Of a stretch of 64,000 bases of DNA, positions 1 to 64,000 are shown piece by piece (positions within the stretch are counted from its first letter, which is position 1; each line of letters starts with the position of its first letter). The position numbers and the translations under genes were made by a program. The DNA is from Candidatus Moraniibacteriota bacterium (GTDB lineage: Bacteria; Patescibacteriota; Minisyncoccia; Moranbacterales; UBA2206). The notes under the pieces are model-generated. The model saw nothing but the letters and a program-made list of their open reading frames with translations, was not told where the DNA came from and did no database searches. Location: contig JBAQUL010000012.1 of NCBI GenBank assembly GCA_049297495.1, positions 43,616-107,615 of the forward strand. Reading direction: 5' to 3'.

Positions 1-118
1 AAATCCTGCCCAAGCATGAATGGCGGAAGTAGCATTACCCCTCGGTTCTCGAGTACAGAATTCGCGTTTACGCGATGACTGTCAAAGAGAATCGGGGGTT
101 GTTTTATTTTAGACAACC

Positions 119-146
119 AAAAAACAGGCCATAAACCTGTTTTTAT
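119..146. terminator. Intrinsic terminator-like hairpin (aaaaacagg-ccataaa-cctgttttt) at the 3' end of the minus-strand kinase gene
   Basis: Seen in sequence: 5-6 bp GC-containing stem flanked by an A-tract and a T-tract, bidirectional geometry. Confidence 0.45.
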
Positions 147-168
147 ATTGCAAAAAATGTATATTTTT

Positions 169-1176
169 TCAAATGTTTATTGCATACTCTTGTATTAATT
201 TTTTCAACTTTTCCATTTTTTCAGTCTGATCTTTTTTCCACCAGATGTGAAGAGTCATGAGTGAACGGATCATGAGAGCGGCGTTTAGAGATTTAGCATT
301 AATCGGTGTGATTGAATTATAGCCGGCCAAGATTTCACCTTCTTCCTCGAGACCAATTTTTTCACTTTCTGTTTCGATACGAGATTTTATTAGTGTCGAA
401 GCGAGGCACATCATTGGATGGGTGATTTTTGGATTGGGGTCAAAAACGATGATCTCACCATTTTTGTAAAATAAATTATAAGGCCGAAAGTCGTTATGGG
501 TGAAAGAGGGTTTCTTTTCTGCTTTCATTTCATTGTCTAGAAATGTGAGCGCCTTATTCAGGGGCGTGTAAATTGTCTCTTGCAAAATACCTGCTTCAAG
601 CATCTTGGGCAGTTTTTCTTCGAAAAGATTGTCTTTGATTTCTTCTTGAAAAGTGGCAAATTTGCCATGCACATTTTCTCCTACAATTGCATTACCAAAT
701 CCATGGCCGGTTATTTTGTGCATCTTCGCCAAGATCTCTCCACTGGTTTTTGAAATCCCGCTGCTTATGCGCTCTTTAGTGTCCATGCTATCGCTAAGCA
801 GTGGTGCGTCAATATATTCCATTGTAGTGAAAGAGATTGGTGTTTTTTCATCCGCCATATGTTTTCCGAGAATCTTGGGCACTCTTATTCCTGCCTTCCC
901 CCAGATTTCCAGAAAATGAGGTTCTGCTTCAATTGTTTCTTTGGCTGTTCCCATCTTAACGATATAGGGATTTTCTTTCCCAAAGTTAAGGCAGAAAACA
1001 ACTGAACGTGAACCGCGAGAAAACAACTTAAGCTGGTCTAAGTTGATTGTTTGTTCAAGTAGGAGTCCATTTTGAGCAGCTAAAACTAAATTTGCCTGCG
1101 CTTCTTGGCGGAATTTAACTTCTTGCTCTTTCATCCAAGGCTTAGTATTTATAGTTGCCTTAAAAATATTTTCCAT
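169..1176 (-). CDS. Aminoglycoside-phosphotransferase-fold (APH/ChoK-like) kinase, possibly a sugar or small-molecule kinase
   Basis: 335 aa ORF; HND catalytic-loop-like motif (SFTHNDFRPYN) and downstream D (IVFDPNPKI) typical of the APH/choline-kinase fold; last gene of the glycan operon. Confidence 0.55.
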   Translation of the reverse strand: MENIFKATINTKPWMKEQEVKFRQEAQANLVLAAQNGLLLEQTINLDQLKLFSRGSRSVVFCLNFGKENPYIVKMGTAKETIEAEPHFLEIWGKAGIRVPKILGKHMADEKTPISFTTMEYIDAPLLSDSMDTKERISSGISKTSGEILAKMHKITGHGFGNAIVGENVHGKFATFQEEIKDNLFEEKLPKMLEAGILQETIYTPLNKALTFLDNEMKAEKKPSFTHNDFRPYNLFYKNGEIIVFDPNPKITHPMMCLASTLIKSRIETESEKIGLEEEGEILAGYNSITPINAKSLNAALMIRSLMTLHIWWKKDQTEKMEKLKKLIQEYAINI

Positions 1177-1194
1177 AATCTTTGATTGCTGTGA

Positions 1195-2133
1195 CTATTG
1201 TTTTTTTCGCGCATTGAAATCTACACAACCTTCTTTAATTGCCAGGGTGCATTTGCAATAGGGGACTTGGCATTTCTGCACTTTTTCGTGCAGGTTTAGC
1301 TTGCCTTCAAACATGTTTCCGAGAATTTCATTGTCGTGTGGGCAGCGAGTGACTGATCCATCAGGACGGATGCGAATAAGATTTTTTCCGGCCGTGCAAG
1401 GCACATCCATGAAAGATAGGCTTTCAAAGCTAGCCACGCGATCGACTTCGGATGGGATGTGATCATGGAAAATTTTTCGCTCTTCCTCGCCATAGGCTTT
1501 AGGATAATTTTTCCCCTCATAAGTTCCGCGGAAAGCGCGGGCTTCCAGAATGAAGCCTTCTTTTTTGAACTGCTCAAAAATGGCCGGGAAGCGCTTGATG
1601 TCCGGTGGGTACATGACATAGTTGATTTCGACGCGAAAGCCTGCATTGCGCAAGCGCTTTACTTTTTCAAGCAGGTCATCAACAGTGAGTCCTTGGCGCT
1701 CGCGTTCGGCCAGGTGCATCGAAACATAGAATGACCAGATATTCTCCGGGCTAACTTCGGCGAGAAATTTATCAATCGGAAGTCCGAGGTTTGTACCGAT
1801 CGTAACTAGGTGTTTTTGAGAAAGACGTTTGACGATTTCCACAAAGCGTGGATAGACAAATGGTTCTCCGCCGGAAATCACCAGCCACCATCTTTCGCCT
1901 GTGTTGTCAAAAAATTGACCAATCTGATCGGGTGTAATAAAGCGGGTTTTATAGGGATTAATGGCAGGGACTTTGCTTCTGACCCAATCACCAGCTCTTG
2001 TTTTGAGGCTACGTTGCGAGTCATCAAAAAAGCAATAGGGACATTTGAAATTACATTCCAGGTTCAGTAGCCACATGGCAATTTTGTCATAGCTCTTTTG
2101 TTTCGGGGAACTTGTTTTTGGGCTTTGGTTCAT
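1195..2133 (-). CDS. Radical SAM enzyme with a C-terminal SPASM/twitch-like Cys-rich domain
   Basis: CNFKCPYC (CxxxCxxC) near the N-terminus; C-terminal cluster CTAGKN...CPHDN...CQVPYCKC...GC. Confidence 0.7.
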   Translation of the reverse strand: MNQSPKTSSPKQKSYDKIAMWLLNLECNFKCPYCFFDDSQRSLKTRAGDWVRSKVPAINPYKTRFITPDQIGQFFDNTGERWWLVISGGEPFVYPRFVEIVKRLSQKHLVTIGTNLGLPIDKFLAEVSPENIWSFYVSMHLAERERQGLTVDDLLEKVKRLRNAGFRVEINYVMYPPDIKRFPAIFEQFKKEGFILEARAFRGTYEGKNYPKAYGEEERKIFHDHIPSEVDRVASFESLSFMDVPCTAGKNLIRIRPDGSVTRCPHDNEILGNMFEGKLNLHEKVQKCQVPYCKCTLAIKEGCVDFNARKKQ

Positions 2134-2137
2134 AAGT

Positions 2138-3604
2138 TTAATTTAATTGTTTATTATTTTTCCGCCAATATCCTTGACTTGCTCCCAGCCAGCTACCGAG
2201 AAGGAGCCAATTGAGGAGTTGATATGTGAAATCCATCGACGGTGATTCAACCATTGAGATTATAACCATTGAGCTAAAAAGAACAAGGGGAATAACGCCC
2301 AGCGTTTTTAGCTCAACATTGAATTCCTTGCCCCAAAAATGAAGCTTCTCGCTGACCTTGGGATAATGCAAAAAGCTTTTGCCGGCATAATAGATTGCTC
2401 CAATTAGATAGAGGAGATAGAGAAGAATTCCCAAGATTCCGCCTTCCAGGAAAAAGCGAACAAGGTCATTGTGGGGGTAGACATTGCCAGTCTCTTTGCC
2501 CTGGGTATCTTTGATGATTTCACTGAAGGAACCGATACCATAACCGATAAAGGGTTTTTTCCAGGCCTTAAAAAGCGCCATATCCCAAATTTCATAACGT
2601 CCATACATCGAGTCGTACATGTGATGCTCAAAAATCCCCAAAATTCTTTCTCTAGTTTTATCAAAGAGTAAAATAATAGAAGATAGTAAGAATCCACAAT
2701 AGACCATTAGTATTCTGACATGTGGCTTCATGATGAAGATCGCCAGCGCCGAAATGAGAAGCCCTGACCAAGCCGTTCGAGAATAGGTTAGGATAAAAAG
2801 TATGCCTAAAATAAAAGCAAAAAAATAGATTCCAAGTTTAGAGAGGTTTGTCCTTCTATTTCCCAGGCTTACGGCGAAAAAAGTTACTAAAAATAAAGTG
2901 AGGACAATAAAAAGAAAGGAGCCGAAAGTATTGGGATGGGGGAATGTGGCGGCAATCCTTCCTAGGCTCGAATCGTTTTCAAAAAAATAATTACCAGTTA
3001 GAAATTGAAAGATGCCAGTCAGAGCTGGGATTATAGCGGAAAAAATAATAATAAGGATTGTTTTGAGAAAATTTTCCTTTGAGCCGAGAAAGAGATAGCT
3101 TAGGAAATAGGCCGAGAATCCAGCCAGAAGATAGACTTCGAAGATAAAGCCAACAGCAAGATACTTAGATGGCAGGAGAACTATGATACTCAAAGTAGCG
3201 GATATGAGTAGGATGAAAAATAGTGGGATTTTTACCATTTTTTTGCCGACCCTCAGGACTTCGATGCTTGCCAGAAAAATTAGAAAAAGACAAGTTAGTG
3301 AAAAAGGATTGACGTATAAAGCGCTGATATTTATGATGTTTTGAAAAAGAGTTCCAATATTAATCTGATAGCTATTGAGTCCGATAACCACGGGAAGAAA
3401 AAAAATAATTGTCCAAAGCACTTTTTTCATATCAAAAAATGCTAAGGCGGTAAGAAACATAAAAATAAAGGCGCCCATCACTAAACGGATGTTTCCGGCA
3501 AGTTGTCCGAATAAAAGCCCGGTAAGAAAAAAAATAACAGAAAAGAATAGCATGTAAGCATAGAACCGGGAGTTTTTATTTAATTTGGGGATTAGGCTTT
3601 GCAT
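2138..3604 (-). CDS. O-antigen ligase/polymerase (Wzy_C)-like polytopic membrane protein
   Basis: 488 aa, about 10-12 predicted TM helices, YSRTAWSGLLISALAIFIM-type segment as in the O-antigen ligase family; glycan operon context. Confidence 0.5.
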   Translation of the reverse strand: MQSLIPKLNKNSRFYAYMLFFSVIFFLTGLLFGQLAGNIRLVMGAFIFMFLTALAFFDMKKVLWTIIFFLPVVIGLNSYQINIGTLFQNIINISALYVNPFSLTCLFLIFLASIEVLRVGKKMVKIPLFFILLISATLSIIVLLPSKYLAVGFIFEVYLLAGFSAYFLSYLFLGSKENFLKTILIIIFSAIIPALTGIFQFLTGNYFFENDSSLGRIAATFPHPNTFGSFLFIVLTLFLVTFFAVSLGNRRTNLSKLGIYFFAFILGILFILTYSRTAWSGLLISALAIFIMKPHVRILMVYCGFLLSSIILLFDKTRERILGIFEHHMYDSMYGRYEIWDMALFKAWKKPFIGYGIGSFSEIIKDTQGKETGNVYPHNDLVRFFLEGGILGILLYLLYLIGAIYYAGKSFLHYPKVSEKLHFWGKEFNVELKTLGVIPLVLFSSMVIISMVESPSMDFTYQLLNWLLLGSWLGASQGYWRKNNKQLN

Positions 3605-3615
3605 GTTGTTGTGGG

Positions 3616-4842
3616 TTATTTTTGAAAAAATTTATCAAATAAGCTAAAATAGAGCGGCAAAACTTTTTCAGATGAGTACCGCGCGGTTTCTTCTTGGTAG
3701 GCAGCGGTTTTCTCAAAGAGTTTTTCAGGGTTGATTTTTGCGATTGATTCTTCCCACTTCTTGTAATCAACAAGTGCTCCCGTGTTGGTTTTTTCAATCA
3801 TCTCTTTGGTGACGCCGATTTCTTTATTGGCAATAACGGGCAGTCCGGCTCCCCAGAAATCCACAATCTTAATGTAAAGCATCATGGTTTTGAACTTGGC
3901 AGTCGTTGTCAGACAAATGCCTGCGTCGCATGCGCAGAGGTAGCAGTAGCGTTCTTCGGGGGCATAGGATGAAATAGTATAGGCGTCTTTTTCAAGTCCA
4001 TACTTTTGGAAAACTTCTGGCAGAGACTTTAGGATTCCACATGACTCTGTCCGGGCGTAATCCTCTTTCAGAAATAGTTGGAAAAAAATAGCGGGATTTT
4101 TTTTTCTAAGTCGAGACACAAGATCAATCATCTGTTCAAATTCATACCAGGCTTCGACTGTACCAGTGTAAACAATTACTTTTTTTCCCGTAAATCCGAG
4201 TTTTTCACGCACTTCCTCTCGTCTCCAGTTTTTGTCAGGAAGCAGTGTGGCGTCCCAATAATTCGGTATGATTGTGAACTGTTTTTCGTCAAGGCGGTAT
4301 AATTTTTCCAGATGTTTTTTGAATCCTTCGGTTTCTACGATGGTAGAAAAGCTTTTGCGGATAGCAATTTTTTCTAGGAGTCCAATTGCGTTGCCGTATA
4401 ACAGATCTTTAATTTTTCTGTAATGCTTGCGTTCTGCTACATAGGCACCGCGCGGGCTGTAGATGAAAGAAATATGCCAAAAATATTTGGCCCAAAGAAG
4501 AAAGGGAATAAACTTGTAATTTCTAGCATAAATGACGGACGATTCACTGGCCGTATCTTTGAGTTGTTTTTTGAAAAGCTGATATGCTTTCAGTGAAAAA
4601 TATAAAATAGAGGGCAGTAGGGTGAAACGGGGGACATTGATTTCTTGCAAAGCTATCCCCGCCTCAGTCAATTTTTTTTCTGCCTCAGTTCGATATTTTT
4701 CTTGGGCGTCAAACCTTCCGGTGGTTTCCAGGACTTCAGTCACATATCCGAGGCGAGCAGCTTCCAAGAGAATAGGAAAAAGCTGAGCTTGGATAACCCC
4801 ATTGGTAATTGGCATTTCTGATAGAAATAAAATCTTTTTCAT
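3616..4842 (-). CDS. Glycosyltransferase, GT-B fold (GT1/GT4-like)
   Basis: 408 aa; C-terminal GAGLPVIANKEIG...TGALVD region typical of GT-B nucleotide-sugar binding; operon context. Confidence 0.55.
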   Translation of the reverse strand: MKKILFLSEMPITNGVIQAQLFPILLEAARLGYVTEVLETTGRFDAQEKYRTEAEKKLTEAGIALQEINVPRFTLLPSILYFSLKAYQLFKKQLKDTASESSVIYARNYKFIPFLLWAKYFWHISFIYSPRGAYVAERKHYRKIKDLLYGNAIGLLEKIAIRKSFSTIVETEGFKKHLEKLYRLDEKQFTIIPNYWDATLLPDKNWRREEVREKLGFTGKKVIVYTGTVEAWYEFEQMIDLVSRLRKKNPAIFFQLFLKEDYARTESCGILKSLPEVFQKYGLEKDAYTISSYAPEERYCYLCACDAGICLTTTAKFKTMMLYIKIVDFWGAGLPVIANKEIGVTKEMIEKTNTGALVDYKKWEESIAKINPEKLFEKTAAYQEETARYSSEKVLPLYFSLFDKFFQK

Positions 4843-5000
4843 GCTAGCTATTCTATGACTTACGCGTTTACCAAGAACAATCTTTAAAGCGCGTGGCTGC
4901 TTTGAGTTTGTTTTTTACTTATTTTAATCTCTAAAACCATTAAAGTTTTTTCCGGATCATCCTTGGCTATAGAAAAGCTTATTCTTGGCAAACGCGTAAG

Positions 5001-6032
5001 TTACATGTTCTTTGCTTTTAGGTTTTTTTCGATAACCTGGCTTATAAATAGTATATCATTTTTCCAGCGAATAGTATCTTTTTTTAGGAAAGTATCTATT
5101 TTTTCTTCTATCTCAGTTTTCTTTTTTTGGGCTAACTGAATTTTTTCTGCCATATTGCTCGCCTCATGATTAGTAAAGAGTGCCACGTCAGAAAAATAAT
5201 GCTTGATTGTTTCGGAATCTGAGGTGACGAAGGGTTTTCTGAGCGCCATAATTTCCCTGATCGACCAAAGGACGGTGTCACGCCTTTTGGTAAGGGCGAG
5301 GACGACGTCGCAACGATCCATGAGGGCCATGAATTCTACGTGCTTTAGATATCCTGTGATGACAACATTTGCTGGGAAAGTATCTTTAATTTTTTGGTTA
5401 ATTTTTTTGTCATTTCCAGTGAGAAAAAAAAGTGCTTGTGGCATTATTCTTGCCGTTTCAACTACTTCCTGCCAGGCATCATCCGCCTTGGCAAAGCGGT
5501 TGACCATAAAAACTTTTAGACCAGTTTGGCTTTTTAGTTTTGCCTCTAACTCATTGGATAACGTTACGTTTTCCTTTAGAATTTCTAGCTTTGTCGGTGT
5601 GTAAAATTGCAAAACAGAACTTTTCTCAATTCCCCAATTTTTGAGATATTCCAAATTCTTATAATTATGCGTCGTATTCCAAATTGCCCGCTTGGCTAGG
5701 AATTTATGAAGTGGGTGAAAGTAAGTCCATTTTTTGTCGATAAAGCCAGCTGTATGCGTATCGATGATATAACTTGCCGAATTGAATTTGGCATAAAGGT
5801 AGACGATAGCGACAGCAATGATTGGTGGATTTTGCACGAAAATAATTTGTGGTCTAATTCGTCTCAATTTTTTGTATGTGTCAAAGCTCTGGATGATATA
5901 GCGCGCAATTGTTGGAATTGCAAAACTGCCCCAATACTTCTTGCAAGAGATGATAATTTCGGCGTCAATTTCTCGAGCGAGGAATTCACTCAGTTTGACT
6001 TCTTGGACCCAGATGACAAAGGCTTTTTGCAT
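5001..6032 (-). CDS. Glycosyltransferase (GT-B fold) of the glycan cluster
   Basis: 343 aa; C-terminal region resembles GT4 retaining transferases; flanked by GT genes. Confidence 0.45.
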   Translation of the reverse strand: MQKAFVIWVQEVKLSEFLAREIDAEIIISCKKYWGSFAIPTIARYIIQSFDTYKKLRRIRPQIIFVQNPPIIAVAIVYLYAKFNSASYIIDTHTAGFIDKKWTYFHPLHKFLAKRAIWNTTHNYKNLEYLKNWGIEKSSVLQFYTPTKLEILKENVTLSNELEAKLKSQTGLKVFMVNRFAKADDAWQEVVETARIMPQALFFLTGNDKKINQKIKDTFPANVVITGYLKHVEFMALMDRCDVVLALTKRRDTVLWSIREIMALRKPFVTSDSETIKHYFSDVALFTNHEASNMAEKIQLAQKKKTEIEEKIDTFLKKDTIRWKNDILFISQVIEKNLKAKNM

Positions 6033-6086
6033 TTCTCTACGAATTACGAATTAGTACGAATATACGATTTTTTTAGTTTAATTTTT

Positions 6087-6225
6087 TGTCATCCTGAGCG
6101 GAGTCCGTACTCGGACGCAGTTGAAGGATCTGCTTGTGATAATCCTAGCCTTGCGATTTGTGGTAAGACTTGTGGTAACTCGAAGCAGATTCTTCGACTC
6201 CACTACATTTCGCTCAGAATGACAA
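6087..6225. repeat. MITE-like palindromic element, family A copy 1 (termini TGTCATCCTGAGCG ... CGCTCAGAATGACA, nested internal hairpins)
   Basis: About 140 bp intergenic element between two GT genes; near-identical second copy at 56904-57044; termini shared with the element at 33945-34065. Confidence 0.75.
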
Positions 6226-6230
6226 CCTTT

Positions 6231-7439
6231 TTATTCTTTGTTGTTCGCGAACAGTGTATTATACGCGCGTAAAAGTTCTTTTTGCGCTGAGGCTTGGCTA
6301 AAGAGGTAGCTCCCGGCGCGTTTTTGGCTTTCAGCTGACATTTCTTGGCGCAAAGCAAAATCATCAATAAGACTGACTACCGCTCTGGCAAATTCTTTTT
6401 CATTATTATTTTTGACGTAGATTGCTGCATTGCCCGCTGTCGTCTTAGCCTCTTTTAAATCGTAGGCGATAACTGGCAGTCCCGCAGTCATATACTCGAG
6501 AATTTTATTGTGCAGAGAATTATCCGTGTAGTCATTTTTTGGTTCCGGCATCAGGCCAATTTGCGAGGCATAAAAATAGGTCGAGATGATCTTAGCATTA
6601 GCCCAGCCGGTAAAGATGACATTATCTTCAATTTTATACTCCTTTGCCATTTTCACCAAGCGTTCAAAATCATCGCCATCACCCATAAGAACAAACCCGA
6701 TGTCAGTTCTTTTGAGTTCATGCACAATCACTTTTATGCTACGTAGAAGTTTATCAACTCCATCTTGCGGGCCCATTACACCCAAATATGAACAGGTGAA
6801 GCGATATTTTGCTTGAATTTTTTTGGTCAATTCTGTGTTGACTAATTCTGGGCTGATTTGAGTTGGGTCTGGCGCGGAACGGACAATGAAATTTTTTGCT
6901 CTTACTTTGACACGAGAAAGGGTTTTCTCTTGACCAGACTCGCAAGTCGCAAGATGAATGTCGCAAAAGGAATAACTCATGCGTTCAAGCGCCAGTAGAG
7001 CTTTATAGAAAAAATGTTGTTTAGTTTTTCCGAAGCGACAAAGAAGCATTTCCGGTGAGAGGTCATGTTGGTCATAGACAAATTTAACCCCGAATGGTTT
7101 GAAAAAAAGTGCGATAATAAAAAAGAAATCCGGCGGATTGGCAGAATGGATGATGGAAAAGCCACGAGTGAAGAAAACCTTCACTGTTAAATAGGAGGTA
7201 AGAATAAGCGCATAGGTATATTCGCAGAGATAATTAAGATAACCAATAGATTTCGGCGCCATCAAATAACGATATATGTGGATGCTGCCTGCTATTTCAA
7301 ATTTAGCTTGTTCCGGCTTTCTTGGGGAAATGATAGAGACAGTATAGCCGGATTTTTCCAGCGCTCGCGCTTCCATCATAATCCGGCGGTCTTGGGGGAC
7401 AGGCAGATTTTGGACTAAAAATAGAACGGATTTTTTCAT
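6231..7439 (-). CDS. Glycosyltransferase family 4
   Basis: 402 aa; typical GT4 N-terminal (VLFLVQNLPVP) and C-terminal GT-B domain; operon context. Confidence 0.65.
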   Translation of the reverse strand: MKKSVLFLVQNLPVPQDRRIMMEARALEKSGYTVSIISPRKPEQAKFEIAGSIHIYRYLMAPKSIGYLNYLCEYTYALILTSYLTVKVFFTRGFSIIHSANPPDFFFIIALFFKPFGVKFVYDQHDLSPEMLLCRFGKTKQHFFYKALLALERMSYSFCDIHLATCESGQEKTLSRVKVRAKNFIVRSAPDPTQISPELVNTELTKKIQAKYRFTCSYLGVMGPQDGVDKLLRSIKVIVHELKRTDIGFVLMGDGDDFERLVKMAKEYKIEDNVIFTGWANAKIISTYFYASQIGLMPEPKNDYTDNSLHNKILEYMTAGLPVIAYDLKEAKTTAGNAAIYVKNNNEKEFARAVVSLIDDFALRQEMSAESQKRAGSYLFSQASAQKELLRAYNTLFANNKE

Positions 7440-7444
7440 TTGAT

Positions 7445-8104
7445 TTAGGATTTTATAATTTTTCTGAGTATAAATAGTGCCGTTTCAATTATGATAGCAA
7501 AATCCAGAAAGATTGAATAATTCTCAATGTAATGAAGGTCGTGATCAATGTTTTCATGAATCGGTTTTTTGCGGTCAGCATGAATTTGCCAGAGCCCGGT
7601 GATTCCCGGCTTAACAAGAAGTCTTGTTCTTTCAAAAAGGCTATAATCTTTTGCAATGAATTCCATCTCTGGTCTTGGACCGACAATACTCATCTCACCT
7701 TTGAGCACATTTACAAATTGTGGCAACTCATCCAGCCCCGTGTCTCTTAAGAATTTTCCTACTGTAGTTATTCTTGCATCATTGCTTTTAGTTGGCGTGA
7801 CTGCATAGGGATTTGAATTGATATATAATGAGCGAAATTTATAGAGGCGAAAAAGTTCGCCATTTCTGCCGACTCTTTTTTGGGAAAAAATGATTGGCCC
7901 CTTTGATGTCATTTTTATGGCAATGGCAATTATCATTAGTATCGGAGAAGAAGTTACTAAAATTGCAAAAGACAGCATGATATCAATAGTGCGTTTGAGA
8001 AAGCCGGAGATTGTGCTGATGCCAAAATAATTCAGCTTAGCGGAGTTGTTCGCGATGCTGATTGAGGCATATTGGAGGTAATTTTCCGTGTTTAATCTGT
8101 TCAT
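7445..8104 (-). CDS. Polyprenyl-phosphate sugar phosphotransferase (bacterial sugar transferase, WbaP/WcaJ C-terminal-domain type), priming enzyme of the cluster
   Basis: 219 aa; N-terminal TM, conserved SIVGPRPE and KPGITGLWQ motifs of the Bac_transf family; first gene of the minus-strand operon. Confidence 0.8.
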   Translation of the reverse strand: MNRLNTENYLQYASISIANNSAKLNYFGISTISGFLKRTIDIMLSFAILVTSSPILMIIAIAIKMTSKGPIIFSQKRVGRNGELFRLYKFRSLYINSNPYAVTPTKSNDARITTVGKFLRDTGLDELPQFVNVLKGEMSIVGPRPEMEFIAKDYSLFERTRLLVKPGITGLWQIHADRKKPIHENIDHDLHYIENYSIFLDFAIIIETALFILRKIIKS

Positions 8105-8188
8105 GAGTGGTCAAAATTAGTCAATTAATTAACCGTCAATCATAGCGCATTTCGAGATCTTTGTCAAGCGCTGAAGATCTCCGGCTAT

Positions 8189-8217
8189 TGACAAATTTGG
8201 GATATGTGCTATATTGG
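8189..8217 (+). promoter_or_regulatory. Sigma70-like promoter TTGACA-16-TATATT with upstream TG (extended -10), serving the 8306 gene; RBS aaaggag 8 nt before the ATG
   Basis: Seen in sequence: ttgacaaatttgggatatgtgctatatt, followed by aaaaaggagtaaggattATG. Confidence 0.5.
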
Positions 8218-8305
8218 ATTGTTACAGGTTTTGACAGTAGTTTGACAAAAAAAACCGGCTCAAATCAGAGCCAAAACTAACCTCAATGAAAAAGGAGTAA
8301 GGATT

Positions 8306-8905
8306 ATGAAAAAAAGCATTTTCACTTTGGCAATGGTTGTATCTTTGACAATGGCGATGTTCTCGACCGCATTTGGGCGGTATGAGGACATCAGAGTTGT
8401 TCCTCGCGACTCAGAAACATATGCGTATGGAGTCGTAGGGATTAAGCTGTACCTGAACAGCAACAATGTTTGGGAGAAGCAACTTAATCCTTTCGGAGGA
8501 ACGCCCACGCCCGGATTTGATAATCCGGTATGGGCTGCGGCCGAAGCAATGACCCAGGCCAATACAACGCTGGGATCAGATGGCAAAACCCGTTATCCGG
8601 CGCCATGGATTTATCCGGCAGATGTTACAACAGCGCCGGCAATTTCCTATTATGTTTTTGGAGATGTCGGAGTTTTGGATGAGATTAGAAATGTCCTGTC
8701 AGGGACTGGCATCTCTGTATATTATAGCGATTCCGGTTATCCCGTTATGACGGAAACAGCTCTGGGAACCTCAAACACCGCGCTTGTTTATTCAATGGTG
8801 TCTGGTTTGGTGGCCTACATACCCGTTGAGAATCAGTCTGGCCAACTGATACTTGACGACAAATGGTTTAAGGCTCTGATTGCCGTCGATTCGTTCAAGT
8901 TCTGA
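8306..8905 (+). CDS. Secreted/surface protein of unknown function with an N-terminal signal peptide
   Basis: 199 aa; MKKSIFTLAMVVSLTMAMFSTAFG signal peptide; visibly higher GC than neighbours; strong promoter and SD. Confidence 0.6.
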   Translation: MKKSIFTLAMVVSLTMAMFSTAFGRYEDIRVVPRDSETYAYGVVGIKLYLNSNNVWEKQLNPFGGTPTPGFDNPVWAAAEAMTQANTTLGSDGKTRYPAPWIYPADVTTAPAISYYVFGDVGVLDEIRNVLSGTGISVYYSDSGYPVMTETALGTSNTALVYSMVSGLVAYIPVENQSGQLILDDKWFKALIAVDSFKF

Positions 8906-9041
8906 TGTATAGGGCCAATATATTGGAACAACACAGGTCGCTTTGTCTTTCTTAGCTAAGAAAGATGGAGCGGCCTGTTTTTACATTAAAGAATGCTTGA
9001 CAAAAAGCTAGGTTTAGTGTAGGCTGGACAGTTAATATAAT

Positions 9042-10439
9042 TTGGCAATAATAAGCTGTAAATCGTTAATTTTTATGCAAAAAAGTAATCGTAATTTTAT
9101 TCTATTTTGGATTTTCTCCATCCTATTTCTCATAGGCTGGTATTTTTATTGGCAAGTGAAGAATGATAAAGAATTTGGGACGATGAGTGCTGTTATCGAT
9201 TTTTTGCCAATGAATGAACTCAAAAAGGCCAAGTTTAAAACAATGGCCGGTTTTGCTGAGTATCTTTTTGCGAAAGACGGAGAGGAAAAAACGTTTATGT
9301 TGCTTTTCCAAAATAATATGGAACTCCGTCCCGGCGGGGGATACATTGGTTCGTTTGGAATTTTGAAAATGCAAGACGGAAAAGTTATGGATCTTTCCAC
9401 GCATGACCTTTCAAATTTTGATGGACGTGTTCCTGATGGTATCGTTCCTCCGTATCCGATCAAAGAAACTCTGCGCGTTTCGGACTGGAAGTTGCGCGAC
9501 TCGAATTTTTCTCCAGATTTCTTGGAGAATGCTAAAAAGGCCGATGAGTTTTATCGCTTGGGCCAAGGACAAGAAGATTTTGCAGGGATTGTGGCAATCA
9601 ATAGTAATGTTCTCAACTCTTTTCTCAAAGTGACGGGACCGGTGGAAATTCCCGGTTATCCAGGAACTTATGACGGTGAGAGTGCAGTTCTTGATTTGGA
9701 ATATCAAGTCGAACAGGGATCTTACAAGCAAGGCATCGAAAGGGGAGAAAGAAAGAGTATAATGAATCTTTTGGCAAAAGAAATCCAGAAAAAAGTTTTC
9801 ACACTTAGTATGAGTGAGAAAATAAAGCTTGCGGAAGTCATTTTGGATGACTTGAATCGTAAAGACATTCAATTATACTTCAAGGATGATAAATTGGAAA
9901 AACAGGCGCAGCTTGCGCAGTGGGATGGTGGTGTGGACAAAAATTGGTCAGAGGACTATCTGATGCTGGTTGATGCAAACATGGGATCTTTGAAAAGTGA
10001 TTACTATATGCGTCGCTCTTTTAACTATACGGTAGATTTGTCAGGAGATGTGCCGCGGGCTAACTTAAAAGTAACCTATAATCATACTGGGAAGGAGAAG
10101 AATTGGATGACAAAGGACTATCTGACTTATTTGCGCGTCTATGCTCCAAAAGGTAGTTGGCTTACGGATTCGAAGAATCTGGGCGAGAAGCGATTTGGCG
10201 ATGATCTCGGCAAGAAATATTTTGGAACGTTAGTGGGTGTTCCCTTGGGTCAAACGAAAACAATTGAATTTTTCTATGATTTGCCAAGAGCAGCAGTGGA
10301 AAATTATGACCTTTTGATCCAAAGACAATCTGGTTCTGGCGAAGTGAAGGGGGAAGTGACGATTATATATAAGAGTAAAAAGAAGATGGTCTATCAGATT
10401 GATCTCTCGAGCGATTGGAAATTGAGTGATAATCAATAA
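9042..10439 (+). CDS. DUF4012-like membrane-anchored protein (cell-envelope associated), paralog of 42093-43553
   Basis: 465 aa; N-terminal TM; conserved block FMLLFQNNMELRPGGGYIGSFG and LMLVDANMGSLKSDYYM shared with the 42093 ORF; alternative start possible at 9076. Confidence 0.5.
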   Translation: MAIISCKSLIFMQKSNRNFILFWIFSILFLIGWYFYWQVKNDKEFGTMSAVIDFLPMNELKKAKFKTMAGFAEYLFAKDGEEKTFMLLFQNNMELRPGGGYIGSFGILKMQDGKVMDLSTHDLSNFDGRVPDGIVPPYPIKETLRVSDWKLRDSNFSPDFLENAKKADEFYRLGQGQEDFAGIVAINSNVLNSFLKVTGPVEIPGYPGTYDGESAVLDLEYQVEQGSYKQGIERGERKSIMNLLAKEIQKKVFTLSMSEKIKLAEVILDDLNRKDIQLYFKDDKLEKQAQLAQWDGGVDKNWSEDYLMLVDANMGSLKSDYYMRRSFNYTVDLSGDVPRANLKVTYNHTGKEKNWMTKDYLTYLRVYAPKGSWLTDSKNLGEKRFGDDLGKKYFGTLVGVPLGQTKTIEFFYDLPRAAVENYDLLIQRQSGSGEVKGEVTIIYKSKKKMVYQIDLSSDWKLSDNQ

Positions 10440-10448
10440 TTAATTTTA

Positions 10449-10605
10449 GCCTCCTCGCCCTCCGGGAGAGGATGTCACGAGCACGTGACAGGTGAGGGCA
10501 AGGGCTATGAATTAAGAATAATCTAAGCTAATTTAGTTTTTGCTTGACATAGCACCCTTTCCCTCATCCGGCCTTCGGACACCTTCTCTCTGATGGAGAA
10601 GGAGC
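10449..10605. repeat. REP-like imperfect palindromic element, family C copy 1 (blocks cctcctc / gggagaggatgt / gacaggtgaggg / ccctcatccggcc / ccttctc)
   Basis: Shares ordered sequence blocks with 31564-31752; arms caggtgagggcaaggg and ccctttccctcatccgg form an imperfect inverted repeat about 55 nt apart. Confidence 0.55.
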
Positions 10606-10610
10606 TATAT

Positions 10611-10647
10611 AAAAAAATCCCCCGCTTTGGCAGGGGATTTTTTTATG
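10611..10647. terminator. Bidirectional intrinsic terminator (aaaaaaatcccc-cgctttggca-ggggattttttt) between convergent genes
   Basis: Seen in sequence: GC stem flanked by A7 and T7 tracts. Confidence 0.7.
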
Positions 10648-12145
10648 CTCCTCCAATTCCTAGGATTGGAACTGGTTCAGGGAAGACAAAGGAATTAAGG
10701 ATTGTGGCACCATCTTTTTCATCAGTAAAGAAGAGCTTTTCTAGGCCATTATTGTGGATGACAAAAGGTGTCTCTAGGCTGCCACTAATCAGATCCAGGC
10801 AGTTGCGATGATCGCGCGCGTCGAGTTCGATTATCTTTGTGTATTTTCCAACACTAAAAATGATGTGCTCATAGTCTTTGTACCATTGGATATTTCTTAG
10901 GTTTTCGGAGTAGCGTGTTATATTGTTCAGATCATTTTCATAACGAATTGGTTGTACGGTCCAATTACGAGTGTAGTATACAGAGATTTCGTTATTACTA
11001 TAAAAAAGCAATTTTTTCCCATCATTAGAAAAGTGCATTTCTGCTACTTGACTTCCGAGTGCTCGGAAATATTTTTCATTTTCTCCATAGTTATAGATAA
11101 AAAGATTTTGATTTTGATCAAGAAAGGCGATACGAAATTCGTCGTAAACGGTGATTCTTTTTATGGTTGGGTTTGTTGTATCAGGAAAGCTATTGGTAAT
11201 TTGAATTTTTTCCGATTTTCCATCAAGACTGGTCTTGAAAATAAGATTATTAGGCGATTGGACAAAATAAACACCGTTATAGGCCAAGTCGTATGCGCTG
11301 ATGTCGCTCGCGATTTTGGTTATGTCCGTTGCGTCTTTGAAATTTGCCCGAAAAAGCGATGTGCCCTCCAAAAAGAAGAGATAACCTTTTTCTTTTGGAT
11401 CCCACCTTACATAGCGAATATCATTTTTTCCAAAAAAAGTGTTTAGGTTTGTTGTGCTATTGTCACTAAGATCAATGACGAAATAGGCGGTCTGGAATTG
11501 ATTTTCCAGTGAACTTGTTTTTAATTCTACCGCATTATTTTTTTCCACAGGGACGGAAAGATAATTTTCATCCGGCGACCACTCGATATTTTCCTTCTTA
11601 TCCTCCGCAAGAAGTTTCCATCCAGTCAGTGTGTAATTGTTGATAACGAGTTTACTGTCCAGGTCTAATTCTTTTACCAAGAGTGCATTTTCTGTGTTGG
11701 TTGTGAAAGCAATGAAGCGATTCCTGGGTGACGTGAAAAATTTATCAATTCCACGTGTTGATTCATAGAGGGTTTTTTCGTAATTCTTTCTCGTCAGAAC
11801 GACATTCCAAAATTCACTAGAGACGCCACTGTGGACGTCAATTTTTTTATTCCAAGAATAAAAATCTTTTGCGGAGATTTCAATTTCGTAATCCGCAGGA
11901 AGGAGGCCCGAGAGGTTGAATGAGTTGTTGATTCTGTTTGGGGTAGCTGTTTCATTGGCATTGCCATTGAGCGTCGTAGTGATGTTTTGCGGATTAGCCT
12001 TAAAAGAAATCGTTCCGCTATAGACGAAAACACCTCGATGCCAATCGAAGCGGTAACCGCGAGCTTCCAAGACGATAATCGGGGTAATTATGAAGAAAAT
12101 TAAGACGAGTGACCAAAAAAATAGAGTACGTTTGAATCTTTCCAT
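10643..12145 (-). CDS. Membrane-anchored protein with a predicted beta-propeller (TolB/PD40-like) ectodomain, hypothetical
   Basis: 500 aa; N-terminal TM (FFWSLVLIFFIITPIIVL); repetitive beta-strand-rich sequence; similar architecture to 38840-40186. Confidence 0.4.
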   Translation of the reverse strand: MERFKRTLFFWSLVLIFFIITPIIVLEARGYRFDWHRGVFVYSGTISFKANPQNITTTLNGNANETATPNRINNSFNLSGLLPADYEIEISAKDFYSWNKKIDVHSGVSSEFWNVVLTRKNYEKTLYESTRGIDKFFTSPRNRFIAFTTNTENALLVKELDLDSKLVINNYTLTGWKLLAEDKKENIEWSPDENYLSVPVEKNNAVELKTSSLENQFQTAYFVIDLSDNSTTNLNTFFGKNDIRYVRWDPKEKGYLFFLEGTSLFRANFKDATDITKIASDISAYDLAYNGVYFVQSPNNLIFKTSLDGKSEKIQITNSFPDTTNPTIKRITVYDEFRIAFLDQNQNLFIYNYGENEKYFRALGSQVAEMHFSNDGKKLLFYSNNEISVYYTRNWTVQPIRYENDLNNITRYSENLRNIQWYKDYEHIIFSVGKYTKIIELDARDHRNCLDLISGSLETPFVIHNNGLEKLFFTDEKDGATILNSFVFPEPVPILGIGGA

Positions 12146-12269
12146 GGATAAATACTAGCTGGATTTGCGGTTTTTGTCTAGCCTGGTATTTAGGGTGCGC
12201 CCTAACTTGAAAAAGGGGCTTTATCGGGTTAATTTCAGCTAGAGGAAGGAGTGGGAGACGCTCTGACGA

Positions 12270-12296
12270 TTGACTAAGTAATAATTGTGCTATAAT
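12270..12296 (+). promoter_or_regulatory. Possible sigma70-like promoter TTGACT-15-TATAAT upstream of 12334
   Basis: Seen in sequence; the spacer is short (15 nt), so this is weak. Confidence 0.3.
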
Positions 12297-12333
12297 AAAT
12301 CATAAGGATAGGCGAATTAACTGAAGTTTTTAT

Positions 12334-13074
12334 ATGAGTCGGAATAGCAGTATATTATTAGTAGGAGCGTTTTGTTTAGTTGCCCTGATTTTTGGCAATG
12401 TTTTTTGGCAGATGTTTGCCCATGGCAATAATGAGGCTTTTGAAAAAATCAAAAAAGAAACAGATGCTAATTTGGCAAAAAAACAAATCGCTGCTGCTAC
12501 TTCGCCAGCTTCAGGTGCGCCGTCTGCTTTGGGCGCTTCAACGAATACTGTGCCAGAAAATAATTCAAGCGAATCAGGAGCTGCTCAGAGTTTGCCGCAA
12601 AAAGACGCCGATCCTCAAGCGGCGGAGTCGGAAGAAACTCCAGACAGTACAACGGAAAAGCCGAAAGATGATACGGAGGACTGGAAAACCTATACAGATG
12701 AAAAAAATAAATTTGAATTTAAATATCCAAGCGATGCTCAAATAGTTCATGGTGGAGATTTGGTCCGTGTTTCTCAAAATGATAAAACCTGGAAGCTTAG
12801 GGCATATTCTGATAAGGATAAGCTGGACCTGCAATCTTGGTATAATAAGGAGTTTTCAGAAAAGGAACGAAAAAATTGCACACTCACAGAGTCGACCTTA
12901 AAGGTGGGAAGTTATGAGACAAAATATGTTAATCCTAACTCCGGACAAACGGAATGTGAGAAACCGGGTTATTATTCAATCAGTAGCACTAAAGAGCGGG
13001 TAGTTAGAGTGGAGCTTGGCGATGAGACGATGGATAATGTGAATAAAATTTTGAAAACTTTCATATTTCAGTAG
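12334..13074 (+). CDS. Membrane-anchored hypothetical protein with a low-complexity Ala/Ser/Glu-rich linker and a C-terminal globular domain
   Basis: 246 aa; N-terminal TM ILLVGAFCLVALIFGNVFW; no recognisable catalytic motif. Confidence 0.4.
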   Translation: MSRNSSILLVGAFCLVALIFGNVFWQMFAHGNNEAFEKIKKETDANLAKKQIAAATSPASGAPSALGASTNTVPENNSSESGAAQSLPQKDADPQAAESEETPDSTTEKPKDDTEDWKTYTDEKNKFEFKYPSDAQIVHGGDLVRVSQNDKTWKLRAYSDKDKLDLQSWYNKEFSEKERKNCTLTESTLKVGSYETKYVNPNSGQTECEKPGYYSISSTKERVVRVELGDETMDNVNKILKTFIFQ

Positions 13075-13110
13075 GGCATAAATTGTGACGCATCCAGGAC
13101 ACATATTTTT

Positions 13111-13139
13111 TTGACAGAATAATTGATAAATAGTATAGT
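13111..13139 (+). promoter_or_regulatory. Sigma70-like promoter TTGACA-17-TATAGT, followed by an approximately 120 nt structured leader before khpA
   Basis: Seen in sequence: ttgacagaataattgataaatagtatagt; leader has complementary segments gtaagag / ctcttac and ggaag / cttcc. Confidence 0.5.
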
Positions 13140-13265
13140 ATAGGAAGTAAGAGAATTTCGTTAAGGCTAGCTTAATAGCTTAGCGAATGACAGCGATGGT
13201 GGGCCGGTCGATCTTCCGAAGCCCTCTTACTCGAAGTTAATAATCTTTAATCTAGAATTGCGTTT

Positions 13266-13607
13266 ATGACTACAATCCAAGTTACTGACAAAGAGTTTGT
13301 TGAATATGTTGTGAAACAAATTGTTAACAAACCAGATGATGTTAAGGTGGAAAGAAAGATTGATGAAATGGGTGTGCTAATTACGCTTGATGTCAATCCT
13401 GAAGATATGGGAATGATCATTGGTCGTGAGGGTGCTACAGCGAAAGCTTTGCGAACACTTTTGCGTGTAATTGGTGCAAGGAATAATGCCCGAGTTAATC
13501 TCAAGATTAACGAACCAGAGGGATCTGAGCGAAAACCAAGAGAAGATCGAGAACCCAGAGAAGAAGTACGAAAAAGTATTGACGATGTCGTAGGTGATAT
13601 TGTCTAA
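13266..13607 (+). CDS. khpA: KH-domain RNA-binding protein (YlqC/KhpA family)
   Basis: 113 aa; VLITLDVNPEDMGMIIGREGATAKALRTLL KH/GxxG motif; sits immediately upstream of trmD as in the canonical rpsP-khpA-rimM-trmD neighbourhood. Confidence 0.65.
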   Translation: MTTIQVTDKEFVEYVVKQIVNKPDDVKVERKIDEMGVLITLDVNPEDMGMIIGREGATAKALRTLLRVIGARNNARVNLKINEPEGSERKPREDREPREEVRKSIDDVVGDIV

Positions 13608-13687
13608 TACTACCCAAATTTAGAAATATGCAAAAAGGCTGGCAGATGCTAGCCTTTTTTGATTTGTTTTGCTATTATGAGTGTAAT

Positions 13688-14389
13688 ATGCAATTCCACA
13701 TTGTTACAATTTTTCCGCGTATTTTAGACTCTTATCTCAAAGAGTCGATTATTGGGCGCGCCCGAAAAAACGGAGCAATTGAAGTTTTTGCTCATAATCT
13801 ACGGGATTATACGACAGACAAGCACGGGAAAGTCGATGATACGCCCTATGGCGGTGGAGCGGGGATGGTGCTTCAGGTTCAGCCGATATATGCTTGTGTG
13901 GAAGCGATAAAATCCAAATTTCCAATTTCTAACCTTGCCTACCGGCAGGCAGGTTTCCAATCAAATCCAAAATCCAAAATCCAAAATCCAAAAGTTAGAA
14001 CGATTTTATTTTCCGCCAAAGGCAAAAAATATACGGAGCGGTCGGCGGAAAGACTGGCGAAATATGACAAGCTGATTTTAATCTGTGGACGGTATGAGGG
14101 TGTGGACGAGCGTGTAGCACGGAACATTGCTGATGAAGAAATCTCTATTGGAGATTATGTTCTTACGGGAGGTGAACTTCCGGCGATGGTGCTCATTGAT
14201 TCAGTGACGCGGCTCTTGCCTGGAGTTTTAGGCAATGATGCCAGTTCCAAATACGAGTCGCACAGTCGAAAAAATTATAAAGAGCATCCTCAATATAGCA
14301 AACCAGCCAGTTTCAATGATTGGGAAGTCCCGGCAGTCCTTCTGGGCGGAAATCATGGTGAGATAGAAAAATGGCGAGAAAAAAATTAA
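13688..14389 (+). CDS. trmD: tRNA (guanine37-N1)-methyltransferase TrmD (ORF opens at 13628; conserved N-terminus starts at 13688)
   Basis: MQFHIVTIFP..., GGGAGMV, RYEGVDERV, LTGGELPA motifs of SPOUT TrmD; contains an extra loop encoded by a 4x heptanucleotide repeat. Confidence 0.85.
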   Translation: MQFHIVTIFPRILDSYLKESIIGRARKNGAIEVFAHNLRDYTTDKHGKVDDTPYGGGAGMVLQVQPIYACVEAIKSKFPISNLAYRQAGFQSNPKSKIQNPKVRTILFSAKGKKYTERSAERLAKYDKLILICGRYEGVDERVARNIADEEISIGDYVLTGGELPAMVLIDSVTRLLPGVLGNDASSKYESHSRKNYKEHPQYSKPASFNDWEVPAVLLGGNHGEIEKWREKN

Positions 14390-14410
14390 GCTTATTTAAT
14401 TTCGAAAAAA

Positions 14411-15523
14411 ATGGCCAAACGCGAACGACATGGAGTGAATAAAAATTTACTTTTCGTAGTGCTTCTTCTCATTACTTTTGGCCTGGCGATGATCGCTTCA
14501 GCCGGAATCGCTTATTCTCGTAGTCGTTTTGGCGATTCCTATTATTTTTTTAAGCATCAACTCCTCTACGGTGTTTTACCGGGATTTTTTGTTTTATATG
14601 TTGCGCAAAAAATTGATTATAACTTTTGGAAAAAAATCGCTTTCCCTCTTTTTATCTTAAGTATTTTCTTTCTTGTTTTAGTCTTTGTGCCAGGAGTTGG
14701 CTCGAAGATATATGGCGCCAGTCGCTGGCTCCAATTGGGTCCATTTTCTTTCCAACCTTCGGAAATGTTAAAATTATCGATTATTATCTACCTCTCGGCT
14801 TGGCTCGAGAGTCGCGCTGAAAAAGTGAAAGATTTCTATGAAGGCTTGATTCCCTTTCTTGCCGTGGTGGGAGTTGTCAGTTTTCTTTTGGAAAAACAGC
14901 CGGACATGGGAACGCTAGGCGTGATCATTTTTATTGCCATGTCAATATTTTTCATTTCAGGCGCCCGACTTTCACATATGTTTATGATTGCTGCTTCTGG
15001 ATTTGCCGCGCTGGCCATTCTCATTAAATTTGAATCCTATCGTATGGATCGTTTTTTGGTTTTTCTTCACCCCGAGCTTGATCCGCGTGGGATTGGCTAT
15101 CAAATCAATCAAGCGCTTCTTGCAATCGGTTCCGGGGGAATTTTTGGAGTAGGCTTGGGCCATAGTTTGCAAAAATTCAACTACTTACCGGAACCGGTGG
15201 GCGATTCAATTTTTGCTATTATCGGAGAGGAGCTGGGCATGATTGGTGTTGTTACTTTGATTTTGTTGTTTTTGTCTCTTGCGATGATTGGTTTTCGGAT
15301 TGCCAAGAATGCCCCTGATCGCTTTTCCCAACTCACGGCGATTGGCATTACATGCTGGATCACTTTTCAAGCGTTCATTAATATTTCAGCCATCTCCGGA
15401 CTCATTCCACTCACCGGAATTCCTTTGCCATTCATTAGTTATGGTGGAACATCATTGGTTTTTTTGATGGCAGGAATCGGGGTGCTTTTGAATATTTCCA
15501 AGCAGACAAGTTTGAATAATTGA
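14411..15523 (+). CDS. ftsW: SEDS-family peptidoglycan glycosyltransferase (FtsW/RodA)
   Basis: 370 aa, 10 TM; GGIFGVGLGHSLQKFNYLPEPVGDSIFAIIGEELG SEDS signature; position upstream of murG in the dcw-type order favours FtsW. Confidence 0.8.
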   Translation: MAKRERHGVNKNLLFVVLLLITFGLAMIASAGIAYSRSRFGDSYYFFKHQLLYGVLPGFFVLYVAQKIDYNFWKKIAFPLFILSIFFLVLVFVPGVGSKIYGASRWLQLGPFSFQPSEMLKLSIIIYLSAWLESRAEKVKDFYEGLIPFLAVVGVVSFLLEKQPDMGTLGVIIFIAMSIFFISGARLSHMFMIAASGFAALAILIKFESYRMDRFLVFLHPELDPRGIGYQINQALLAIGSGGIFGVGLGHSLQKFNYLPEPVGDSIFAIIGEELGMIGVVTLILLFLSLAMIGFRIAKNAPDRFSQLTAIGITCWITFQAFINISAISGLIPLTGIPLPFISYGGTSLVFLMAGIGVLLNISKQTSLNN

Positions 15524-15532
15524 TTTTTTAAT

Positions 15533-17569
15533 ATGAAAAGGTTGATTAAAAACTTTAAAGAAGTCTCCAAATCCGACGCCCAAATCGCTGGCGGTAAAGG
15601 CGCATCGCTTGGTGAGATGACGCAAGCAGGAGTTCCAGTTCCTCCAGGTTTTGTTGTGCTCTCCGAAGCGTTTGAGCAGTTTCTCTCCGAAACGGATTTG
15701 AATGTGGAAATTGAGGCAATTCTCAAAACTGTGGATAATCAGAAAATGCATACGGTGGAAAATGCATCAGAAGAAATTCAAGCGCTAATTCTCCAAGCTA
15801 AGATGCCGGAGGATATTGCAAAAGAGATTCAGGAAAACTTCAAAAAACTTGATGCCAAGTTTGTGGCCGTGAGATCAAGTGCCACCGCCGAAGATGGCGC
15901 CGAAGCGGCTTGGGCGGGGCAGCTAGACAGTTATCTCAATACGAACCAAGAAGCACTTCTTAGAAACGTCCAAAAATGCTGGGCATCACTTTTTACGCCA
16001 AGAGCTATTTTTTATCGTTTTGAAAAAAAACTGCACAAGCAAAAAATTTCCGTGGCAGTCGTCATTCAAAAAATGATTCAAAGTGAAATTTCTGGCATTG
16101 CCTTTTCGGTGCATCCGGTGACAGAAGACTATAATCAAATGATTATCGAAGCCGGCTTTGGTTTGGGCGAAGCGATTGTGTCTGGGTCGATTACTCCCGA
16201 TGCCTATGTGGTGAGTAAAAGTTCGAGAAAAATAGAGGACATCAATATTTCCCAGCAGTCCAAGGGGCTTTTCAGAAAAGAATCTGGTGGTAATGTTTGG
16301 CAAGATATTCCTGAAAAAGAAGGCAAAAAACAAAAGCTGACAAAAAAGCAAATCCTGGAATTATCAGATTTGATCATGAAAATCGAAGACCACTATCAAT
16401 TTCCGGTGGACATCGAGTGGGCATATGAAAACAAGAAATTCTATATTGTGCAATCGAGGCCGATTACAACACTTTTTAAAAAGGAAGACGTGATTGATGG
16501 AAAGCTGATCAAATATATGCAGCGGGACTATAAGCTTCGGGATTTATCTATAACTTTCTGGTCGCTGCTTAATCCTAATTTTTTGAAAGAGATATATTAC
16601 AAAGAAGCGCTGTATGTAATGAATAGAGGATTAGTTACTTCATACATACGCTCAGAAGATGCCGAAAGAATTAATAATGACTTATCTGAGGCCATAAAAA
16701 GGGATTCTGGATATATATCCAATGCACTAAAGGAGGGTGTGCGTACGCTAGCTTTAGTGAAAAGAACTGCTGGGAAAAATATTTGCGAGGGCATTATAAA
16801 AAAGGATGCTTTGAAACTATTCGAAGAGGCGGAAAATAGTTGGAATCAATTTGGGATTTTTTTTGAATTTACTCATGCGCTGGGAAGGATTGACGCGAAG
16901 CTATCAAAAGCTCAAATAGACAGATTGAGTAAGTTTCATAATGATAGAAAAAGCGTGTTTTTAGATTTTTTTAAATTTCTAGAAAATCTTTGCTTGAGTG
17001 TTTCAAGTAACGATCCGAAGATTAAACAAAAAAACCTCGCCTATCTGACTATTCCCGAGATAAAAAAGTATTTAACGGGTAAATTAGATTGCCAAGAAAT
17101 AAATAGATTGCAATCTAGCCGACAAAAGGGTTATCTATATCATGCATATTCAGCAAAAAAAGAAGGTGAAATAATTTCGGATTTAAAGGGAATACGGGCG
17201 AAAGAACTGCTCTCGAGAATAGATTCTGAGGAAAATAGTGAGTTAGCTGGCGTGAGTGTGTCTAGCGGTAAGGTGACTGGAGAGGTTAAAATTATATCGC
17301 TAAACACGAAGCTAAAAAATGAAGATGTTTCCAGGAAAATAATCGTCACGACAATGACTACACCAAGCATGGATATTTTTTTGAAAAAAGTTAGAGGGAT
17401 AGTGACGGAAGAGGGTGGCGCATTATGTCACGCAGCGATTTTTGCGAGAGAGGCAAAAATCCCAACGATTACTCTGGTTAAAAATATTACCAATATCTTA
17501 AAAGACGGCGATTTAGTGGAAGTTGACGCCAATGAGGGGGTGGTCAGGGTTTTGAAAAGAAAAAGTTGA
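15533..17569 (+). CDS. PEP-synthase/rifampin-phosphotransferase-like enzyme: N-terminal PPDK_N ATP-grasp domain, about 250 aa middle domain of unknown function, C-terminal PEP-utilising phosphohistidine swivel domain; no PEP/pyruvate TIM-barrel domain
   Basis: N-terminus aligns by eye with PpsA N-terminal domain (GGKGASLGEM, VAVRSSATAEDG, FPVDIEWAYENKKFYIVQSRP); C-terminus has GxVxGxVKII...TTMTTP...TEEGGALCHAAIFAREAKIP mobile-domain signature with catalytic His. Confidence 0.75.
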   Translation: MKRLIKNFKEVSKSDAQIAGGKGASLGEMTQAGVPVPPGFVVLSEAFEQFLSETDLNVEIEAILKTVDNQKMHTVENASEEIQALILQAKMPEDIAKEIQENFKKLDAKFVAVRSSATAEDGAEAAWAGQLDSYLNTNQEALLRNVQKCWASLFTPRAIFYRFEKKLHKQKISVAVVIQKMIQSEISGIAFSVHPVTEDYNQMIIEAGFGLGEAIVSGSITPDAYVVSKSSRKIEDINISQQSKGLFRKESGGNVWQDIPEKEGKKQKLTKKQILELSDLIMKIEDHYQFPVDIEWAYENKKFYIVQSRPITTLFKKEDVIDGKLIKYMQRDYKLRDLSITFWSLLNPNFLKEIYYKEALYVMNRGLVTSYIRSEDAERINNDLSEAIKRDSGYISNALKEGVRTLALVKRTAGKNICEGIIKKDALKLFEEAENSWNQFGIFFEFTHALGRIDAKLSKAQIDRLSKFHNDRKSVFLDFFKFLENLCLSVSSNDPKIKQKNLAYLTIPEIKKYLTGKLDCQEINRLQSSRQKGYLYHAYSAKKEGEIISDLKGIRAKELLSRIDSEENSELAGVSVSSGKVTGEVKIISLNTKLKNEDVSRKIIVTTMTTPSMDIFLKKVRGIVTEEGGALCHAAIFAREAKIPTITLVKNITNILKDGDLVEVDANEGVVRVLKRKS

Positions 17570-17672
17570 AAAATAGTCGGGCTTGATGATAAAAATTAAC
17601 CCTGCTAAAATTTTTATGAAAAATTTTGAAATAAACATTAGTCCAGAAAAAGAGAGGAAAAAATTCAGTCAT

Positions 17673-18452
17673 ATGAAAGTTTTTCGAGTGAGGCATGGGG
17701 ATACGCAATATCATGAGCATACGCAAGGTAAAAAAATGGAACGGGAAGATCTTGATGTAACTCCTAAGGGAGAAATGCAAATGGACTCAGTCGCTAGAAT
17801 TATTGGACGAAGACTTAATAAAGAAAATGATGTCATATGCGTGATTGCTAGTCCAAGAGTGAGGACTCAGAATGGAAAGAAAATTTTTGAGGAATATTTC
17901 AAGAAAAAAGGTTTTAGCGTATTAAATAATAAGAGAATCGATCTACCTCAAGAAAGAATAAAAAGTGTTGATATTTACGATGATGCAGGAAATGTTGTCC
18001 CAGTGGGTGATGAAAAACATCCAGCGCTTTTCGAAAGAATTGTTTCAGATCTGGAAAAACGCACTCCGGAAGGAATGAGTAGAGATGCATATATGTTCGA
18101 AAGTGGTCATGAAAATTTGGAATCTTTCGAGGAAAGTAAAAAACGATCCAGGAGGCAACTGGCTGGATTCATGCGGATAGCCAAAAATATCCAACTTAAA
18201 TTTGATAAGCACATCGTCATTATTCAGATCGAGCATTGCGAAACACTGGATGATTTCTATGAGCAAGCAAGCGGTGGCGAATATTCTATGATTAGTGATT
18301 CAGGGCCAAAAAAGGGAGAAGTGGTGGAACTTGATATTCCGGTCGAGGGCAATGAAATAGAAGTGGAATTTATTGGAAGAGAAAGGGGCAAGAAAAGAAA
18401 AGTAAGATTTGATTATTTATCGAAAAACTTTCTGCAAGAAGAAAAAAAATAG
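17673..18452 (+). CDS. Histidine-phosphatase superfamily (PGAM-like branch) protein (ORF opens at 17583; conserved RHG start at 17673)
   Basis: MKVFRVRHGDTQY (RHG motif), VIASPRVRTQNG (SPxxRAxQTA-like), later H in IIQIEHCETL. Confidence 0.5.
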   Translation: MKVFRVRHGDTQYHEHTQGKKMEREDLDVTPKGEMQMDSVARIIGRRLNKENDVICVIASPRVRTQNGKKIFEEYFKKKGFSVLNNKRIDLPQERIKSVDIYDDAGNVVPVGDEKHPALFERIVSDLEKRTPEGMSRDAYMFESGHENLESFEESKKRSRRQLAGFMRIAKNIQLKFDKHIVIIQIEHCETLDDFYEQASGGEYSMISDSGPKKGEVVELDIPVEGNEIEVEFIGRERGKKRKVRFDYLSKNFLQEEKK

Positions 18453-18494
18453 AAAAAGACTATTTCAAGAGATAAATTTTAAAGTTAGATATCT

Positions 18495-19478
18495 ATGGTA
18501 TCATCCGAAGACAGAGAAATCATTTTTGGCATTTGTCATAAACTGAAAAAAGAGGCAGGGTTAGATATTAATGAAAGTACTGTCGATAAACTCTCAATGC
18601 AAGGTTTTAATAGCGAGGTTTATATGGCCAGGGCTGATAAAGGAATTATCATCCACATATTGAAGCCTGCTGAAGAACAAATAAGGCAAAACATCAATAG
18701 AAAGTTGATGGGCGTTTCAAAGCTGATCAAGTCTTTTATTGAAATTCCCAGTGCCGAATTTTTTTATGAAGAAACGCTTGAAGACGGTCGATTTATTTTC
18801 GTACAGGAAATGCTTCCGGGCAAAAATTGGGGCAGGAGAAAGCTGGAAGACGATAAGATTGTGGATGAGTTTTATCCTCCGGAAAATAAGAGATATTTTG
18901 AGCAATTGAACACAATTCTTGTTAATCTGCATAAAATTAAATTTACTAAGTATGGTTGGTTGAAATCAGAAAAAAAAGATGTCAACGGCACTTATGAAAG
19001 CTGGAGAGATTTTCTTTTAATTGAATCAGAACTGTGGCTTAAAAACATTTGGGAAAATAGCGAAAAAGGATACGGGATATCTAGAGAAGTTCTTTCGAAT
19101 GTGAAAAATAAACTTGCTGATTTGTATAATAAGAACGATCATTTATTTGAATCTGGTTTGGCATCTCTGGTTCACGGCGATATGATCAATCCCGGAAACG
19201 TGCTAATAGAAGATGCTAGAATTTCTGGAATTATTGATTTTGAATGGTCTCTAGCAGGTGATGCGGCCTGGGAATTCGCCTATACCGGCAATCCAATGAT
19301 TCAGCATTATTTTGATTTTTGTGATGAGGTGGGAGTAAATTGCGATAGGAATTTATTTTTGAAAAAAATGAAATTTTATAAGATTTTATGGTTACTTTGG
19401 GCAGTTAATGTTCATGCGCAAGGTAAGGAGTTAAAGAAAGCTTTGTTTAAAGAATTTATTGAAAGTTTGAATGCTTAG
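18495..19478 (+). CDS. APH/ChoK-fold kinase (phosphotransferase enzyme family)
   Basis: 327 aa; LVHGDMINPGNVLIED catalytic loop and IIDFEWS (DFE/DFG-like) motif. Confidence 0.55.
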   Translation: MVSSEDREIIFGICHKLKKEAGLDINESTVDKLSMQGFNSEVYMARADKGIIIHILKPAEEQIRQNINRKLMGVSKLIKSFIEIPSAEFFYEETLEDGRFIFVQEMLPGKNWGRRKLEDDKIVDEFYPPENKRYFEQLNTILVNLHKIKFTKYGWLKSEKKDVNGTYESWRDFLLIESELWLKNIWENSEKGYGISREVLSNVKNKLADLYNKNDHLFESGLASLVHGDMINPGNVLIEDARISGIIDFEWSLAGDAAWEFAYTGNPMIQHYFDFCDEVGVNCDRNLFLKKMKFYKILWLLWAVNVHAQGKELKKALFKEFIESLNA

Positions 19479-19480
19479 CT

Positions 19481-19591
19481 GGGATTGCCACCCAAGTTCT
19501 CAAAGATGGTGATTTGGTGGAGGTTGACGCTAATGATGGAATCGTTAGAATCATAAGGAAGGCAAAAGGAAATTTGGTAAAAAATCAATAA
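19481..19591 (+). pseudogene. Relic 3' fragment of a PEP-utilising phosphohistidine swivel domain gene (no start codon, about 37 codons)
   Basis: Frame-2 translation GIATQVLKDGDLVEVDANDGIVRIIRKAKG* matches the C-terminus NILKDGDLVEVDANEGVVRVLKRKS of 15533-17569 and NILKNGDEIEMDMKTGEIRVV of 21370-22914; DNA diverged at synonymous sites. Confidence 0.6.
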
Positions 19592-19604
19592 TCATAAAAT
19601 TTTT

Positions 19605-20453
19605 ATGAAAAAACAAGCAAAAAAATTGGCGATTTTTGAAGGCCAGAAAATTCGGCGGATTTGGGATACGGAAAAAGAACTGTGGTATTTTTCGGTTATT
19701 GATATAATTCAAGCGCTGACCCAGCAAGCCGACTATCAGACCGCCAGGAAATACTGGAATAAGCTCAAAGAAAGGCTTAGAAAGGAAGGAAACCAGTCGG
19801 TGACAAATTGTCACCAACTGAAATTTGAAGCGACGGATGGGAAATTTTATCTTTCTGATGCTGCTAGCGTGGAGACAATTTTGCGCTTAGTTCAATCAGT
19901 GCCTAGCCCAAAAGCAGAACCAATTAAGCTTTGGCTGGCGAAGGTTGGCTATGAGCGAGTACAAGAAATCTCTGATCCAGAAAAAGCTCTGAACCGCAGT
20001 CGCGATTATTGGCAAAGGATGGGGCGCAGTGAAAAGTGGATTCAGCAAAGAATGATGGGGCAAGAAATCAGGAATAAATTGACGGATTATTGGAAAGATA
20101 ATGAGGTGAAAGAGCAAAATGAATATGCGATTTTGACAAACATAATTCACCAGGAGTGGACGGATCTTTCAGTCAAAGAACATAAAAATCTTAAGAAGCT
20201 CAAGACAGAAAATTTGCGTGATCACATGACTGACGCAGAATTGGTTTTTACCGCTCTCGCAGAGCTGTCTACACGGCAAATTGCCGAAACGATGGAAGCG
20301 AAAGGTCTTCGTGAAAATAAAATACCGGCGAAACGTGGCGGACGAGTGGCCAAAAACGCTCGATTGGAATTGGAGCAAAAAACTGGCAAAAGAGTGGTTA
20401 GTGGAAATAATTTCAAGTTTTTGTCGGGGCAGAGAAAGTTAAAAGCAAAATAA
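19605..20453 (+). CDS. Bro-N/DinD-like (DNA-damage-inducible protein D family) protein, often phage/mobile-element associated
   Basis: 282 aa; N-terminal IFEGQKIRRIWDTEKELWYFSVIDIIQAL Bro-N-like segment and C-terminal RDHMTDAELVFTALAELSTRQIAE...KRGGRVAKNARLELEQKTGKRVVS resembling DinD. Confidence 0.5.
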   Translation: MKKQAKKLAIFEGQKIRRIWDTEKELWYFSVIDIIQALTQQADYQTARKYWNKLKERLRKEGNQSVTNCHQLKFEATDGKFYLSDAASVETILRLVQSVPSPKAEPIKLWLAKVGYERVQEISDPEKALNRSRDYWQRMGRSEKWIQQRMMGQEIRNKLTDYWKDNEVKEQNEYAILTNIIHQEWTDLSVKEHKNLKKLKTENLRDHMTDAELVFTALAELSTRQIAETMEAKGLRENKIPAKRGGRVAKNARLELEQKTGKRVVSGNNFKFLSGQRKLKAK

Positions 20454-20495
20454 AAAGTTTTTTTAATCGGTTAAGTATTAATAATATAAAAAAAT

Positions 20496-21344
20496 ATGGA
20501 ACAAAACGAATCAAGTATGTTTATGCTTCGGCACACCATAAAGCCAAAGGGAGAGGACCTTAAATCGGAAAGATATCCTGGCGCTTCTGAACGTGGTGTG
20601 GATTTGGCGAAAGAGAGAACAAAGGAAGAAATTTTGAGCATGATTGAAAAAGCAAAGCCGGGAACAGTGGTGATTATTACTGGCGCGTCTGAAGTGGATA
20701 GGACGAAGTCAGCGGGAGAAATATATGGAGATGAGCTTCAGGAATTACTCAAGGATAACCCGGGCTATTTGGTTATCACAAGGAGCGAAATTCAAGATAT
20801 GCGAAGTCAGAAGGAGGGTGGTAACGCACTCAATAAATTGACGGAAATTGTTAAGAGTAATCCTGATAAAAAGATTATTATTGATTTTCCACTATTCTTG
20901 AGGGAGTTTGCTTTTGGTGCTGGGCGATGGACGGAAAAAAGTGGAGATCCTACTGAATATTTTCAAGCATTGCTCAAAAAGCACAATAATGATGAAATGG
21001 CATGTGTCAAGGATTGGATTGAAAACGAAGGGCGCATTGATAAGTTGTCTTTGCAAGGACCGAATCCAGCCGAGACAGCCAAGGAGCATGTCGCAGGACT
21101 AAAAAGGATTAATGATTTTGCTCGAAAGCTGATCGGAGAGAGTCGGCCAATCATGGTGGGCGGTGTGGGACATAGTGTGAATTTGGATGCCACCGCAATA
21201 TATCTTTCCAATAATGGTCAAGTGACGATGGAGGGATTTGAAAAGCTGGGTGGAGAATTGATAAAGGAAACCGAGCTGATGCAGCTTGAGACAAAAGATG
21301 GTAAAACCATTTTCAATTACAGAGGTAAGGAGTTCATTGTTTAA
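20496..21344 (+). CDS. Histidine-phosphatase-like protein (variant RHT motif), function unknown
   Basis: FMLRHTIKPKGE, ASEVDRTKSAGEIYG (SPxxRTxxTA-like) and VGGVGHSVNLDATAI (second His motif-like). Confidence 0.35.
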   Translation: MEQNESSMFMLRHTIKPKGEDLKSERYPGASERGVDLAKERTKEEILSMIEKAKPGTVVIITGASEVDRTKSAGEIYGDELQELLKDNPGYLVITRSEIQDMRSQKEGGNALNKLTEIVKSNPDKKIIIDFPLFLREFAFGAGRWTEKSGDPTEYFQALLKKHNNDEMACVKDWIENEGRIDKLSLQGPNPAETAKEHVAGLKRINDFARKLIGESRPIMVGGVGHSVNLDATAIYLSNNGQVTMEGFEKLGGELIKETELMQLETKDGKTIFNYRGKEFIV

Positions 21345-21369
21345 CTAATTAGCTTAATGGTAAAAACCC

Positions 21370-22914
21370 ATGGATGCGAAAGAGTTGAAAAGCTATCTGA
21401 AAGAAAGTGAGCTTGATATCCAAAATGCAAATGCGGCTTTGTTTTTGGCTGATTATATTTTTGGTTTTTATGCAAATTCTCACAAATTGCATGGTGTCAA
21501 TTTTAGTCCTGTCTGCTCATATTTTTCCTATTCAAAGCTGAGTGCTTTTTATCAGATAATAAATAAGAAATTCATTGTTGATTTGAGTGAAAAAATTTAC
21601 AAGAATTTCAAAAAAAACAGAAAAAGCTTTGAGGAGATGGTAGGAGTTCATCAAAACTTGACGAGAAAATTTGATCTGACTTGGCGGGAATATCAGAAAG
21701 CGAAAAAGCAGGGTTTGAGTGAGAAAATTTTAGGTGAATTCTATCGAAAATTTGAAAATATTTCTCGCTCGTACTGGTATAACGCAGTGGCCTGCGAGGA
21801 TAAAGGGGCAATTATTGAGAGAGAAATTATTCCCTCATTTGCTAGACGGAATAATCTTTCCGTAGAGAAAGCTCAAAATATAGTTACAATATTGTCGCAT
21901 CCGGATGAACAATCCGTTTTCAATTTTGAGCGGAAAGAATTTTTGCAAATTTGCCTTTTGATTTTTCAAAAGAAACTAATTGTAAAGACAGAGGAGGATA
22001 TTATCGCGCAAGTTCTTGGTGATAAGGAATTGAAAAATAAAATAAATTCTTATGTAAGGCATTATTTTTGGGTAAAGACGGATTTTTACAGGGCCACAGA
22101 GATAACGAAAGACTCTTTAATCAAAGACATCATTCAAGAATTAAAGAAAAAATCAAAAAAGGAAATCGAAAAAGAACTTCTTGACATCGACAAAAATTTT
22201 GAGCGGATTGGGATTAGGAAGAAAAAGATATTGCGAGATAGTCGACTGAAGAGAGAAGATATGGATGAGCTATATTTTTCAAGAAAAACGATATATTGGA
22301 TGGATCAGAGAAAAATGGGAATGATGAAAAATATTTATTATGTGTTTAGTTTATTGGGCGATATCGCCGCTTGCTATGATATCGATTATGCAAATATTAT
22401 TTTGTATAGCACTGAGGATTTGGATAGGCTATTGCTGTCTGGCAGGAAATTGGACAAAAAAATATTAGCAAAAAGGCATGCAGGCACTTTTATGTCATGT
22501 GAACGTGGAGAAATAACGAAATTCTTTTATGGTAACGTAGGAGAAGAGATGTTCAAGATTGCGACGAATGTTGAAAAAAAAGAATTGAAGGGAATTGTGG
22601 CGAGCAAAGGAAGTGGTGGAATAGTCAGAGGAAAAGTGAAAATAGTTTTGAACCCGAAAGAAATAAGTTTCCACACTGGTGAAATTCTTGTAACCAGTAT
22701 GACAAGGGTTGAATTCGTGCCTTTGATGAGAAAGGCCCGGGCTATAATCACCAATGAAGGCGGGTTAGCATGTCATGCGGCGATAATTTCTCGGGAACTG
22801 GGCATTCCCGCAATTATCGGAACAAAAAACGCTACCAATATTTTGAAAAATGGAGACGAGATTGAGATGGATATGAAAACCGGAGAGATAAGGGTGGTAA
22901 TCTTAGTGGTTTAA
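21370..22914 (+). CDS. Protein with about 400 aa N-terminal domain of unknown function and a C-terminal PEP-utilising phosphohistidine swivel domain (no ATP-grasp)
   Basis: C-terminus GIVASKGSGGIVRGKVKIV...LVTSMTRVEFVPLMRKARAIITNEGGLACHAAIISRELGIPAIIG with catalytic His; N-terminus has no recognisable motifs. Confidence 0.65.
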   Translation: MDAKELKSYLKESELDIQNANAALFLADYIFGFYANSHKLHGVNFSPVCSYFSYSKLSAFYQIINKKFIVDLSEKIYKNFKKNRKSFEEMVGVHQNLTRKFDLTWREYQKAKKQGLSEKILGEFYRKFENISRSYWYNAVACEDKGAIIEREIIPSFARRNNLSVEKAQNIVTILSHPDEQSVFNFERKEFLQICLLIFQKKLIVKTEEDIIAQVLGDKELKNKINSYVRHYFWVKTDFYRATEITKDSLIKDIIQELKKKSKKEIEKELLDIDKNFERIGIRKKKILRDSRLKREDMDELYFSRKTIYWMDQRKMGMMKNIYYVFSLLGDIAACYDIDYANIILYSTEDLDRLLLSGRKLDKKILAKRHAGTFMSCERGEITKFFYGNVGEEMFKIATNVEKKELKGIVASKGSGGIVRGKVKIVLNPKEISFHTGEILVTSMTRVEFVPLMRKARAIITNEGGLACHAAIISRELGIPAIIGTKNATNILKNGDEIEMDMKTGEIRVVILVV

Positions 22915-22967
22915 TTGTAGAATTGGGTAAGGATAGAAATTCAAATAATTAATCAAAATTAAATTTT

Positions 22968-24071
22968 ATGCGTATTATTCTTGCTGGAGGAGGAACTGGT
23001 GGACATCTCACGCCGCTTGTGGCGGTGGCGAGGAAGATTAGGGAAAAAGTTCCTGAAGTCGAGTTTTATTTCATCGGACCAAAAGGAAAGCTGGAAGATG
23101 ACATTATGGGGCAAGAAAATATTCCCATCAGAAATATTCAGACGGGAAAGCTGCGACGCTATTTTTCTTTCCGAAACATTTTGGATTTCTTTAAGATTCC
23201 GTTGGGAATCGTAAAGTCTATGTGGCTTTTATTGGTTTTGATGCCTGACGCTATTTTTTCCAAGGGTGGGTACGCTTCGTTTCCTGTTGTTGTCGCTGGC
23301 TGGCTTTATCGCATTCCAATTCTCATCCATGAGTCTGATTCAAATCCAGGCTTGGCCAATTCGATGCTGGGAAAATTTTCTCAGCGTGTCGCTGTGGCCT
23401 ATCCAGAAGCGGAAAAATATTTTCCGGCGGCGCAGGTGGTACTGACTGGCAATCCTTTGAGCGCCACAATCGATAAAGGTGATGTTAATAGGGCACGGCA
23501 GGTATTTGGCCTTACAGAATCAAAAAAAGTTATCTATGTGACTGGTGGATCGCAAGGAGCTAGGAGTATTAACGAAAAGATTTTACGCATATTGCCCCAG
23601 CTCTTGTATAAATATCAGATTATTCATCAGACGGGAGAAAGTAATTTTAAAGAAGTTGTGCGAATGGCAGGGGAACTTGGCTTTAAGGCCGGTAGGGAGG
23701 GATACTACCCAGTCGCTTTTATAAAAGAAAATATCGAAGATATTTTTGCGGTGGCTGATTTGGTAATTTCTCGTGGTAGTGCCACGACTATTTCTGAAAT
23801 TGCCGCCAATAAGAAGCCGGCCATTCTTATTCCTCTGGAGACTTCTGCCAGCGATCATCAAAGAATGAATGCCTATTCTCTGGCACGAATCGGTGGTTGC
23901 GTGGTGATGGAGGAAAATAATATGGGAGAGCATATGCTTTTAGAAAAAATTGATGAAATTATGGATAACGAAACATTGCGCAATAGCCTCTCCGCAAATA
24001 TTGGGACATTTTATCATCCAGATGCAGCAGAAAAAATCGCCGATGGAATTTTGGGCATGATTAAAGAATAA
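22968..24071 (+). CDS. murG: Undecaprenyldiphospho-muramoylpentapeptide beta-N-acetylglucosaminyltransferase MurG
   Basis: MRIILAGGGTGGHLTPLVAVARK N-terminal G-loop, GT28 architecture, C-terminal GGSQGAR...E motif; dcw context. Confidence 0.85.
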   Translation: MRIILAGGGTGGHLTPLVAVARKIREKVPEVEFYFIGPKGKLEDDIMGQENIPIRNIQTGKLRRYFSFRNILDFFKIPLGIVKSMWLLLVLMPDAIFSKGGYASFPVVVAGWLYRIPILIHESDSNPGLANSMLGKFSQRVAVAYPEAEKYFPAAQVVLTGNPLSATIDKGDVNRARQVFGLTESKKVIYVTGGSQGARSINEKILRILPQLLYKYQIIHQTGESNFKEVVRMAGELGFKAGREGYYPVAFIKENIEDIFAVADLVISRGSATTISEIAANKKPAILIPLETSASDHQRMNAYSLARIGGCVVMEENNMGEHMLLEKIDEIMDNETLRNSLSANIGTFYHPDAAEKIADGILGMIKE

Positions 24072-24080
24072 AATAACTAT

Positions 24081-25472
24081 ATGGAATTAGATTTGAAAAA
24101 ATTGAAAAAAGTTTATGTAATTGGCATCAAGGGTTCTGGTGTTGTCGGTGTAGTGGAAATTCTCAGCTCTAAAGGAATCGAAGTGACAGGTTCGGATACG
24201 GCGGAAAAATTTTTTACGGATGAAGTTTTGCAAAAAAACAAAATTAAGTATTTCGAAAATTTTTCAATTGAAAATATTCCCAATGACGTTGATTTGGTGA
24301 TTTATTCCACCGTCTATAATGTGAAAAACAATGTTGAATTTCAAGAGGCTCTGAAAAGAAAATTGCCTATGCTTAGTTATCCTGAAATACTTGCTCAACT
24401 ATTCAATGTTAAATATGGTATTGCCATTTGCGGGACACATGGAAAAACGACTACCTCAGCTTGGCTGGCCAACACCTTGAAAGAACTTGGAGTGGATCCG
24501 ACGGCAGCAATTGGCAGTCGAGTGACAAATTGGGGTGGCAACGCACTGATTGGAGCGGGTGAATTTTTTGTGATGGAGGCGGATGAGTATCAAAATAAAT
24601 TAGCGCGCTATAATCCCAACGGTGTCATCCTCACGAGTTGTGACTATGACCATCCGGATTTTTTTCTTGATTTTGATTCGTATAAGCAGGTGTTTAAGGA
24701 TTTTGTGGCGCGTATTCCCAAAACTGGTTTTTTGGTTGTCTGTGGGGACGCAACGAACACATTGGAAGTCGCAAAATCAGCTACTTGTGCGGTTTTGACC
24801 TATGGCTTTTCTGCTGATTGTGATTATCAGATTTCTAATTTAGAATTGAAAAAGGAAAATGAATTGCATGTTCAATCGTTTGATGTCTTGCGGGGAGAAG
24901 ATGTTCTGGGTAGGTTTGAGATTGGGCTAGTAGGGAGGCATAACACATTAAATGCTCTTGCTGTGATTGCAGTTTGTCATCGGCTTAATTTTAGCGCGGA
25001 AAGAATCCAGGAGACGCTTAAATTATTTCGTGGAACATCGCGAAGGTTTGAATTTATCGGCTTGAGACATGGCGCAATTCTAATTGATGATTATGGTCAC
25101 CATCCAGATGAAATTCGTGCAACCTTGAAAGCCGCGCGCGAACTGTATGCGGAAAAAAATATTTGGGCGGTTTTTCATCCCCATACCTTTACGCGTACCA
25201 AAGCTTTGCTTTCTGAATTTTCACAAAGCTTTGCTGATGCGGACAAGGTGATTATTCTCGATATCTACGGCAGTGCGCGTGAGGCGCAAGGTGGAGTACA
25301 TTCGAAAGATCTCGTAGAGCTGGTTAATAAATACGACCGAGGAAAAGCGGAGCATATTGCCACGATTGATGAAGCGGTGGAATTTCTCAAGAATAAGATT
25401 GGCCCAGATGATGTGGTCATTGCCATTGGCGCAGGGAATGGTTGGGAGGTAGTTGAGAAATTAAAATTGTAG
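24081..25472 (+). CDS. murC: UDP-N-acetylmuramate--L-alanine ligase MurC
   Basis: VIGIKGSGVVGVVEIL...VTGSD N-terminus, ICGTHGKTTTSAWL P-loop, Mur ligase C-terminal domain; follows murG. Confidence 0.8.
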   Translation: MELDLKKLKKVYVIGIKGSGVVGVVEILSSKGIEVTGSDTAEKFFTDEVLQKNKIKYFENFSIENIPNDVDLVIYSTVYNVKNNVEFQEALKRKLPMLSYPEILAQLFNVKYGIAICGTHGKTTTSAWLANTLKELGVDPTAAIGSRVTNWGGNALIGAGEFFVMEADEYQNKLARYNPNGVILTSCDYDHPDFFLDFDSYKQVFKDFVARIPKTGFLVVCGDATNTLEVAKSATCAVLTYGFSADCDYQISNLELKKENELHVQSFDVLRGEDVLGRFEIGLVGRHNTLNALAVIAVCHRLNFSAERIQETLKLFRGTSRRFEFIGLRHGAILIDDYGHHPDEIRATLKAARELYAEKNIWAVFHPHTFTRTKALLSEFSQSFADADKVIILDIYGSAREAQGGVHSKDLVELVNKYDRGKAEHIATIDEAVEFLKNKIGPDDVVIAIGAGNGWEVVEKLKL

Positions 25473-25474
25473 AC

Positions 25475-25497
25475 ATTGAATGTCTACAATTTAGTGT
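25475..25497. repeat. Perfect 23-bp palindrome TTGTAGACATT-G-AATGTCTACAA carrying GTAG/CTAC, 10 bp upstream of the RAYT start (REP-like / subterminal hairpin; may also act as the murC terminator)
   Basis: Seen in sequence; 11-bp perfect arms; GTAG tetranucleotide as in REP/IS200 recognition hairpins. Confidence 0.6.
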
Positions 25498-25506
25498 AAT
25501 ATAGGT

Positions 25507-26172
25507 ATGCGTAAAACAGCATTTGCCAATGGTGAATATTATCATATTTATAATCGCGGGGTGGATAAGCGAGAGGTGTTTTTGTGTGATGGAGATTATA
25601 AACGATTTATTGTGGGGATGAATGAATTTAATTGTAGTAAGGCTATTGGTAGTTTGCGAGATAAGCGGGTACGTGAGAATCAGGAGTTGAGCTCCTGGAG
25701 CTCCAGGAGCTCAACTCCTGATTCTGTTCTACAGTCTTTAGTTCAAATTATCGCCTATTGTCTGAATTCAAATCATTATCACTTAATTCTGAGGCAAGTT
25801 AGCGAAAGGGGTATTGAAAAGTTCATGCACAAACTAAGTACTGGCTATACTAATTATTTCAATAAAAAATCTAATCGAACAGGCGCGCTTTTTCAAGGAC
25901 GCTACAAATCCATTCATATTAACTCCAATGAATATCTGTTGCATCTGTCGGTTTACGTAAACGCCAATCACGCGGTTCATAATTACGAAGAAAAAGACTG
26001 GCCATATTCTAGTTATTTAGATTATACTGGGAAGAGAACGGGAAAACTCTGTGAAAAAGTAACAATCTTGGGGCAGTTTGATGACAATCTACTGGAATAC
26101 GAAAAGTTTATGCGAAATAATACGAACTATTTTAGGGAGAAAAAGGAAATGGAGAAATATATTTTGGAATAG
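25507..26172 (+). CDS. HUH Y1 transposase of the COG1943 / REP-associated tyrosine transposase (RAYT, IS200-like TnpA) family
   Basis: GEYYHIYNRGVDKREVF...DYKRF (motif I), NHYHLIL (HUH), YFNKKSNRTGALFQGRYKSI...EYLLHLSVYVNANHAVHNYEEKDWPYSSY (catalytic Tyr region); contains an in-frame 16-codon palindromic insertion. Confidence 0.85.
   Translation: MRKTAFANGEYYHIYNRGVDKREVFLCDGDYKRFIVGMNEFNCSKAIGSLRDKRVRENQELSSWSSRSSTPDSVLQSLVQIIAYCLNSNHYHLILRQVSERGIEKFMHKLSTGYTNYFNKKSNRTGALFQGRYKSIHINSNEYLLHLSVYVNANHAVHNYEEKDWPYSSYLDYTGKRTGKLCEKVTILGQFDDNLLEYEKFMRNNTNYFREKKEMEKYILE
25677..25724. repeat. 48-bp perfect palindrome (gaatcaggagttgagctcctggag | ctccaggagctcaactcctgattc) inside the RAYT coding sequence, in frame (encodes NQELSSWSSRSSTPDS)
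   Basis: Seen in sequence; exact reverse complement of the two 24-nt arms. Confidence 0.9.
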
Positions 26173-26187
26173 TTTTGAAATAAAAAA

Positions 26188-28935
26188 ATGCTAGCAAAAA
26201 ACAAAAAAAATATCTACAATTTAACACCCGAAGAAGTCTTAAAAAAATTCGGTTCCAATCAGGATGGATTGAGTTTGGATGAAGCGAAAAGCAGACTAGC
26301 TGAGTTTGGGGAAAATAAGATTACTAGAAAGCAAAACTGGAAATGGTTGAAATTAATTCTCGCTCAGTTTAATGATGCGCTGGTGTGGATTTTGCTTGTG
26401 GCAGCGGGACTGGCTTTGGCTTTCGGGGAATATCGCGACGCGACAATTATTTCCATTATCGTTCTCTTGAATGCTACGGTTGGTTTTTTTCAGGAGTTCA
26501 AAGCGGACCGAGTTTTGGAAAGCATCAAAAAGCTAACAGCTAGTTATGCGCTCGTGTTTCGTTTGAGTGAGAAAAAACAGCTTGATACAAGGCTGGTCGT
26601 TCCCGGAGATATTGTTTTTATCGCGGCTGGCGATAGTATCGCGGCGGATGGGTACATTTTGGAAAGTTATGACTTAAAAGTCAATAGTTTTATCTTCACC
26701 GGAGAATCGAAACCAAAAAGGAAAGAATCAAAAATAATCCAGGATACTAGCGTGGCTTTTGCTGACATTGATAATATGGTGTTTATGGGGGAAACGGTGG
26801 CAACTGGCGAAGCAAGGTTCGTGGTGACGGGCACTGGAATGAACACGGAACTTGGGCGTATCGCACATCTTACGCAAGAAGTTGAAAATGATCTGACACC
26901 ACTTCAAAAACAAATGCGCACGCTTGGGCGTGATGTGACAATTCTTTCTGTTTTCATTGGCATCATTGTTCTTGTCGCCGGGCAATATTTCAAGATGTCT
27001 CTTTATCAGAATTTTCTATTTGCCTTAGCTCTTTCTGTCTCTGTGGTTCCCGAGGGATTGCCGGCGGCAATTTCTGTGGCACTGTCTTTTGGCATGAAGC
27101 GCCTAATCAAAGAAAATGTGTTGGCCAAGAAATTAAATGCTGTTGAGACTCTTGGTTCTGTTTCAATGATTTGTACGGATAAAACCGGTACAATTACGCG
27201 AAATGAACTGGCGGTAACGAAGATTGTGATTAATGGAGAGACTTTGGATTTGGACGGAGCAGGCTATGTTCCAGTTGGAAATTTTTATTATAAAAATGAA
27301 AAAATTGATCCGAAAGTCGTTTCTAATTTGGAGTTGCTATTTCGTATAGGAACACTTTGCAATGACGCGAGCCTCGTATATGACGAGAAAAGTTATAAAA
27401 TAATTGGCGATCCAACGGAAGGAGCGATTATCGTGGCGGGACAAAAATATAATAAGACAAAAAAGTTTTATGAGCGAGGGGAGAAAAAAATCAATGAAAA
27501 CCCATTTTCGTCAGAGCGGATGCGGATGAGTGTGGTGTACAAAAACTCAAAAACGATTTCCTATGTCAAAGGCTCACCAGATGTAATGATTGAGCTTTGT
27601 AACTTCATTAAGATTGGCGAGAGTATTTTGCCCTTCAACGAGGAGGAAAAAAGCAGAGCCAAGGCAATTTACAATCAGATGTCAGGAGATGCTTTGAGAG
27701 TGTTGGCGTTTGCTTATCGCGACTTGGATGGATTTTCGGAAAATAAATATTTAGCGGAAGCGGAAAAAGGGTTGGTTTGGGTGGGAATGATGGCAATGAT
27801 TGACCCGCCACGTGCCAATGTGGGTAGTGCAATTGCCGAATGTCGTAATCTTGGAATTAGCGTTGTTATGATTACGGGGGATTATGAAATAACAGCCAGA
27901 GCGATTGCGGAAAATGTGGGACTTGTTGGTAAAAAAGAGGCAAAAAGCAGTTTGGTTATAAACGGGAAAGAATTGGACATACTCAAAGATAGGGAGCTAT
28001 ATCAAAAGATTAAAAACGGTGTTTGTGTTTTTGCGCGGATTGCACCGGAACAGAAATTGCGGATTGCGACGGTACTCAAAAGGAACGGTGAGGTGATCGC
28101 TATGACAGGCGATGGTGTAAATGATGCACCAGCCCTCAAAAAAGCTGATATTGGTGTGGCCATGGGAGTTATTGGCACAGACGTCTCGAAGGAAGCAGCA
28201 AGCATGATTCTTTTGGATGACAATTTTGCTTCAATTGTAAAAGGCGTGAGAGTTGGTCGAACAATTTTTCAAAATCTCAAAAAATTTGTGCACTATGTTT
28301 TCACCTCTAACGCTAGTGAATTATTTGTAGTAATTTTGGGCGTGCTTTTGCAAATTCCTTCTCCAATTTCAGCTGTGCAAATTTTGGCAGTTGACTTGGG
28401 GACAGATATCTTTCCCTCTTTTGCGCTTGGGCTTGAGCCAGAAGAACCGGGCGCAGCCAAGACAGAATTGAATTCTAGGCGAAGCATCATGAGCTTTGGT
28501 GGCTTTCGCAGAATTATTTATTTAGGAATTATTATGGCAACAGGTGCGGTCGTCGCATTTCTTTGGTCGATGCTTCGTGGGGGATGGCAATTCGGTGAGA
28601 GTTTTTCGGTGGACAGTATCTTGTATCTCAAATCAACTACAGCGGCTTATGCCGTTCTCTCAATGACACAAATGGCAAATCTTTTGCAAGCACGCAGTGA
28701 AACGCTCTCGCCCTTTCAGCTTGGATTTTTTAGGAATAAATACGCGATTGGAGCAATCGGGGTATCTTTGATAATTTTATTATTATTCATGTATTTGCCT
28801 TTCTGTCAGCAATATCTGCGGATGTTGCCGATTGATGGGTATGATTGGTTGGTAGTTTTGGGCTCATTTTTGGCGGTGTTTTTCTGGGAAGAAATGCGTA
28901 AGGAGGATGTCCGGAAAGGCGAAAAATCAGCTTGA
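26188..28935 (+). CDS. P-type cation-transporting ATPase, type II (Ca2+/Mg2+ SERCA/PMCA-like)
   Basis: 915 aa; TGES, PEGLPA, DKTGTIT, TGDGVNDAPALKKADIGVAMG motifs; 10 TM topology. Confidence 0.85.
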   Translation: MLAKNKKNIYNLTPEEVLKKFGSNQDGLSLDEAKSRLAEFGENKITRKQNWKWLKLILAQFNDALVWILLVAAGLALAFGEYRDATIISIIVLLNATVGFFQEFKADRVLESIKKLTASYALVFRLSEKKQLDTRLVVPGDIVFIAAGDSIAADGYILESYDLKVNSFIFTGESKPKRKESKIIQDTSVAFADIDNMVFMGETVATGEARFVVTGTGMNTELGRIAHLTQEVENDLTPLQKQMRTLGRDVTILSVFIGIIVLVAGQYFKMSLYQNFLFALALSVSVVPEGLPAAISVALSFGMKRLIKENVLAKKLNAVETLGSVSMICTDKTGTITRNELAVTKIVINGETLDLDGAGYVPVGNFYYKNEKIDPKVVSNLELLFRIGTLCNDASLVYDEKSYKIIGDPTEGAIIVAGQKYNKTKKFYERGEKKINENPFSSERMRMSVVYKNSKTISYVKGSPDVMIELCNFIKIGESILPFNEEEKSRAKAIYNQMSGDALRVLAFAYRDLDGFSENKYLAEAEKGLVWVGMMAMIDPPRANVGSAIAECRNLGISVVMITGDYEITARAIAENVGLVGKKEAKSSLVINGKELDILKDRELYQKIKNGVCVFARIAPEQKLRIATVLKRNGEVIAMTGDGVNDAPALKKADIGVAMGVIGTDVSKEAASMILLDDNFASIVKGVRVGRTIFQNLKKFVHYVFTSNASELFVVILGVLLQIPSPISAVQILAVDLGTDIFPSFALGLEPEEPGAAKTELNSRRSIMSFGGFRRIIYLGIIMATGAVVAFLWSMLRGGWQFGESFSVDSILYLKSTTAAYAVLSMTQMANLLQARSETLSPFQLGFFRNKYAIGAIGVSLIILLLFMYLPFCQQYLRMLPIDGYDWLVVLGSFLAVFFWEEMRKEDVRKGEKSA

Positions 28936-28998
28936 GTCTGGGTGGTTTTTGTGGTATTCTGAAAGTGAGGTCGGGTTAATTTGTTAGAATCATAAAAT

Positions 28999-29385
28999 AT
29001 GCAAGGTACAGCAAGCGTCATCCTGAGCATCTTGGTTGTTGTAATAGTAATTTTGCTTTTTAAAGGGGGGAAATCTAATTATAATAAGGCGAATAATTTT
29101 TTAAAGTTATTAAAAGAAAAAGATTTTGAAAAATGGAAAGAACTTGGCGAGCCGAGGATAATGTTAATCATGCCAAATGCAATCATTACAAACAAGGGTC
29201 CTTATATAAGTGATATTCGGGCGTATGTTAAATATGCTAATTTTGGGGATTTCTCTGATCAAGAATTGAAAATTGCCCTTGAGGATGTCCGAAACGTTTT
29301 TTCCATTAAACCTTTTGATCTTATTGCAGTGATTGCTATTTATGCCATATTTATAGGAGCGCTTGTTTACGCGACATTATTTTAA
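28999..29385 (+). CDS. Small two-TM membrane protein, hypothetical (overlaps murB start by 23 nt)
   Basis: 128 aa; hydrophobic N- and C-terminal helices. Confidence 0.35.
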   Translation: MQGTASVILSILVVVIVILLFKGGKSNYNKANNFLKLLKEKDFEKWKELGEPRIMLIMPNAIITNKGPYISDIRAYVKYANFGDFSDQELKIALEDVRNVFSIKPFDLIAVIAIYAIFIGALVYATLF

Positions 29386-30379
29386 TATTATGTTAACTAT
29401 CCAAAAAAATATTCCCTTGGCACCACTGACCACTTTTAAAATTGGCGGACCGGCAAAGTTTTTTTGTGTGGCAAAAGATAAAAGCGAGCTGTTGGAAGCA
29501 CTGGATTTCGCTAAAGAAAATAAATTGGAAATTTTTATGCTTGGCGGGGGCAGTAATGTTTTATTTAGCGACAAAGGTTTTGATGGGTTAGTTATAAAAA
29601 TGCAATCATCAGAAGTCAGTGAACCCTCCTTCGCTAAAGCTACAGCGGGCAAGCAAGATGCTAAAATTGAATGTTGGGCGGGAGAAAGTTTGGCGAGCGT
29701 CGTTAATTTTACTAAGGAAAATAGTCTTATGGGAATGGAATGGGCGGTGGGGATTCCGGGAACAGTTGGTGGGGCGGTGCGGGGTAATGCTGGAGCTCCC
29801 TGGGGGTGTATGGCAGATAGTATTGAAAGCGTACGTGGGATAAATTTAGAAAATCAAGAAAGTATTGATTATTCTCGCGAAGATTGCAAATTTAGTTATC
29901 GTGATTCTGTTTTCAAGAAAGATAAGAATTTATTAATTTTATCTTGTATATTAAAAATGCAAAAAGGTGAGCGAGATATGATTGAAAAAAGAATGCAAGA
30001 AATTTCCAAAACCCGTTCAGATAATCAGCCAAAAGGTCTTAGCTCTGGTAGTTTTTTTCAAAATCCGGTTGTGAGTGATAAGAATCTTATTGCTGAATTT
30101 GAAAAAGATACAGGAAAAAAGATAGAAGAGAACAAGAGTCTCTATAAGCAAGAAAGAGGTGAAATTAAGCTTCCTGCTGGCTGGCTGATTGAAGAAGCTG
30201 GGTTTAAAGGAAAAAAAATTGGCGGAGTGATGGTGAGCGAGAAACATGCTAACTTTTTCATCAATGATGGAACGGGCACTGCAGAGGATGTTGTAATTCT
30301 TGCCGGAATAATCAAGCAGAAGATACGAGAAGAATTTGATACTCAAATTAAGGAGGAAATTATTTATGTCGGATTTTAG
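29363..30379 (+). CDS. murB: UDP-N-acetylenolpyruvoylglucosamine reductase MurB
   Basis: LAPLTTFKIGGPAKFF...MLGGGSNVLF FAD-binding domain motifs; long C-terminal domain. Confidence 0.8.
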   Translation: MFTRHYFNIMLTIQKNIPLAPLTTFKIGGPAKFFCVAKDKSELLEALDFAKENKLEIFMLGGGSNVLFSDKGFDGLVIKMQSSEVSEPSFAKATAGKQDAKIECWAGESLASVVNFTKENSLMGMEWAVGIPGTVGGAVRGNAGAPWGCMADSIESVRGINLENQESIDYSREDCKFSYRDSVFKKDKNLLILSCILKMQKGERDMIEKRMQEISKTRSDNQPKGLSSGSFFQNPVVSDKNLIAEFEKDTGKKIEENKSLYKQERGEIKLPAGWLIEEAGFKGKKIGGVMVSEKHANFFINDGTGTAEDVVILAGIIKQKIREEFDTQIKEEIIYVGF

Positions 30380-30454
30380 CTATAGATTGAACTAATTAAC
30401 ATATCGGGATTTTAAGGAAAAAGTCATTTTCCTCATAATCTCGATCAAAAACAT

Positions 30455-30829
30455 ATGGTAGTTAAAAAACCACAAAGCATGAGGATGATGTTTAAGGGCA
30501 TAGACTCGGATAAGAAGGCCGAGGCCTATATTGAAAAAAGATTACAAAAAGTCAATCGAATAATCAAGAATGTTTTGGAGTTTGAGGTGGAAATTTGCCT
30601 AGATAAAAAGGGTAAGTATCGCGTAGAATTAATGGTAAAAACTCCCTACGCGCTTTACCGAGCAGAAGAAATATCTGAGAGTATTGAGGGCTCAGCTGAC
30701 ATCGCTTGCGAAGAGTTGACCACGCAAATTGTCAAAGACAAAAGCAAAATGGTTGATCTCAAAAGACGCGGCGCAAGATCTCTGAAGAAAAAAATCGTAC
30801 TGGATGAGGACTCGAGGTTTAAGAAATAG
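30455..30829 (+). CDS. hpf: Ribosome hibernation promoting factor (HPF/RaiA, sigma-54 modulation protein family); likely start at an internal Met (30479)
   Basis: KGIDSDKKAEAYIEKRLQKVNRII...FEVEI...YRVELMV...LYRAEEISESIEGSADIACEEL beta-alpha-beta-beta-beta-alpha pattern of the RaiA family. Confidence 0.7.
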   Translation: MVVKKPQSMRMMFKGIDSDKKAEAYIEKRLQKVNRIIKNVLEFEVEICLDKKGKYRVELMVKTPYALYRAEEISESIEGSADIACEELTTQIVKDKSKMVDLKRRGARSLKKKIVLDEDSRFKK

Positions 30830-30831
30830 AT

Positions 30832-30861
30832 TTGACAAAAATAGTCATTTCTTGTTAGAGT
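30832..30861 (+). promoter_or_regulatory. Sigma70-like promoter TTGACA-18-TGnTAGAGT (extended -10) downstream of hpf
   Basis: Seen in sequence: ttgacaaaaatagtcatttcttgttagagt. Confidence 0.45.
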
Positions 30862-30867
30862 GAAAGC

Positions 30868-31027
30868 GTAAATATTTTAAACACATGAACAGCGCCAAAA
30901 GAACAATTTCTCAAGGTTTTCCGGTTCCGGCAAAGGCAGGCTGCTTTTGTGTGTTTGGAATCGGAGATTAAACTTCATCATTACAAACAGACATGAAACA
31001 GCTTGCCTTTTGCGAGCTGTTTTTTTG
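30868..31027 (+). ncRNA. Candidate small RNA or attenuator leader, about 160 nt, bounded by the promoter at 30832 and an intrinsic terminator at 30998-31027
   Basis: Promoter followed by a non-coding stretch ending in hairpin acagcttgc-ctttt-gcgagctgt + T7; the internal plus-strand ORF (30947-31252) looks spurious; no family assignment possible by eye. Confidence 0.3.
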
Positions 31028-31092
31028 TTCTTTGGTAGAAGTGTTTCCGTTTTTTACTTTATTATTTCAACCCAAATCGAAAGGAAAAAGCT

Positions 31093-31428
31093 ATGGACTA
31101 CGAAATTGAGAAACTCAACAAAGTGCAAGCGGGTGAAGCAGCTAGTCTTTTGGCAAAAAATGGCATCGAAAAGACTGTTGATGAAATTTTGGCATCAAAG
31201 TGTCTCGTGGCAACCAATGAAAACGAAGAAATCATTGCTTTTGCCGAGGTAACCGGCCAGGACAAAGCCAGTGTGTTCTGTTTCATAGATATAGGCAAAA
31301 GGAAAAAAATAGAAATTAAAGGGAAATTTTTCTCAGTGATTTTTAGTAAAAAGACATGGGAAAGCGAAAAATATGTCAGAACTGGAATTACTCAGCAGCA
31401 AAGAAGTTGGATGTTTCCTGGAGGATGA
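31093..31428 (+). CDS. Hypothetical protein
   Basis: 111 aa ORF with RBS-like aaaggaaaaagctATG; no recognisable motifs. Confidence 0.35.
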   Translation: MDYEIEKLNKVQAGEAASLLAKNGIEKTVDEILASKCLVATNENEEIIAFAEVTGQDKASVFCFIDIGKRKKIEIKGKFFSVIFSKKTWESEKYVRTGITQQQRSWMFPGG

Positions 31429-31453
31429 GATTTTTCGAGTAAAAACAGAAAAA

Positions 31454-31496
31454 TTATGAGAGCGGTCAACGCGCCGCTCTCATAATCAAATTTTTG
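31454..31496 (+). terminator. Intrinsic terminator (12-bp perfect stem ttatgagagcgg / ccgctctcataa, 8-nt loop, followed by tcaaattttt)
   Basis: Seen in sequence immediately after the 31093 ORF stop. Confidence 0.65.
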
Positions 31497-31563
31497 ATGA
31501 ATGGATGATAAATTGACCCTTAGAGCGGTCTATAATATACTTAGAAATAGATAACTTTCGATA

Positions 31564-31752
31564 TCCTCCTCTTCATTAGGGAGAGGATGTTCGAAGGACA
31601 GGTGAGGGAAAAGGGTGTTATTAAAAAAGAGAATCTATATAAATAATGATGGTTGGCTACTCAAAGATTTCTCCCTCATCCGGCCTACAGCCACCCGCCT
31701 GCAACGCTTCGCGTAGCGATACGGGCAGGCCTTCTCCCTAAGGGCGTAAGAC
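31564..31752. repeat. REP-like imperfect palindromic element, family C copy 2 (arm ccctcatccggcctac resembles the classical REP arm; about 45-nt insertion relative to copy 1) in the proS leader
   Basis: Ordered shared blocks with 10449-10605 (cctcctc, gggagaggatgt, gacaggtgaggg, aagggtg, agagaatcta, ccctcatccggcc, ccttctcc). Confidence 0.55.
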
Positions 31753-31782
31753 TTAAAAATTAATTAAATTATAAAAAATACT

Positions 31783-33015
31783 ATGAAACAATCACAACTA
31801 TTTTCCAAAACCAACAAAGTCGCACCTAAAGACGAGGAAAGTGTCAATGCCCAACTGCTTATCCGTGGAGGCTATGTCGACAAGTTAATGGCGGGGACCT
31901 ATAGCTATTTGCCCCTCGGTTGGCGAACATACAAAAAGCTGGAAGAAATTATTCGTGAAGAAATTAATGCCGTTTCCGGTCAGGAGATTTTCATGCCTTC
32001 GATGCATCCAAAAGAGAATTGGGAGAAAACCGGACGTTGGGATGGACTCGATGTTCTTGTTAAAGTTGGCCTGGGTGAAGAAAAGAATATGGCGTTGGCT
32101 CCGACACATGAAGAAGTGGTGGCGCCTTTGGCGAAAAAAATCGTTGAGTCCTATAAAGATTTACCAAAAGCTGTCTATCATTTCCAAAATAAATTTCGCG
32201 GAGAAAAAAGAGCGAAATCGGGAATCCTACGTTTGCGCGAATTTATCATGAAAGACCTTTATTCTTTCCACGCGGACCAAGCTGACATGGATGAATATTA
32301 TGATCGAGTAGCACAAGCCTACAAAAATATTTTCGAACGAGCGGGGATTGGCGCGCAGACCTATTTCACCTATGCTTCAGGCGGAACGTTTGCTAAATAT
32401 TCCCACGAATTTCAAGCAGAAACAGAAGCGGGCGAAGATACGATTTATGTTTGTGAGGCATGCCATATTGCCATTAACAAAGAAATTATTGAAGATTTGG
32501 AGCATAAATGTCCACTTTGTGGCAATGCCAGTCTTCGTGAAACAAAGGCAGTTGAGGTGGGTAATATCTTTAAGCTTGGCACAAAGTATTCCACACCCTT
32601 TAATTTGACCTACAAGGACCAAAACGGAGAGGAAAAGCCAATTATCATGGGTTGCTATGGAATCGGCCCACAACGCCTCATGGGCACGATTGTAGAGATT
32701 TTCCACGATGAAAAAGGCATCATTTGGCCCCAAGCGGTGGCACCCTTCAAAGTGCATCTAATTGGTTTAGGCAAGGATATATCGGCAGCCGAAGAGTTGT
32801 ATCAAAAACTAAACGCTGAAAAAATTGAAGTTCTATTTGACGACCGTGAAGTTTCCGCCGGGGAAAAATTCGCCGACGCCGATCTTTTGGGCTTGCCATA
32901 TCGTGTCATCATCAGCGAAAAATCCCTCGCTGCCGGCGGAGTGGAATTGAAAAAAAGAAATGAAAAAGACAGCCAGATTGTGAAAATCGAGGAGCTTTTA
33001 GGGAGGCTAAAATAA
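31783..33015 (+). CDS. proS: Prolyl-tRNA synthetase, short bacterial-type form lacking the INS editing domain
   Basis: N-terminus QLLIRGGYVDKLMAGTYSYLPLGWRTYKKLEEIIREEI (class II motif 1 region), anticodon-binding C-terminus, CxxC...CxxC zinc knuckle. Confidence 0.8.
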   Translation: MKQSQLFSKTNKVAPKDEESVNAQLLIRGGYVDKLMAGTYSYLPLGWRTYKKLEEIIREEINAVSGQEIFMPSMHPKENWEKTGRWDGLDVLVKVGLGEEKNMALAPTHEEVVAPLAKKIVESYKDLPKAVYHFQNKFRGEKRAKSGILRLREFIMKDLYSFHADQADMDEYYDRVAQAYKNIFERAGIGAQTYFTYASGGTFAKYSHEFQAETEAGEDTIYVCEACHIAINKEIIEDLEHKCPLCGNASLRETKAVEVGNIFKLGTKYSTPFNLTYKDQNGEEKPIIMGCYGIGPQRLMGTIVEIFHDEKGIIWPQAVAPFKVHLIGLGKDISAAEELYQKLNAEKIEVLFDDREVSAGEKFADADLLGLPYRVIISEKSLAAGGVELKKRNEKDSQIVKIEELLGRLK

Positions 33016-33050
33016 AAAACTCGATTCAGGAGAATTGAACCGACGAGATA

Positions 33051-33932
33051 TTGGCATCTATGGAAACAAAAACGCTACTTCGAAAAATCAAAAAAGAATT
33101 TCCAGAAATTAATTGGGAATCAGCCAGGAAAACTAAGCAAAATTGGGATTTTGACGTTGTTATTTTAGATAATATGTATGTGTTTCGCTTTGCTAAAGAT
33201 AAGGGAGGAGAAAAAAGGCTTGCTAATGAAATTAAGCTTTTAGATTATTTGGCAAATAAAACATTAATGCCTGTACCTAATTATATTTTCAGATCGAAAA
33301 GTGGAAAATTTGCCGGGTACAAAATTCTAAAAGGTGAAAAATTAGCGTTAATGGAATTTCGTAAATTACCTTATTCAGTTAAGAAAAAGATGGCGGTTGA
33401 GTTTGCTGATTTTCTAAATGTATTGCATGGTGTTTCGAAGAGGCACTTCGGAAATTTTGGCATAGAGACAAAATCGAAGGGCGACGAAATAGAGAAGTTA
33501 TTCGGAAGGTTAAAAAGAACTGCTTTTCCGAAACTAAAAAAACAGGAAACGAAAGATATAGCGAATTTTTTTGATCAATATGACGCATTGATTAAAAAAC
33601 CATATAAAAGAGTTTTAGTTCACGGTGATCTTACTAGGGAAAATATAATTTTTGAAAATAATAAAATCACTGGCGTAATTGATTTTTCCAATTTTGGCGT
33701 TAATGAGCCTGCCTTAGACTTTAAAGGGTTTTGGGGCTTTGGCTTAGGATTTGTTAAGATGGTTTATGAAAATTATAAAGATAATGGTGATAATTTTTTC
33801 ATAGAACGCTCTAGATTATATCATAGGATGATTGGGCTATATGTTTTAGATGGGACAGTATCATGCAAACACAGCCCTTTAAGTTTTGAAAAAGGATATA
33901 AGCTATTTAGAAAATATTTTTATATTAAATGA
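33051..33932 (+). CDS. APH/ChoK-fold kinase (candidate anomeric sugar kinase)
   Basis: 293 aa; LVHGDLTRENIIFENN catalytic loop and VIDFSNFG motif. Confidence 0.55.
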   Translation: MASMETKTLLRKIKKEFPEINWESARKTKQNWDFDVVILDNMYVFRFAKDKGGEKRLANEIKLLDYLANKTLMPVPNYIFRSKSGKFAGYKILKGEKLALMEFRKLPYSVKKKMAVEFADFLNVLHGVSKRHFGNFGIETKSKGDEIEKLFGRLKRTAFPKLKKQETKDIANFFDQYDALIKKPYKRVLVHGDLTRENIIFENNKITGVIDFSNFGVNEPALDFKGFWGFGLGFVKMVYENYKDNGDNFFIERSRLYHRMIGLYVLDGTVSCKHSPLSFEKGYKLFRKYFYIK

Positions 33933-33944
33933 AGCTAAGAATTC

Positions 33945-34065
33945 TGTCATCCCCGCGGAGGCGGGGATCCAGCGGACATGTTCTGTTTGAATAGTTAATC
34001 TAAACATTAGGCAAATATAGTTAATTTTGTCTTCCTACTAGATTCCCGCCTTCGCGGGAATGACA
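33945..34065. repeat. MITE-like palindromic element, family B: termini tgtcatccccgcggaggcggggatcc ... gattcccgccttcgcgggaatgaca (each terminus itself a GC hairpin), between convergent genes
   Basis: Seen in sequence; same TGTCATCC / GAATGACA termini as family A elements at 6087 and 56904. Confidence 0.7.
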
Positions 34066-34140
34066 CAGCGAGGTCGGTTTGAAATAGAAAAACAAAAAAG
34101 CACTCCAATCAGAGTGCTTTTTTTGATTTCATGAATTTTC

Positions 34141-35466
34141 CTATTTCCTCCCAATCCCGCGATACTTGATTCCCAGTTTTTTGATCTTGTTTTTGTCGAG
34201 GCAATTCATTCCGTCGACAATGGCTTTTACGCCATTTTTCTTGAATTCTTTTGGATCAAGCGCAGCGAATTCGCTGTGGTTGGTGACGAGGATAATCGCT
34301 GTGCATTTTTTGAGAAATGTCGTGAGGTTAGGCGCATCGGACATCGAACTAATAAATGGGTCATAACGGATAATTTTAGCTTTCTTTTTCTTGAGTTCCA
34401 AGATTATTTTGATGGCGGGGGATTCGCGGAGATCATCTACATCGGCCTTATAGGAAAGTCCCATCACACCAATGGCTGTATCTTTCATTGGCAATTTGAT
34501 TTCATTTAGAAGATCTTGCATAGATTCGACAGTATAGGCTGGCATTGAGTTATTGATTTCTCGAGCTACGCGCAGAAATTTGTGATCAAAACCTGAAGCT
34601 TTGGCCTTTTCAATGAGGTAGTAGGGATCAACAGGGATACAATGTCCGCCAACGCCACGGCCCGGGTAGTGTGCCATAAAGGCAAAGGGTTTGGTGGCTG
34701 CGCCATCAATGACGTTTTTAACGTCGATTTCTAGTTTATCGAAACTCTTGGCTAGTTCGTTTACAAAAGCGATGTTGATATCGCGGAAAGAATTTTCCAC
34801 CACCTTACAGGCTTCTGCTTCTTTAACTGAGCCCATCAGCTTGATCGGAGCGTCAATGATTGATTCATAGAAATTTTTGGCGATAGCAAGACCAGCGGGA
34901 GAGGACGCGCCCAAGACGCGTGGGATGTTAGTGACATTCCATTTTTTGTCTCCCGGATTGATCCGTTCTGGGCAGTGGCCAAGAAAAAAATCCTTACCTT
35001 CCTTGAGTCCAGCGTTTGTGAGAATTGGCGCAATGACATCATCACAGATTCCGGGGTTGATAGTTGACTCGATCATAATGAGTTGTCCGACTTTGTGATT
35101 CTTGACAATCATTTCTGTGGCGGAGGTAAGGGGAGTGAGGATTGGAAAAAATTTTTCATCAACTGGTGTTGGTACGCAAACAACAATAATGTCAGCTTTT
35201 TTCAGAATAGCTGGGTCGGTCGTGGCAGTTATTTTTTTGAGTAGATTTTTTCTTTCTTCAATAAATTCCTCCTTGAATGGGCTTTGACCCTTCTTGATCA
35301 AATCAACCTTACTTTTGTCGAGGTCGAGTCCAAATGTCTCGTAGCCTTTTTCTGCCGCGCGCATCGCAAGCGGTAATCCGACATAGCCTAGACCAATAAT
35401 TGCTACAGATTCGAGCTTTTTTTTATCCGCCGGAGCCTGGGCGGAGGTGGACTTTTCATTTGTCAT
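34141..35466 (-). CDS. Nucleotide-sugar dehydrogenase (UDP-glucose/UDP-ManNAc 6-dehydrogenase family)
   Basis: 441 aa; VAIIGLGYVGLPLA Rossmann N-terminus, catalytic-Cys region GGHCIPVDPYYL, UDPG_MGDP_dh C-terminal domain. Confidence 0.8.
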   Translation of the reverse strand: MTNEKSTSAQAPADKKKLESVAIIGLGYVGLPLAMRAAEKGYETFGLDLDKSKVDLIKKGQSPFKEEFIEERKNLLKKITATTDPAILKKADIIVVCVPTPVDEKFFPILTPLTSATEMIVKNHKVGQLIMIESTINPGICDDVIAPILTNAGLKEGKDFFLGHCPERINPGDKKWNVTNIPRVLGASSPAGLAIAKNFYESIIDAPIKLMGSVKEAEACKVVENSFRDINIAFVNELAKSFDKLEIDVKNVIDGAATKPFAFMAHYPGRGVGGHCIPVDPYYLIEKAKASGFDHKFLRVAREINNSMPAYTVESMQDLLNEIKLPMKDTAIGVMGLSYKADVDDLRESPAIKIILELKKKKAKIIRYDPFISSMSDAPNLTTFLKKCTAIILVTNHSEFAALDPKEFKKNGVKAIVDGMNCLDKNKIKKLGIKYRGIGRK

Positions 35467-35675
35467 AGTTTTTTGTTGTTATTAGTTAATCCTAGACCTT
35501 CTAAATAATAGCGAAAAAGTAGATTTTTTGCAAAGGCTTTGCTGGGGAGGTCTTTTTATGCTAAATTGAAATCGTTGGAGATTGATTGAGGTGTGGGGTG
35601 GTAGGCGCTTAATGTGGAGATATGTTTGCCTCAGAGAGGATTTTCTGTATACGTTCTTGGCGATATGGGGCTGTA

Positions 35676-35705
35676 TTGCACTTAGGCTAAAAACTATTGT
35701 ATAAT
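35676..35705 (+). promoter_or_regulatory. Sigma70-like promoter TTGCAC-18-TGTATAAT (extended -10), followed by hairpin cgcagg-ctcaaac-cctgcg in the leader of 35753
   Basis: Seen in sequence. Confidence 0.5.
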
Positions 35706-35752
35706 TTATGCGCAGGCTCAAACCCTGCGTTTAACCTTTAAAGCATAAAATA

Positions 35753-37234
35753 ATGAATGTAAGGCCAAAAATTCATCTGGATTCTTTTGAAGAATACCGC
35801 ATTTCAGTTCTTCGTCATATCGAATGGATGTTGCAAAATTACTATAAAGATTTGAAAAAAATTACGATAAAGGATATCAAGAGGGATGAAAGCGAAATTA
35901 ATTGTTATGAAAATTTTAATCAACTAGAATCTATTGATCCCAATAAGATTGTGATTTTAGATGACGAAAAAATTAGTACAACCCCAGCAGAGAAAGCTAT
36001 CTTGGCCGGAAAATTTTTATGGGAACATACCGCAGCTGGGGAGGCAACGCGCTTGGGGTTGGGGACGAAATATATATTGAACTTAAGTCAATTTACTCTT
36101 GAAGATGTTGTTTTTCATATAAAGCGTGAGGCTTTGTCGGAATTGGAAAAAAAAGGCATTAAGGGTGCAGAGTTGTCCAAGGAGAAGAGGAGAATAAGCA
36201 AAGAAGTGACTAATGAGAAAGTGCTAGCAGTTTGCGAGGGTGATCCAAAAAAGCTGATGAATATATCTTTGGGCAATCGCCATATGCTTCAGATGGCTTT
36301 TGATGTTTTTAAGATCGCCAAGAAAAATCGCAAGGATCCTAAGGCTGTTTTGGCGAAGCAAACATCACTCATTGTTCTTAATGAGCAAACAGCGGAGGAG
36401 ATATTGGAAGAATTCAAGCAATTTAATTTCTTTTGCTTGAATCCTAAAAAAACTTTTTTCATGATTCAGCGCAGTTTTCACGGAATTTACATCAAAGAAG
36501 GGGACTTGTTTTATGACCCAACGACCGAGAAGAATAAAAGACTTCACAATCATGGACAGATGATGATGCAAAAGGCGCATGACAATGTGATTTTTCGCGT
36601 TGATCCAAAAAATACTAGCAAAAGGGAATATATCACTAATAAAGAATTTGAAAAAATTCTTACTGCTCATGATGATTTATTATCTTATAACGTGGAGGAT
36701 TTAGGATTTCTGACGGGTTCTGTTGATTTTCCAAGTCTTACTCTTGCTCTTGAGCTTGGAAGAAAGGGTTATAATATGATTATGGAAATCGTGGCGCAAA
36801 ACCCAGTGAAGCCACAAAAAGGCGGAGCATGTTGCTTCGACAAGAAGTTGAAGCGAGTAGTTATGATTGAAAGTAATCAACTCAAGGACATAAAGAACGA
36901 AGAGATTAAGCACCTCAATAAGAACTTTAATCATTATCCCAATCCGGTCCAGTCCTATCGGGTGATGAAGGAAAAGGGATTGCCCGTTTCATTTGAGGTT
37001 AAAAATACTTACAATCAAAGTGGTGATCGTGAGGAGTATATCTATGCTAATCCGGTTCAGGGCAATTTAAATTTTTTGGTTAAAACCGCCTATGTGATGC
37101 GCAAAAATCTGAAATCGATTTATAATTGGAAATCACCAGCTACGACGCCGATTGCTGTGAAAGCCATGTTTGAGCAAGACAAGCAAGAAGGTTTTGGAGA
37201 ATTTGTGAAAAAAATCAAAAAAGGGAGATGTTGA
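35753..37234 (+). CDS. UDPGP-family (UTP--sugar-1-phosphate uridylyltransferase / UAP1-like) nucleotide-sugar pyrophosphorylase candidate
   Basis: 493 aa; G-rich loop HTAAGEATRLGLGTKY resembling the AGGQGTRLG pyrophosphorylase signature; glycan-locus context; assignment tentative. Confidence 0.35.
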   Translation: MNVRPKIHLDSFEEYRISVLRHIEWMLQNYYKDLKKITIKDIKRDESEINCYENFNQLESIDPNKIVILDDEKISTTPAEKAILAGKFLWEHTAAGEATRLGLGTKYILNLSQFTLEDVVFHIKREALSELEKKGIKGAELSKEKRRISKEVTNEKVLAVCEGDPKKLMNISLGNRHMLQMAFDVFKIAKKNRKDPKAVLAKQTSLIVLNEQTAEEILEEFKQFNFFCLNPKKTFFMIQRSFHGIYIKEGDLFYDPTTEKNKRLHNHGQMMMQKAHDNVIFRVDPKNTSKREYITNKEFEKILTAHDDLLSYNVEDLGFLTGSVDFPSLTLALELGRKGYNMIMEIVAQNPVKPQKGGACCFDKKLKRVVMIESNQLKDIKNEEIKHLNKNFNHYPNPVQSYRVMKEKGLPVSFEVKNTYNQSGDREEYIYANPVQGNLNFLVKTAYVMRKNLKSIYNWKSPATTPIAVKAMFEQDKQEGFGEFVKKIKKGRC

Positions 37235-37259
37235 TAAATATTTGAAAAAATGAAAAATT

Positions 37260-38375
37260 ATGCGCATCGCTATACAAGCAGCAGATTTAGACGCGAGTCG
37301 GATTGATGGTACTCGCGTTTATATTCACAACATGCTTAAGTTTTTTGGTAAACTGGATTCATCAAGTGAGTTTATTTTATACCATAAAAACAAGTTCAAT
37401 CCCGAGCTTACTCCACCTAAATTTAACAACTATCAGGTTAAACAAAAAAGTTTTCCATTTTTTTGGACTCAAGCCTGGCTTGCAAATGAATTACGAAAAG
37501 ATGTGCCGGATGTGCTTTGGATGCCGATGCATAATATTCCAGTTCTGCATTCGCCAAATTTGAAAACTGTGGTAACTGCGCACGACCTGGCTTACAAATA
37601 TTTTCCAGAATATTTTCCTAAAAAAGACCTGTTTAAACTTAATCTTTTGGGGAAGTGGGCATTTACTCGGGCAGATAAGATTATTGCGATTTCGCAGTCG
37701 ACCAAAAGAGATATCCTAAAGTTTTATCCGAGTGTTTCAGCGGATAAAATCCGGGTTATTTATCATGGTTTTGATGCCGAGGTTTTTTCTATTGCGCGTG
37801 ATTTTGAGATTGAACATGAGGTGAAAAAAAGGATGGGTATTGTTGGTGAATATATCCTTTATGCTGGGGCTATTCAGCCAAGAAAGAATTTGGGTGTTTT
37901 GGTTTCGGCTTTTAATGTGTTTAAGAAAAAAACTAAGTCAGAAATAAAATTGGTTATTGCAGGGGAAAGAGCTTGGCTAGCTGATAATGTTTTTGAACGG
38001 ATTGAAAAAAGTCAGTTCAAAAAAGATATTCTCACTCCAGGTAGGCTAACTTTTTCGGATATGGGAACATTAGTGCGGGGTGCCAATGTCTATGTCTATC
38101 CATCGCTCTATGAGGGTTTTGGCATCCCTGTTTTGGAAATTTTAGCTTCTCGTGTACCTTTGATCTGCGCCTTGAATTCCAGCTTGGGTGAAGTGGGCGG
38201 GGATGCTCCACTATATTTTCAAGAAAAAAATCCGCATGATTTGGCGGAAAAAATTGAACTAGTTTTGAGTGATAAAAAGCTAAGAGATGAGATGATTGAG
38301 AGGGGCTCTGTGCAAGTGAAGAAGTTTTCTTGGGAAAAATGCGCACGGGAGACTTTGGAATATTTGAAAAACTAA
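37260..38375 (+). CDS. Glycosyltransferase family 4
   Basis: 371 aa; YILYAGAIQPRKN and YPSLYEGFGIPVLE (E-x7-E region) GT4 signatures. Confidence 0.75.
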   Translation: MRIAIQAADLDASRIDGTRVYIHNMLKFFGKLDSSSEFILYHKNKFNPELTPPKFNNYQVKQKSFPFFWTQAWLANELRKDVPDVLWMPMHNIPVLHSPNLKTVVTAHDLAYKYFPEYFPKKDLFKLNLLGKWAFTRADKIIAISQSTKRDILKFYPSVSADKIRVIYHGFDAEVFSIARDFEIEHEVKKRMGIVGEYILYAGAIQPRKNLGVLVSAFNVFKKKTKSEIKLVIAGERAWLADNVFERIEKSQFKKDILTPGRLTFSDMGTLVRGANVYVYPSLYEGFGIPVLEILASRVPLICALNSSLGEVGGDAPLYFQEKNPHDLAEKIELVLSDKKLRDEMIERGSVQVKKFSWEKCARETLEYLKN

Positions 38376-38378
38376 AAT

Positions 38379-38825
38379 TTATTCTTCGTGAAATAGAATT
38401 TGATAGCTGAGATATCCGATTCCCAGGCAAGCTAAAAGAAAAAATAAGTTTAAAAAAACATTCATTTCTAGCTGGCTATTGAAAATGAGTAGGGCGCCAA
38501 GTAATATGAATGAAATGATGATTTTTTTCGACTCTTTTCCTTGAGCGGAAGTGTTGGCACTGACTTTTTCAGGCGTTGTTTTTTTGGCGAAAATTCTTAA
38601 TAAAAAAACATTAAGCAGAATTGCGATAATGATTTTAGAAAAGCCAATATGGGAAATGATAATTCCTGGAAGGACGGCTTCGGCGATGAGCGTCAGGATG
38701 AAAAAGACAAGCGCCATAAAAAGGCTGTCATGCAAAAGCTTGTAGATGATGATAATTGTTTCTCTTTCGAGTGGCTTTGGATAGATTCTATTATTCAGTT
38801 TGGCGAATAGGTTTGGAATTTGCAT
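38379..38825 (-). CDS. Small polytopic membrane protein, hypothetical
   Basis: 148 aa, 4 predicted TM helices. Confidence 0.35.
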   Translation of the reverse strand: MQIPNLFAKLNNRIYPKPLERETIIIIYKLLHDSLFMALVFFILTLIAEAVLPGIIISHIGFSKIIIAILLNVFLLRIFAKKTTPEKVSANTSAQGKESKKIIISFILLGALLIFNSQLEMNVFLNLFFLLACLGIGYLSYQILFHEE

Positions 38826-38839
38826 AGTTTTTAAAAAAA

Positions 38840-40186
38840 TTATTGCGCTGTTGTTTGAATGCCATAGCGTGCTTTTATTTTTAGGATCATATTGCGTAGG
38901 GCTAGTTTGAGGTTTTGAATCGTCATATTCTTTTCATAGAGTAAGTTGAGGTTGTCGATTTTCAGATCATCTTTTGTTGTGAATGTGAATTCATAGTATT
39001 TTCCTGCCGAGTCTTGGGTGTCGTTAAGGGGAAGAAAGCAAGAATAATTTCCAAAAAAATCTTTTTTCAAGTCGCATCCACCCAAGATTTCGAGACTTTT
39101 AGCTGAAACAGTGATTGGCTTTTTTTTCAACCACGAACTTGCGATTTTTTCTGACGGTAATTCGTGTTTTTGGAGGTTTTCAATTCTATACCACTTGCCT
39201 GAATCGGGCGTGAAGAAAACTGTTCCGTCGGGGTGGACGCTGGTAAGTGTGAATAGTTTTTCTTTTGCGTAGAGGGAGAATTCATCGCCGCCAACCGTGA
39301 TGATGTCACTCCAATTGTAGCCCTGGTTAATGAAAATTTCTGGGTCGCCGATTGGATAGATTTTATTACCACTAACAATATAGGCAGATGTTCCATAGGT
39401 TACTATTGACCCATCGGCAAATCCAACTGGGTTTTCCGTCAGGGAGTAATTGCTGAGAAAATCCACATTTTTGGGGATAGCTATATTTTCAGCATATAGG
39501 CTAAGAAATGCGCCACTGCTGATGAATTTTTCCAGTGCTCCCTGCGAGTTCAGTATGTAGTATTCTTCGTTAATTTTAAAAATAGAATCGGCGGGGTAAT
39601 TTTTTGTGTCAGAGATTTCTTCGCCGGGAGGATTATATTTCAATTCGTTATCATTTTCAACTGAGAGGAAAGCTATTTGGGGAAAATTTAGCGTAGTAAT
39701 AGTAGAGAGATTATTGAATTTTCTCAGCTTTCCATCGGAAATGAGATAGAAATCATCCTTATTCTTTATGAGCGTTCCATCTCTAAAACCAAGCGGATTA
39801 CCTTTCGGATAGAGAAATGCGCGGTAAGATTTGCGGAGATCAATATGGGCGTTGTCTGGTTTTTTCGATTGTCTATTTAGTGTGAAGCTGAGTTTTATCT
39901 TGGAGAAGCTACCAACGAGAGAAGCGTCAAAATAGCTTGCCTGTTTGGCAGGAAATTTCCCATCAGTAATCAGTGTTCCGTCATTGGTTCTAGGATTTAA
40001 CGCATTTCCCTTATTTGAGGTAAGCATCAAAAAGGAAAAATTAAATTCTTGTGTGGGAAAGAATATGAAATAGGCAACATAGAGTGATGCGCAAAAACAA
40101 AAAGAATAGAAAATTGCTTGCAAGCGTCTATAACGCGAGTAACTATTTTTGTCTAGTTTGATTTCTTTTGTTAGGTCAAAAAACAT
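38840..40186 (-). CDS. Membrane-anchored hypothetical protein with a beta-rich ectodomain (architecture similar to 10643-12145)
   Basis: 448 aa; N-terminal TM after a short cytoplasmic segment; no motifs recognised. Confidence 0.35.
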   Translation of the reverse strand: MFFDLTKEIKLDKNSYSRYRRLQAIFYSFCFCASLYVAYFIFFPTQEFNFSFLMLTSNKGNALNPRTNDGTLITDGKFPAKQASYFDASLVGSFSKIKLSFTLNRQSKKPDNAHIDLRKSYRAFLYPKGNPLGFRDGTLIKNKDDFYLISDGKLRKFNNLSTITTLNFPQIAFLSVENDNELKYNPPGEEISDTKNYPADSIFKINEEYYILNSQGALEKFISSGAFLSLYAENIAIPKNVDFLSNYSLTENPVGFADGSIVTYGTSAYIVSGNKIYPIGDPEIFINQGYNWSDIITVGGDEFSLYAKEKLFTLTSVHPDGTVFFTPDSGKWYRIENLQKHELPSEKIASSWLKKKPITVSAKSLEILGGCDLKKDFFGNYSCFLPLNDTQDSAGKYYEFTFTTKDDLKIDNLNLLYEKNMTIQNLKLALRNMILKIKARYGIQTTAQ

Positions 40187-40196
40187 AGCTTCAGGA

Positions 40197-41990
40197 TTAG
40201 CGTTTTAATAAATAAACCTTGCCTTTAGTTAGTGTTTGAGATTCAAATGGGAGGCTTCGAGAGAGGATGCTGTCTTGGGATAAATCGGGGACAACGAGAT
40301 GTTTTCTTTCGATTTGGTACTCTTTTTGTGGAATTAATTTTTCTAGTAGGTCAAATTTTTCATATAGCGCCAAGCTTTCATTGGGAATAATCAAATAAAC
40401 GTTGGTAAATTTCTTGGTATCAATTTTATCTAAATCAGCCGGGTTGAAGAAATAGACTGCCTGCTTTCCATAAAGAAAGTTCATTGGAGCGCCAATCATT
40501 GACCAACCGTCGCCTGAAGCCAGCCGATCAATAAGGACTAGGTCTGTATTGGAGAAGCTTTCACTGAGCGATTTGGTTTGCGCCAATAGTTGTTCGTTTT
40601 CGGAGAAGTTCATGAGCGGTAATGAAAAAATCAGGTTGGTAATGATAAATACCGTAGAAAGGGTAAAAAAATAAATTTTTTTTACGAAAAGTTGATTGAT
40701 CAGTAGTGCTGTGTAAAAAATTCCCATCGGAATGATGGCAAAAGAAAAGCGACGAAGCATCCAGGGATGATCCGGGGAAATCCCCGAGTGGACAATATAA
40801 ATAAGAAGAGGGGTGGTTATGAAAAAGGGAATCAGGATGGAATAATTTTTTTTACGAAGAAAATAGAGTAGTCCTAGGGCTTCAATAATAAGAAGTATTA
40901 AAATGCCGTAATAATTGAAAATTTTACCCAAATAAACTAGTGCGGAGATGGCGCTAAGGCCATTACTTTCGAAAGAAAAAGAATGCACCAGTCCCTTGAG
41001 GGAGGAAATGTAGAATTGACTGTTGATTTTGATTGTAGCTAGATAGCTAAGTAGAAAAATTCCCAGGAGCCAGAATATTTTTTGTTTTTCCACTTTTAAG
41101 AAAAGGGCTTTTTCCTTTTTTTTCAAGACGAAGAGTATGCCGCCTAACATGAAAAGAAGTGCCCAAGCCTCAAGTCTGGTAAACGTGAGAAGAAGGAGGG
41201 TTGAGAGGGCAGCGAAAAAGAAGACTTGATCGCGATATTTCAAAAAGAGAGAGATTTCCAGTAGAGCGAACCAGACAAAACCTAGTGCTAAATTTTCGCC
41301 CAAGGTGAGTTTTAAAAACCAAGAAAAAGTGAATGTACTAAGAGTGAGAAATAATCCGAACCAGGCAGTTCTTTGGTTTCCATGGATTTTGACCAAAGCG
41401 AAGAAAGAAAGCAGAAAAATAAAAAATAAGATGCCATTTGCAATTGGATATCCCGCTAATCCAAAAAGACTATAAAAAACAGCTAGCCAGGCAATATAGC
41501 CTATCGAAAAGTGAGTGATTAATTCTCCTTCCTGGTTATAGTTAAAGCCCGGGTAATTGAGTGCGGTGCCGGGGCCATAAATTCCAAAAAACTCCCGAGA
41601 AGAGGTTGTTTCGAATGGTAGTTTATGATTTTGGGATAATCTCGCGGCAGCTTCACTGAAAGATCCCTGATCGCGTCCGGAAAAAACAGATGGTTCGGCG
41701 TGGAATGAGAAGTATGCGATTGCCAAAATAGAAAAGAGAGAAAGAATGACGAGCTGAAGGTTATTCAGCGCTTTTCGGTTATGAAAAAAGAGCACAGTTA
41801 ACGCGAGCAATCCAATCAGGATGAAAATGGCTAGAATCGGCCAATAGAAAATTCCAAGCAGTGTTAAAATAATTGCCAAAAATTCCAACCCTAAAAAAAA
41901 GATTCCCAGGGCGGAAAATAGCTTATATCCATTGAGATTATGCGGTATTTTCATTAATCTAATTATATATTCAAAAAGCCTTTTTGCCAA
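40197..41990 (-). CDS. Polytopic membrane glycosyltransferase, GT39/PMT- or ArnT(GT83)-like (lipid-linked sugar dependent)
   Basis: 597 aa, more than 12 TM helices with N-terminal loop architecture typical of PMT_2/ArnT-like enzymes; a GT2 polyprenol-P sugar synthase is encoded nearby. Confidence 0.4.
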   Translation of the reverse strand: MAKRLFEYIIRLMKIPHNLNGYKLFSALGIFFLGLEFLAIILTLLGIFYWPILAIFILIGLLALTVLFFHNRKALNNLQLVILSLFSILAIAYFSFHAEPSVFSGRDQGSFSEAAARLSQNHKLPFETTSSREFFGIYGPGTALNYPGFNYNQEGELITHFSIGYIAWLAVFYSLFGLAGYPIANGILFFIFLLSFFALVKIHGNQRTAWFGLFLTLSTFTFSWFLKLTLGENLALGFVWFALLEISLFLKYRDQVFFFAALSTLLLLTFTRLEAWALLFMLGGILFVLKKKEKALFLKVEKQKIFWLLGIFLLSYLATIKINSQFYISSLKGLVHSFSFESNGLSAISALVYLGKIFNYYGILILLIIEALGLLYFLRKKNYSILIPFFITTPLLIYIVHSGISPDHPWMLRRFSFAIIPMGIFYTALLINQLFVKKIYFFTLSTVFIITNLIFSLPLMNFSENEQLLAQTKSLSESFSNTDLVLIDRLASGDGWSMIGAPMNFLYGKQAVYFFNPADLDKIDTKKFTNVYLIIPNESLALYEKFDLLEKLIPQKEYQIERKHLVVPDLSQDSILSRSLPFESQTLTKGKVYLLKR

Positions 41991-42092
41991 ACCTGTTCTT
42001 TTCGGATAGAATTATAATGTTTTTTAAATCGTTAATTAAGCAAACATTCTCAAGTAGGAGTTTTTGCAGAAAATGAAACAAAAAATCATCTT

Positions 42093-43553
42093 ATGACAAA
42101 AATAAATTTCGAAAGAAGGAATTCAACCGGATCCAAGGTTAGGTTTTATTTGGCATTAAAAAAGTTCTTTAAGCAAAAAAATGTTATTCGACTGGTTTTT
42201 CTCACTGTCTTTGTTTTGGTTTGTGTCTTTTTGTTTTCCTTTGCGAAAAGCAATAAGCAGATAATTGGAGTGAAAACCTTATCAGCATTGAACAAGTTTT
42301 CCAATCTATTGCCAATTACCAGGGATGAACAAAAAGAACTTTCTGTGCTCAACGCGCTTGTGGAGAATTTCACTCAAAAAGATGGAAAAACCAAAACATT
42401 CATGTTGCTTTTGCAAAATAATATGGAACTGCGTCCGGGAGGCGGATTTTTGGGTCAATACGCAATCATTAAGATAAAAGACGGAGAGGTGCTTTCGTCA
42501 TATTTTGAAGATGCTAATCTTTTGGATCAAAGAATTAAGGCAAAAATTCCGACGCCCTATCCTTTTGAGCGGATGATGCAGCTCAAAAATTGGAAATTTC
42601 GTGATTCAAACTTTTCGCCTGATTTCCCCATTAATGTTGAAAAAGCGAAATATTTTTACCGCTTGAGTGGCAAGGGTAGTCCTGAATTTGATGGTGTGAT
42701 TGCAATTAATGCCCAGGTCTTAAATGACATCTTAAAATTAACCGGTCCCATTACTGTTCCCGGCTATGCGGCTGAGTTTAATTCAGATAATGCTTTTCTT
42801 AAGCTGGAAGAGGTGGTGGAAAAACAATACATTATGAATCCGGACATTGATACGCAAAACAGAAAAGCGATTATGAAAAAAATGTTGCCGATTATTATTG
42901 ATAAGCTTTTCACTTTTGGCAATATTTCCAAACTGACGGAATTGGCTCATCAAGAGTTTCGTTCCAAAAATGTGATGGTTAATTTTAGGGACGAAAAACT
43001 GCAAAAGCTTTCCGCTGATGTGGCTTGGACTGGTGAAATGAATCAGAGCTGGGATGGTGATTATCTGATGATGGTTGATGCGAACATGGGGGCTTTGAAA
43101 ACAGATTATTACATGAAACGGGAAATTAATTATGATATTGATTTAACTTCTGAAAAACCAATTGTGAACCTGGGGATTCTCTACAAAAATACCGCACCAT
43201 ATGGCGACTGGCGCACGAGTGACTATCACACCTATATGCGACTCTATCTGCCCAAAGGCGCGACGCTTTTGGAGCGAACAATGATGAATAATATCAGTGC
43301 CGGAGAGGATTTCGGCAAAAGCTGGATCGGTTTTATGGGCCACGTGCTGATTGGCGGGGAGACGGATGTGAAAATTAAATATGAGTTGCCGGCTGAATTT
43401 CCCCGTGATAATTATAAACTACTCATCCAAAAACAATCCGGTGTGTCGGATATTCCGGTTAAGGTCCACGTGAAAACAAAAGACGGTGAATTTAATCAAG
43501 AGCAAATGATGAATAGTGATTTGCATTTTGAAGTAAAGGAAAATACTAACTAG
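42093..43553 (+). CDS. DUF4012-like membrane-anchored protein, paralog of 9042-10439
   Basis: 486 aa; FMLLLQNNMELRPGGGFLGQYA and LMMVDANMGALKTDYYM blocks shared with the 9042 ORF. Confidence 0.5.
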   Translation: MTKINFERRNSTGSKVRFYLALKKFFKQKNVIRLVFLTVFVLVCVFLFSFAKSNKQIIGVKTLSALNKFSNLLPITRDEQKELSVLNALVENFTQKDGKTKTFMLLLQNNMELRPGGGFLGQYAIIKIKDGEVLSSYFEDANLLDQRIKAKIPTPYPFERMMQLKNWKFRDSNFSPDFPINVEKAKYFYRLSGKGSPEFDGVIAINAQVLNDILKLTGPITVPGYAAEFNSDNAFLKLEEVVEKQYIMNPDIDTQNRKAIMKKMLPIIIDKLFTFGNISKLTELAHQEFRSKNVMVNFRDEKLQKLSADVAWTGEMNQSWDGDYLMMVDANMGALKTDYYMKREINYDIDLTSEKPIVNLGILYKNTAPYGDWRTSDYHTYMRLYLPKGATLLERTMMNNISAGEDFGKSWIGFMGHVLIGGETDVKIKYELPAEFPRDNYKLLIQKQSGVSDIPVKVHVKTKDGEFNQEQMMNSDLHFEVKENTN

Positions 43554-43610
43554 TGCCATATCGTGGAGGCGGAGCCTCTATAATGGAGGTTGAGCTTCCA
43601 GCAATAACAA

Positions 43611-44783
43611 ATGAGTATTTTGCTCAAATTTGACAAGGTTCGTACTCTAGTTCGCAGCAATGGTCTTTTTGGAAGTGCGAAAAAAGTTTTTGGCTATGCT
43701 CGAAAGTATCGCGCTGCTTTCGTCGTGGCTCCCGGGGACATTCTTTTTATTGCTTCCGGTGTAGGGGATAGTGCGCATTTTCGAACGTGGAATGTGGTCG
43801 AGGAATTGTGCTTGCATAATTTACGTGCATCAGTCACGATTTCCGATAATCCTCAATTGCTTGAATTAGTGGATCAATTTAAGATCTTTATTTTTCACAA
43901 AACGGTTTATTCTGAAAAAATTGCCAAAGTAGTTGAGAAAATAAAAACGCAAAAAAAGGAGATCATTTTTGATACGGATGATTTGAATTTTGACCCAAAA
44001 TATTCCGGACAAATGGATTACTTGAAAAATGCTGGCGAGGCGGAAAAAGTTCAATATGCGAAAGGTTTGGGACGAGAGATTTTGGAAGACGAATATGTAA
44101 AAGTGGTGACGACCACAACAACCTATTTAGCCAAAATTCTGGAGCAAAAAGGTAAAAAAGTTTTTGTGGTAAAAAATAAAATTTGCAATGCTGAGCTGGG
44201 TTTGGCGAATAAGCTTTGGGAGACTGGCAGAAAAGCAAATAATGATTTTGTGTATCTAGGATATTTTAGCGGAACACCAAGTCATAATAAGGATTTTGCG
44301 ACAATCACAGATGCGCTTGTTGGAGTGATGCGAAAATATACAAATGTGAAATTGATTTTGGCTGGACCAGTGGAAAAAGAAAACGGCCTCAATGAGTTTG
44401 TGGACAGAATTATCGTGTTGCCATTAGTGCCAAGAGGAGAACATTATCGAAACATTCAAAAAGCAGATATTAATTTAGTTCCCCTGGAAAGCAATTCTTT
44501 TTGCGAGGCTAAATCTGAACTGAAATTTTTTGAAGCAGGCGTTTTAGGTATTTCGACAGTGGCTCAGAATAACGAAACCTTCGTGGGTACAATTGAGGAC
44601 GGAGTGACTGGATTTTTGGCGGGAAATGAGCTAGAATGGACGGAGAAATTAGGGCGCTTGATTGAGAATGAAAAACTGAGAAAAGAGATGGGCGAGCGGG
44701 CGAGAGAAAAAACGCTCAAGGATTATACGAATAAAAATAGCCATAGTGAGGAGTATTATAATTACTTAAGCAAAAAACTATGA
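43611..44783 (+). CDS. Glycosyltransferase family 4 (GT-B)
   Basis: 390 aa; C-terminal EAGVLGISTV...GVTGFL nucleotide-sugar binding region. Confidence 0.6.
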   Translation: MSILLKFDKVRTLVRSNGLFGSAKKVFGYARKYRAAFVVAPGDILFIASGVGDSAHFRTWNVVEELCLHNLRASVTISDNPQLLELVDQFKIFIFHKTVYSEKIAKVVEKIKTQKKEIIFDTDDLNFDPKYSGQMDYLKNAGEAEKVQYAKGLGREILEDEYVKVVTTTTTYLAKILEQKGKKVFVVKNKICNAELGLANKLWETGRKANNDFVYLGYFSGTPSHNKDFATITDALVGVMRKYTNVKLILAGPVEKENGLNEFVDRIIVLPLVPRGEHYRNIQKADINLVPLESNSFCEAKSELKFFEAGVLGISTVAQNNETFVGTIEDGVTGFLAGNELEWTEKLGRLIENEKLRKEMGERAREKTLKDYTNKNSHSEEYYNYLSKKL

Positions 44784-45853
44784 AAGTACTTGTAACTGGA
44801 GGCGCGGGATTTATTGGTAGCTATATTTCAAGAGCACTTATTCGTCGGGGGGATGATGTGGTTGCTATTGATAATTTTCAAGATTATTATCCTCGCGTCT
44901 GCAAGGAGTTTAATTTGGACTTGGTCAATCTCACTGCCAATCAGCCTATTGAGTTTTCAAAAGCCGAAGAGGTGAATCCTGTGCACGAGAAACTTTCTGC
45001 CTATTATCCCAAGCAAGAGGCCGCGTCGGGAACGTTTGTTTTTGAGGAAGTGGATATTGTTGATTTTGACAAACTTAAGAATTTATTTGAAACTCACAAA
45101 CCAGACGCGATTATTCATCTGGCAGCTATGGCTGGTGTGCCACTTTCGGCCAAGCAACCCCGACTCTACACGCAGGTGAATGTCGATGGCTCGGTCAATT
45201 TATTAGAGTTATCAAAGGAATTTGGAGTTAAGCAATTTGTGTTTGCCTCTACTGCTTCAGCCTATGGCCAAAAAGAGCATAAAGTTAAGGAAGAAGAAGG
45301 TGTGTCCTATCCGTGGTCCGTTTATGGAGCTACAAAGTCAGCAGTTGAAGCATTGAGTCATGCTTTTTTCAAGCTTTTTGGGTTGAATATTGCTATCGCT
45401 CGAATTTTTGGCCCTATCTATGGTCCTTTGCAACGTCCTTTTGGTATGCTTATCCAACGGCTAATCAATTATGTGCACAACGGCAAAACGCTAACGGTGT
45501 ATGGAATTAAGGGCTTGGAGACGGCCAAGGATTTTACTTATATTGATGATGAGGTAAATGGAATGCTGCTGTGCCTGGATAAAAATGTTGGATATAACGC
45601 CTATAACATTGGGACGTCGAATGCGATTCCATTGAAAAGTTGGTTTGATGCAGTTGGGGACGCCCTCGGCGAACCGGTGAAGTATGAGATTGTCGATGCG
45701 GATCCTGGCGACGTGGCAACTAGCGCGGATATTTCCAAAGCAAAGACTCAGCTCGGTTATGAGCCGCAGATGGATTATAAAGAAGGCGTCAGACGTCAAG
45801 CAGAAATATTCAAACTTATGCCGGAGTGGTATCGTAAAATGGAAAAAGTATAA
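44780..45853 (+). CDS. NAD-dependent nucleotide-sugar epimerase/dehydratase (SDR extended family; UDP-glucuronate/UDP-glucose 4-epimerase-like); start overlaps the preceding stop (ATGA)
   Basis: MKVLVTGGAGFIGS Rossmann motif, YGATKSAVE (YxxxK) catalytic dyad. Confidence 0.8.
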   Translation: MKVLVTGGAGFIGSYISRALIRRGDDVVAIDNFQDYYPRVCKEFNLDLVNLTANQPIEFSKAEEVNPVHEKLSAYYPKQEAASGTFVFEEVDIVDFDKLKNLFETHKPDAIIHLAAMAGVPLSAKQPRLYTQVNVDGSVNLLELSKEFGVKQFVFASTASAYGQKEHKVKEEEGVSYPWSVYGATKSAVEALSHAFFKLFGLNIAIARIFGPIYGPLQRPFGMLIQRLINYVHNGKTLTVYGIKGLETAKDFTYIDDEVNGMLLCLDKNVGYNAYNIGTSNAIPLKSWFDAVGDALGEPVKYEIVDADPGDVATSADISKAKTQLGYEPQMDYKEGVRRQAEIFKLMPEWYRKMEKV

Positions 45854-45855
45854 CT

Positions 45856-47121
45856 ATGCTTAAAAAAATCAGAAACAACGCTTTTGCTTGGAATAGTTTT
45901 GTGCTTTTTTCCGGCAGTATGGTGAATAATGTGCTCAACTACATTTTCCATTTAGTCGTAGGAAGAATGGTGAGCGTGACTGTCTATGGGGAGACGGAAT
46001 CTTTGATTTCTCTTATGACGATTATTTCCGTTCCAGCTGCGACGCTGGTGATGGTGATGACAAAGTATGCGGCCGAGTGCAAGGCGCAAGATGATAAAAA
46101 ACGGAGCTATGAACTCTTGCGTTATTTTAACAAAAAAATAATGCAATATGGTACACCGGTTTTTCTGCTGACTATCCTTCTGACTCCCTATATTAGTCGC
46201 TTTTTGAATATTGAGAGCAACATTCCCTTGCTTATTGTTTGGACATCAATGCTGCTTTCGCTTTTCTCTTCTGGTGCTTCTGGGATGCTTAGTGGTTGGC
46301 AGAAATTTAAGCAATCCAGTTGGGCGGCGATTGCCGGAGGTGCTTTAAAGTTAGTTTCGGCATTAATTTTTATTTCTATCGGACTAAAGATTAATGGGCT
46401 GATGCTGAGTTTTTTTCTTTCTGCTGTTGGGACTTATGTCATTGCACTAATTTGCCTCAAATTTATCATTGTGGCGGGGAAAGGGGATGGTAAGGAAATA
46501 AGTAAGCTGAATTTTGGATCAGTCAAAAGCACGGTAGCGACTTTTTTCATGGGAAATCTGGCGATAAATGCTCTGGGAAATCTGGATATGGTTCTGGCAA
46601 AGCATAATTTGAGTGATATTGAAGCGGGGCAATATGGCGCACTTACAATTGTTTCTAAAATAATTTTTTTCGCGACTGGTGTGATTGCTTCAGTCCTTTT
46701 CTCGATGTCGGCGGAGCATAATCATAAAAAAGCGAATACAGGAAAACTTTTTCTCCAGGCTTTTTCTTTGATGGTTATGGTTTCTGCGATTTCTGTAGCA
46801 GTCTATTTCCTTGCACCAAAACTGATTCTTTCTTTACTTTTTGGAGCAAAATATAATGACGTTTCGGGTTATTTGGGCTGGTTTGCCATCATGGTTGTTC
46901 TTTTTTCTCTCGTGAATCTTACTTTGCAATATTTGCTTTCCTTGCATCGTATCAAGGTTGTCTATGGCATGCTCACCGTAGCGATTTCGTCTGCGATTAC
47001 AATTCTTTTTCTTGGTCACACGATTTCTGCTATACTAACCATAGGAATTGTGGCTCAACTCGTAGCACTAATTAGTACCCTGCCTTTTATGTTAAATTCA
47101 TTCAGTAAGCATCCTAAATAA
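45856..47121 (+). CDS. Wzx-like oligosaccharide flippase / polysaccharide biosynthesis protein (MOP superfamily)
   Basis: 421 aa, about 12 TM helices; glycan-locus context. Confidence 0.5.
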   Translation: MLKKIRNNAFAWNSFVLFSGSMVNNVLNYIFHLVVGRMVSVTVYGETESLISLMTIISVPAATLVMVMTKYAAECKAQDDKKRSYELLRYFNKKIMQYGTPVFLLTILLTPYISRFLNIESNIPLLIVWTSMLLSLFSSGASGMLSGWQKFKQSSWAAIAGGALKLVSALIFISIGLKINGLMLSFFLSAVGTYVIALICLKFIIVAGKGDGKEISKLNFGSVKSTVATFFMGNLAINALGNLDMVLAKHNLSDIEAGQYGALTIVSKIIFFATGVIASVLFSMSAEHNHKKANTGKLFLQAFSLMVMVSAISVAVYFLAPKLILSLLFGAKYNDVSGYLGWFAIMVVLFSLVNLTLQYLLSLHRIKVVYGMLTVAISSAITILFLGHTISAILTIGIVAQLVALISTLPFMLNSFSKHPK

Positions 47122-47132
47122 AACTTAATTAT

Positions 47133-48077
47133 ATGGAAGAGTCAAAGAGAAAAATGCTTTCAGTTGTAGTTCCCGTGTATAACGAAGAGAAGAATATTCC
47201 GCTTTTCTATGAAAAAATTCAAGTAGTGCTTAATGCGCTGGATTATGCCTGGGAGATTGTTTTTGTTAATGATGGCAGTCTTGATAAAAGTATTTCGGAG
47301 CTGGAGAAGATTTCCCGAGATGATTCTCGTGTACGAGTGATTGATTTCTCTCGAAATTTTGGCAAGGAGATTGCTGTTACTGCCGGGATTAATAGTTGCA
47401 TTGGAGACGCTTGTATGATTTTGGACGCTGATTTGCAGCATCCCATTGAGCGCATCCCGGAGTTTATCGAAAAATGGGAGAAGGGCGCTGAAGTTGTGGT
47501 TGGTGTGCGAGCAAAGAATAAAGGCGAGGGCTTTGTCAAAAAAGTCGGTTCCTATTTTTTCTACAAAATGATTAATCGAATTTCTGATATGGAAATCGTG
47601 ACTCGTGCAACGGATTTTCGTTTGTTGGATCGCGTGGTGATCGATGAGTTCAACAAATTGACTGAAAAAAATCGAATGACAAGAGCCCTCATTGACTGGT
47701 TAGGTTTTCGACGAGAGTATATCCAATTTGAGGCGAATGAGCGGATTCATGGAGCGCCAGCCTATAGTTTTTGGAAATTAGTGCGTTTGGCTTTCAATAG
47801 TATGATTTCGTTTAGTCTGTTTCCTCTGAAATTCGCCGGTTATATGGGAATTATCATCACATTGCTTTCGGGTCTTTTGGGAGTTTTTATTTTAGTTGAT
47901 CGCTATATAACGCAAGAATTGCATTTCTCCGGCTCAGTTATTCTGGCTGTTGTGATTCTGTTTTTGATTGGTATTGTGCTGATTTGTCTCGGACTAATCG
48001 CACTTTATATCGCCAACATCCATGCGGAAGTGACTAATCGACCGATGTATATCGTAAGGAAAAGCAAAAATGGCTAG
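47133..48077 (+). CDS. GT2 polyprenol-phosphate sugar synthase (DPM1/ArnC/GtrB-like)
   Basis: LSVVVPVYNEEKNI, FVNDGSLDKS, DADLQH motifs plus two C-terminal TM helices. Confidence 0.8.
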   Translation: MEESKRKMLSVVVPVYNEEKNIPLFYEKIQVVLNALDYAWEIVFVNDGSLDKSISELEKISRDDSRVRVIDFSRNFGKEIAVTAGINSCIGDACMILDADLQHPIERIPEFIEKWEKGAEVVVGVRAKNKGEGFVKKVGSYFFYKMINRISDMEIVTRATDFRLLDRVVIDEFNKLTEKNRMTRALIDWLGFRREYIQFEANERIHGAPAYSFWKLVRLAFNSMISFSLFPLKFAGYMGIIITLLSGLLGVFILVDRYITQELHFSGSVILAVVILFLIGIVLICLGLIALYIANIHAEVTNRPMYIVRKSKNG

Positions 48078-48090
48078 TTTGCGGGAATGC

Positions 48091-48119
48091 TTGACAAAAA
48101 TCTTCAAAAGCCTTAAACT
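48091..48119 (+). promoter_or_regulatory. Possible sigma70-like promoter TTGACA-17-TAAACT upstream of rpsP; the 16-mer gaatgcttgacaaaaa also occurs at 8993-9008
   Basis: Seen in sequence. Confidence 0.3.
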
Positions 48120-48190
48120 ATCTCAGTAACCTAAATTATACAAAAAAGAGCGATATTTTCGTCTCTGGTTTTTTATTAAAGACAAACTTT

Positions 48191-48640
48191 ATGCTGACTA
48201 TAAGACTCGCAAGAACAGGCAAAAGAAATACGGCACAATTCAAGATAATGCTTCAAGAGCGCACAATTGCTCCAGGAGGGCGTCATGTTGAGATTTTAGG
48301 GAGCTATAATCCTCATTCTAAGGCAGTTGTTCTTGAGGCTGACCGGATCAAATATTGGATTGAGAAAGGGGCATTTCTTTCAGATACGATGCATAATCTA
48401 TTGGTAAAAAATGGTGTTATTTCCGAAAAGAAGCGCATTGTAAAATTGCCGAAAAAAGCAGTTGTAGCTGAGGCGGAGGCGCCAAAAGAAGATGCTGCTG
48501 CTCCAAAAGCAGAGGAAGTTCCTGCTGAGGTGGTTGCTCCGAAAGCTGATGAGGTAGTTGCTGAGAAGAAGGAGGAGATTGCTGTTTCAAAAACCGAAGA
48601 GGTTGTTGCCACAGAAAAGACTCCTGAAGCGAAGTCGTAG
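48191..48640 (+). CDS. rpsP: 30S ribosomal protein S16 with an approximately 65 aa Ala/Glu/Val/Lys-rich C-terminal extension
   Basis: MLTIRLARTGKRNTAQFKIML...YNPHS...IKYWIEKGAFLSDTMHNLL S16 core; low-complexity tail AEAEAPKEDAAAPKAEEVPAEVVAPKADEVVAEKKEE. Confidence 0.85.
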   Translation: MLTIRLARTGKRNTAQFKIMLQERTIAPGGRHVEILGSYNPHSKAVVLEADRIKYWIEKGAFLSDTMHNLLVKNGVISEKKRIVKLPKKAVVAEAEAPKEDAAAPKAEEVPAEVVAPKADEVVAEKKEEIAVSKTEEVVATEKTPEAKS

Positions 48641-48686
48641 TAGTTTTATCATTATAGAATAGTAAATTTTTTTCCGCAGACGATAG

Positions 48687-48770
48687 GCGACCATAAGTCC
48701 TATTGAGGAAGATATAAAAAGATTTTCTTTTTAATTTGATCTGCGGAGTACCCGCAGTTTTTAATTGGAA
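48687..48770 (+). promoter_or_regulatory. L10-leader-like structured 5' region with a terminator-like hairpin (ctgcgg-agtac-ccgcag-ttttt) immediately upstream of rplJ
   Basis: Long-range complementarity ccgcaga (48687-93) / tctgcgg (48744-50) and a local hairpin + T-tract 14 nt before the rplJ ATG. Confidence 0.35.
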
Positions 48771-48783
48771 TAATTTGAACAAT

Positions 48784-49299
48784 ATGCAAACGAAGAATCA
48801 AAAAGAAGTGATTGTGTCTGAACTTAGCGATAAGTTGAAGGGTGCAAAAGCGGTTGTTTTTTCTGATTTCAAGGGACTTACCATGAAAGATATGGTAGCT
48901 TTGCGAAAAGAGCTCAGAGCGGAAGGTATCAGTCTTAAGGTGGTTAAAAAGACACTTATAAATATTGCGCTTAAAAATGCAGGAATTGAAGCTGATGTGC
49001 TCAAGATGGAAGGACAAATTGCAGTAGCGGTTTCTCCTAAAGATGAAGTGGCTGCGGCGAAAATTATGAGCAAGTTTTCTAAACTGAATGATAAGTTGAA
49101 AGTGACCGGTGGTGTATTGGAAGGAAAAGCAATTAATACCGATGAAGTGATTGCGCTTTCCAAGTTGCCATCCAAAGATGAACTCCTGGCCAAATTTGTT
49201 GGAACAATCAATGCGCCAGTGACGAATTTTGTCCGAGTACTGTCTGGAAATTTAAGTGGATTTGTGCGAGTTTTGAAAGCAGTTGCTGAGAAGAAATAA
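48784..49299 (+). CDS. rplJ: 50S ribosomal protein L10 (ORF opens at 48736; conserved start MQTKN at 48784)
   Basis: VVSELSDKLKGAKAVVFSDFKGLTMKDMVALRKELRAEGISLKVVKKTL L10 N-terminal domain; followed by rplL. Confidence 0.8.
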   Translation: MQTKNQKEVIVSELSDKLKGAKAVVFSDFKGLTMKDMVALRKELRAEGISLKVVKKTLINIALKNAGIEADVLKMEGQIAVAVSPKDEVAAAKIMSKFSKLNDKLKVTGGVLEGKAINTDEVIALSKLPSKDELLAKFVGTINAPVTNFVRVLSGNLSGFVRVLKAVAEKK

Positions 49300-49338
49300 T
49301 AATAGAGTTAATTAGTTAATTTTTTTAAGGATAAATAT

Positions 49339-49746
49339 ATGACAGACGAAAAGAAAGATGTAGTTGTTCCAGAAAAATTCCAAAAACTTGTTTCTGAAAT
49401 TGAAACAATGAGTGTTTTGGAACTTTCTGAACTCGTGAAGGTTTTGGAAGAGAAATTTGGTGTTTCTGCTTCTGCTGGTGTGATGATGGCCGCAGCTCCT
49501 GCTGCCGGTGATGCTGCTCCCGCTGCAGAAGAGAAATCAGAATTTGATGTTGAAGTGACTGCTTGTGGCGCTTCAAAGATTAACGTGATCAAGGCTGTTC
49601 GTGAACTGACTGGTCTTGGACTCAAAGATGCTAAGGATTTGGTTGACGCCGCTCCAAAGGTAATCAAGGAAAAGGTTTCTAAGGCTGACGCTGATAACAT
49701 GAAAAAGAAGCTTGAAGAAGCTGGTGCAACTGTGACTTTGAAATAG
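49339..49746 (+). CDS. rplL: 50S ribosomal protein L7/L12
   Basis: [21 protein letters not shown] dimerisation domain, Ala/Pro hinge, [24 protein letters not shown]...[14 protein letters not shown]-terminal domain. Confidence 0.9.
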
Positions 49747-49771
49747 TCTTTTCTCAGCTTTTGAGAATAAT

Positions 49772-49803
49772 AAAAAAGTCCACTCGAGAGAGTGGATTTT
49801 TTT
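49772..49803 (+). terminator. Intrinsic terminator aaaaaagtccactc-gaga-gagtggattttttt after rplL
   Basis: Seen in sequence. Confidence 0.7.
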
Positions 49804-50043
49804 AGTGTTTTTGTCAAACAAAATCGCTTGAAATGATCTTGTCGGTTCAGTGTCTCCTGACCTGAACCATCTAGTTCTTTCTCAGCTTTATAATAATAGA
49901 AAACTTGTTTATTCTGCGTTAGCTGTTTAGAAATGAAAGATTCAAGTCAGAGACTTGAACCGACTATGAAACCTGGATTCCTGCCTTGCTCCACTGCCAA
50001 AGCTATGGCGGCACGCGGTCGCGGGAATAACACGCAGTGCCTA

Positions 50044-50241
50044 TTAAAAACTATAAGCGCTAGACATAACACTCAAAAACCAAGGAATGATGGCAACGAG
50101 GGCAATGAGCGGAAGAACGATGGTGGCGATGGTGATAATCATTGTCCATAGAAAATATTTACGCATCTTTTCAACTGAGGCGTAAATAAGGTCGAGCTTT
50201 TGGTCTTGCTCGGAGAGTTTTTGTTCGAGTTGGGGGTCCAT
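50044..50241 (-). CDS. Small (65 aa) C-terminally TM-anchored protein, hypothetical
   Basis: Hydrophilic coiled N-half, hydrophobic C-terminal helix IITIATIVLPLIALVAIIPWFL; the overlapping plus-strand ORF looks non-genic. Confidence 0.3.
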   Translation of the reverse strand: MDPQLEQKLSEQDQKLDLIYASVEKMRKYFLWTMIITIATIVLPLIALVAIIPWFLSVMSSAYSF

Positions 50242-50403
50242 AGAATTTTAAAATTATACTAATTATTCTAAATTTTGGTCATAGGCAACAAAGGTCATTG
50301 GCAGTAAGTTAAGTTATAGGTTTTAGGTTAAAGGTCTAACTTTTTTCTAATAACTTATAGCTAATGCCCAGACCTACCGCCAGTAACCCATGTTCCTTTT
50401 GAC

Positions 50404-51699
50404 TTATTCTTCCACCTCAATCCCCAAAGGCAATTCTTTGACAATTTCCGGCACCGGCATTTCTTGTGCTTTGTTTAGCTTTCTTTCAATTGTGCGACTT
50501 TTTCTGGATGCGCTTTCAATGGTATTGGATGCTTCTTGCAATTTTTTGTGCGTCTTGTCGAGCAGATCGCCAAAAGTGGAAAATTCGGTTTTGATCGCGC
50601 CTAGCGTCGCCCAAACATCGCTTGATCTTTTTTCAATGGCCAAAGTGCGAAAGCCCATCTGAAGGCTATTGAGAATGGCCGCGATAGTAGTTGGTCCGGT
50701 TACGATTACCTTATAGTCTCTCTGCAGCGTGTCAGCAAGGCCTGGACGGCGCAGAACTTCCGCATAGAGGCCTTCGATGGGCAAAAAGAGAATGCCAAAA
50801 TCAGTCGTGTATGGCGGATCGAGGTATTTTTCTTTGATATCTTTCGCCTCTGATTTGATGCGTACCTCAAGTGCTTTGCCAAGGGAGGCAATCAAGGCAA
50901 TATCACACTTTTCTTCTGCATCAATGAGATTTTGAAAATCTTCCAAGGGGAACTTAGCGTCGATTGGGAGCCAAATATTTTTCAGCTTTTCATCTTTGGC
51001 GGGAATTTTTATCGCAAATTCGACTCGATCATTGGAATCTTTTTTGGTGGCAACATTTTTTTCATATTGTTCAATCGTCATGATTTGGTCAAGCAACGTG
51101 CCAAGTTGCACCTCACCCCAAGTACCGCGGGTTTTGACATTTTGTAAAACTTTTTTGAGATCACCCACTCCACTTGCCAGTGTTTGCATTTCGCCGAGGC
51201 CCTTGTGTACCAGTTCCAGTCGTTCACTGACCAACTTGAAAGATTCACCCAAGCGTTTTTCTAGGGTGGCGTGCAATTTTTCGTCCACGGTCTCGCGCAT
51301 TTTTTCCAATTTTTCACTGTTGTCCTTTTGAATATTATCCAAGCGTTTTTCAATCGTTTCGCGGACATGTTCCATTCGTTTGTCATTTTTTTCAATCACT
51401 TCGCCGAGTTTATCAGAAAAACCAGAGAAGTTTTTGTTTTGCACTTCCGTGAGAGTGAATACCTGGCGATTGAGTGAATCGCCAAAATCCTTGATTGATT
51501 TCCTGATTTCTTCGCGTGTTTCTTTTCCGGAGATTGACGTTTCTGTCCGATTGGCAGACATTTCTTCTCGAAGAGCGCGCCCGATCCGCTCGTTACTTTC
51601 CTTGATGAGAGCGGAATTGTCACTTGATTTTCGCATAAAAATCAAAACCAAAACGGCAAAGTTAAAAACAAGAGAAACAACAACTAGAATTGTGAGCAT
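50404..51699 (-). CDS. rmuC: DNA recombination protein RmuC
   Basis: N-terminal TM, long coiled-coil, conserved KTRGTWGEVQLGTLL and C-terminal RmuC nuclease-like domain. Confidence 0.75.
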   Translation of the reverse strand: MLTILVVVSLVFNFAVLVLIFMRKSSDNSALIKESNERIGRALREEMSANRTETSISGKETREEIRKSIKDFGDSLNRQVFTLTEVQNKNFSGFSDKLGEVIEKNDKRMEHVRETIEKRLDNIQKDNSEKLEKMRETVDEKLHATLEKRLGESFKLVSERLELVHKGLGEMQTLASGVGDLKKVLQNVKTRGTWGEVQLGTLLDQIMTIEQYEKNVATKKDSNDRVEFAIKIPAKDEKLKNIWLPIDAKFPLEDFQNLIDAEEKCDIALIASLGKALEVRIKSEAKDIKEKYLDPPYTTDFGILFLPIEGLYAEVLRRPGLADTLQRDYKVIVTGPTTIAAILNSLQMGFRTLAIEKRSSDVWATLGAIKTEFSTFGDLLDKTHKKLQEASNTIESASRKSRTIERKLNKAQEMPVPEIVKELPLGIEVEE

Positions 51700-51814
51700 A
51701 ATGATTTTTCAAAATGGTTATAGTCCTATGATAGCACTAAACGGAATGGGGGTAAAATTAGGAAATTAATGGATCGTTTTGAAATTATAAGCCACTCATG
51801 CTAGGATAGATTTT

Positions 51815-52375
51815 ATGGAACTGACTGATAGACAATTGATCGAGGATTTTTTAGCGGGAGACGATGCTTCTTTTGAGCTTTTGGTAAAAAAATACTTGAA
51901 ACCGGTGTATAATTTCCTCTACCGTTTAACTGGGGGTGATGTGGCGCTGGTAGATGACTTGACGCAAGAGACATTTTTGAAGGCTTGGAAAAATATTAAA
52001 CGCTATAATTTGGAAAAAAACTTTAAAGTCTGGATATTTACGATTGCAAAGAATAATGCTCGTGATACTTGGAAACGGAAAAAAACCTTGCCTTTTGTGC
52101 TTTTTGAAAATAGTGATGGGTATAATAAGCTCGATGAAGTTGCCGAGGAAAAACCTTTGCCGGATGAAATCTTGGAGCGAATTGAGTCAGAAGGGGAGTT
52201 GGACGCAAAATTAAAAAAACTTCCAAAGAAATATCAGACCATTCTTTTTATGCGCTACAAAGATGATTTGAGCGTGGCGGAAATAGCTGAAATATTGTCA
52301 ATCCCCTATAACACAGCCAAAAGTCAACACCAAAGGGCATTGGGCCTGCTGAGAAATGAACTTTTGCACCCATAA
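51815..52375 (+). CDS. ECF-type RNA polymerase sigma factor (sigma-70 region 2 + region 4)
   Basis: region 2 (YRLTGGDVALVDDLTQETFLKAW) and region 4 HTH (LSVAEIAEILSIPYNTAKSQHQRALGLLR). Confidence 0.85.
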   Translation: MELTDRQLIEDFLAGDDASFELLVKKYLKPVYNFLYRLTGGDVALVDDLTQETFLKAWKNIKRYNLEKNFKVWIFTIAKNNARDTWKRKKTLPFVLFENSDGYNKLDEVAEEKPLPDEILERIESEGELDAKLKKLPKKYQTILFMRYKDDLSVAEIAEILSIPYNTAKSQHQRALGLLRNELLHP

Positions 52376-52480
52376 TTAAATCCCAATCGTAGTACAGTTG
52401 AGACGTGCGCGTTTGTTTGCTTCCTATGTTTTTTTCATTTTCATAGAGCATCAGGCGCGCAAGTCCCTGGAAAACATTTT

Positions 52481-52897
52481 ATGAGTAACAAATTAAATCA
52501 ACTATTTGAGGGCATTAATGAAATAGATCCGCCAATAGCGCTGGCGGGTTTTGTTTTCTCCGAGATTGCGAAAGAAAAAAATAGAATAACGAAAAGACAG
52601 TTATTTTTTTCCTATGTTAGTTTCGCTGGATCATTTACTTTAGCAATTTATGTGGGAACTGTGTTTGGACAAGCATTTTTACAATCGGAGTTTTGGACAA
52701 TGCTTTCTCTCGTGTTTTCAGATATTGCTATTGTTATGAGAAATTGGGATACTTTTTTTCTTTCACTCCTGGAAACTTTCCCTGTGGCGCATGCAATGAT
52801 TCTCTTAGTTCCGATTTTTCTGATGCTAGCTTCTGCGAGCTATTACTTTAATAGTAAGACGAATTATAGGTATAAGTATAATTTAATAACATCTTAA
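52481..52897 (+). CDS. Putative membrane anti-sigma factor cognate to the ECF sigma
   Basis: 138 aa; short cytoplasmic N-terminus then 3-4 TM helices; position directly downstream of the sigma gene; no motif evidence. Confidence 0.35.
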   Translation: MSNKLNQLFEGINEIDPPIALAGFVFSEIAKEKNRITKRQLFFSYVSFAGSFTLAIYVGTVFGQAFLQSEFWTMLSLVFSDIAIVMRNWDTFFLSLLETFPVAHAMILLVPIFLMLASASYYFNSKTNYRYKYNLITS

Positions 52898-52899
52898 AT

Positions 52900-53454
52900 A
52901 TGAGCACACAAGAATTGGTTAAATCAAGAAATTTCAAAATAGCGCTGGGTGTCGTCGGAGCGCTGCTTGTTGTTTTTGCCAGCTTTTCAAGCGGTGTCGC
53001 CGTGGGGTTACACAAAGCAAAATTTTCCTACCAGTGGGGCCAGAATTACGAACGTAATTTTATGGGTCCGGGGAAAAGAGCTGGCGGAATGATGGACGCT
53101 GATGATCGTGGACAGATGATGGGTGTCCGTCGTGATGGGGGAATGATGGATTTTCCAAGGAATATCGAGGGGCGGGATTTCCGTAATGCACATGGCATTG
53201 CCGGAACGATAATTTCCGTCGCGGACAATAATTTGATTATCAAGGATCGTGATAATAAGGAAAATACTGTTGCCGTGACGGATAGAACGATCATTAAAGA
53301 CCATATGCTCGATGTGAAGATCTCAGACCTAAAAGCTAATGATCAAATTGTGGTTATGGGAAGGCCTGATGATCAAGGTATCGTTAATGCTGATTTGATT
53401 CGAGTTTTTTGTTGTGGCGAGTCAAGTGAAATAACCAATAGTAATAATAACTAA
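52900..53454 (+). CDS. Membrane-anchored protein with a Gly/Met-rich linker and a beta-rich C-terminal domain; paralog of 57095-57544
   Basis: N-terminal TM; C-terminal domain alignable to 57095 ORF (GTIISVADNNLIIKDRDNKENTV...ANDQIVVMG vs GQIISKDDTSITIKSRDGGSKIV...VGEDVMVTG). Confidence 0.45.
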   Translation: MSTQELVKSRNFKIALGVVGALLVVFASFSSGVAVGLHKAKFSYQWGQNYERNFMGPGKRAGGMMDADDRGQMMGVRRDGGMMDFPRNIEGRDFRNAHGIAGTIISVADNNLIIKDRDNKENTVAVTDRTIIKDHMLDVKISDLKANDQIVVMGRPDDQGIVNADLIRVFCCGESSEITNSNNN

Positions 53455-53459
53455 TTTGT

Positions 53460-54605
53460 ATGAAAACGAAAAGAATCTATATTGCGGTTATTGCGTTAGT
53501 TCTGATTGGAGGAGGCTACTATTGGTATAAAAAATCAAATACGGCGAGCACTGCTCCGACATATAAAACAGCTGTGGCGGAAAAAGGCATGCTTACGAGT
53601 TCTATTTCTGGATCAGGCAATGTGATTGTTGATCAGTTGGCAACAGTTGATCCAACCATTTCTGGTACAGTGGCAAACTTGGCTGTTAAGATTGGTGATC
53701 CGGTCAAAAAGGGTCAGCTACTTTTTACGATTGTAAACGATCAATTGGGAGTGAGTGCGGCAAAAGCCGGTGCGAGTTATGCGCAATCCAAAAAATCTCT
53801 CGATGATCAAAAATATGCCAAAAAGCAAGCTGAGGCTGATTATAAGGCTAACCCGAAGAAACTCTTAAAAGATAAAGTGGCACTAGCGGATAACGCGATT
53901 GATATTGCCGAGCAGAATTTGGCAGTCTCTGCGGCAGATTATCGCAATCAACTTGCTGATGCGGCGAAAAGAAAGGTGACAGCGCCGATTGATGGAACTG
54001 TTAACGAGGTAAATATAAAAAATGGTGACGATCTTGGAAAAATTTCTTCTGGATCAACAAAACTTTCACCAATAATCATTGGAGATCTCGGAACGCTGAA
54101 AGCTTCAGTTTCGGTTAACGAAGTTGATATTCCCAATGTGGCCGAGGGTCAAAAGGTGATGTTCAAATTTAGTGCGATAGATGACTTAGAGCTTTCCGGC
54201 AAAGTGGAAAAAATTGATTCACTAGGGACGATAACACAAGGAGTTGTGACGTATAACGTAACAATTGGTTTTGATGTGACGGATCCAAGAATAAAGCCTC
54301 AAATGAGTGTTTCGGCCAATATCATCACTGCGGTTAAGCAAAATGTGCTGCTTGTGCCAGACTCTGTTGTCAAAACCCAGAATGGCAAGAGCTATGTTGA
54401 AGTTTTGAATGATGGTAATGCGCTTCCTGTTCAAAGGACTGTGGAAGTGGGATTGTCCAATAATACTGACACGGAAATTGTTAGTGGCATTAATTCTGGC
54501 GATAAGGTGGTTACCCAAACAATAAGTTCGACGACTAAGGCTGCTTCGGCAACAGCTTCAAGTGCTGGCAGTCGAGGTGGAATGGGAGGATTTTTGGGAC
54601 ACTAA
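53460..54605 (+). CDS. Periplasmic adaptor (membrane fusion protein, HlyD/MacA family) of a MacAB-type ABC efflux system
   Basis: N-terminal TM, biotinyl/lipoyl-like hairpin motifs (SGSGNVIVDQLATVDP...KGQLLFTI), beta-barrel and C-terminal Gly-rich tail. Confidence 0.75.
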   Translation: MKTKRIYIAVIALVLIGGGYYWYKKSNTASTAPTYKTAVAEKGMLTSSISGSGNVIVDQLATVDPTISGTVANLAVKIGDPVKKGQLLFTIVNDQLGVSAAKAGASYAQSKKSLDDQKYAKKQAEADYKANPKKLLKDKVALADNAIDIAEQNLAVSAADYRNQLADAAKRKVTAPIDGTVNEVNIKNGDDLGKISSGSTKLSPIIIGDLGTLKASVSVNEVDIPNVAEGQKVMFKFSAIDDLELSGKVEKIDSLGTITQGVVTYNVTIGFDVTDPRIKPQMSVSANIITAVKQNVLLVPDSVVKTQNGKSYVEVLNDGNALPVQRTVEVGLSNNTDTEIVSGINSGDKVVTQTISSTTKAASATASSAGSRGGMGGFLGH

Positions 54606-54707
54606 GTCGTGGTGTTGAAATAATTTTAAACAATCAACGATCAGTTTTCATTGAAGTTACAATCAACCAGGTATCAATTATTTATTTTTTATAAATTTAA
54701 AAATTAT

Positions 54708-54755
54708 TTAATTGAAAATTGATTGAAAATTGAAAATTGCGAATTGAAAATTTTT
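54708..54755. repeat. Tandem TTGAAAA/ATTGAAA heptamer-like repeats (at least 5 copies) spanning the start of the ABC ATPase gene
   Basis: Seen in sequence: aattgaaaattgattgaaaattgaaaattgcgaattgaaaatttttt. Confidence 0.6.
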
Positions 54756-55462
54756 TTGTGATTGAATGCAGAAATTTAGTGAAAACCTATATTAATGGCG
54801 ACGTGAAAACCAATGCTTTGAGCGGAGTGTCTTTTGGAATTAAAAAAGGTGAATTTGTTTCAATCATTGGCCCATCTGGTAGTGGAAAATCAACTCTGAT
54901 GCACATTTTGGGTGCGCTAGATTCGCCAACTTCAGGACAATATTTTTTGGATGGATTCGAGGTGTCAAAGTTGGATGATGACGAATTGTCTGATTTAAGG
55001 CGAAATAAAATCGGATTTGTTTTTCAGTCGTTCAATCTCTTGCCAAGGACCACTGTCTTGCGAAACGTTATGCTGCCACTGCTGTATTCTGGAATGCCAC
55101 ATCCAGAGCGAGAAGAAAAAGCCAAAGCCTGCCTGCGTTATGCTGGGATGGAAGAAAGTAAATTTGGCAATCTTTCCAATCAATTGTCCGGTGGACAGAT
55201 GCAGCGGGTAGCGATTGCTCGTGCGCTTATTAATGATCCGGCGATAATCTTGGCGGATGAGCCGACAGGAAATCTGGATACAAAAACCAGCGCAACTGTG
55301 ATGAAAGCTTTTCAGGAATTAAACCAAAAAGGGCACACCATTATTCTTATTACTCACGAAATGGATGTGGCTGATTGTGCTAATCGAATAATCTATGTTC
55401 GTGATGGTGTGATTGAAAAAGATGTTTTAAATAAACCGAAAGACCATTTTTTGCCACAATAG
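54737..55462 (+). CDS. ABC transporter ATP-binding protein (MacB/LolD-like); start likely TTG 54737 or GTG 54758
   Basis: Walker [10 protein letters not shown], signature [15 protein letters not shown], Walker [13 protein letters not shown]-loop ITHE. Confidence 0.9.
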
Positions 55463-55657
55463 GACTTGCGCATTTACCCGAAAAAAATTCTCAAGAGCGC
55501 GGCGTTCTCATTTCAATGAGTTTTCTGCTGTTTTACTGTAAGTCTTATGTGCTAAGTAAGATAAGTGTGCGAACTTTTTTCGGGCAAACACGCAAGTCAT
55601 GCATAGGTAGTTTCGTTTCTAATTTAAGCGTGAGCTGGCTGACAATATTTTTGTTAC

Positions 55658-56896
55658 ATGCTTCATGCTATATGCTACATGATAGTCGATTTATTAAAAG
55701 AAACAGTCTGGTCACTTGCTGGCAATAAAGTCCGTTCAGGACTAACAATTCTGGGAATTGTAATTGGAATTGCTTCCGTTATCACTATGGTAGCGATTGG
55801 GCAGGGGGCGAAAAATTCAGTTGAGAGCAGCATTGAATCAATCGGATCAAATTTGATCATGATCACGCCAGGAGCACAGAGGGTAGGTGGAATCAATCAG
55901 GGCAGTGGCAGTTCGCAAACACTGACAGTCGAAGACGCAACTGCGATTAAGGATGAAATAATGAACGTGAAAGCAGTCGCTCCATCAGTGACGAAGCGCT
56001 CGCAGCTCACTGCCAAAGGGAATAATACTAATACTCAAATAATCGGGACTAATGCAGACTATTTAGTCGCAAGAAACGTTACAATTGACACCGGATCTTT
56101 TTTTAGCGAACAACAGATGAAAAGTTCGGCGAAAGTTGCAGTCCTTGGTCCAACTACGAGGGATGATTTGTTCGGTGAAAATGTGAATCCGATTGGACAA
56201 ACTATTCGGACGAACAATATGGATTTCCAAGTAATCGGTGTGACAACTTCCAAGGGAGGTTCTGGATTTAGTAATCAAGATGATACTGTGTATGTGCCGC
56301 TAACCAGTGCTCAGCATTATTTGTCCGGAAGTGTCTACGTGAATAATATTAGCGTAGCCGCCGAGGATCAGACTCTGATGGCGTCGGTTCAGGATCAAAT
56401 TTCCGAGCTACTCTTGAAGCGTCATAAGATTAATGATCCAACTCAAGCTGATTTTAGTCTGATGAATCAAAATGATATTATTGCGACGGCAACGAGTATC
56501 ACAGGGACTTTTACTATTTTACTTTCTTCAATTGCCGGAATTTCACTTTTAGTAGGGGGAATTGGCATTATGAATATGATGCTTACGACAGTCACAGAGC
56601 GGACACGAGAAATCGGTCTGCGAAAAGCAGTTGGTGTGAGGAAAATTTACATTAATTTGCAGTTTTTAGCTGAAGCGGTACTGCTAACATTTTTAGGCGG
56701 CGCGATGGGGATACTTCTAGGTTGGGGGGCTTCTGCGCTTATTACTCACTTCGTCAGTAGCTTGACAACTAGTATTTCCATGTCCGCTGTGCTTTTGGCT
56801 TTCGGCGTATCAGCTGGGGTAGGAATTATTTTTGGATTTTACCCTGCCCGCAGAGCGGCAAATTTGAGCCCTATTGAAGCTTTGCGATATGAGTAA
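55658..56896 (+). CDS. ABC transporter permease, MacB/FtsX family (probable start at 55679)
   Basis: N-terminal TM, large periplasmic domain, C-terminal FtsX 3-TM bundle. Confidence 0.8.
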   Translation: MLHAICYMIVDLLKETVWSLAGNKVRSGLTILGIVIGIASVITMVAIGQGAKNSVESSIESIGSNLIMITPGAQRVGGINQGSGSSQTLTVEDATAIKDEIMNVKAVAPSVTKRSQLTAKGNNTNTQIIGTNADYLVARNVTIDTGSFFSEQQMKSSAKVAVLGPTTRDDLFGENVNPIGQTIRTNNMDFQVIGVTTSKGGSGFSNQDDTVYVPLTSAQHYLSGSVYVNNISVAAEDQTLMASVQDQISELLLKRHKINDPTQADFSLMNQNDIIATATSITGTFTILLSSIAGISLLVGGIGIMNMMLTTVTERTREIGLRKAVGVRKIYINLQFLAEAVLLTFLGGAMGILLGWGASALITHFVSSLTTSISMSAVLLAFGVSAGVGIIFGFYPARRAANLSPIEALRYE

Positions 56897-56903
56897 CAAG
56901 CAA

Positions 56904-57044
56904 ATGTCATCCTGAGCGAAGTCCGTACCCGGACGAAGTCGAAGGATCTGCTTGCGGTTATCGCAGGTTATATAAACATAGCCAAAGCTTGCGGTGGTGG
57001 ATAGTAGATTCTTCGACTCCGCTGCGCTACACTCAGAATGACAA
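56904..57044. repeat. MITE-like palindromic element, family A copy 2 (tgtcatcctgagcgaagtccgtacccggacg ... cgctacactcagaatgaca)
   Basis: Near-identical termini and internal hairpin arms to 6087-6225; located immediately after the permease stop. Confidence 0.75.
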
Positions 57045-57094
57045 TATTTTTTTTGTGAGGCATTTATTTTTAACTAATCAATAATTCTAAAATT

Positions 57095-57544
57095 ATGAAC
57101 AAAAAAAAGCACATTATGGCGATGACGGGTGTTATTATCCTTATTGCCGGAGGAATGTTTTATGGCGGAATGTTGTATGGGAAAAAAGTTGCCGTTAAGG
57201 CTGCTTCTCAGTCTGAGCCAGTTTTTGGCAGAGGTATGGGAAATAGAGCTGGAGGCGCGAATGGGGGAGTTATGGGAGGTCAGCGAGGACTAGCCGGCGC
57301 TGGCTTTTCTGCTGGTCAGATTATTTCAAAAGATGATACCAGCATCACTATCAAAAGTCGTGATGGCGGATCGAAGATCGTGTACTATTCCTCTACAACT
57401 TCAATTGGAAAAACAGCTCCTGGAGCTGCCTTAGATCTCCTTGTGGGTGAGGATGTGATGGTAACTGGGACAAGCAGTGCGGATGGCAGCATTGCTGCGG
57501 AAAACATCCAAATTAGGCCAGCTCAGTCGGACCAAAAAAAATAA
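57095..57544 (+). CDS. Membrane-anchored protein with Gly-rich linker and beta-rich C-terminal domain; paralog of 52900-53454
   Basis: N-terminal TM, GMGNRAGGANGGVMGGQRG linker, C-terminal domain alignable to the 52900 ORF. Confidence 0.45.
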   Translation: MNKKKHIMAMTGVIILIAGGMFYGGMLYGKKVAVKAASQSEPVFGRGMGNRAGGANGGVMGGQRGLAGAGFSAGQIISKDDTSITIKSRDGGSKIVYYSSTTSIGKTAPGAALDLLVGEDVMVTGTSSADGSIAAENIQIRPAQSDQKK

Positions 57545-57564
57545 AGTCAACCAAAATTAAATGG

Positions 57565-58620
57565 CTAAAGAATTGGGTGAAGAATTTTGAGAATGGTTGA
57601 TGTGAGATAATCACTGATTTTCATCTTATATCTCTTTGGTTCAAATTTTGTGGAATGCTTTTTCCAGCTAATTATGACTTGCTCCAATTCTTGGAGCAAT
57701 TTTTTTTCGCGGAAAAAAACTCCTACTTCTGCGTTGAGTTCAAAAGAAAGCATGTCCATATTTTGCGATCCAATCAGGCCCTCGGCCTTATCGATAATAA
57801 GTAATTTTGAATGGTTCATGGTTTTTGGTAAGAAAAATTTTATGCCCAATGGATGCAGGATATGCATGTAGCGATAATTCAGGAGATCCATGATGGGCCA
57901 GTCTACTTTCTTGGGAACAAGAATTTCCACTGTGACTCCTCGTCTTATTGCATCATCCAAAAGAGAAATCAACCAACGTGGCGGCGTGAAATAGGGCGTG
58001 GCAATTTGAATGCACTCTTTTGCTCCGGAAATTTTTTCAATATAGTGCTTTTTAAGGGTGTAGATATTTCTTGTCGGCCAATGTTCGAGGAGCCAAAACT
58101 TTAGCTTGCTCGTGAATTTTTTTTGGTGGTAGTGAAGAATCTTTTCATTTTTTCCGCCGGCCATCGTATAGGTATAGGCGAAAGATTGGAGAAGACTCTT
58201 TACAACTCTGCCTCGCAGTTCCAGCTGGAGGTCATTCCAATTTTTAAAGCGCTTGCCAATGTTTACTCCGCCAATAAAAGCGATTTTTTCATCGACAATT
58301 AGGATTTTGCGATGGATATGACGAAGCCAGTGACTGAAAAAGATGAATTCTATACCTGATTTTGTGATTGTTTTTGCTATCTCTTCCTTGAGGAGTTTAC
58401 TGCCGAAGGCGTCGGCAACAATTACGACGCGCACGCCCCTTTTGGCTTTAGCTCTCAGTTTTCCGATGAAATTATGGCTTCTTTTGGTGTCATCAAGAAA
58501 GATATACATTTCGATGTAGATGGATTTTTGGGCGCTATCGATGGCACTAAGCATTGCATCCCAAGCTTTTAGTGATGTTGTATGAAGGCGATATTTCATT
58601 TTGCAAAAAAAGAATTTCAA
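57565..58620 (-). CDS. Phospholipase D-family protein with two HKD motifs (cardiolipin-synthase/PLD-like)
   Basis: HRKILIVDEKIAFIGGVN and HSKLLIIDKAEGLIGSQN HxKxxxxD motifs. Confidence 0.75.
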   Translation of the reverse strand: MKFFFCKMKYRLHTTSLKAWDAMLSAIDSAQKSIYIEMYIFLDDTKRSHNFIGKLRAKAKRGVRVVIVADAFGSKLLKEEIAKTITKSGIEFIFFSHWLRHIHRKILIVDEKIAFIGGVNIGKRFKNWNDLQLELRGRVVKSLLQSFAYTYTMAGGKNEKILHYHQKKFTSKLKFWLLEHWPTRNIYTLKKHYIEKISGAKECIQIATPYFTPPRWLISLLDDAIRRGVTVEILVPKKVDWPIMDLLNYRYMHILHPLGIKFFLPKTMNHSKLLIIDKAEGLIGSQNMDMLSFELNAEVGVFFREKKLLQELEQVIISWKKHSTKFEPKRYKMKISDYLTSTILKILHPIL

Positions 58621-58743
58621 AAGCTGAGTTTACTCTAGCATATTCGGGGAAAAATAAAAAATTATGACTTACGCCTAAGTCTTGAAAATATTAAAGTTGC
58701 TTGCCGAATTGCGGATTTGTGATAGAATATAGACGTTAGATTC

Positions 58744-60642
58744 TTGTGTAAAAAAGATAAGAGTATGAATAATCAGGGCAAAACTAGTTGGCTCTCACTT
58801 TCAGTATTTGGAAAAGATGTATACCTTTTTTTTGTAAAAGATGATTTGAAAAGTGGACCAATTGAAATTCTGAAAAGTTCAAATGGCATAGACTTTAGCC
58901 ATGTGAACCAAAGAATGATTTTCAAAAATAAAATATTCGGCCTAGGAAACAAATTTGATATTGAAAAAGGTTTCAAGATATCGAAAATAAAGGATGGATA
59001 TTTTCTCTCCTACCAGAAGCTGGGAAAAATCTTGGGAGCAATATCCCAAGATGGTCTGTGTTGGAAAAAAATAGGCATAACTGAAAATATTAAGAACTGT
59101 GGCCTAGTGATTGAAACGAGTGTTCCCTCAGAAGAGTATCTTATGTTTTTCGGCGAGCGCCAAGTGCGCGTTGCGACCTCAAGCGATTTAGTTAGGTGGG
59201 ACATCAAGCGTTCCGCTTTTTTGCATACGCGCGATGGTTATTTCGATAGCCAATCGCTTTCGGTGGTGAGTGTTTTTTCTTCACAAGAAGGGATGGTTTT
59301 GCTTTATACAGCGATAGATACGGCCTATAAGTTGAGTTTGGGGGCTGCAATTATCGATAAAACGGATTATCGCAAAATATTGTGGCGTTCGAAGCGACCT
59401 ATCTGGACGCAGCCGAGAGAATGGAAAGGTGGCGAGATAAATTTTGTGGGAAGTTATTATCAGGGGAAAAGACTGCTCGTGTATTGGGATTTTTGTGGAG
59501 AGCTTAAGGCTGTTTCAATCGCCAATACCTGGACAGTTTCGAGTCGCGCAAAAAGTGCGAAGAAAAAAATTCCAAAGCTTCAAAAATTGCCCAAATTGCC
59601 GAAAGCGTTAAAGTTGCAGGAATTTTCCAGTCAGCTTGAACTTGCAAAGCATGAAAACAATCCTATTATCGGACCAATTGAGGAGCATGCTTGGGAATCT
59701 CGCGAAACGTTCAATCCAGCGGCGGTTTATCTTAAGGGAAAGGTTCATTTGCTCTATCGTGCTTTGGGAGAAAAAGGCATATCGGTATTGGGCTATGCGG
59801 CAAGTGAGGATGGGATTAATATTGACGAGAGATTGAAGAAGCCTGTTTATGCTCCAATGCAACCATTTGAGTATGGTGGCACAAAAAAAGCTAACCACTG
59901 CTATCCCTATAGCTCGGGAGGGAGTTGGAGTGGTTGTGAAGACCCGCGCCTTTCCGTTATTGGAAGGCGGATATATATGACCTATGTGGCTTTTAATGGA
60001 TCTTGTCCACCAGGCGTTGCGTTGACATCGATTAGTGTCAAAGATTTCCTGGCTAAAAATTGGAATTGGAAAATTCCCAAGCTCATTTCGAAACCAGGCG
60101 AAATTCAGAAAAATTGGGTAGTTTTCCCGGAAAAAATAAACGGTAAATTTGCTATTTTACATAGTATCTCTCCGAGTGTGTCAATCGATTATTTCGATTC
60201 GCTAGATGATAAAAAAATTACAATTGAAAGTTATCATAACAACAAATCGGATGATACGCGTTGGGATAATATTTTGCGTGGCGTTGGATCGCCACCAATT
60301 AAAACAGACTATGGCTGGCTGGTTTTTTATCACGCCATGGATAGGCGCGACCCTAATCGCTATAAGGTTGGTGCGATGATTTTAGACTATCAAAATCCAG
60401 AGAAGATTCTCCATCGTTCTTCGCAACCAATTTTGGAGCCGGTTGAGAAATATGAAAATGAAGGCTCAAAATCCGGTGTTGTTTATGTTTGCGGATCAAT
60501 CGTGAAAGACGAAAAAATTTATGTTTACTATGGTGGTGCAGATAGATTTACTTGCGTGGCAACGGCATCGGTGCAAGAGTTTCTTTTGGCGCTTATTAAT
60601 TCATCAAAAACCACTCCTTTTATCAGATTGGCTGTGGCATAA
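58744..60642 (+). CDS. Protein with two tandem GH130-like (DUF377, beta-propeller glycoside phosphorylase/hydrolase family) domains; N-terminal copy degenerate
   Basis: C-terminal half has FNPAAV...LLYRA and GCEDPRL motifs of GH130; low-complexity PKLQKLPKLPKALKL linker between halves. Confidence 0.6.
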   Translation: MCKKDKSMNNQGKTSWLSLSVFGKDVYLFFVKDDLKSGPIEILKSSNGIDFSHVNQRMIFKNKIFGLGNKFDIEKGFKISKIKDGYFLSYQKLGKILGAISQDGLCWKKIGITENIKNCGLVIETSVPSEEYLMFFGERQVRVATSSDLVRWDIKRSAFLHTRDGYFDSQSLSVVSVFSSQEGMVLLYTAIDTAYKLSLGAAIIDKTDYRKILWRSKRPIWTQPREWKGGEINFVGSYYQGKRLLVYWDFCGELKAVSIANTWTVSSRAKSAKKKIPKLQKLPKLPKALKLQEFSSQLELAKHENNPIIGPIEEHAWESRETFNPAAVYLKGKVHLLYRALGEKGISVLGYAASEDGINIDERLKKPVYAPMQPFEYGGTKKANHCYPYSSGGSWSGCEDPRLSVIGRRIYMTYVAFNGSCPPGVALTSISVKDFLAKNWNWKIPKLISKPGEIQKNWVVFPEKINGKFAILHSISPSVSIDYFDSLDDKKITIESYHNNKSDDTRWDNILRGVGSPPIKTDYGWLVFYHAMDRRDPNRYKVGAMILDYQNPEKILHRSSQPILEPVEKYENEGSKSGVVYVCGSIVKDEKIYVYYGGADRFTCVATASVQEFLLALINSSKTTPFIRLAVA

Positions 60643-60653
60643 CAATAAAAAAC

Positions 60654-62558
60654 ATGCTTATTATCAATCGTTCTTCTGAAAATCCTATCCTCGTTGGTGA
60701 GAGCCATAGTCCCTGGGAAGCAGAAGGGGCGTTTAACGGTTGTCCAATAAAAAATACCGCTGGGTATCATCTGTTCTACCGAGCACTATCCTCACCGATT
60801 TTGCGACATGGTGTTGTTTTAGAAGTTTCTTCTATTGGACATGCTGTTGGCAAAGATGGTATCCATTTCAAAAAACATCAGCAATTTATTGCACCAGAAT
60901 ACAACTGGGAACAATTTGGCTGTGAAGATCCTCGCGTGGTCAAGCTGAATAATAAATACTATATTTTTTATACAGCCCTTTCTTCCTATCCTTTTGGTCC
61001 AGAGGGGATCAGTGTCGGTCTTGCCATTTCCAAAGATCTCAAAAAAATTGATGCCAAGCATCATGTTACGCCATTTAATGCCAAAGCCATGTCACTCTTT
61101 CCTGCGAAAATCAAGGGGAAAATGGCGGCGCTATTGACGGCGAACACTGATCGCCCACCTGCAAAAATTGCTTTGGCGATTTTTGATAAAGAGGAAGATC
61201 TTTGGTCGGAAGAATTGTGGAGTAAGTGGTATGAAAATCTGGATGAACATGTCGTACCCTTGCAGCGAGATCCGGAGGATCATATTGAGCTCGGTGCTCC
61301 TCCAATCAAAACGAAAGATGGATGGCTTTTGGTTTATTCATATATCAAAGACTACCTAAATGAGAGAAGGACGTTTGGAATTGAAGCGGCGCTATTGGAC
61401 CTGGATGATCCCCGAAAGATATTAGGGCGAACAGAGATGCCTTTTATGGTTCCTGAAGAGGAATATGAAATGTATGGAAAAGTTCCTAATATAATTTTTC
61501 CTTCTGGTGCTTTGGTTGATGGCAAAAAACTGCGGATTTATTATGGCGCGGCGGACACAACTTGTTGTGAAGCTAGTTGTGATCTGGCAGAGTTACTTTC
61601 TGAAATGAAGGAAAAAAAAGATGACCATCTATTGCTCAAGCGTTATTCCGGTAATCCCATTTTGGAACCGATTGCGGGAAATAATTGGGAGAGCAAGGCG
61701 GTTTTCAATCCAGCCGCAATCAGGGAGAAAGGCGTGACGCATATTCTTTATCGCGCAACGTCTTCCGACGACACTTCTTCCATTGGGTATGCTTCCAGCC
61801 TTGATGGTTTGCATATTGATGAACGCTTGTCTTTGCCAATTTATGCTCCAAGAGAGTCATTTGAGCAAAAAATACAGGGGGGAAATTCCGGTTGCGAGGA
61901 CCCGCGTGTCACAAAGATTGGCAGTAAAATCTATATGTGCTACACAGCCGTAGACGCCCTAAATCCTCCGCAGGTCGCACTGACATCGATCAAAGTGAGT
62001 GATTTTGTGGCAAAAAAATGGAATTGGGAAAAATCAAAATTAATTTCTCCTCCTGGCTTTGATGATAAAGATGTGTGCATCCTGCCCGAAAAGGTGCGAG
62101 GCAAATACGTGATTTTTCACCGGATCCAACCATCAATCGATATCAATTTTTTTGATGATTTGAAATTTGAAGGGGGAAAGATGTTGGAGCAAAATCCAAT
62201 TTTATTGCCTCGGAAAGGTATGTGGGATAATAAAAAAATTGGCATAAACACAGTTCCCTTGAAAACTAAAAAAGGTTGGCTCATGCTCTATCATGGAGTG
62301 TCCGAAGAAGACAGCGTATATAAGATTGGCGCAGTGCTTCTTGCCCTCAATGATCCAGGAAAAGTTTTGGCGAGAACAAAATTTCCTATTCTCGAACCGG
62401 AAATGCTTTATGAAAAAGTTGGCGTGGTGCCAAACGTTGTTTTTCCTTGCGGGATGGTGGCCATAAATTCCAAGTTATTTGTTTATTATGGGGGGGCGGA
62501 CAAGGTTGTTGGCGTGGCGACGATGGATCTCAATAAACTTTTAAAAAGTTTGGTTTGA
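60654..62558 (+). CDS. Protein with two tandem GH130-like domains (paralog of the preceding gene)
   Basis: Both halves carry the GH130 signatures (YHLFYRA / GCEDPRV; FNPAAIREKGVTHILYRA / GCEDPRVT). Confidence 0.65.
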   Translation: MLIINRSSENPILVGESHSPWEAEGAFNGCPIKNTAGYHLFYRALSSPILRHGVVLEVSSIGHAVGKDGIHFKKHQQFIAPEYNWEQFGCEDPRVVKLNNKYYIFYTALSSYPFGPEGISVGLAISKDLKKIDAKHHVTPFNAKAMSLFPAKIKGKMAALLTANTDRPPAKIALAIFDKEEDLWSEELWSKWYENLDEHVVPLQRDPEDHIELGAPPIKTKDGWLLVYSYIKDYLNERRTFGIEAALLDLDDPRKILGRTEMPFMVPEEEYEMYGKVPNIIFPSGALVDGKKLRIYYGAADTTCCEASCDLAELLSEMKEKKDDHLLLKRYSGNPILEPIAGNNWESKAVFNPAAIREKGVTHILYRATSSDDTSSIGYASSLDGLHIDERLSLPIYAPRESFEQKIQGGNSGCEDPRVTKIGSKIYMCYTAVDALNPPQVALTSIKVSDFVAKKWNWEKSKLISPPGFDDKDVCILPEKVRGKYVIFHRIQPSIDINFFDDLKFEGGKMLEQNPILLPRKGMWDNKKIGINTVPLKTKKGWLMLYHGVSEEDSVYKIGAVLLALNDPGKVLARTKFPILEPEMLYEKVGVVPNVVFPCGMVAINSKLFVYYGGADKVVGVATMDLNKLLKSLV

Positions 62559-62582
62559 TAATTAATTTTAAACTTATGAATT

Positions 62583-63638
62583 ATGCAATTTAGAAATTAC
62601 AACGTCTATTTCTTTTTTCTCGCTCTGGCAGGGATATCTGTTTTGACCTATTTTATCGTGGAGCCCTTTTTGGTTTCTTTCTTAATCGCGGCAATTCTGG
62701 CGCATCTTTTTAATCCTGTATATAACTATCTGCTAAGGGGAGTTCGGAAGAAGGGCGCCAGTTCTTTTTTAACATGTCTAATTATCGCGCTAATTATTGT
62801 TGTGCCGATTTTAGTGGTACTCTCGCTGGTTGTGGATGAAATTCAGGGTATTTTGAATAATTTTAGTATGAATCCGGACAGTATTAGAAAAGCGGTTAGT
62901 GTTTTGGGAGAAAACTTGAAGACTATCCCAATTCTAGAAAATTTTGATTTGGAAAGTAAGATCAATCAAGAATCCATAACGCTTGGTGTTAAAAGTCTTT
63001 CGCAATATACATTGACTATCCTGCAGGGGACATATAACGGTGTAGCTCACTTTGTGTTTGTGACGTTTATTATGTTTTTTTCTTTGTTTTATCTTTTTAT
63101 CGACGGAGCGAGTTTAGTGAAAAAAATAATGCGACTCAGTCCTTTGCAGGATAAATATGAAAAAGTACTCATTGATAAATTCAATTCCATAACGAGAGCA
63201 ACTATCAAAGGTACAACGATCATTGCTATCATCCAGGGTTTATTAGGTGGCATACTATTCGCCCTGACCGGTGTTCCATCTCCGGTTCTTTTGGGAATCT
63301 TGATGACTGTCTCCTCGGTTATTCCGTCTTTTGGCTCGGGCTTAGTTTGGCTGCCTGTCGGTATTCTTATGTTAGTTTCCGGCTATTTTACTCAGGGCAT
63401 TATCATTTTGCTTGTTGGCGGGTTTGTGATCAGTATGATTGACAATTTTATTCGACCAAAATTAGTTGGAAGAGACACTCAGATGCACCCACTGATGATT
63501 CTTTTTTCCACTATTGGGGGCATTGCTTTTTTTGGAATCTCCGGTTTTATCGTTGGCCCAATCATTATGTCGCTTTTTATGGCTTTCTGGGATATTTACG
63601 CGTTGGAATTTAAGGCGCAGTTGAAGGAATATAACTAA
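62583..63638 (+). CDS. AI-2E family transporter (PerM/UPF0118-like permease)
   Basis: 351 aa, about 8 TM helices with the long TM1-TM2 periplasmic loop typical of the family. Confidence 0.5.
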   Translation: MQFRNYNVYFFFLALAGISVLTYFIVEPFLVSFLIAAILAHLFNPVYNYLLRGVRKKGASSFLTCLIIALIIVVPILVVLSLVVDEIQGILNNFSMNPDSIRKAVSVLGENLKTIPILENFDLESKINQESITLGVKSLSQYTLTILQGTYNGVAHFVFVTFIMFFSLFYLFIDGASLVKKIMRLSPLQDKYEKVLIDKFNSITRATIKGTTIIAIIQGLLGGILFALTGVPSPVLLGILMTVSSVIPSFGSGLVWLPVGILMLVSGYFTQGIIILLVGGFVISMIDNFIRPKLVGRDTQMHPLMILFSTIGGIAFFGISGFIVGPIIMSLFMAFWDIYALEFKAQLKEYN

Positions 63639-63658
63639 ATTACAAAAAATGGAAAATT

Positions 63659-63700
63659 AAAGACCATTCCACCCGCATGCGGATGAAATGGTCTTTTCTA
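63659..63700. terminator. Bidirectional terminator hairpin (aagaccatt ... ccgcatgcgg ... aatggtctttt) between convergent genes
   Basis: Seen in sequence; nested perfect palindrome ccgcatgcgg. Confidence 0.6.
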
Positions 63701-63719
63701 ATCGGTTTCTCAGGCCGAA

Positions 63720-63965
63720 TTAGCCTTCTTTTTCGGTGGCGGGTGTTTCCGCCTCGGGGCCGTCGATTTTGATCTTTTTGCAGGCGCAGCCTCCGCCACA
63801 CGGGGGAGTGACCGCTGTTTTTTCGCCGCTGTTGTCGTAATCCATATTGGCAGTTTCGGCGCCGGAAGGTGATTTAGGAAGAAGAATTTCCGTAAGCTGC
63901 TGAATCATATCCGCCGGCTCTTTTCCGGAGCGGAGAATCTTTCTGGCGTCGTCAATCAGTATCAT
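63720..63965 (-). CDS. Small hypothetical protein with a Cys-rich segment (PPCGGGCACKK)
   Basis: 81 aa ORF on the minus strand; window ends shortly upstream, so its start is uncertain. Confidence 0.25.
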   Translation of the reverse strand: MILIDDARKILRSGKEPADMIQQLTEILLPKSPSGAETANMDYDNSGEKTAVTPPCGGGCACKKIKIDGPEAETPATEKEG

Positions 63966-64000
63966 GCAAATGCCATTTGTGTTCGAAGCTGCTCTTAAGT

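Follow-up and report, generated by a model that had tools for sequence, protein, structure and literature searches.

A probable REPtron-like unit with in-frame cognate hairpins between murC and murB of a CPR (Patescibacteria) bacterium

The window, that is the whole 64-kb stretch of DNA analysed here, contains a RAYT-like gene in the order murC / RAYT / P-type ATPase / 128-aa ORF / murB, as was originally predicted for the genes that separate murC from murB. One palindrome is located immediately ahead of this gene and a second one inside it, whereas two GC-rich elements lie elsewhere in the window. A tRNA scan of the 64 kb gave no hit. The features to which the text refers are the following:

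25464 to 25492, no strand assigned: hairpin of the 5' flank, a perfect 14+1+14 palindrome (AAATTGTAGACATT g AATGTCTACAATTT) with GTAG...CTAC within the stem ('double foot' form)
25507 to 26172, + strand: RAYT-like HUH/Y1 gene of 221 aa, whose HUH-fold core is followed at the C-terminus by a helical tail of ~50 aa with a W-x-Y-S-S motif
25676 to 25725, no strand assigned: intragenic palindrome (site 1), a perfect 25+25 bp inverted repeat without spacer, in frame, encoding residues 57-73 (ENQELSSWSSRSSTPDS)
25774 to 25782, + strand: codons of the HUH motif H90-Y91-H92 (cat tat cac), inside N-S-N-H-Y-H-L-I-L
25954 to 25956, + strand: codon (tac) of the presumed catalytic Y150, in Y-V-N-A-N-H of the predicted helix 141-152
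10449 to 10605 and 31564 to 31752: GC-rich elements A and B, of ~160-190 nt, multi-hairpin, with an AT-rich core

The ORF 25507-26172 encodes a genuine HUH/Y1 protein. It matched the Pfam Y1_Tnp profile with 30.5 bits (cut-off 23), and, in line with the original prediction, which had reported all three Y1 motifs in this ORF, the H90, H92 and Y150 residues were invariant in an alignment of 56 homologs, as was N154. In the AF2 model of the 221-aa protein (pLDDT 85), the HUH motif is carried by the predicted strand 90-97. The closest PDB fold found by Foldseek was 4ER8_A, the E. coli RAYT with bound REP (E 1.2e-6, TM(target) 0.62), followed by the IS608 and ISDra2 TnpA proteins as second-best structural matches. 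The sole NCBIfam match was REP_Tyr_transpos (NF047646), with 28 bits and far under its cut-off of 80. The identification as a RAYT-like Y1 protein, as had been proposed, and not as an ordinary IS200/IS605 copy, is supported. The family comprises 3633 homologs, of which those with names come from CPR bacteria. A search of PDB sequences with the family profile gave nothing at E <=1, which places this family far from the characterised RAYTs, and an exact database look-up of the 221-aa protein of the window returned no record. The Y-motif signature of class 2 TnpA_Y1 is Y---NP (PMC6006769), of which the family has the Y---N but not the P: the residue next to Y150-V-N-x-N154 varies and is H in the window protein.

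The arrangement murG-murC-RAYT-(ATPase)-murB-HPF was kept in seven loci (L001, L002, L004, L009, L024, L081 and L084, murB-HPF being absent from the stretch analysed for L084), and the MurC identity was 65-69% among the five of them for which it was measured. The hairpins found at site 1 differ among these syntenic loci, save for the close pairs window/L081, L002/L024 and L004/L009. Paralogs of one genome are divergent and carry different hairpins (L001 versus L017; L003 versus L010), and no identical copies of the gene were detected in genomes with two paralogs among the 80 loci. The conserved murC-RAYT-(ATPase)-murB order argues for vertical inheritance of the gene which, as judged from its neighbourhood, is a resident chromosomal gene between murC and murB and not a recent IS insertion.

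The site 1 palindrome is the longest and best palindrome of the whole 64-kb window. It is made of two inverted copies of a small hairpin unit, CAGGAG-TTGAG-CTCCTG (25681-25697 and 25704-25720), its RNA fold has an energy of -47.8 kcal/mol (z = -7.5), and residues 65-73, which it encodes, have a pLDDT <50 in the AF2 model. Between the window and its ortholog L081, the palindrome is identical at 50/50 positions against 89.8% identity for the remaining gene (P ~0.005). A terminator scan flagged the doublet together with its T-rich tail, yet relatives lack a T-rich tail after site 1 and this function was discarded. No further copy of the site 1 palindrome was found in the 64-kb window, whereas two other contigs (L082 and L083) have an identical 40-nt doublet outside genes, in the guaA-guaB interval. 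The original prediction had listed an absence of additional copies of either palindrome in the genome among the observations that would speak against it. Such copies are indeed lacking in the window; nevertheless, the family-wide evidence described below and the two extragenic doublets rescue the RAYT/REP reading. The intragenic site 1 element, which the original prediction did not include, is the one that best qualifies as the cognate palindrome of the window gene.

Upstream of the gene, a 23-bp palindrome had been announced at 10 bp from the ORF. The palindrome is real and has GTAG/CTAC in its stem, but it measures 29 bp and its 3' end is 14 nt short of the RAYT ATG. It covers the murC stop codon (25470-25472) and its fold beats those of 200/200 shuffles (z = -4.1). 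Its sequence differs from that of the internal doublet, unlike the situation in most relatives, and no second copy of it was found in the 64-kb window. It most resembles the cognate unit of L017 (GTGGACATCGAATGTCCAC) and shares its form with that of L025 (GTAG-GTGTC-c-GACAC-CTAC). Relatives have a cognate upstream hairpin at the matching position, which mostly ends 8-46 nt before the ATG; this location and the double foot form, also present in L025, are in agreement with the predicted REP-type nature of the upstream hairpin. In the ortholog L081, the hairpin contains three G.T wobbles and is retained on the + strand only (-14.1 kcal/mol, against -7.1 kcal/mol on the - strand, where it is lost). 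On the other side of the gene, where a matching hairpin had been proposed as a check, none follows the RAYT stop codon in the window. The sole similar stretch, 26209-26223 (14/15 match to the right arm), was rejected as a downstream REP remnant or 'half hairpin': it corresponds to the N-I-Y-N-L codons of the ATPase N-terminus, a peptide kept in the orthologs examined, with codons that differ outside the closest relative of the window.

The occurrence of such hairpins in the family was surveyed in 80 related CPR loci containing 77 homologous genes, a perfect palindrome at site 1 being defined by a stem of at least 9. About 58 of the 77 genes carry one, with 57 distinct sequences out of 59, and among the others most show either a hairpin at site 1 that is imperfect or one at site 2 that is perfect. 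Site 1 (residues 57-73) comes ahead of two strands, 79-86 and the HuH strand (90-97); site 2 is a second loop after the Y helix, palindromic as well in many homologs, and site 3 is a third loop in the tail, with a hairpin in three proteins. Perfect palindromes with a stem of at least 10 are fivefold denser within the homologous genes than outside them (1.44 versus 0.29 per kb). The site 1 hairpin shares an 11-mer or longer with a hairpin located at most 150 nt upstream in 36/58 genes, with a hairpin in the first 250 nt past the stop codon in 33/58 (most of them within ~25 nt) and with site 2 in 10/58. Hairpin sequences vary between species yet match the flanking hairpins of the same gene. Assemblies and gene calls seem to be interrupted at these palindromes, which yields many fragments of 60-85 aa and 115-160 aa.

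The codon phase of the site 1 hairpin varies (29/17/13). Covariation was observed at 10/10 stem pairs in 30 singlet hairpins, a set which had been selected for being palindromic. Between L002 and L024 the palindrome is identical at 48/50 positions, both changes being compensating, while the gene is 73.8% identical (P ~4e-5), and between L085 and L087 the identity is 85/86 across the upstream and site-1 palindromes and 88% elsewhere. The constraint, as far as can be read from these alignments, acts on the nucleic acid and not on the peptide. The loop lengthens with the palindrome, from 60 aa (none) to 65 aa (singlet) and 73 aa (doublet), indicating that the hairpins are insertions. Presence/absence polymorphism was detected at site 2, at site 3 and in the 3' flank: hairpin presence at sites 2 and 3 differs between proteins of one 90% cluster, and at site 3 and in the 3' flank between two genes 88-90% identical in DNA. 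Inside the 90% protein clusters, the genuine hairpin indels are only those at site 2 (P0077 versus P0133) and at site 3 (P0184 versus P0183); most length differences, considered as hairpin polymorphisms, turned out to be start-codon calls. Dispersed copies are few, with 26-28 distal ones in ~0.5 Mb of related loci, and 12/26 of these lie inside other ORFs, e.g. murB of L024. Since about half of the dispersed copies are in other ORFs, the intragenic location is not unique to the RAYT gene. Scans of viral contigs for the hairpin unit gave nothing. At the hairpin foot, a GT[AG]G guide was found in 9/172 family hairpins and TTGG or TTAG in 110; a [GT]T[AG]G foot was present in 115/172, against 34 expected from shuffled arms.

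Several other explanations were weighed against these data. Elements A and B had been described as two REP-like imperfect palindromes, and they were considered as a REP family mobilised by the RAYT of the window. Their positions and their common arm, an exact 13-mer (CCCTCATCCGGCC), were recovered, and one of them ends in ATCCGGCCTAC, which we take to be similar to the 3' end of E. coli REPs and which we counted in favour of this assignment. However, they are GC-rich multi-hairpin elements rather than simple, short palindromes, they have no sequence in common with the internal or flanking hairpins of the RAYT gene or its relatives, neither 83 related loci nor viral contigs contain their motifs, and they occur as two copies only in 64 kb. 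Rfam assigned them to no family at gathering scores, and its E-value mode gave chance-level matches only. We consider it most improbable that they are REPs of this RAYT, and they were set aside as unrelated elements. An ordinary IS200/IS605-type element that had transposed into the murC-murB interval, its left-end hairpin being the upstream palindrome, would account for the Pfam Y1_Tnp match, the second rank of the IS608 and ISDra2 TnpA folds and the hairpin adjoining the gene, but it can hardly be reconciled with a murC-RAYT-murB neighbourhood kept in seven divergent genomes. Moreover, tnpB and a right-end hairpin are lacking, the neighbours being murC and the P-type ATPase, paralogs found together in a genome have diverged and possess distinct hairpins, the tyrosine motif reads Y---N where subclass 1.1 has Y---Q, and a RAYT ranks first among the fold matches.

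The upstream 29-bp palindrome could also function in the murC-RAYT transcript as an RNA element (a murC 3' stabiliser or attenuator, or a RAYT translational operator) and be no REP. Its overlap with the murC stop codon 14 nt ahead of the RAYT ATG, its single occurrence in the window and the three L081 substitutions, which all leave G.U pairs on the + strand and abolish the hairpin of the - strand, are compatible with such a function. However, three wobble-compatible transitions out of three have a chance probability of ~0.125, with only three informative changes; the position equals that of the cognate upstream hairpins in 36 relatives, and the GTAG...CTAC double foot and the GACAT/ATGTC core resemble the cognate units of L025 and L017. 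An RNA element in place of a REP is therefore considered unlikely, although the two roles are not mutually exclusive. Somewhat less likely still is that the intragenic palindrome is a neutral passenger, a REP/RPE-like element landing wherever it is tolerated and unrelated to the enclosing enzyme. Such an element would fit with the dispersed copies found inside other ORFs, with the low-confidence loop encoded in the AF2 model and with the intragenic REPs documented in unrelated genes (PMC3733652). It would not readily explain the near-universal occupancy of two particular loops of a gene that is inherited vertically, the mutual identity and species-specificity of the hairpins in front of, within and behind a given gene, the perfect palindromes with compensatory changes in genes that diverge by 10-26%, or the fivefold higher palindrome density within the homologous genes than in their surroundings.

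Taken together, the conserved synteny, the better conservation of the palindrome with its compensatory changes and the doublet outside genes lead us to regard the region as, quite probably, a vertically inherited REPtron-like unit with intragenic cognate hairpins, belonging to a RAYT-type clade of CPR bacteria and endowed with a candidate activity. RAYTs themselves are HUH/Y1 nuclease-ligases of single-stranded DNA that have been domesticated. The cognate substrates of the present one would be short GC-rich hairpin units and perfect inverted doublets, resembling REPs/REPINs, placed at stereotyped positions (just before the ATG, just past the stop codon, and in frame in up to three surface loops), the remaining copies being sparse and lying either between genes or in loops encoded by other genes. 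The enzyme is expected to recognise the hairpins extruded from single-stranded DNA and to cut and rejoin beside their foot. A preferential action near the site of its synthesis (cis-preference) would let copies build up around and inside its own gene, and they would be confined to a few places because few loops tolerate an insert. What keeps the copies perfect while the gene diverges may be selection for pairing, an ongoing turnover in which the current master sequence is re-inserted or converts them, or both. The site 1 insert would be translated as a disordered loop and, speculatively, a stem of 23-25 bp in the RNA could damp expression of the gene. Going further, we tentatively suggest, as a possibility that we hold to be on the doubtful side, that the in-frame hairpins are the enzyme's own cis-acting substrates under selection, the gene being both enzyme and master copy, which would seed flanks and genome and provide co-inheritance and/or expression self-limited via the mRNA stem. 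If this were true, more than 3600 homologs, each with a cognate hairpin in its ORF, would amount to an extensive natural catalogue in which HUH proteins are paired with the hairpins that they recognise.

In bacteria, the RAYT/REP couple is the chief example of an enzyme and a repeat that remain partners over long times under vertical inheritance. RAYT/REP systems are known mostly from Proteobacteria and Cyanobacteria, and the present case would extend them to CPR/Patescibacteria, for which a literature search on RAYT or tyrosine transposases found nothing relevant. The tiny, gene-dense CPR genomes, with scarce intergenic room, may explain that half of the copies lie in frame inside genes. As each gene carries its own hairpin, the co-evolution of enzyme and hairpin should be readable from single short contigs, and this could help to decode the hairpin specificity of HUH enzymes, which are in use as ssDNA-tagging tools.

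Among the closest known systems is TnpA_REP subclass 2.4, for which in-frame REPs inside tnpA_REP were described in 2018 and called 'unique' to it (Quentin et al. 2018, PMC6006769). This subclass corresponds to Bertels RAYT group 4 and is characterised by the motifs NH[IFV]H, WQ and YIxNNP, a median length of 194 aa and no tail domain (PMC6006769). Both groups combine a RAYT-type gene with flanking hairpins, presumed to be cognate in the CPR family, and cognate in-frame hairpins within the ORF, 'double foot' palindromic REPs, an insert in a peripheral loop and a low copy number. In contrast to subclass 2.4, the CPR family has the motifs NHYH, FQ (F129-Q130) and YVNxN, by which the published motif table sets it apart, a W-x-Y-S-S tail and ~220 aa, and a hairpin foot which is mostly TTGG or TTAG. 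Its inserts precede the HuH strand, follow the Y helix or lie in the tail, whereas those of subclass 2.4 are in beta3:alphaC between HuH and Y, and its hosts are CPR bacteria instead of Cyanobacteria or Bacteroidetes. The intragenic-REP arrangement is hence already known from subclass 2.4, and it is the signature motifs, the insertion sites and, apparently, the clade that differ; this apparent distinctness of the CPR clade in motifs and insertion sites suggests that the trait arose a second time.

With the E. coli RAYT (TnpA_REP, YafM, PDB 4ER8) and its REP/BIME/REPIN elements, the CPR system has in common a single HUH with one Tyr, the best structural match, flanking hairpins presumed to be its own, inverted-unit doublets, vertical inheritance and one hairpin type per paralog. 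The sequence identity to the E. coli protein is however ~13%, and the CPR hairpins, unlike classical REPs, are short, perfectly symmetric, low-copy and often intragenic, with no unpaired 5' GTAG guide. The IS200/IS605 TnpA proteins (IS608, ISDra2) share the fold, the catalytic motifs and the recognition of DNA hairpins, the latter being predicted for the CPR protein, which differs from them by the lack of tnpB, of a left/right-end hairpin pair and of identical multi-copy insertions, and by its conserved chromosomal synteny. Rickettsia palindromic elements and intragenic GTAG/CGTC REPs are found in unrelated genes and at varied sites (Di Nocera et al. 2013, PMC3733652). Like the CPR hairpins, they are in-frame palindromic repeats translated as extra loops, dimers encoding ~15-30 residues; in the CPR family, on the contrary, the repeats occupy stereotyped sites family-wide and the gene that hosts them encodes their presumed cognate enzyme. 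A last parallel is offered by the rolling-circle initiators pT181 RepC and phiX174 gene A, whose own genes contain their nick site, in plasmid and phage replication origins. Nothing points to a replicon or origin function of the CPR gene but, as in these initiators, an HUH enzyme would have its putative DNA substrate in its own coding sequence, a situation favouring action in cis.

The open reading frame lying between murC and a P-type ATPase gene encodes a RAYT-type protein, a transposase-derived HUH/Y1 protein, and its classification as such in the original prediction was essentially right. The ORF matched the Pfam Y1_Tnp model with 30.5 bits (cut-off 23), its HUH motif and its tyrosine show no change across 56 aligned homologs, and the best structural match of the predicted protein (AF2 model; mean pLDDT 85, pTM 0.82) was 4ER8_A, the E. 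coli RAYT (TnpA_REP) with REP hairpin (E 1.2e-6, TM(target) 0.62), followed by the IS608 and ISDra2 transposases. The RAYT equivalog REP_Tyr_transpos was the sole NCBIfam match, at 28 bits and under its cut-off of 80, and no match was obtained when the PDB was searched with the sequence profile of the family. In the databases, 3633 homologs were found at E ≤1e-5. Most measure ~210-230 aa, and every named source is a CPR bacterium, Moranbacteria and Parcubacteria among them. The features of the gene are the following.

25507-26172, + strand: RAYT ORF, 221 aa
25774-25782, + strand: HUH motif, H90-Y-H92
25954-25956, + strand: tyrosine Y150
25464-25492: 5'-flank palindrome, 14+1+14 = 29 bp, covering the murC stop codon and ending 14 nt before the ATG
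25676-25725: intragenic palindrome at site 1 (the loop before the HUH strand), perfect 25+25 bp with no spacer, in frame, residues 57-73

The palindrome announced upstream of the gene does exist and carries both GTAG and CTAC within its stem, its length and distance having been given incorrectly as 23 bp and 10 bp. It folds better than 200 of 200 shuffled sequences and has the "double foot" form GTAG-ACATT-g-AATGT-CTAC, as in the cognate unit of the related locus L025, its nearest relative being the unit of L017. The intragenic palindrome, which had been overlooked, is the more telling feature. No other inverted repeat in the whole 64 kb is as long or as good. It is made of two inverted copies of the hairpin unit CAGGAG-TTGAG-CTCCTG (a doublet) and is of a different type from the 5'-flank hairpin; as RNA, its predicted fold reaches -47.8 kcal/mol (z = -7.5). 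In the homolog alignment a hypervariable stretch coincides exactly with its position, and in the AF2 model residues 65-73, the sole segment with pLDDT <50, form the loop joining helix 50-65 to strand 79-86, ahead of the HUH strand.

Neither palindrome has a further copy within the 64-kb window, and the downstream counterpart that the original prediction proposed to look for is absent, no hairpin following the stop codon there. The REPtron picture (a RAYT gene with its cognate hairpin repeats, or REPs) is less complete in the window than among its relatives. A 15-mer at 26209-26223 was considered as a copy of the right arm and rejected: it codes for N-I-Y-N-L, a conserved motif of the ATPase, and the resemblance is most likely a coincidence. 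Two further sizeable imperfect palindromes, at 8930-8981 (26-nt arms, 81% complementary) and 63659-63696 (19-nt arms, 89% complementary), show no sequence relation to the RAYT hairpins.

The DNA of 80 genomic loci with homologs was scanned. The intragenic palindrome is a family-wide trait: 58 of 77 genes have a perfect one at site 1 (stem 9-29, loop 0-8), and the others mostly have either an imperfect palindrome in that place or a perfect one at site 2, which directly follows the tyrosine helix and is occupied in 18 of 66 scorable genes. Three of the aligned proteins (P0118, P0120 and P0184) have a further site, site 3, within the C-terminal tail. Perfect palindromes with a stem of at least 10 amount to 1.44 per kb inside the RAYT genes versus 0.29 per kb in the surroundings. 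The sequences at site 1 are nearly all different (57 distinct out of 59), and the internal palindrome matches a hairpin ending a few tens of nucleotides 5' of the ATG at the same locus in 36/58 cases and one just 3' of the stop codon in 33/58, mostly within ~25 nt; the upstream copy is mostly inverted relative to the internal one, as judged from loop asymmetry. The hairpin foot is TTGG or TTAG in 110 of 172 hairpins and GT[AG]G in only 9. Since the site-1 loop lengthens by about the palindrome length, from 60 aa without palindrome to 65 aa with one hairpin unit (singlet) and 73 aa with a doublet, the palindromes behave as insertions. The 90% clusters of P0001, P0014, P0017, P0077 and P0091 are rich in fragments of 63-85 aa and 115-158 aa, some of them labelled partial and located at the ends of long contigs, suggesting that the site-1 palindrome is a frequent breakpoint of assemblies and gene calls.

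The codon phase of the hairpin start varies (29/17/13), indicating that conservation does not concern the peptide. In a set of 30 singlet hairpins, changes affect both members of all 10 stem pairs, and pairing is kept in 97% of cells; as these hairpins were chosen for being palindromic, the pairing is by construction and the informative part is the diversity of pair types. Among close relatives the palindrome is conserved much better than the gene, the constraint being on the nucleic acid: it is identical at 50/50 positions between the window and L081 for a gene identity of 89.8% (P ~0.005), at 48/50 between L002 and L024, with two mutually compensating differences, for 73.8% (P ~4e-5), and between L085 and L087 the upstream and site-1 palindromes are identical at 85/86 positions versus 88% elsewhere.

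The order of genes around the RAYT between murC and murB was correctly described in the original prediction, and the full order is murG-murC-RAYT-P-type ATPase-128 aa-murB-HPF. The arrangement murG-murC-RAYT-(ATPase)-murB-HPF recurs in L001, L002, L004, L009, L024, L081 and L084, the stretch examined for L084 being without murB-HPF, and MurC is only 65-69% identical across the five measured loci (L001, L002, L004, L009, L024). As synteny is kept among such divergent orthologs and their site-1 palindromes differ from one another, except in the close pairs window/L081, L002/L024 and L004/L009, the RAYT gene has long resided at this locus, and its hairpin has turned over. Two divergent paralogs occur in several genomes, and the hairpin differs from one paralog to the other. 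Other differences point to change that still goes on: an indel at site 2 separates P0077 from P0133 within one 90% protein cluster, and of L085 and L087 (88-90% DNA identity) only one has a 39-nt hairpin inserted in frame at site 3, a 40-odd-nt doublet of the 3' flank being a further difference between them. Direct repeats of a coding fragment (GGACTTTCGATGGATGGG, "LGLSMDG") lie on either side of the L087 unit, as though a gene end had been duplicated around it, and L085, in which a 57-nt in-frame deletion removes the YHIYNRG strand, is probably a dead copy. In L084 (2940-3010) a 10-nt tandem duplication (TCCGAGAGTT) at the centre of the site-1 palindrome splits the ortholog into ORFs of 76 and 151 aa, highlighting the palindrome as a mutational weak point able to inactivate the gene; this split gene is present on three contigs.

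In a metagenome scan, the centre of the window doublet was found in two contigs, one of 249 kb. Both have the 40-nt doublet unchanged, with GTAG after it, in the intergenic space that separates guaA from the divergently oriented guaB. In the related loci 26 distal copies of cognate hairpins were counted, 14 intergenic and 12 inside other ORFs by a rough ORF criterion. Examples of distal palindromes in frame are listed below, all resting on rough ORF calls.

L024 7333-7373: cognate palindrome inside murB
L012 2585-2621: inside a long ORF
L032 842-876: inside a long ORF
L030 9856-9904: inside a long ORF

The original prediction had also taken two stretches, which are GC-rich and have several hairpins each, for REP-like palindromes.

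10449-10605: element A, fold z = -4.8
31564-31752: element B, fold z = -1.3

These C-family elements are two copies of ~160-190 nt, 75% identical, one upstream of proS and the other between convergent genes, ahead of a bidirectional terminator. Each has a long-range pairing GGTGAGGG...CCCTCATCC and conserved blocks (CCTCCTC...GGGAGAGGATGT...GACAGGTGAGGG and TCCCTCATCCGGCCT) around an AT-rich core. Their assignment to the RAYT did not hold: they have nothing in common with its hairpins and are absent from all 83 related loci and from viral contigs. They are evidence neither for nor against the RAYT reading. No third copy occurs in the window and no Rfam family matches them; they are possibly a small RNA or a MITE of no known family. 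Over the window (1-64000), almost all 1-kb bins have a positive GC skew, and the cumulative curve climbs monotonically; the probable leading strand is the + strand over the whole length, with no origin or terminus inside.

To judge from TnpA_REP and IS608 TnpA, the enzyme would bind hairpins extruding from single-stranded DNA and would cut and rejoin next to the hairpin foot. If it acts for the most part in the vicinity of its gene, and if inserts are tolerated in a few surface loops only, copies should accumulate in the flanks and at sites 1-3. The hairpins would be kept perfect by turnover, through either re-insertion or conversion from the current master sequence, by selection for pairing, or by both. 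The internal copies may self-limit expression through a 23-25 bp RNA stem, or may serve as a "master copy" linked to the gene.

A REPtron, rather than an IS200/IS605 element, is what the observations add up to: the gene stands alone without tnpB, its synteny is conserved and its paralogs are divergent, cognate hairpins flank it, inverted units form doublets, and copies are dispersed. REPs within unrelated genes and in-frame Rickettsia palindromic elements are already known (PMC3733652), and the dispersed palindromes found inside ORFs of related loci recall the latter. The literature searched contains no account of a RAYT/REP system from CPR bacteria. The trait has a published precedent in another RAYT subgroup, in-frame REPs within the tnpA_REP gene itself being "a unique feature of subclass 2.4" (Quentin et al. 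2018, PMC6006769). In the published signature motifs the CPR family differs from that subclass (NHYH / FQ / YVNxN versus NH[IFV]H / WQ / YIxNNP), and it differs as well in its tail with a W-x-Y-S-S motif, in its insertion sites before the HuH, after the Y and in the tail, in its hairpin foot, mostly TTGG or TTAG, and in its host phylum.

Follow-up and report, generated by a model that had tools for sequence, protein, structure and literature searches.

RAYTs, the Y1 HUH enzymes of REP/REPIN-RAYT systems, are encoded by genes of low copy number that are inherited vertically (Bertels 2017), and these genes are flanked on both sides by their own REPs (Nunvar 2010, PMC2817692), the palindromy of which is preserved through complementary changes (Nunvar et al., PMC2817692). 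Canonical REPs have a bulge and a fixed GT(A/G)G head, and the E. coli RAYT, the sole one studied structurally, needs a bulged imperfect hairpin together with a 5′ GTAG (PMC3479197). Palindromic repeats are also carried in frame within genes, as in the Rickettsia palindromic elements (RPEs) and the intragenic GTAG/CGTC REPs, which appear as singlets or dimers, code for ~10–30 residues, and are tolerated (Di Nocera et al. 2013, PMC3733652). Reported hosts of intragenic REPs belong for the most part to housekeeping functions, repair and replication included, and where that paper comes to transposase genes, the repeats are only flanking ones overlapping the gene ends (PMC3733652). In animals, long perfect inverted repeats of up to 284 bp lie in frame in mitochondrial genes of Nematomorpha (PMC6649704). 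Our literature search found no report of RAYT/REP systems in Patescibacteria (CPR), and no description of an enzyme-family hairpin carried in frame inside a REP-transposase-like gene. HUH replication initiators can carry the origin hairpin or nick site in their own gene, examples being phiX174 gene A and pT181 repC.

Here, we analysed a 64 kb stretch of DNA (hereafter, the window) in which a RAYT-like Y1 HUH gene coding for 221 aa (25507–26172, + strand) contains a perfect palindrome in frame, as an earlier note on this DNA had claimed and as both the repeat search and the open reading frame bear out. That note had described 48 bp at 25677–25724, in arms of 24+24 nt; the perfection of the palindrome stands, while its extent has to be corrected by one base per arm, the arms running from 25676 to 25700 and from 25701 to 25725 (25 nt each, 100% complementary, 0 nt spacer). 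The 50 bp code for residues E57–S73, the peptide NQELSSWSSRSSTPDS reported previously being residues 58–73, and they are indeed placed after motif I (YYHIYNRG, residues 11–18) and before the HUH motif (H90-Y91-H92; codons at 25774–25782, + strand, 49 nt 3′ of the palindrome). It is the sole long perfect palindrome of the window, and the view that it is not kept by chance holds, the 25-nt arm having no further match in the 64 kb at ≤3 mismatches and 0/100 shuffles having any match.

Read from the sequence, the palindrome has a nested form. Unit 1 (25681–25697) is CAGGAG-TTGAG-CTCCTG, with a 6-bp stem and a 5-nt loop, and a central GAGCTC spacer, itself palindromic (25698–25703), separates it from unit 2 (25704–25720), which is its inverted copy, CAGGAG-CTCAA-CTCCTG; GAGCTC is found three times within the palindrome, 9 nt apart (25689, 25698, and 25707). 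Two units inverted around a spacer are the doublet arrangement of REPINs, and one long hairpin is the predicted fold. The hairpin unit of the window is CAGGAGTTGAGCTCCTG, and unit 1 resembles the singlet units of relatives, e.g., ATCGGAG-TTGAG-CTCCGAT in L014.

The encoded protein falls within the Y1 HUH superfamily, matching Pfam PF01797 (Y1_Tnp) over residues 79–153 with 30.5 bits against a cutoff of 23, and H90, H92, and Y150 are invariant among 36 homologues. Y150 (codon at 25954–25956, + strand), in the YVNxNH motif, is the presumed catalytic tyrosine, RAYT/IS200 enzymes being the analogy from which its role and that of the HUH residues are assigned. Neither the protein nor the profile found a real match in sequence searches of the PDB, and a comparison of folds was therefore needed. 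The AF2 model (pTM 0.80), in which H90/H92 sit where predicted strand 91–97 begins, has a RAYT-like fold of the IS200 kind, the best Foldseek match in the PDB being the REP-bound E. coli RAYT, 4ER8 (E = 8.9e-6), with the IS608 and ISDra2 TnpA–DNA complexes next. The NCBIfam model REP_Tyr_transpos (NF047646), which defines the RAYT equivalog, scored 28 bits against a cutoff of 80; the protein is a distant RAYT relative rather than an equivalog.

The palindromic segment had been taken for an insertion, with relatives being shorter there. This is true with respect to the generic Y1_Tnp profile, against which the whole clade has a ~35-aa insert (residues 43–77), about half of it coded by the palindrome, and it is not true within the clade, where all close homologues are of similar length at this place. 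Removal of residues 43–77 rendered the Pfam match contiguous (profile positions 7–120 of 121), which removal of the 17 palindrome residues alone did not. In the AF2 model, pLDDT falls below 50 in residues 63–74 only, a loop that the palindrome-encoded residues 57–73 overlap; as with RPEs, the frame is kept, and the encoded loop is the sole region modelled at such low confidence.

The gene is chromosomal and syntenic, in the order murC–gene–P-type ATPase, and its place downstream of murC is common to the window and five relatives (L161, L162, L001, L002, and L026). The window holds no paralogue, and some other genomes hold two. A single copy at a position conserved across relatives agrees with the low copy number and vertical inheritance of RAYTs and does not agree with an IS200/IS605 mobile unit; distinct left-end and right-end structures of the IS type were not found either, the flanks in the window consisting of a perfect hairpin and a half copy.

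An independent contig from a JGI metagenome (L161) shares the gene order of the window and repeats the 50 bp without a change, all palindrome columns being invariant in an alignment with a mean column identity of 95%. An assembly or amplification artefact (fold-back chimera), for which one could point out that palindromes can trouble assembly and that L006 has NN at the palindrome centre, is excluded because this independent contig carries the same 50 bp. Perfect variants with the reading frame kept are, moreover, found at the same site in >100 independent assemblies; at that level the artefact is refuted, and we give it virtually no credence. Somewhat further away, at 81% aa identity, L081 carries the palindrome in a 23+23 form, likewise perfect; three bases of one arm are substituted between it and the window, and the other arm has the mirror change for each. 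In L162, a 10-bp duplication within the palindrome has caused a frameshift, and the gene is broken.

Across the clade, perfect hairpins or palindromes with stems of 7–26 bp are present in 117 of 121 distinct homologous Patescibacteria genes at one or both of two sites, namely site A, before the HUH motif, which the window's palindrome occupies, and site B, ~10 codons after the codon of the presumed catalytic Tyr (YVNxNH motif), at which the window gene has no hairpin. The position is conserved, with site A occupied in 112/121 genes (93%) and across proteins down to ~45% identity, while the counts for site B leave out an AT-rich palindrome at +204, which reflects no more than the coding of VNKNNFIH. 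In the 105 nt before the HUH motif, the median perfect stem is 15 bp and 96/121 genes have a stem of at least 10 bp, compared with a median of 5 bp among 393 other segments of the same genes, only 3 of which reach 10 bp; stems of at least 9 bp were found in 49/60 real genes versus 57/1200 codon-shuffled ones. The GC content of the stems is 52%, against 34% for the genes. Sites A and B of one gene bear the same hairpin, and in L028 and L038 the hairpin is present upstream, at A, at B, and downstream. A rule of at least one hairpin per gene was considered and rejected: arithmetic on the counts predicts ~7 genes with neither hairpin under independence and 4 were observed, and there is no evidence for such a rule because the occupancy of A and B roughly fits independent presence. 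Among upstream, A, B, and downstream copies no fixed orientation pattern was found, alternation being frequent and not universal.

What is kept at these sites is structure, despite turnover of the sequence. The hairpins are wholly different in sequence between genomes and always palindromic; homologues carrying the segment without a palindrome at the DNA level, which the earlier note had named as a refutation, are the opposite of what we saw, nearly all being palindromic with unrelated sequences. In 60 distinct long palindromes, every one of 14 stem positions is found with all four Watson–Crick pair types, and arms of the same hairpin pair at 100%, compared with 30% for permuted partners (maximum 37%, 1000 permutations), while the similarity between hairpins is at background once the identity of the core proteins drops below ~80%. 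These covariation data effectively refute selection at the protein level, by which a flexible Ser-rich loop would be favoured and the palindrome in the DNA would be incidental. Such selection would be in keeping with the modelled position of the segment in a surface loop and with its Ser-rich composition in several relatives, but the peptides are unrelated among relatives whereas the DNA is always palindromic, the patterns RAKL...ELSS and GGSTSIMEVEPP are the exact product of reading a palindrome in frame, and the same DNA is found in non-coding flanks, and we regard this explanation as extremely improbable.

Selection might instead concern the mRNA, the cis-regulatory RNA hairpin being one of three ideas put forward in the earlier note: a 25-bp stem would throttle translation or trigger RNase III-type cleavage and so keep a potentially toxic nuclease low. 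The single-stranded palindrome folds very stably as RNA (−47.8 kcal/mol, z = −8.6; as DNA, −28.6 kcal/mol, z = −9.9), classical REPs have documented mRNA-level effects (PMC3733652), and between the window and L161 the upstream flanking hairpin varies solely through substitutions that leave G:T wobbles in the sense strand. The idea is nonetheless less well supported than the other two, and in our judgement quite improbable, because symmetry reaches the very centre of the hairpins (loops of 0–1 nt), where it would be of no benefit to an RNA loop, because both loop orientations are found at the same site, and because, a point counted as weak evidence only, the 145 distinct internal hairpins have no G:U wobble and no bulge, their sole mismatch being one T:T. 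Numbers of G:T versus A:C mismatches are uninformative as to RNA- or DNA-level selection because the stems are essentially without mismatches. In addition, stem length varies between 7 and 26 bp, the same hairpins are found in intergenic DNA and in other genes, and no Rfam family scored above threshold, the sub-threshold matches being generic hairpin models such as miRNA precursors.

Internal and flanking hairpins are identical in most relatives. In 69/97 genes, 11-mers of the internal hairpin are found again no more than 150 nt from the gene ends, compared with ≤3/97 for control segments, and the internal type is found in both flanks of 42/97 genes. The types are also paralogue-specific: among eight paralogue pairs (same genome or contig), the internal hairpin is that of the gene's own flanks in 15/16 genes, the exception being L001, which has no flanking copy, and it is essentially never that of the paralogue's flanks. 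Doublets are also found outside genes in relatives, and several hairpin copies per 20 kb locus make up a dispersed repeat there; dispersed copies were counted as hairpin-verified, and a k-mer count (58 against 64) was left unused, its controls having matched paralogous genes and low-complexity DNA. Given these flanking and dispersed hairpins of relatives, the two other ideas of the earlier note, an inserted hairpin element and a substrate-type hairpin, are favoured as lying nearest to the evidence. As with RPEs and intragenic REPs, relatives have in-frame palindromic copies in housekeeping genes, namely in murB, gatB, and an ELP3-like gene (L026, L013, and L033), and mere toleration can therefore account for an intragenic location.

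Such toleration is also what one would expect of an inert passenger or relic, that is, a selfish REP/RPE-like palindrome that inserted long ago in a tolerant loop, has no interaction with the enzyme now, and stays symmetric neutrally through hairpin-templated (quasi-palindrome) replication correction. Correction of quasi-palindromes by template switch is an established bacterial mutation mechanism, the encoded loop is predicted to be disordered, no other copies were seen in the available DNA of the window lineage, and the frameshift in L162 illustrates that the palindrome can harm the gene. A relic would, however, hardly occupy the same loop in 93% of genes (112/121) across proteins down to ~45% identity, nor would its hairpins be replaced faster than the protein diverges and yet remain perfect. 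Internal copies also match their own flanks and differ between paralogues of one genome, which requires homogenisation or co-selection to be ongoing and is at odds with an old, independent relic, and we hold this explanation to be unlikely.

In the window, both sides of the gene bear an element, and neither element is of the internal type. One full hairpin, AAATTGTAGACATT-G-AATGTCTACAATTT, with a 14-bp stem, lies upstream at 25464–25492; it overlaps the stop codon of murC, and 14 nt separate it from the ATG. A half copy, AATATCTACAATTT, lies downstream at 26209–26222, 37 nt past the stop codon, where the P-type ATPase ORF has its opening codons; it agrees with the upstream hairpin's 3′ arm at 13/14 positions and is conserved in L161. 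The upstream hairpin (TTGTAGACATT) is unrelated in sequence to the internal palindrome, contains GTAG as part of its stem, and resembles the internal and flanking hairpin of L032, TTGTAGACGTC-G-GACGTCTACAA. The 64 kb window contains no further copy of the internal or the flanking hairpin type, and in it we found neither dispersed REPs, nor a REPIN population in extragenic space, nor the same element in unrelated genes, the internal palindrome being a single intragenic copy. No second copy of it was found in the flanks or other available DNA of the window, L161, L081–L085, L106, L001, and L002; among 162 loci it recurs only at the orthologous site in L161, and a scan of viral contigs gave no match. 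The available sequence of this lineage has neither flanking nor dispersed copies of it, and the internal copy is therefore solitary here, still perfectly symmetric. With no second copy in the lineage, the status of the window's palindrome as a member of a cognate family therefore rests on positional homology with relatives.

Taken together, we consider it probable (about 0.58) that the palindrome is an in-frame, gene-internal copy of a REP/REPIN-type DNA hairpin cognate to the enzyme of the same gene. By this reading, the gene specifies a RAYT-like Y1 HUH enzyme, a nuclease/transferase acting on single-stranded DNA, from a clade widespread in Patescibacteria. The perfect hairpin of the clade has a fixed place, a permissive loop that immediately precedes the HUH strand (site A), and some genes have it also in the loop that follows the helix of the catalytic Tyr (site B). 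In the window it takes the doublet form, two inverted short units around GAGCTC, potentially folding to one 25-bp hairpin on either strand. Its action may be on DNA, with its own enzyme recognising it as a hairpin in single strands or as a cruciform, and for the protein the 17 encoded residues may be no more than a tolerated, disordered loop. The internal copy could then be a live family member, a linked “home” copy matched to the specificity of the enzyme, and the symmetry of its arms might be kept by enzyme-mediated replacement or hairpin-templated correction.

A cognate REP-type hairpin within the gene has both likenesses to and differences from the described systems. As in REP/REPIN-RAYT (E. 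coli TnpA-REP, 4ER8; RAYTs of Pseudomonas and Stenotrophomonas), a Y1 HUH enzyme of the same fold is accompanied in relatives by short GC-rich palindromic repeats that flank the gene, are paralogue-specific, appear as singlets and inverted doublets, and are dispersed, with palindromy preserved through complementary changes (cf. PMC2817692). Unlike in those systems, one copy is inside the enzyme's own coding sequence, in frame and at a conserved position; the hairpins of the clade are perfect palindromes that lack the bulge and the fixed head of canonical REPs; and the protein scores far below the NCBIfam cutoff, has the clade-specific ~35-aa insert, and has no dispersed family visible in the window. 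Some of this counts against our reading, namely the absence of the REP bulge and of a 5′ GTAG from the internal palindrome and the low score against the NCBIfam RAYT model, as does the difference in sequence between the window's flanking hairpin and its internal palindrome, and as do the solitary state of the copy in its lineage, the in-frame copies in housekeeping genes of relatives, and the damaging duplication in L162. The intragenic cases of PMC3733652 differ in that the internal copy here is at the same loop across an enzyme clade and is matched to the flanking repeats of that enzyme. Those of Nematomorpha (PMC6649704) belong to animal mitochondria, are much longer, and involve no HUH enzyme or dispersed family, whereas the present ones are bacterial, shorter, and HUH-linked.

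A further-reaching version of this reading is that the cognate hairpin is both obligatory and functional within the gene of its enzyme throughout this Patescibacteria-wide clade, a “substrate-in-gene” bound or processed by the encoded protein; we put it forward tentatively, as plausible with the odds somewhat against it. The internal copy would then be a linked master that seeds and homogenises the flanking and dispersed copies (including those in frame in housekeeping genes), and/or an autoregulatory site, and, if true, this would explain the fast co-diversification of enzyme and hairpin. With phiX174 gene A and pT181 repC the present gene would share a putative cis-acting DNA site that lies in the coding sequence of the very HUH enzyme it serves, although those are phage and plasmid origins with a defined nick site, and the present gene is chromosomal and syntenic.

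REP/REPIN-RAYT systems rank with the most abundant repeat systems of bacteria, and the present clade bears on the role of RAYTs and on how enzymes and repeats are matched, coupling the two physically in that nearly every gene has its own in-frame hairpin and paralogues have different ones. It offers natural enzyme–substrate pairs for biochemistry, with the candidate substrate readable from the gene, as well as a handle on the co-evolution of specificity, and it extends REP/RAYT biology to the ultra-small CPR bacteria. The in-frame palindromes in CPR housekeeping proteins parallel the RPEs of Rickettsia, another reduced-genome lineage, and such palindromes account for hypervariable low-complexity loops in CPR proteins and for some assembly gaps and frameshifts.

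The window gene, a 221-aa RAYT-like ORF (RAYT, REP-associated tyrosine transposase) at 25507-26172 (+), harbors a perfect palindrome at 25676-25725 that consists of two 25-nt arms, 100% complementary and without spacer, and that encodes, in frame, residues E57-S73, after motif I (YYHIYNRG) and before the HUH motif (H90-Y91-H92). The earlier note correctly described it as perfect and in frame, though at 25677-25724, one base short on each side, and its interpretation overall was partly supported. As a single strand, the palindrome folds at -47.8 kcal/mol as RNA (z -8.6) and -28.6 kcal/mol as DNA (z -9.9). No other long perfect palindrome was found in the 64 kb window, and, where the earlier note had proposed looking for other copies of the arm, no second match exists there with up to 3 mismatches allowed (0 in 100 shuffles). 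An assembly artefact, which that note wanted ruled out, is rejected: L161, an independent JGI metagenome contig among the homologous loci fetched for comparison (L001-L162), carries the identical 50 bp while the surrounding gene differs by ~5% in the alignment. Its encoded protein is 90% identical to the window's, and the gene order murG-murC-RAYT-like gene-P-type ATPase is common to both; the window palindrome is real. Judged from its sequence, it reads as a doublet, with unit 1 (25681-25697, CAGGAG-TTGAG-CTCCTG) and its inverted copy, unit 2 (25704-25720), around a GAGCTC spacer, and the unit is similar to that of relative L014 (ATCGGAG-TTGAG-CTCCGAT). GAGCTC occurs three times inside the palindrome with a 9-nt period (25689-25712, GAGCTCCTG GAGCTCCAG GAGCTC; peptide SSW-SSR-SS), which suggests that the doublet may have grown partly via slippage of a self-complementary 9-mer. 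Imperfect zero-spacer inverted repeats at 8930-8981 (26 nt, 81%) and 63659-63696 (19 nt, 89%) are unrelated to it in sequence.

The encoded protein matches Pfam Y1_Tnp (IS200-like family; 30.5 bits vs cutoff 23), scores below cutoff with the NCBIfam RAYT equivalog model (28 bits vs 80), and has an AlphaFold2 model, derived from 36 homologues (pTM 0.80), with a RAYT-like fold, whose best PDB structural match is the E. coli RAYT with a REP hairpin (4ER8, E = 8.9e-6), followed by the IS608 and ISDra2 TnpA-hairpin complexes. Together with the invariance of H90, H92, and Y150 across homologues, this points to a distant RAYT-like member of the hairpin-recognising, single-strand-DNA Y1 HUH enzymes. 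The palindrome-encoded loop is predicted to be disordered, as pLDDT falls below 50 only at residues 63-74, which are flanked by a helix (50-62) and a strand (79-86) leading to the HUH motif. The earlier note took the palindrome for an insertion where related transposases are shorter. Compared with the generic Y1_Tnp profile, the clade does carry an insert of ~35 residues (43-77), whose deletion restored a contiguous profile match where deletion of only the 17 palindrome-encoded residues did not, but the segment is of similar length in all 35 aligned homologues and is not a private insertion of this gene. No other part of the protein varies as much among them, and several peptides from this segment (for example GGSTSIMEVEPP, GSKSPIGLLEP, and KVQPLASQRLNL) resemble in-frame palindrome translations.

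A protein search returned 3,633 relatives, with the top matches in Candidatus Moranbacteria and other Patescibacteria, and we sampled 80 loci from GTDB genomes, 80 from metagenomes, and two by exact protein look-up, yielding 137 genes (121 distinct) locatable by both motifs. Perfect stems in the 105 nt before the HUH motif (site A, the position of the window palindrome) had a median of 15 bp, with at least 10 bp in 96/121 and at least 20 bp in 34/121, vs a median of 5 bp and 3/393 with at least 10 bp in other windows of the same genes; stems of at least 9 bp occurred in 49/60 real genes vs 57/1200 codon-shuffled trials. A second hotspot (site B) lies ~229-256 nt past the HUH motif, right after the YVNxNH tyrosine motif and, in the model, in the coil following the tyrosine helix. 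The site is hence positionally conserved, with hairpins at A and/or B in 117/121 distinct genes (A only 86, A and B 26, B only 5, neither 4) and stems of 52% GC vs 34% in their host genes. The low pLDDT, the coil at site B, and the profile deletions suggest that the protein merely tolerates the palindrome-encoded residues. Left out of these counts is (G)TGAATAAAAATAATTTTATTCA(C), a 9-10 bp AT-rich palindrome that L006, L025, L118, and L129-L132 carry ~204 nt past the HUH motif; it was rejected as REP-like because it does no more than code for the conserved peptide VNKNNFIH. The site-A palindrome of L006 (586-1263; 26-bp arms) has NN at its centre, showing that assemblers or scaffolders struggle at such palindromes. 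TPA MAG records titled Bdellovibrionales, Gammaproteobacteria, Saccharibacteria, or Woesearchaeota are among those carrying the CPR-type gene with hairpins (L024, L032, L039, L043, L047, L049, L050, L054, L056), and these bins are probably mislabelled.

Palindromy is kept while sequence is replaced. In a set of 60 distinct long palindromes at site A, all four Watson-Crick pair types are represented at every one of the 14 innermost stem positions, and left arms pair 100% with their own right arm vs 30% with those of other genes (maximum 37%, 1000 permutations). Both arms change together: between the window and L081 (81% identical), three left-arm differences are each mirrored in the right arm, leaving both palindromes perfect. 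Hairpin similarity is 0.87 at 85-95% core protein identity and 0.64 at 75-85%, and reaches the background of 0.56 below ~80%; the hairpin thus turns over far more quickly than the protein diverges, yet always remains a palindrome. Were the internal palindrome an old, independent relic, it would not be expected to stay perfect and flank-matched during such replacement. A hairpin acting at the RNA level is also disfavoured, because the stems of 145 distinct hairpins are perfect and end abruptly, none with wobble or mismatch extensions, because the arms stay symmetric right up to the centre, leaving loops of 0-1 nt, and because both loop orientations are found at the same site. We favour the DNA level, where the element would act as a single-strand hairpin or cruciform recognised by the encoded enzyme.

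In most relatives, the internal hairpin has the same sequence as hairpins 10-50 nt before the start codon and 5-40 nt past the stop. Its 11-mers recur in the 150-nt flanks of 69/97 genes (36/36 in the short-stem class) vs at most 3/97 for control segments, and genes with hairpins at both A and B carry the same sequence at both, sometimes inverted (loops TCG/CGA in L028, CCC/GGG in L038). Hairpin types are paralogue-specific: in eight paralogue pairs, each from one genome or contig, every gene has its own type, which matches its own flanks in 15/16 paralogues (the exception, L001, has no flanking copy) and essentially never its paralogue's. Singlet units and perfect inverted doublets are both seen inside and outside genes (e.g., upstream 21+21 in L004, downstream 19+19 in L008 and 16+16 in L066). 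The internal copy would be a live member of the encoded enzyme's repeat family. An HUH enzyme with a DNA site in its own gene has precedents in phiX174 gene A and pT181 repC.

For the system itself, the internal copy may serve as a linked master copy or as an autoregulatory site, or it may do nothing. Loci hold additional dispersed copies, 16 of 40 lying 30 aa or more within long ORFs, and palindromes cognate to the RAYT-like gene nearby lie in frame in murB (L026:11898-12851, peptide KVQPLVSQRLNLRK), an ELP3-like radical SAM gene (L013:7282-8946, minus strand, NGGSTSIMEVEPP), and gatB (L033:14470-15912, ELGNSVSK...LETEFPSG, twice), a behaviour in Patescibacteria like that of Rickettsia palindromic elements (RPEs). 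These housekeeping copies are the strongest argument that toleration alone can account for intragenic placement. Two points further count against a functional role: A and B are jointly occupied about as often as independent presence predicts (arithmetic on the 121-gene counts), and in the syntenic relative L162 a 10-bp tandem duplication (TTTCCGAGAG x2; 2950-3015) exactly at the site-A palindrome centre splits the gene, leaving ORFs of 76 aa and 151 aa. This split reflects either a frameshift tied to the palindrome, making the gene a pseudogene, or a sequencing error; the L162-type product is present on 3 contigs. The MurB surface loop hosting the L026 palindrome is also length-variable in L001 (longer insert), and the window MurB (29363-30379) carries short inserts at two further places, SEPSFAKATAGKQDA and NKSLYKQERGE.

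The window lineage is a special case among these relatives. The gene lies directly downstream of murC in the window, L161, L162, L001, L002, and L026, a shared position that implies vertical inheritance at a fixed locus, and the available flanks of the window, L161, L081-L085, L106, L001, and L002 hold no second copy of the internal palindrome. Instead, an unrelated hairpin with a 14-bp stem containing GTAG (25464-25492) overlaps the murC stop codon, and 730 nt downstream a 13/14 direct half copy of its 3' arm (26209-26222) lies among the opening codons of the P-type ATPase ORF; the two bracket the RAYT-like gene. L161 conserves both, the full hairpin in a degenerate form whose three mismatched pairs are all G:T/T:G on the + strand (alignment read by eye). 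The window's flanking hairpin resembles the REP-type hairpin of L032. Perfect hairpins of at least 9 bp number 9 in the window vs a mean of 1.75 in shuffles, and short, GC-richer perfect ones lie inside ORFs at 57679-57699 (TTGCTCCAA-TTC-TTGGAGCAA) and 59029-59052 (ATCTTGGGA-GCAATA-TCCCAAGAT), the latter resembling the ACTTGGGAG...CTCCCAAGT REP type of Parcubacteria relatives.

Flanking, paralogue-specific, dispersed hairpins are the signature of REP repeats and REPINs (inverted REP doublets) around a RAYT gene (Nunvar 2010, PMC2817692; Bertels 2017, PMC5581495), and this closest known system has in common with the clade its fold, flanking palindromes specific to each paralogue, doublets, and maintenance by compensatory changes. 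What is added here is a hairpin copy within the coding sequence of the enzyme itself, in frame and at a conserved position. The clade further differs in its sub-cutoff RAYT score, its CPR hosts, and its perfect palindromes, which lack the bulge and fixed GTAG head that the E. coli enzyme needs (PMC3479197). Intragenic REPs and Rickettsia RPEs are already known, while transposase-gene repeats were reported only as flanking, overlapping gene ends, with no internal copies (PMC3733652). A search of the literature outside subscription journals found nothing relevant on RAYT/REPIN in CPR/Patescibacteria/Parcubacteria or on REPs within RAYT genes. The palindrome is best filed with the REP/RAYT kind, as a RAYT-like gene with an in-frame cognate REPIN-type hairpin, and the interest of the finding lies in the clade-wide pattern rather than in the single window palindrome.
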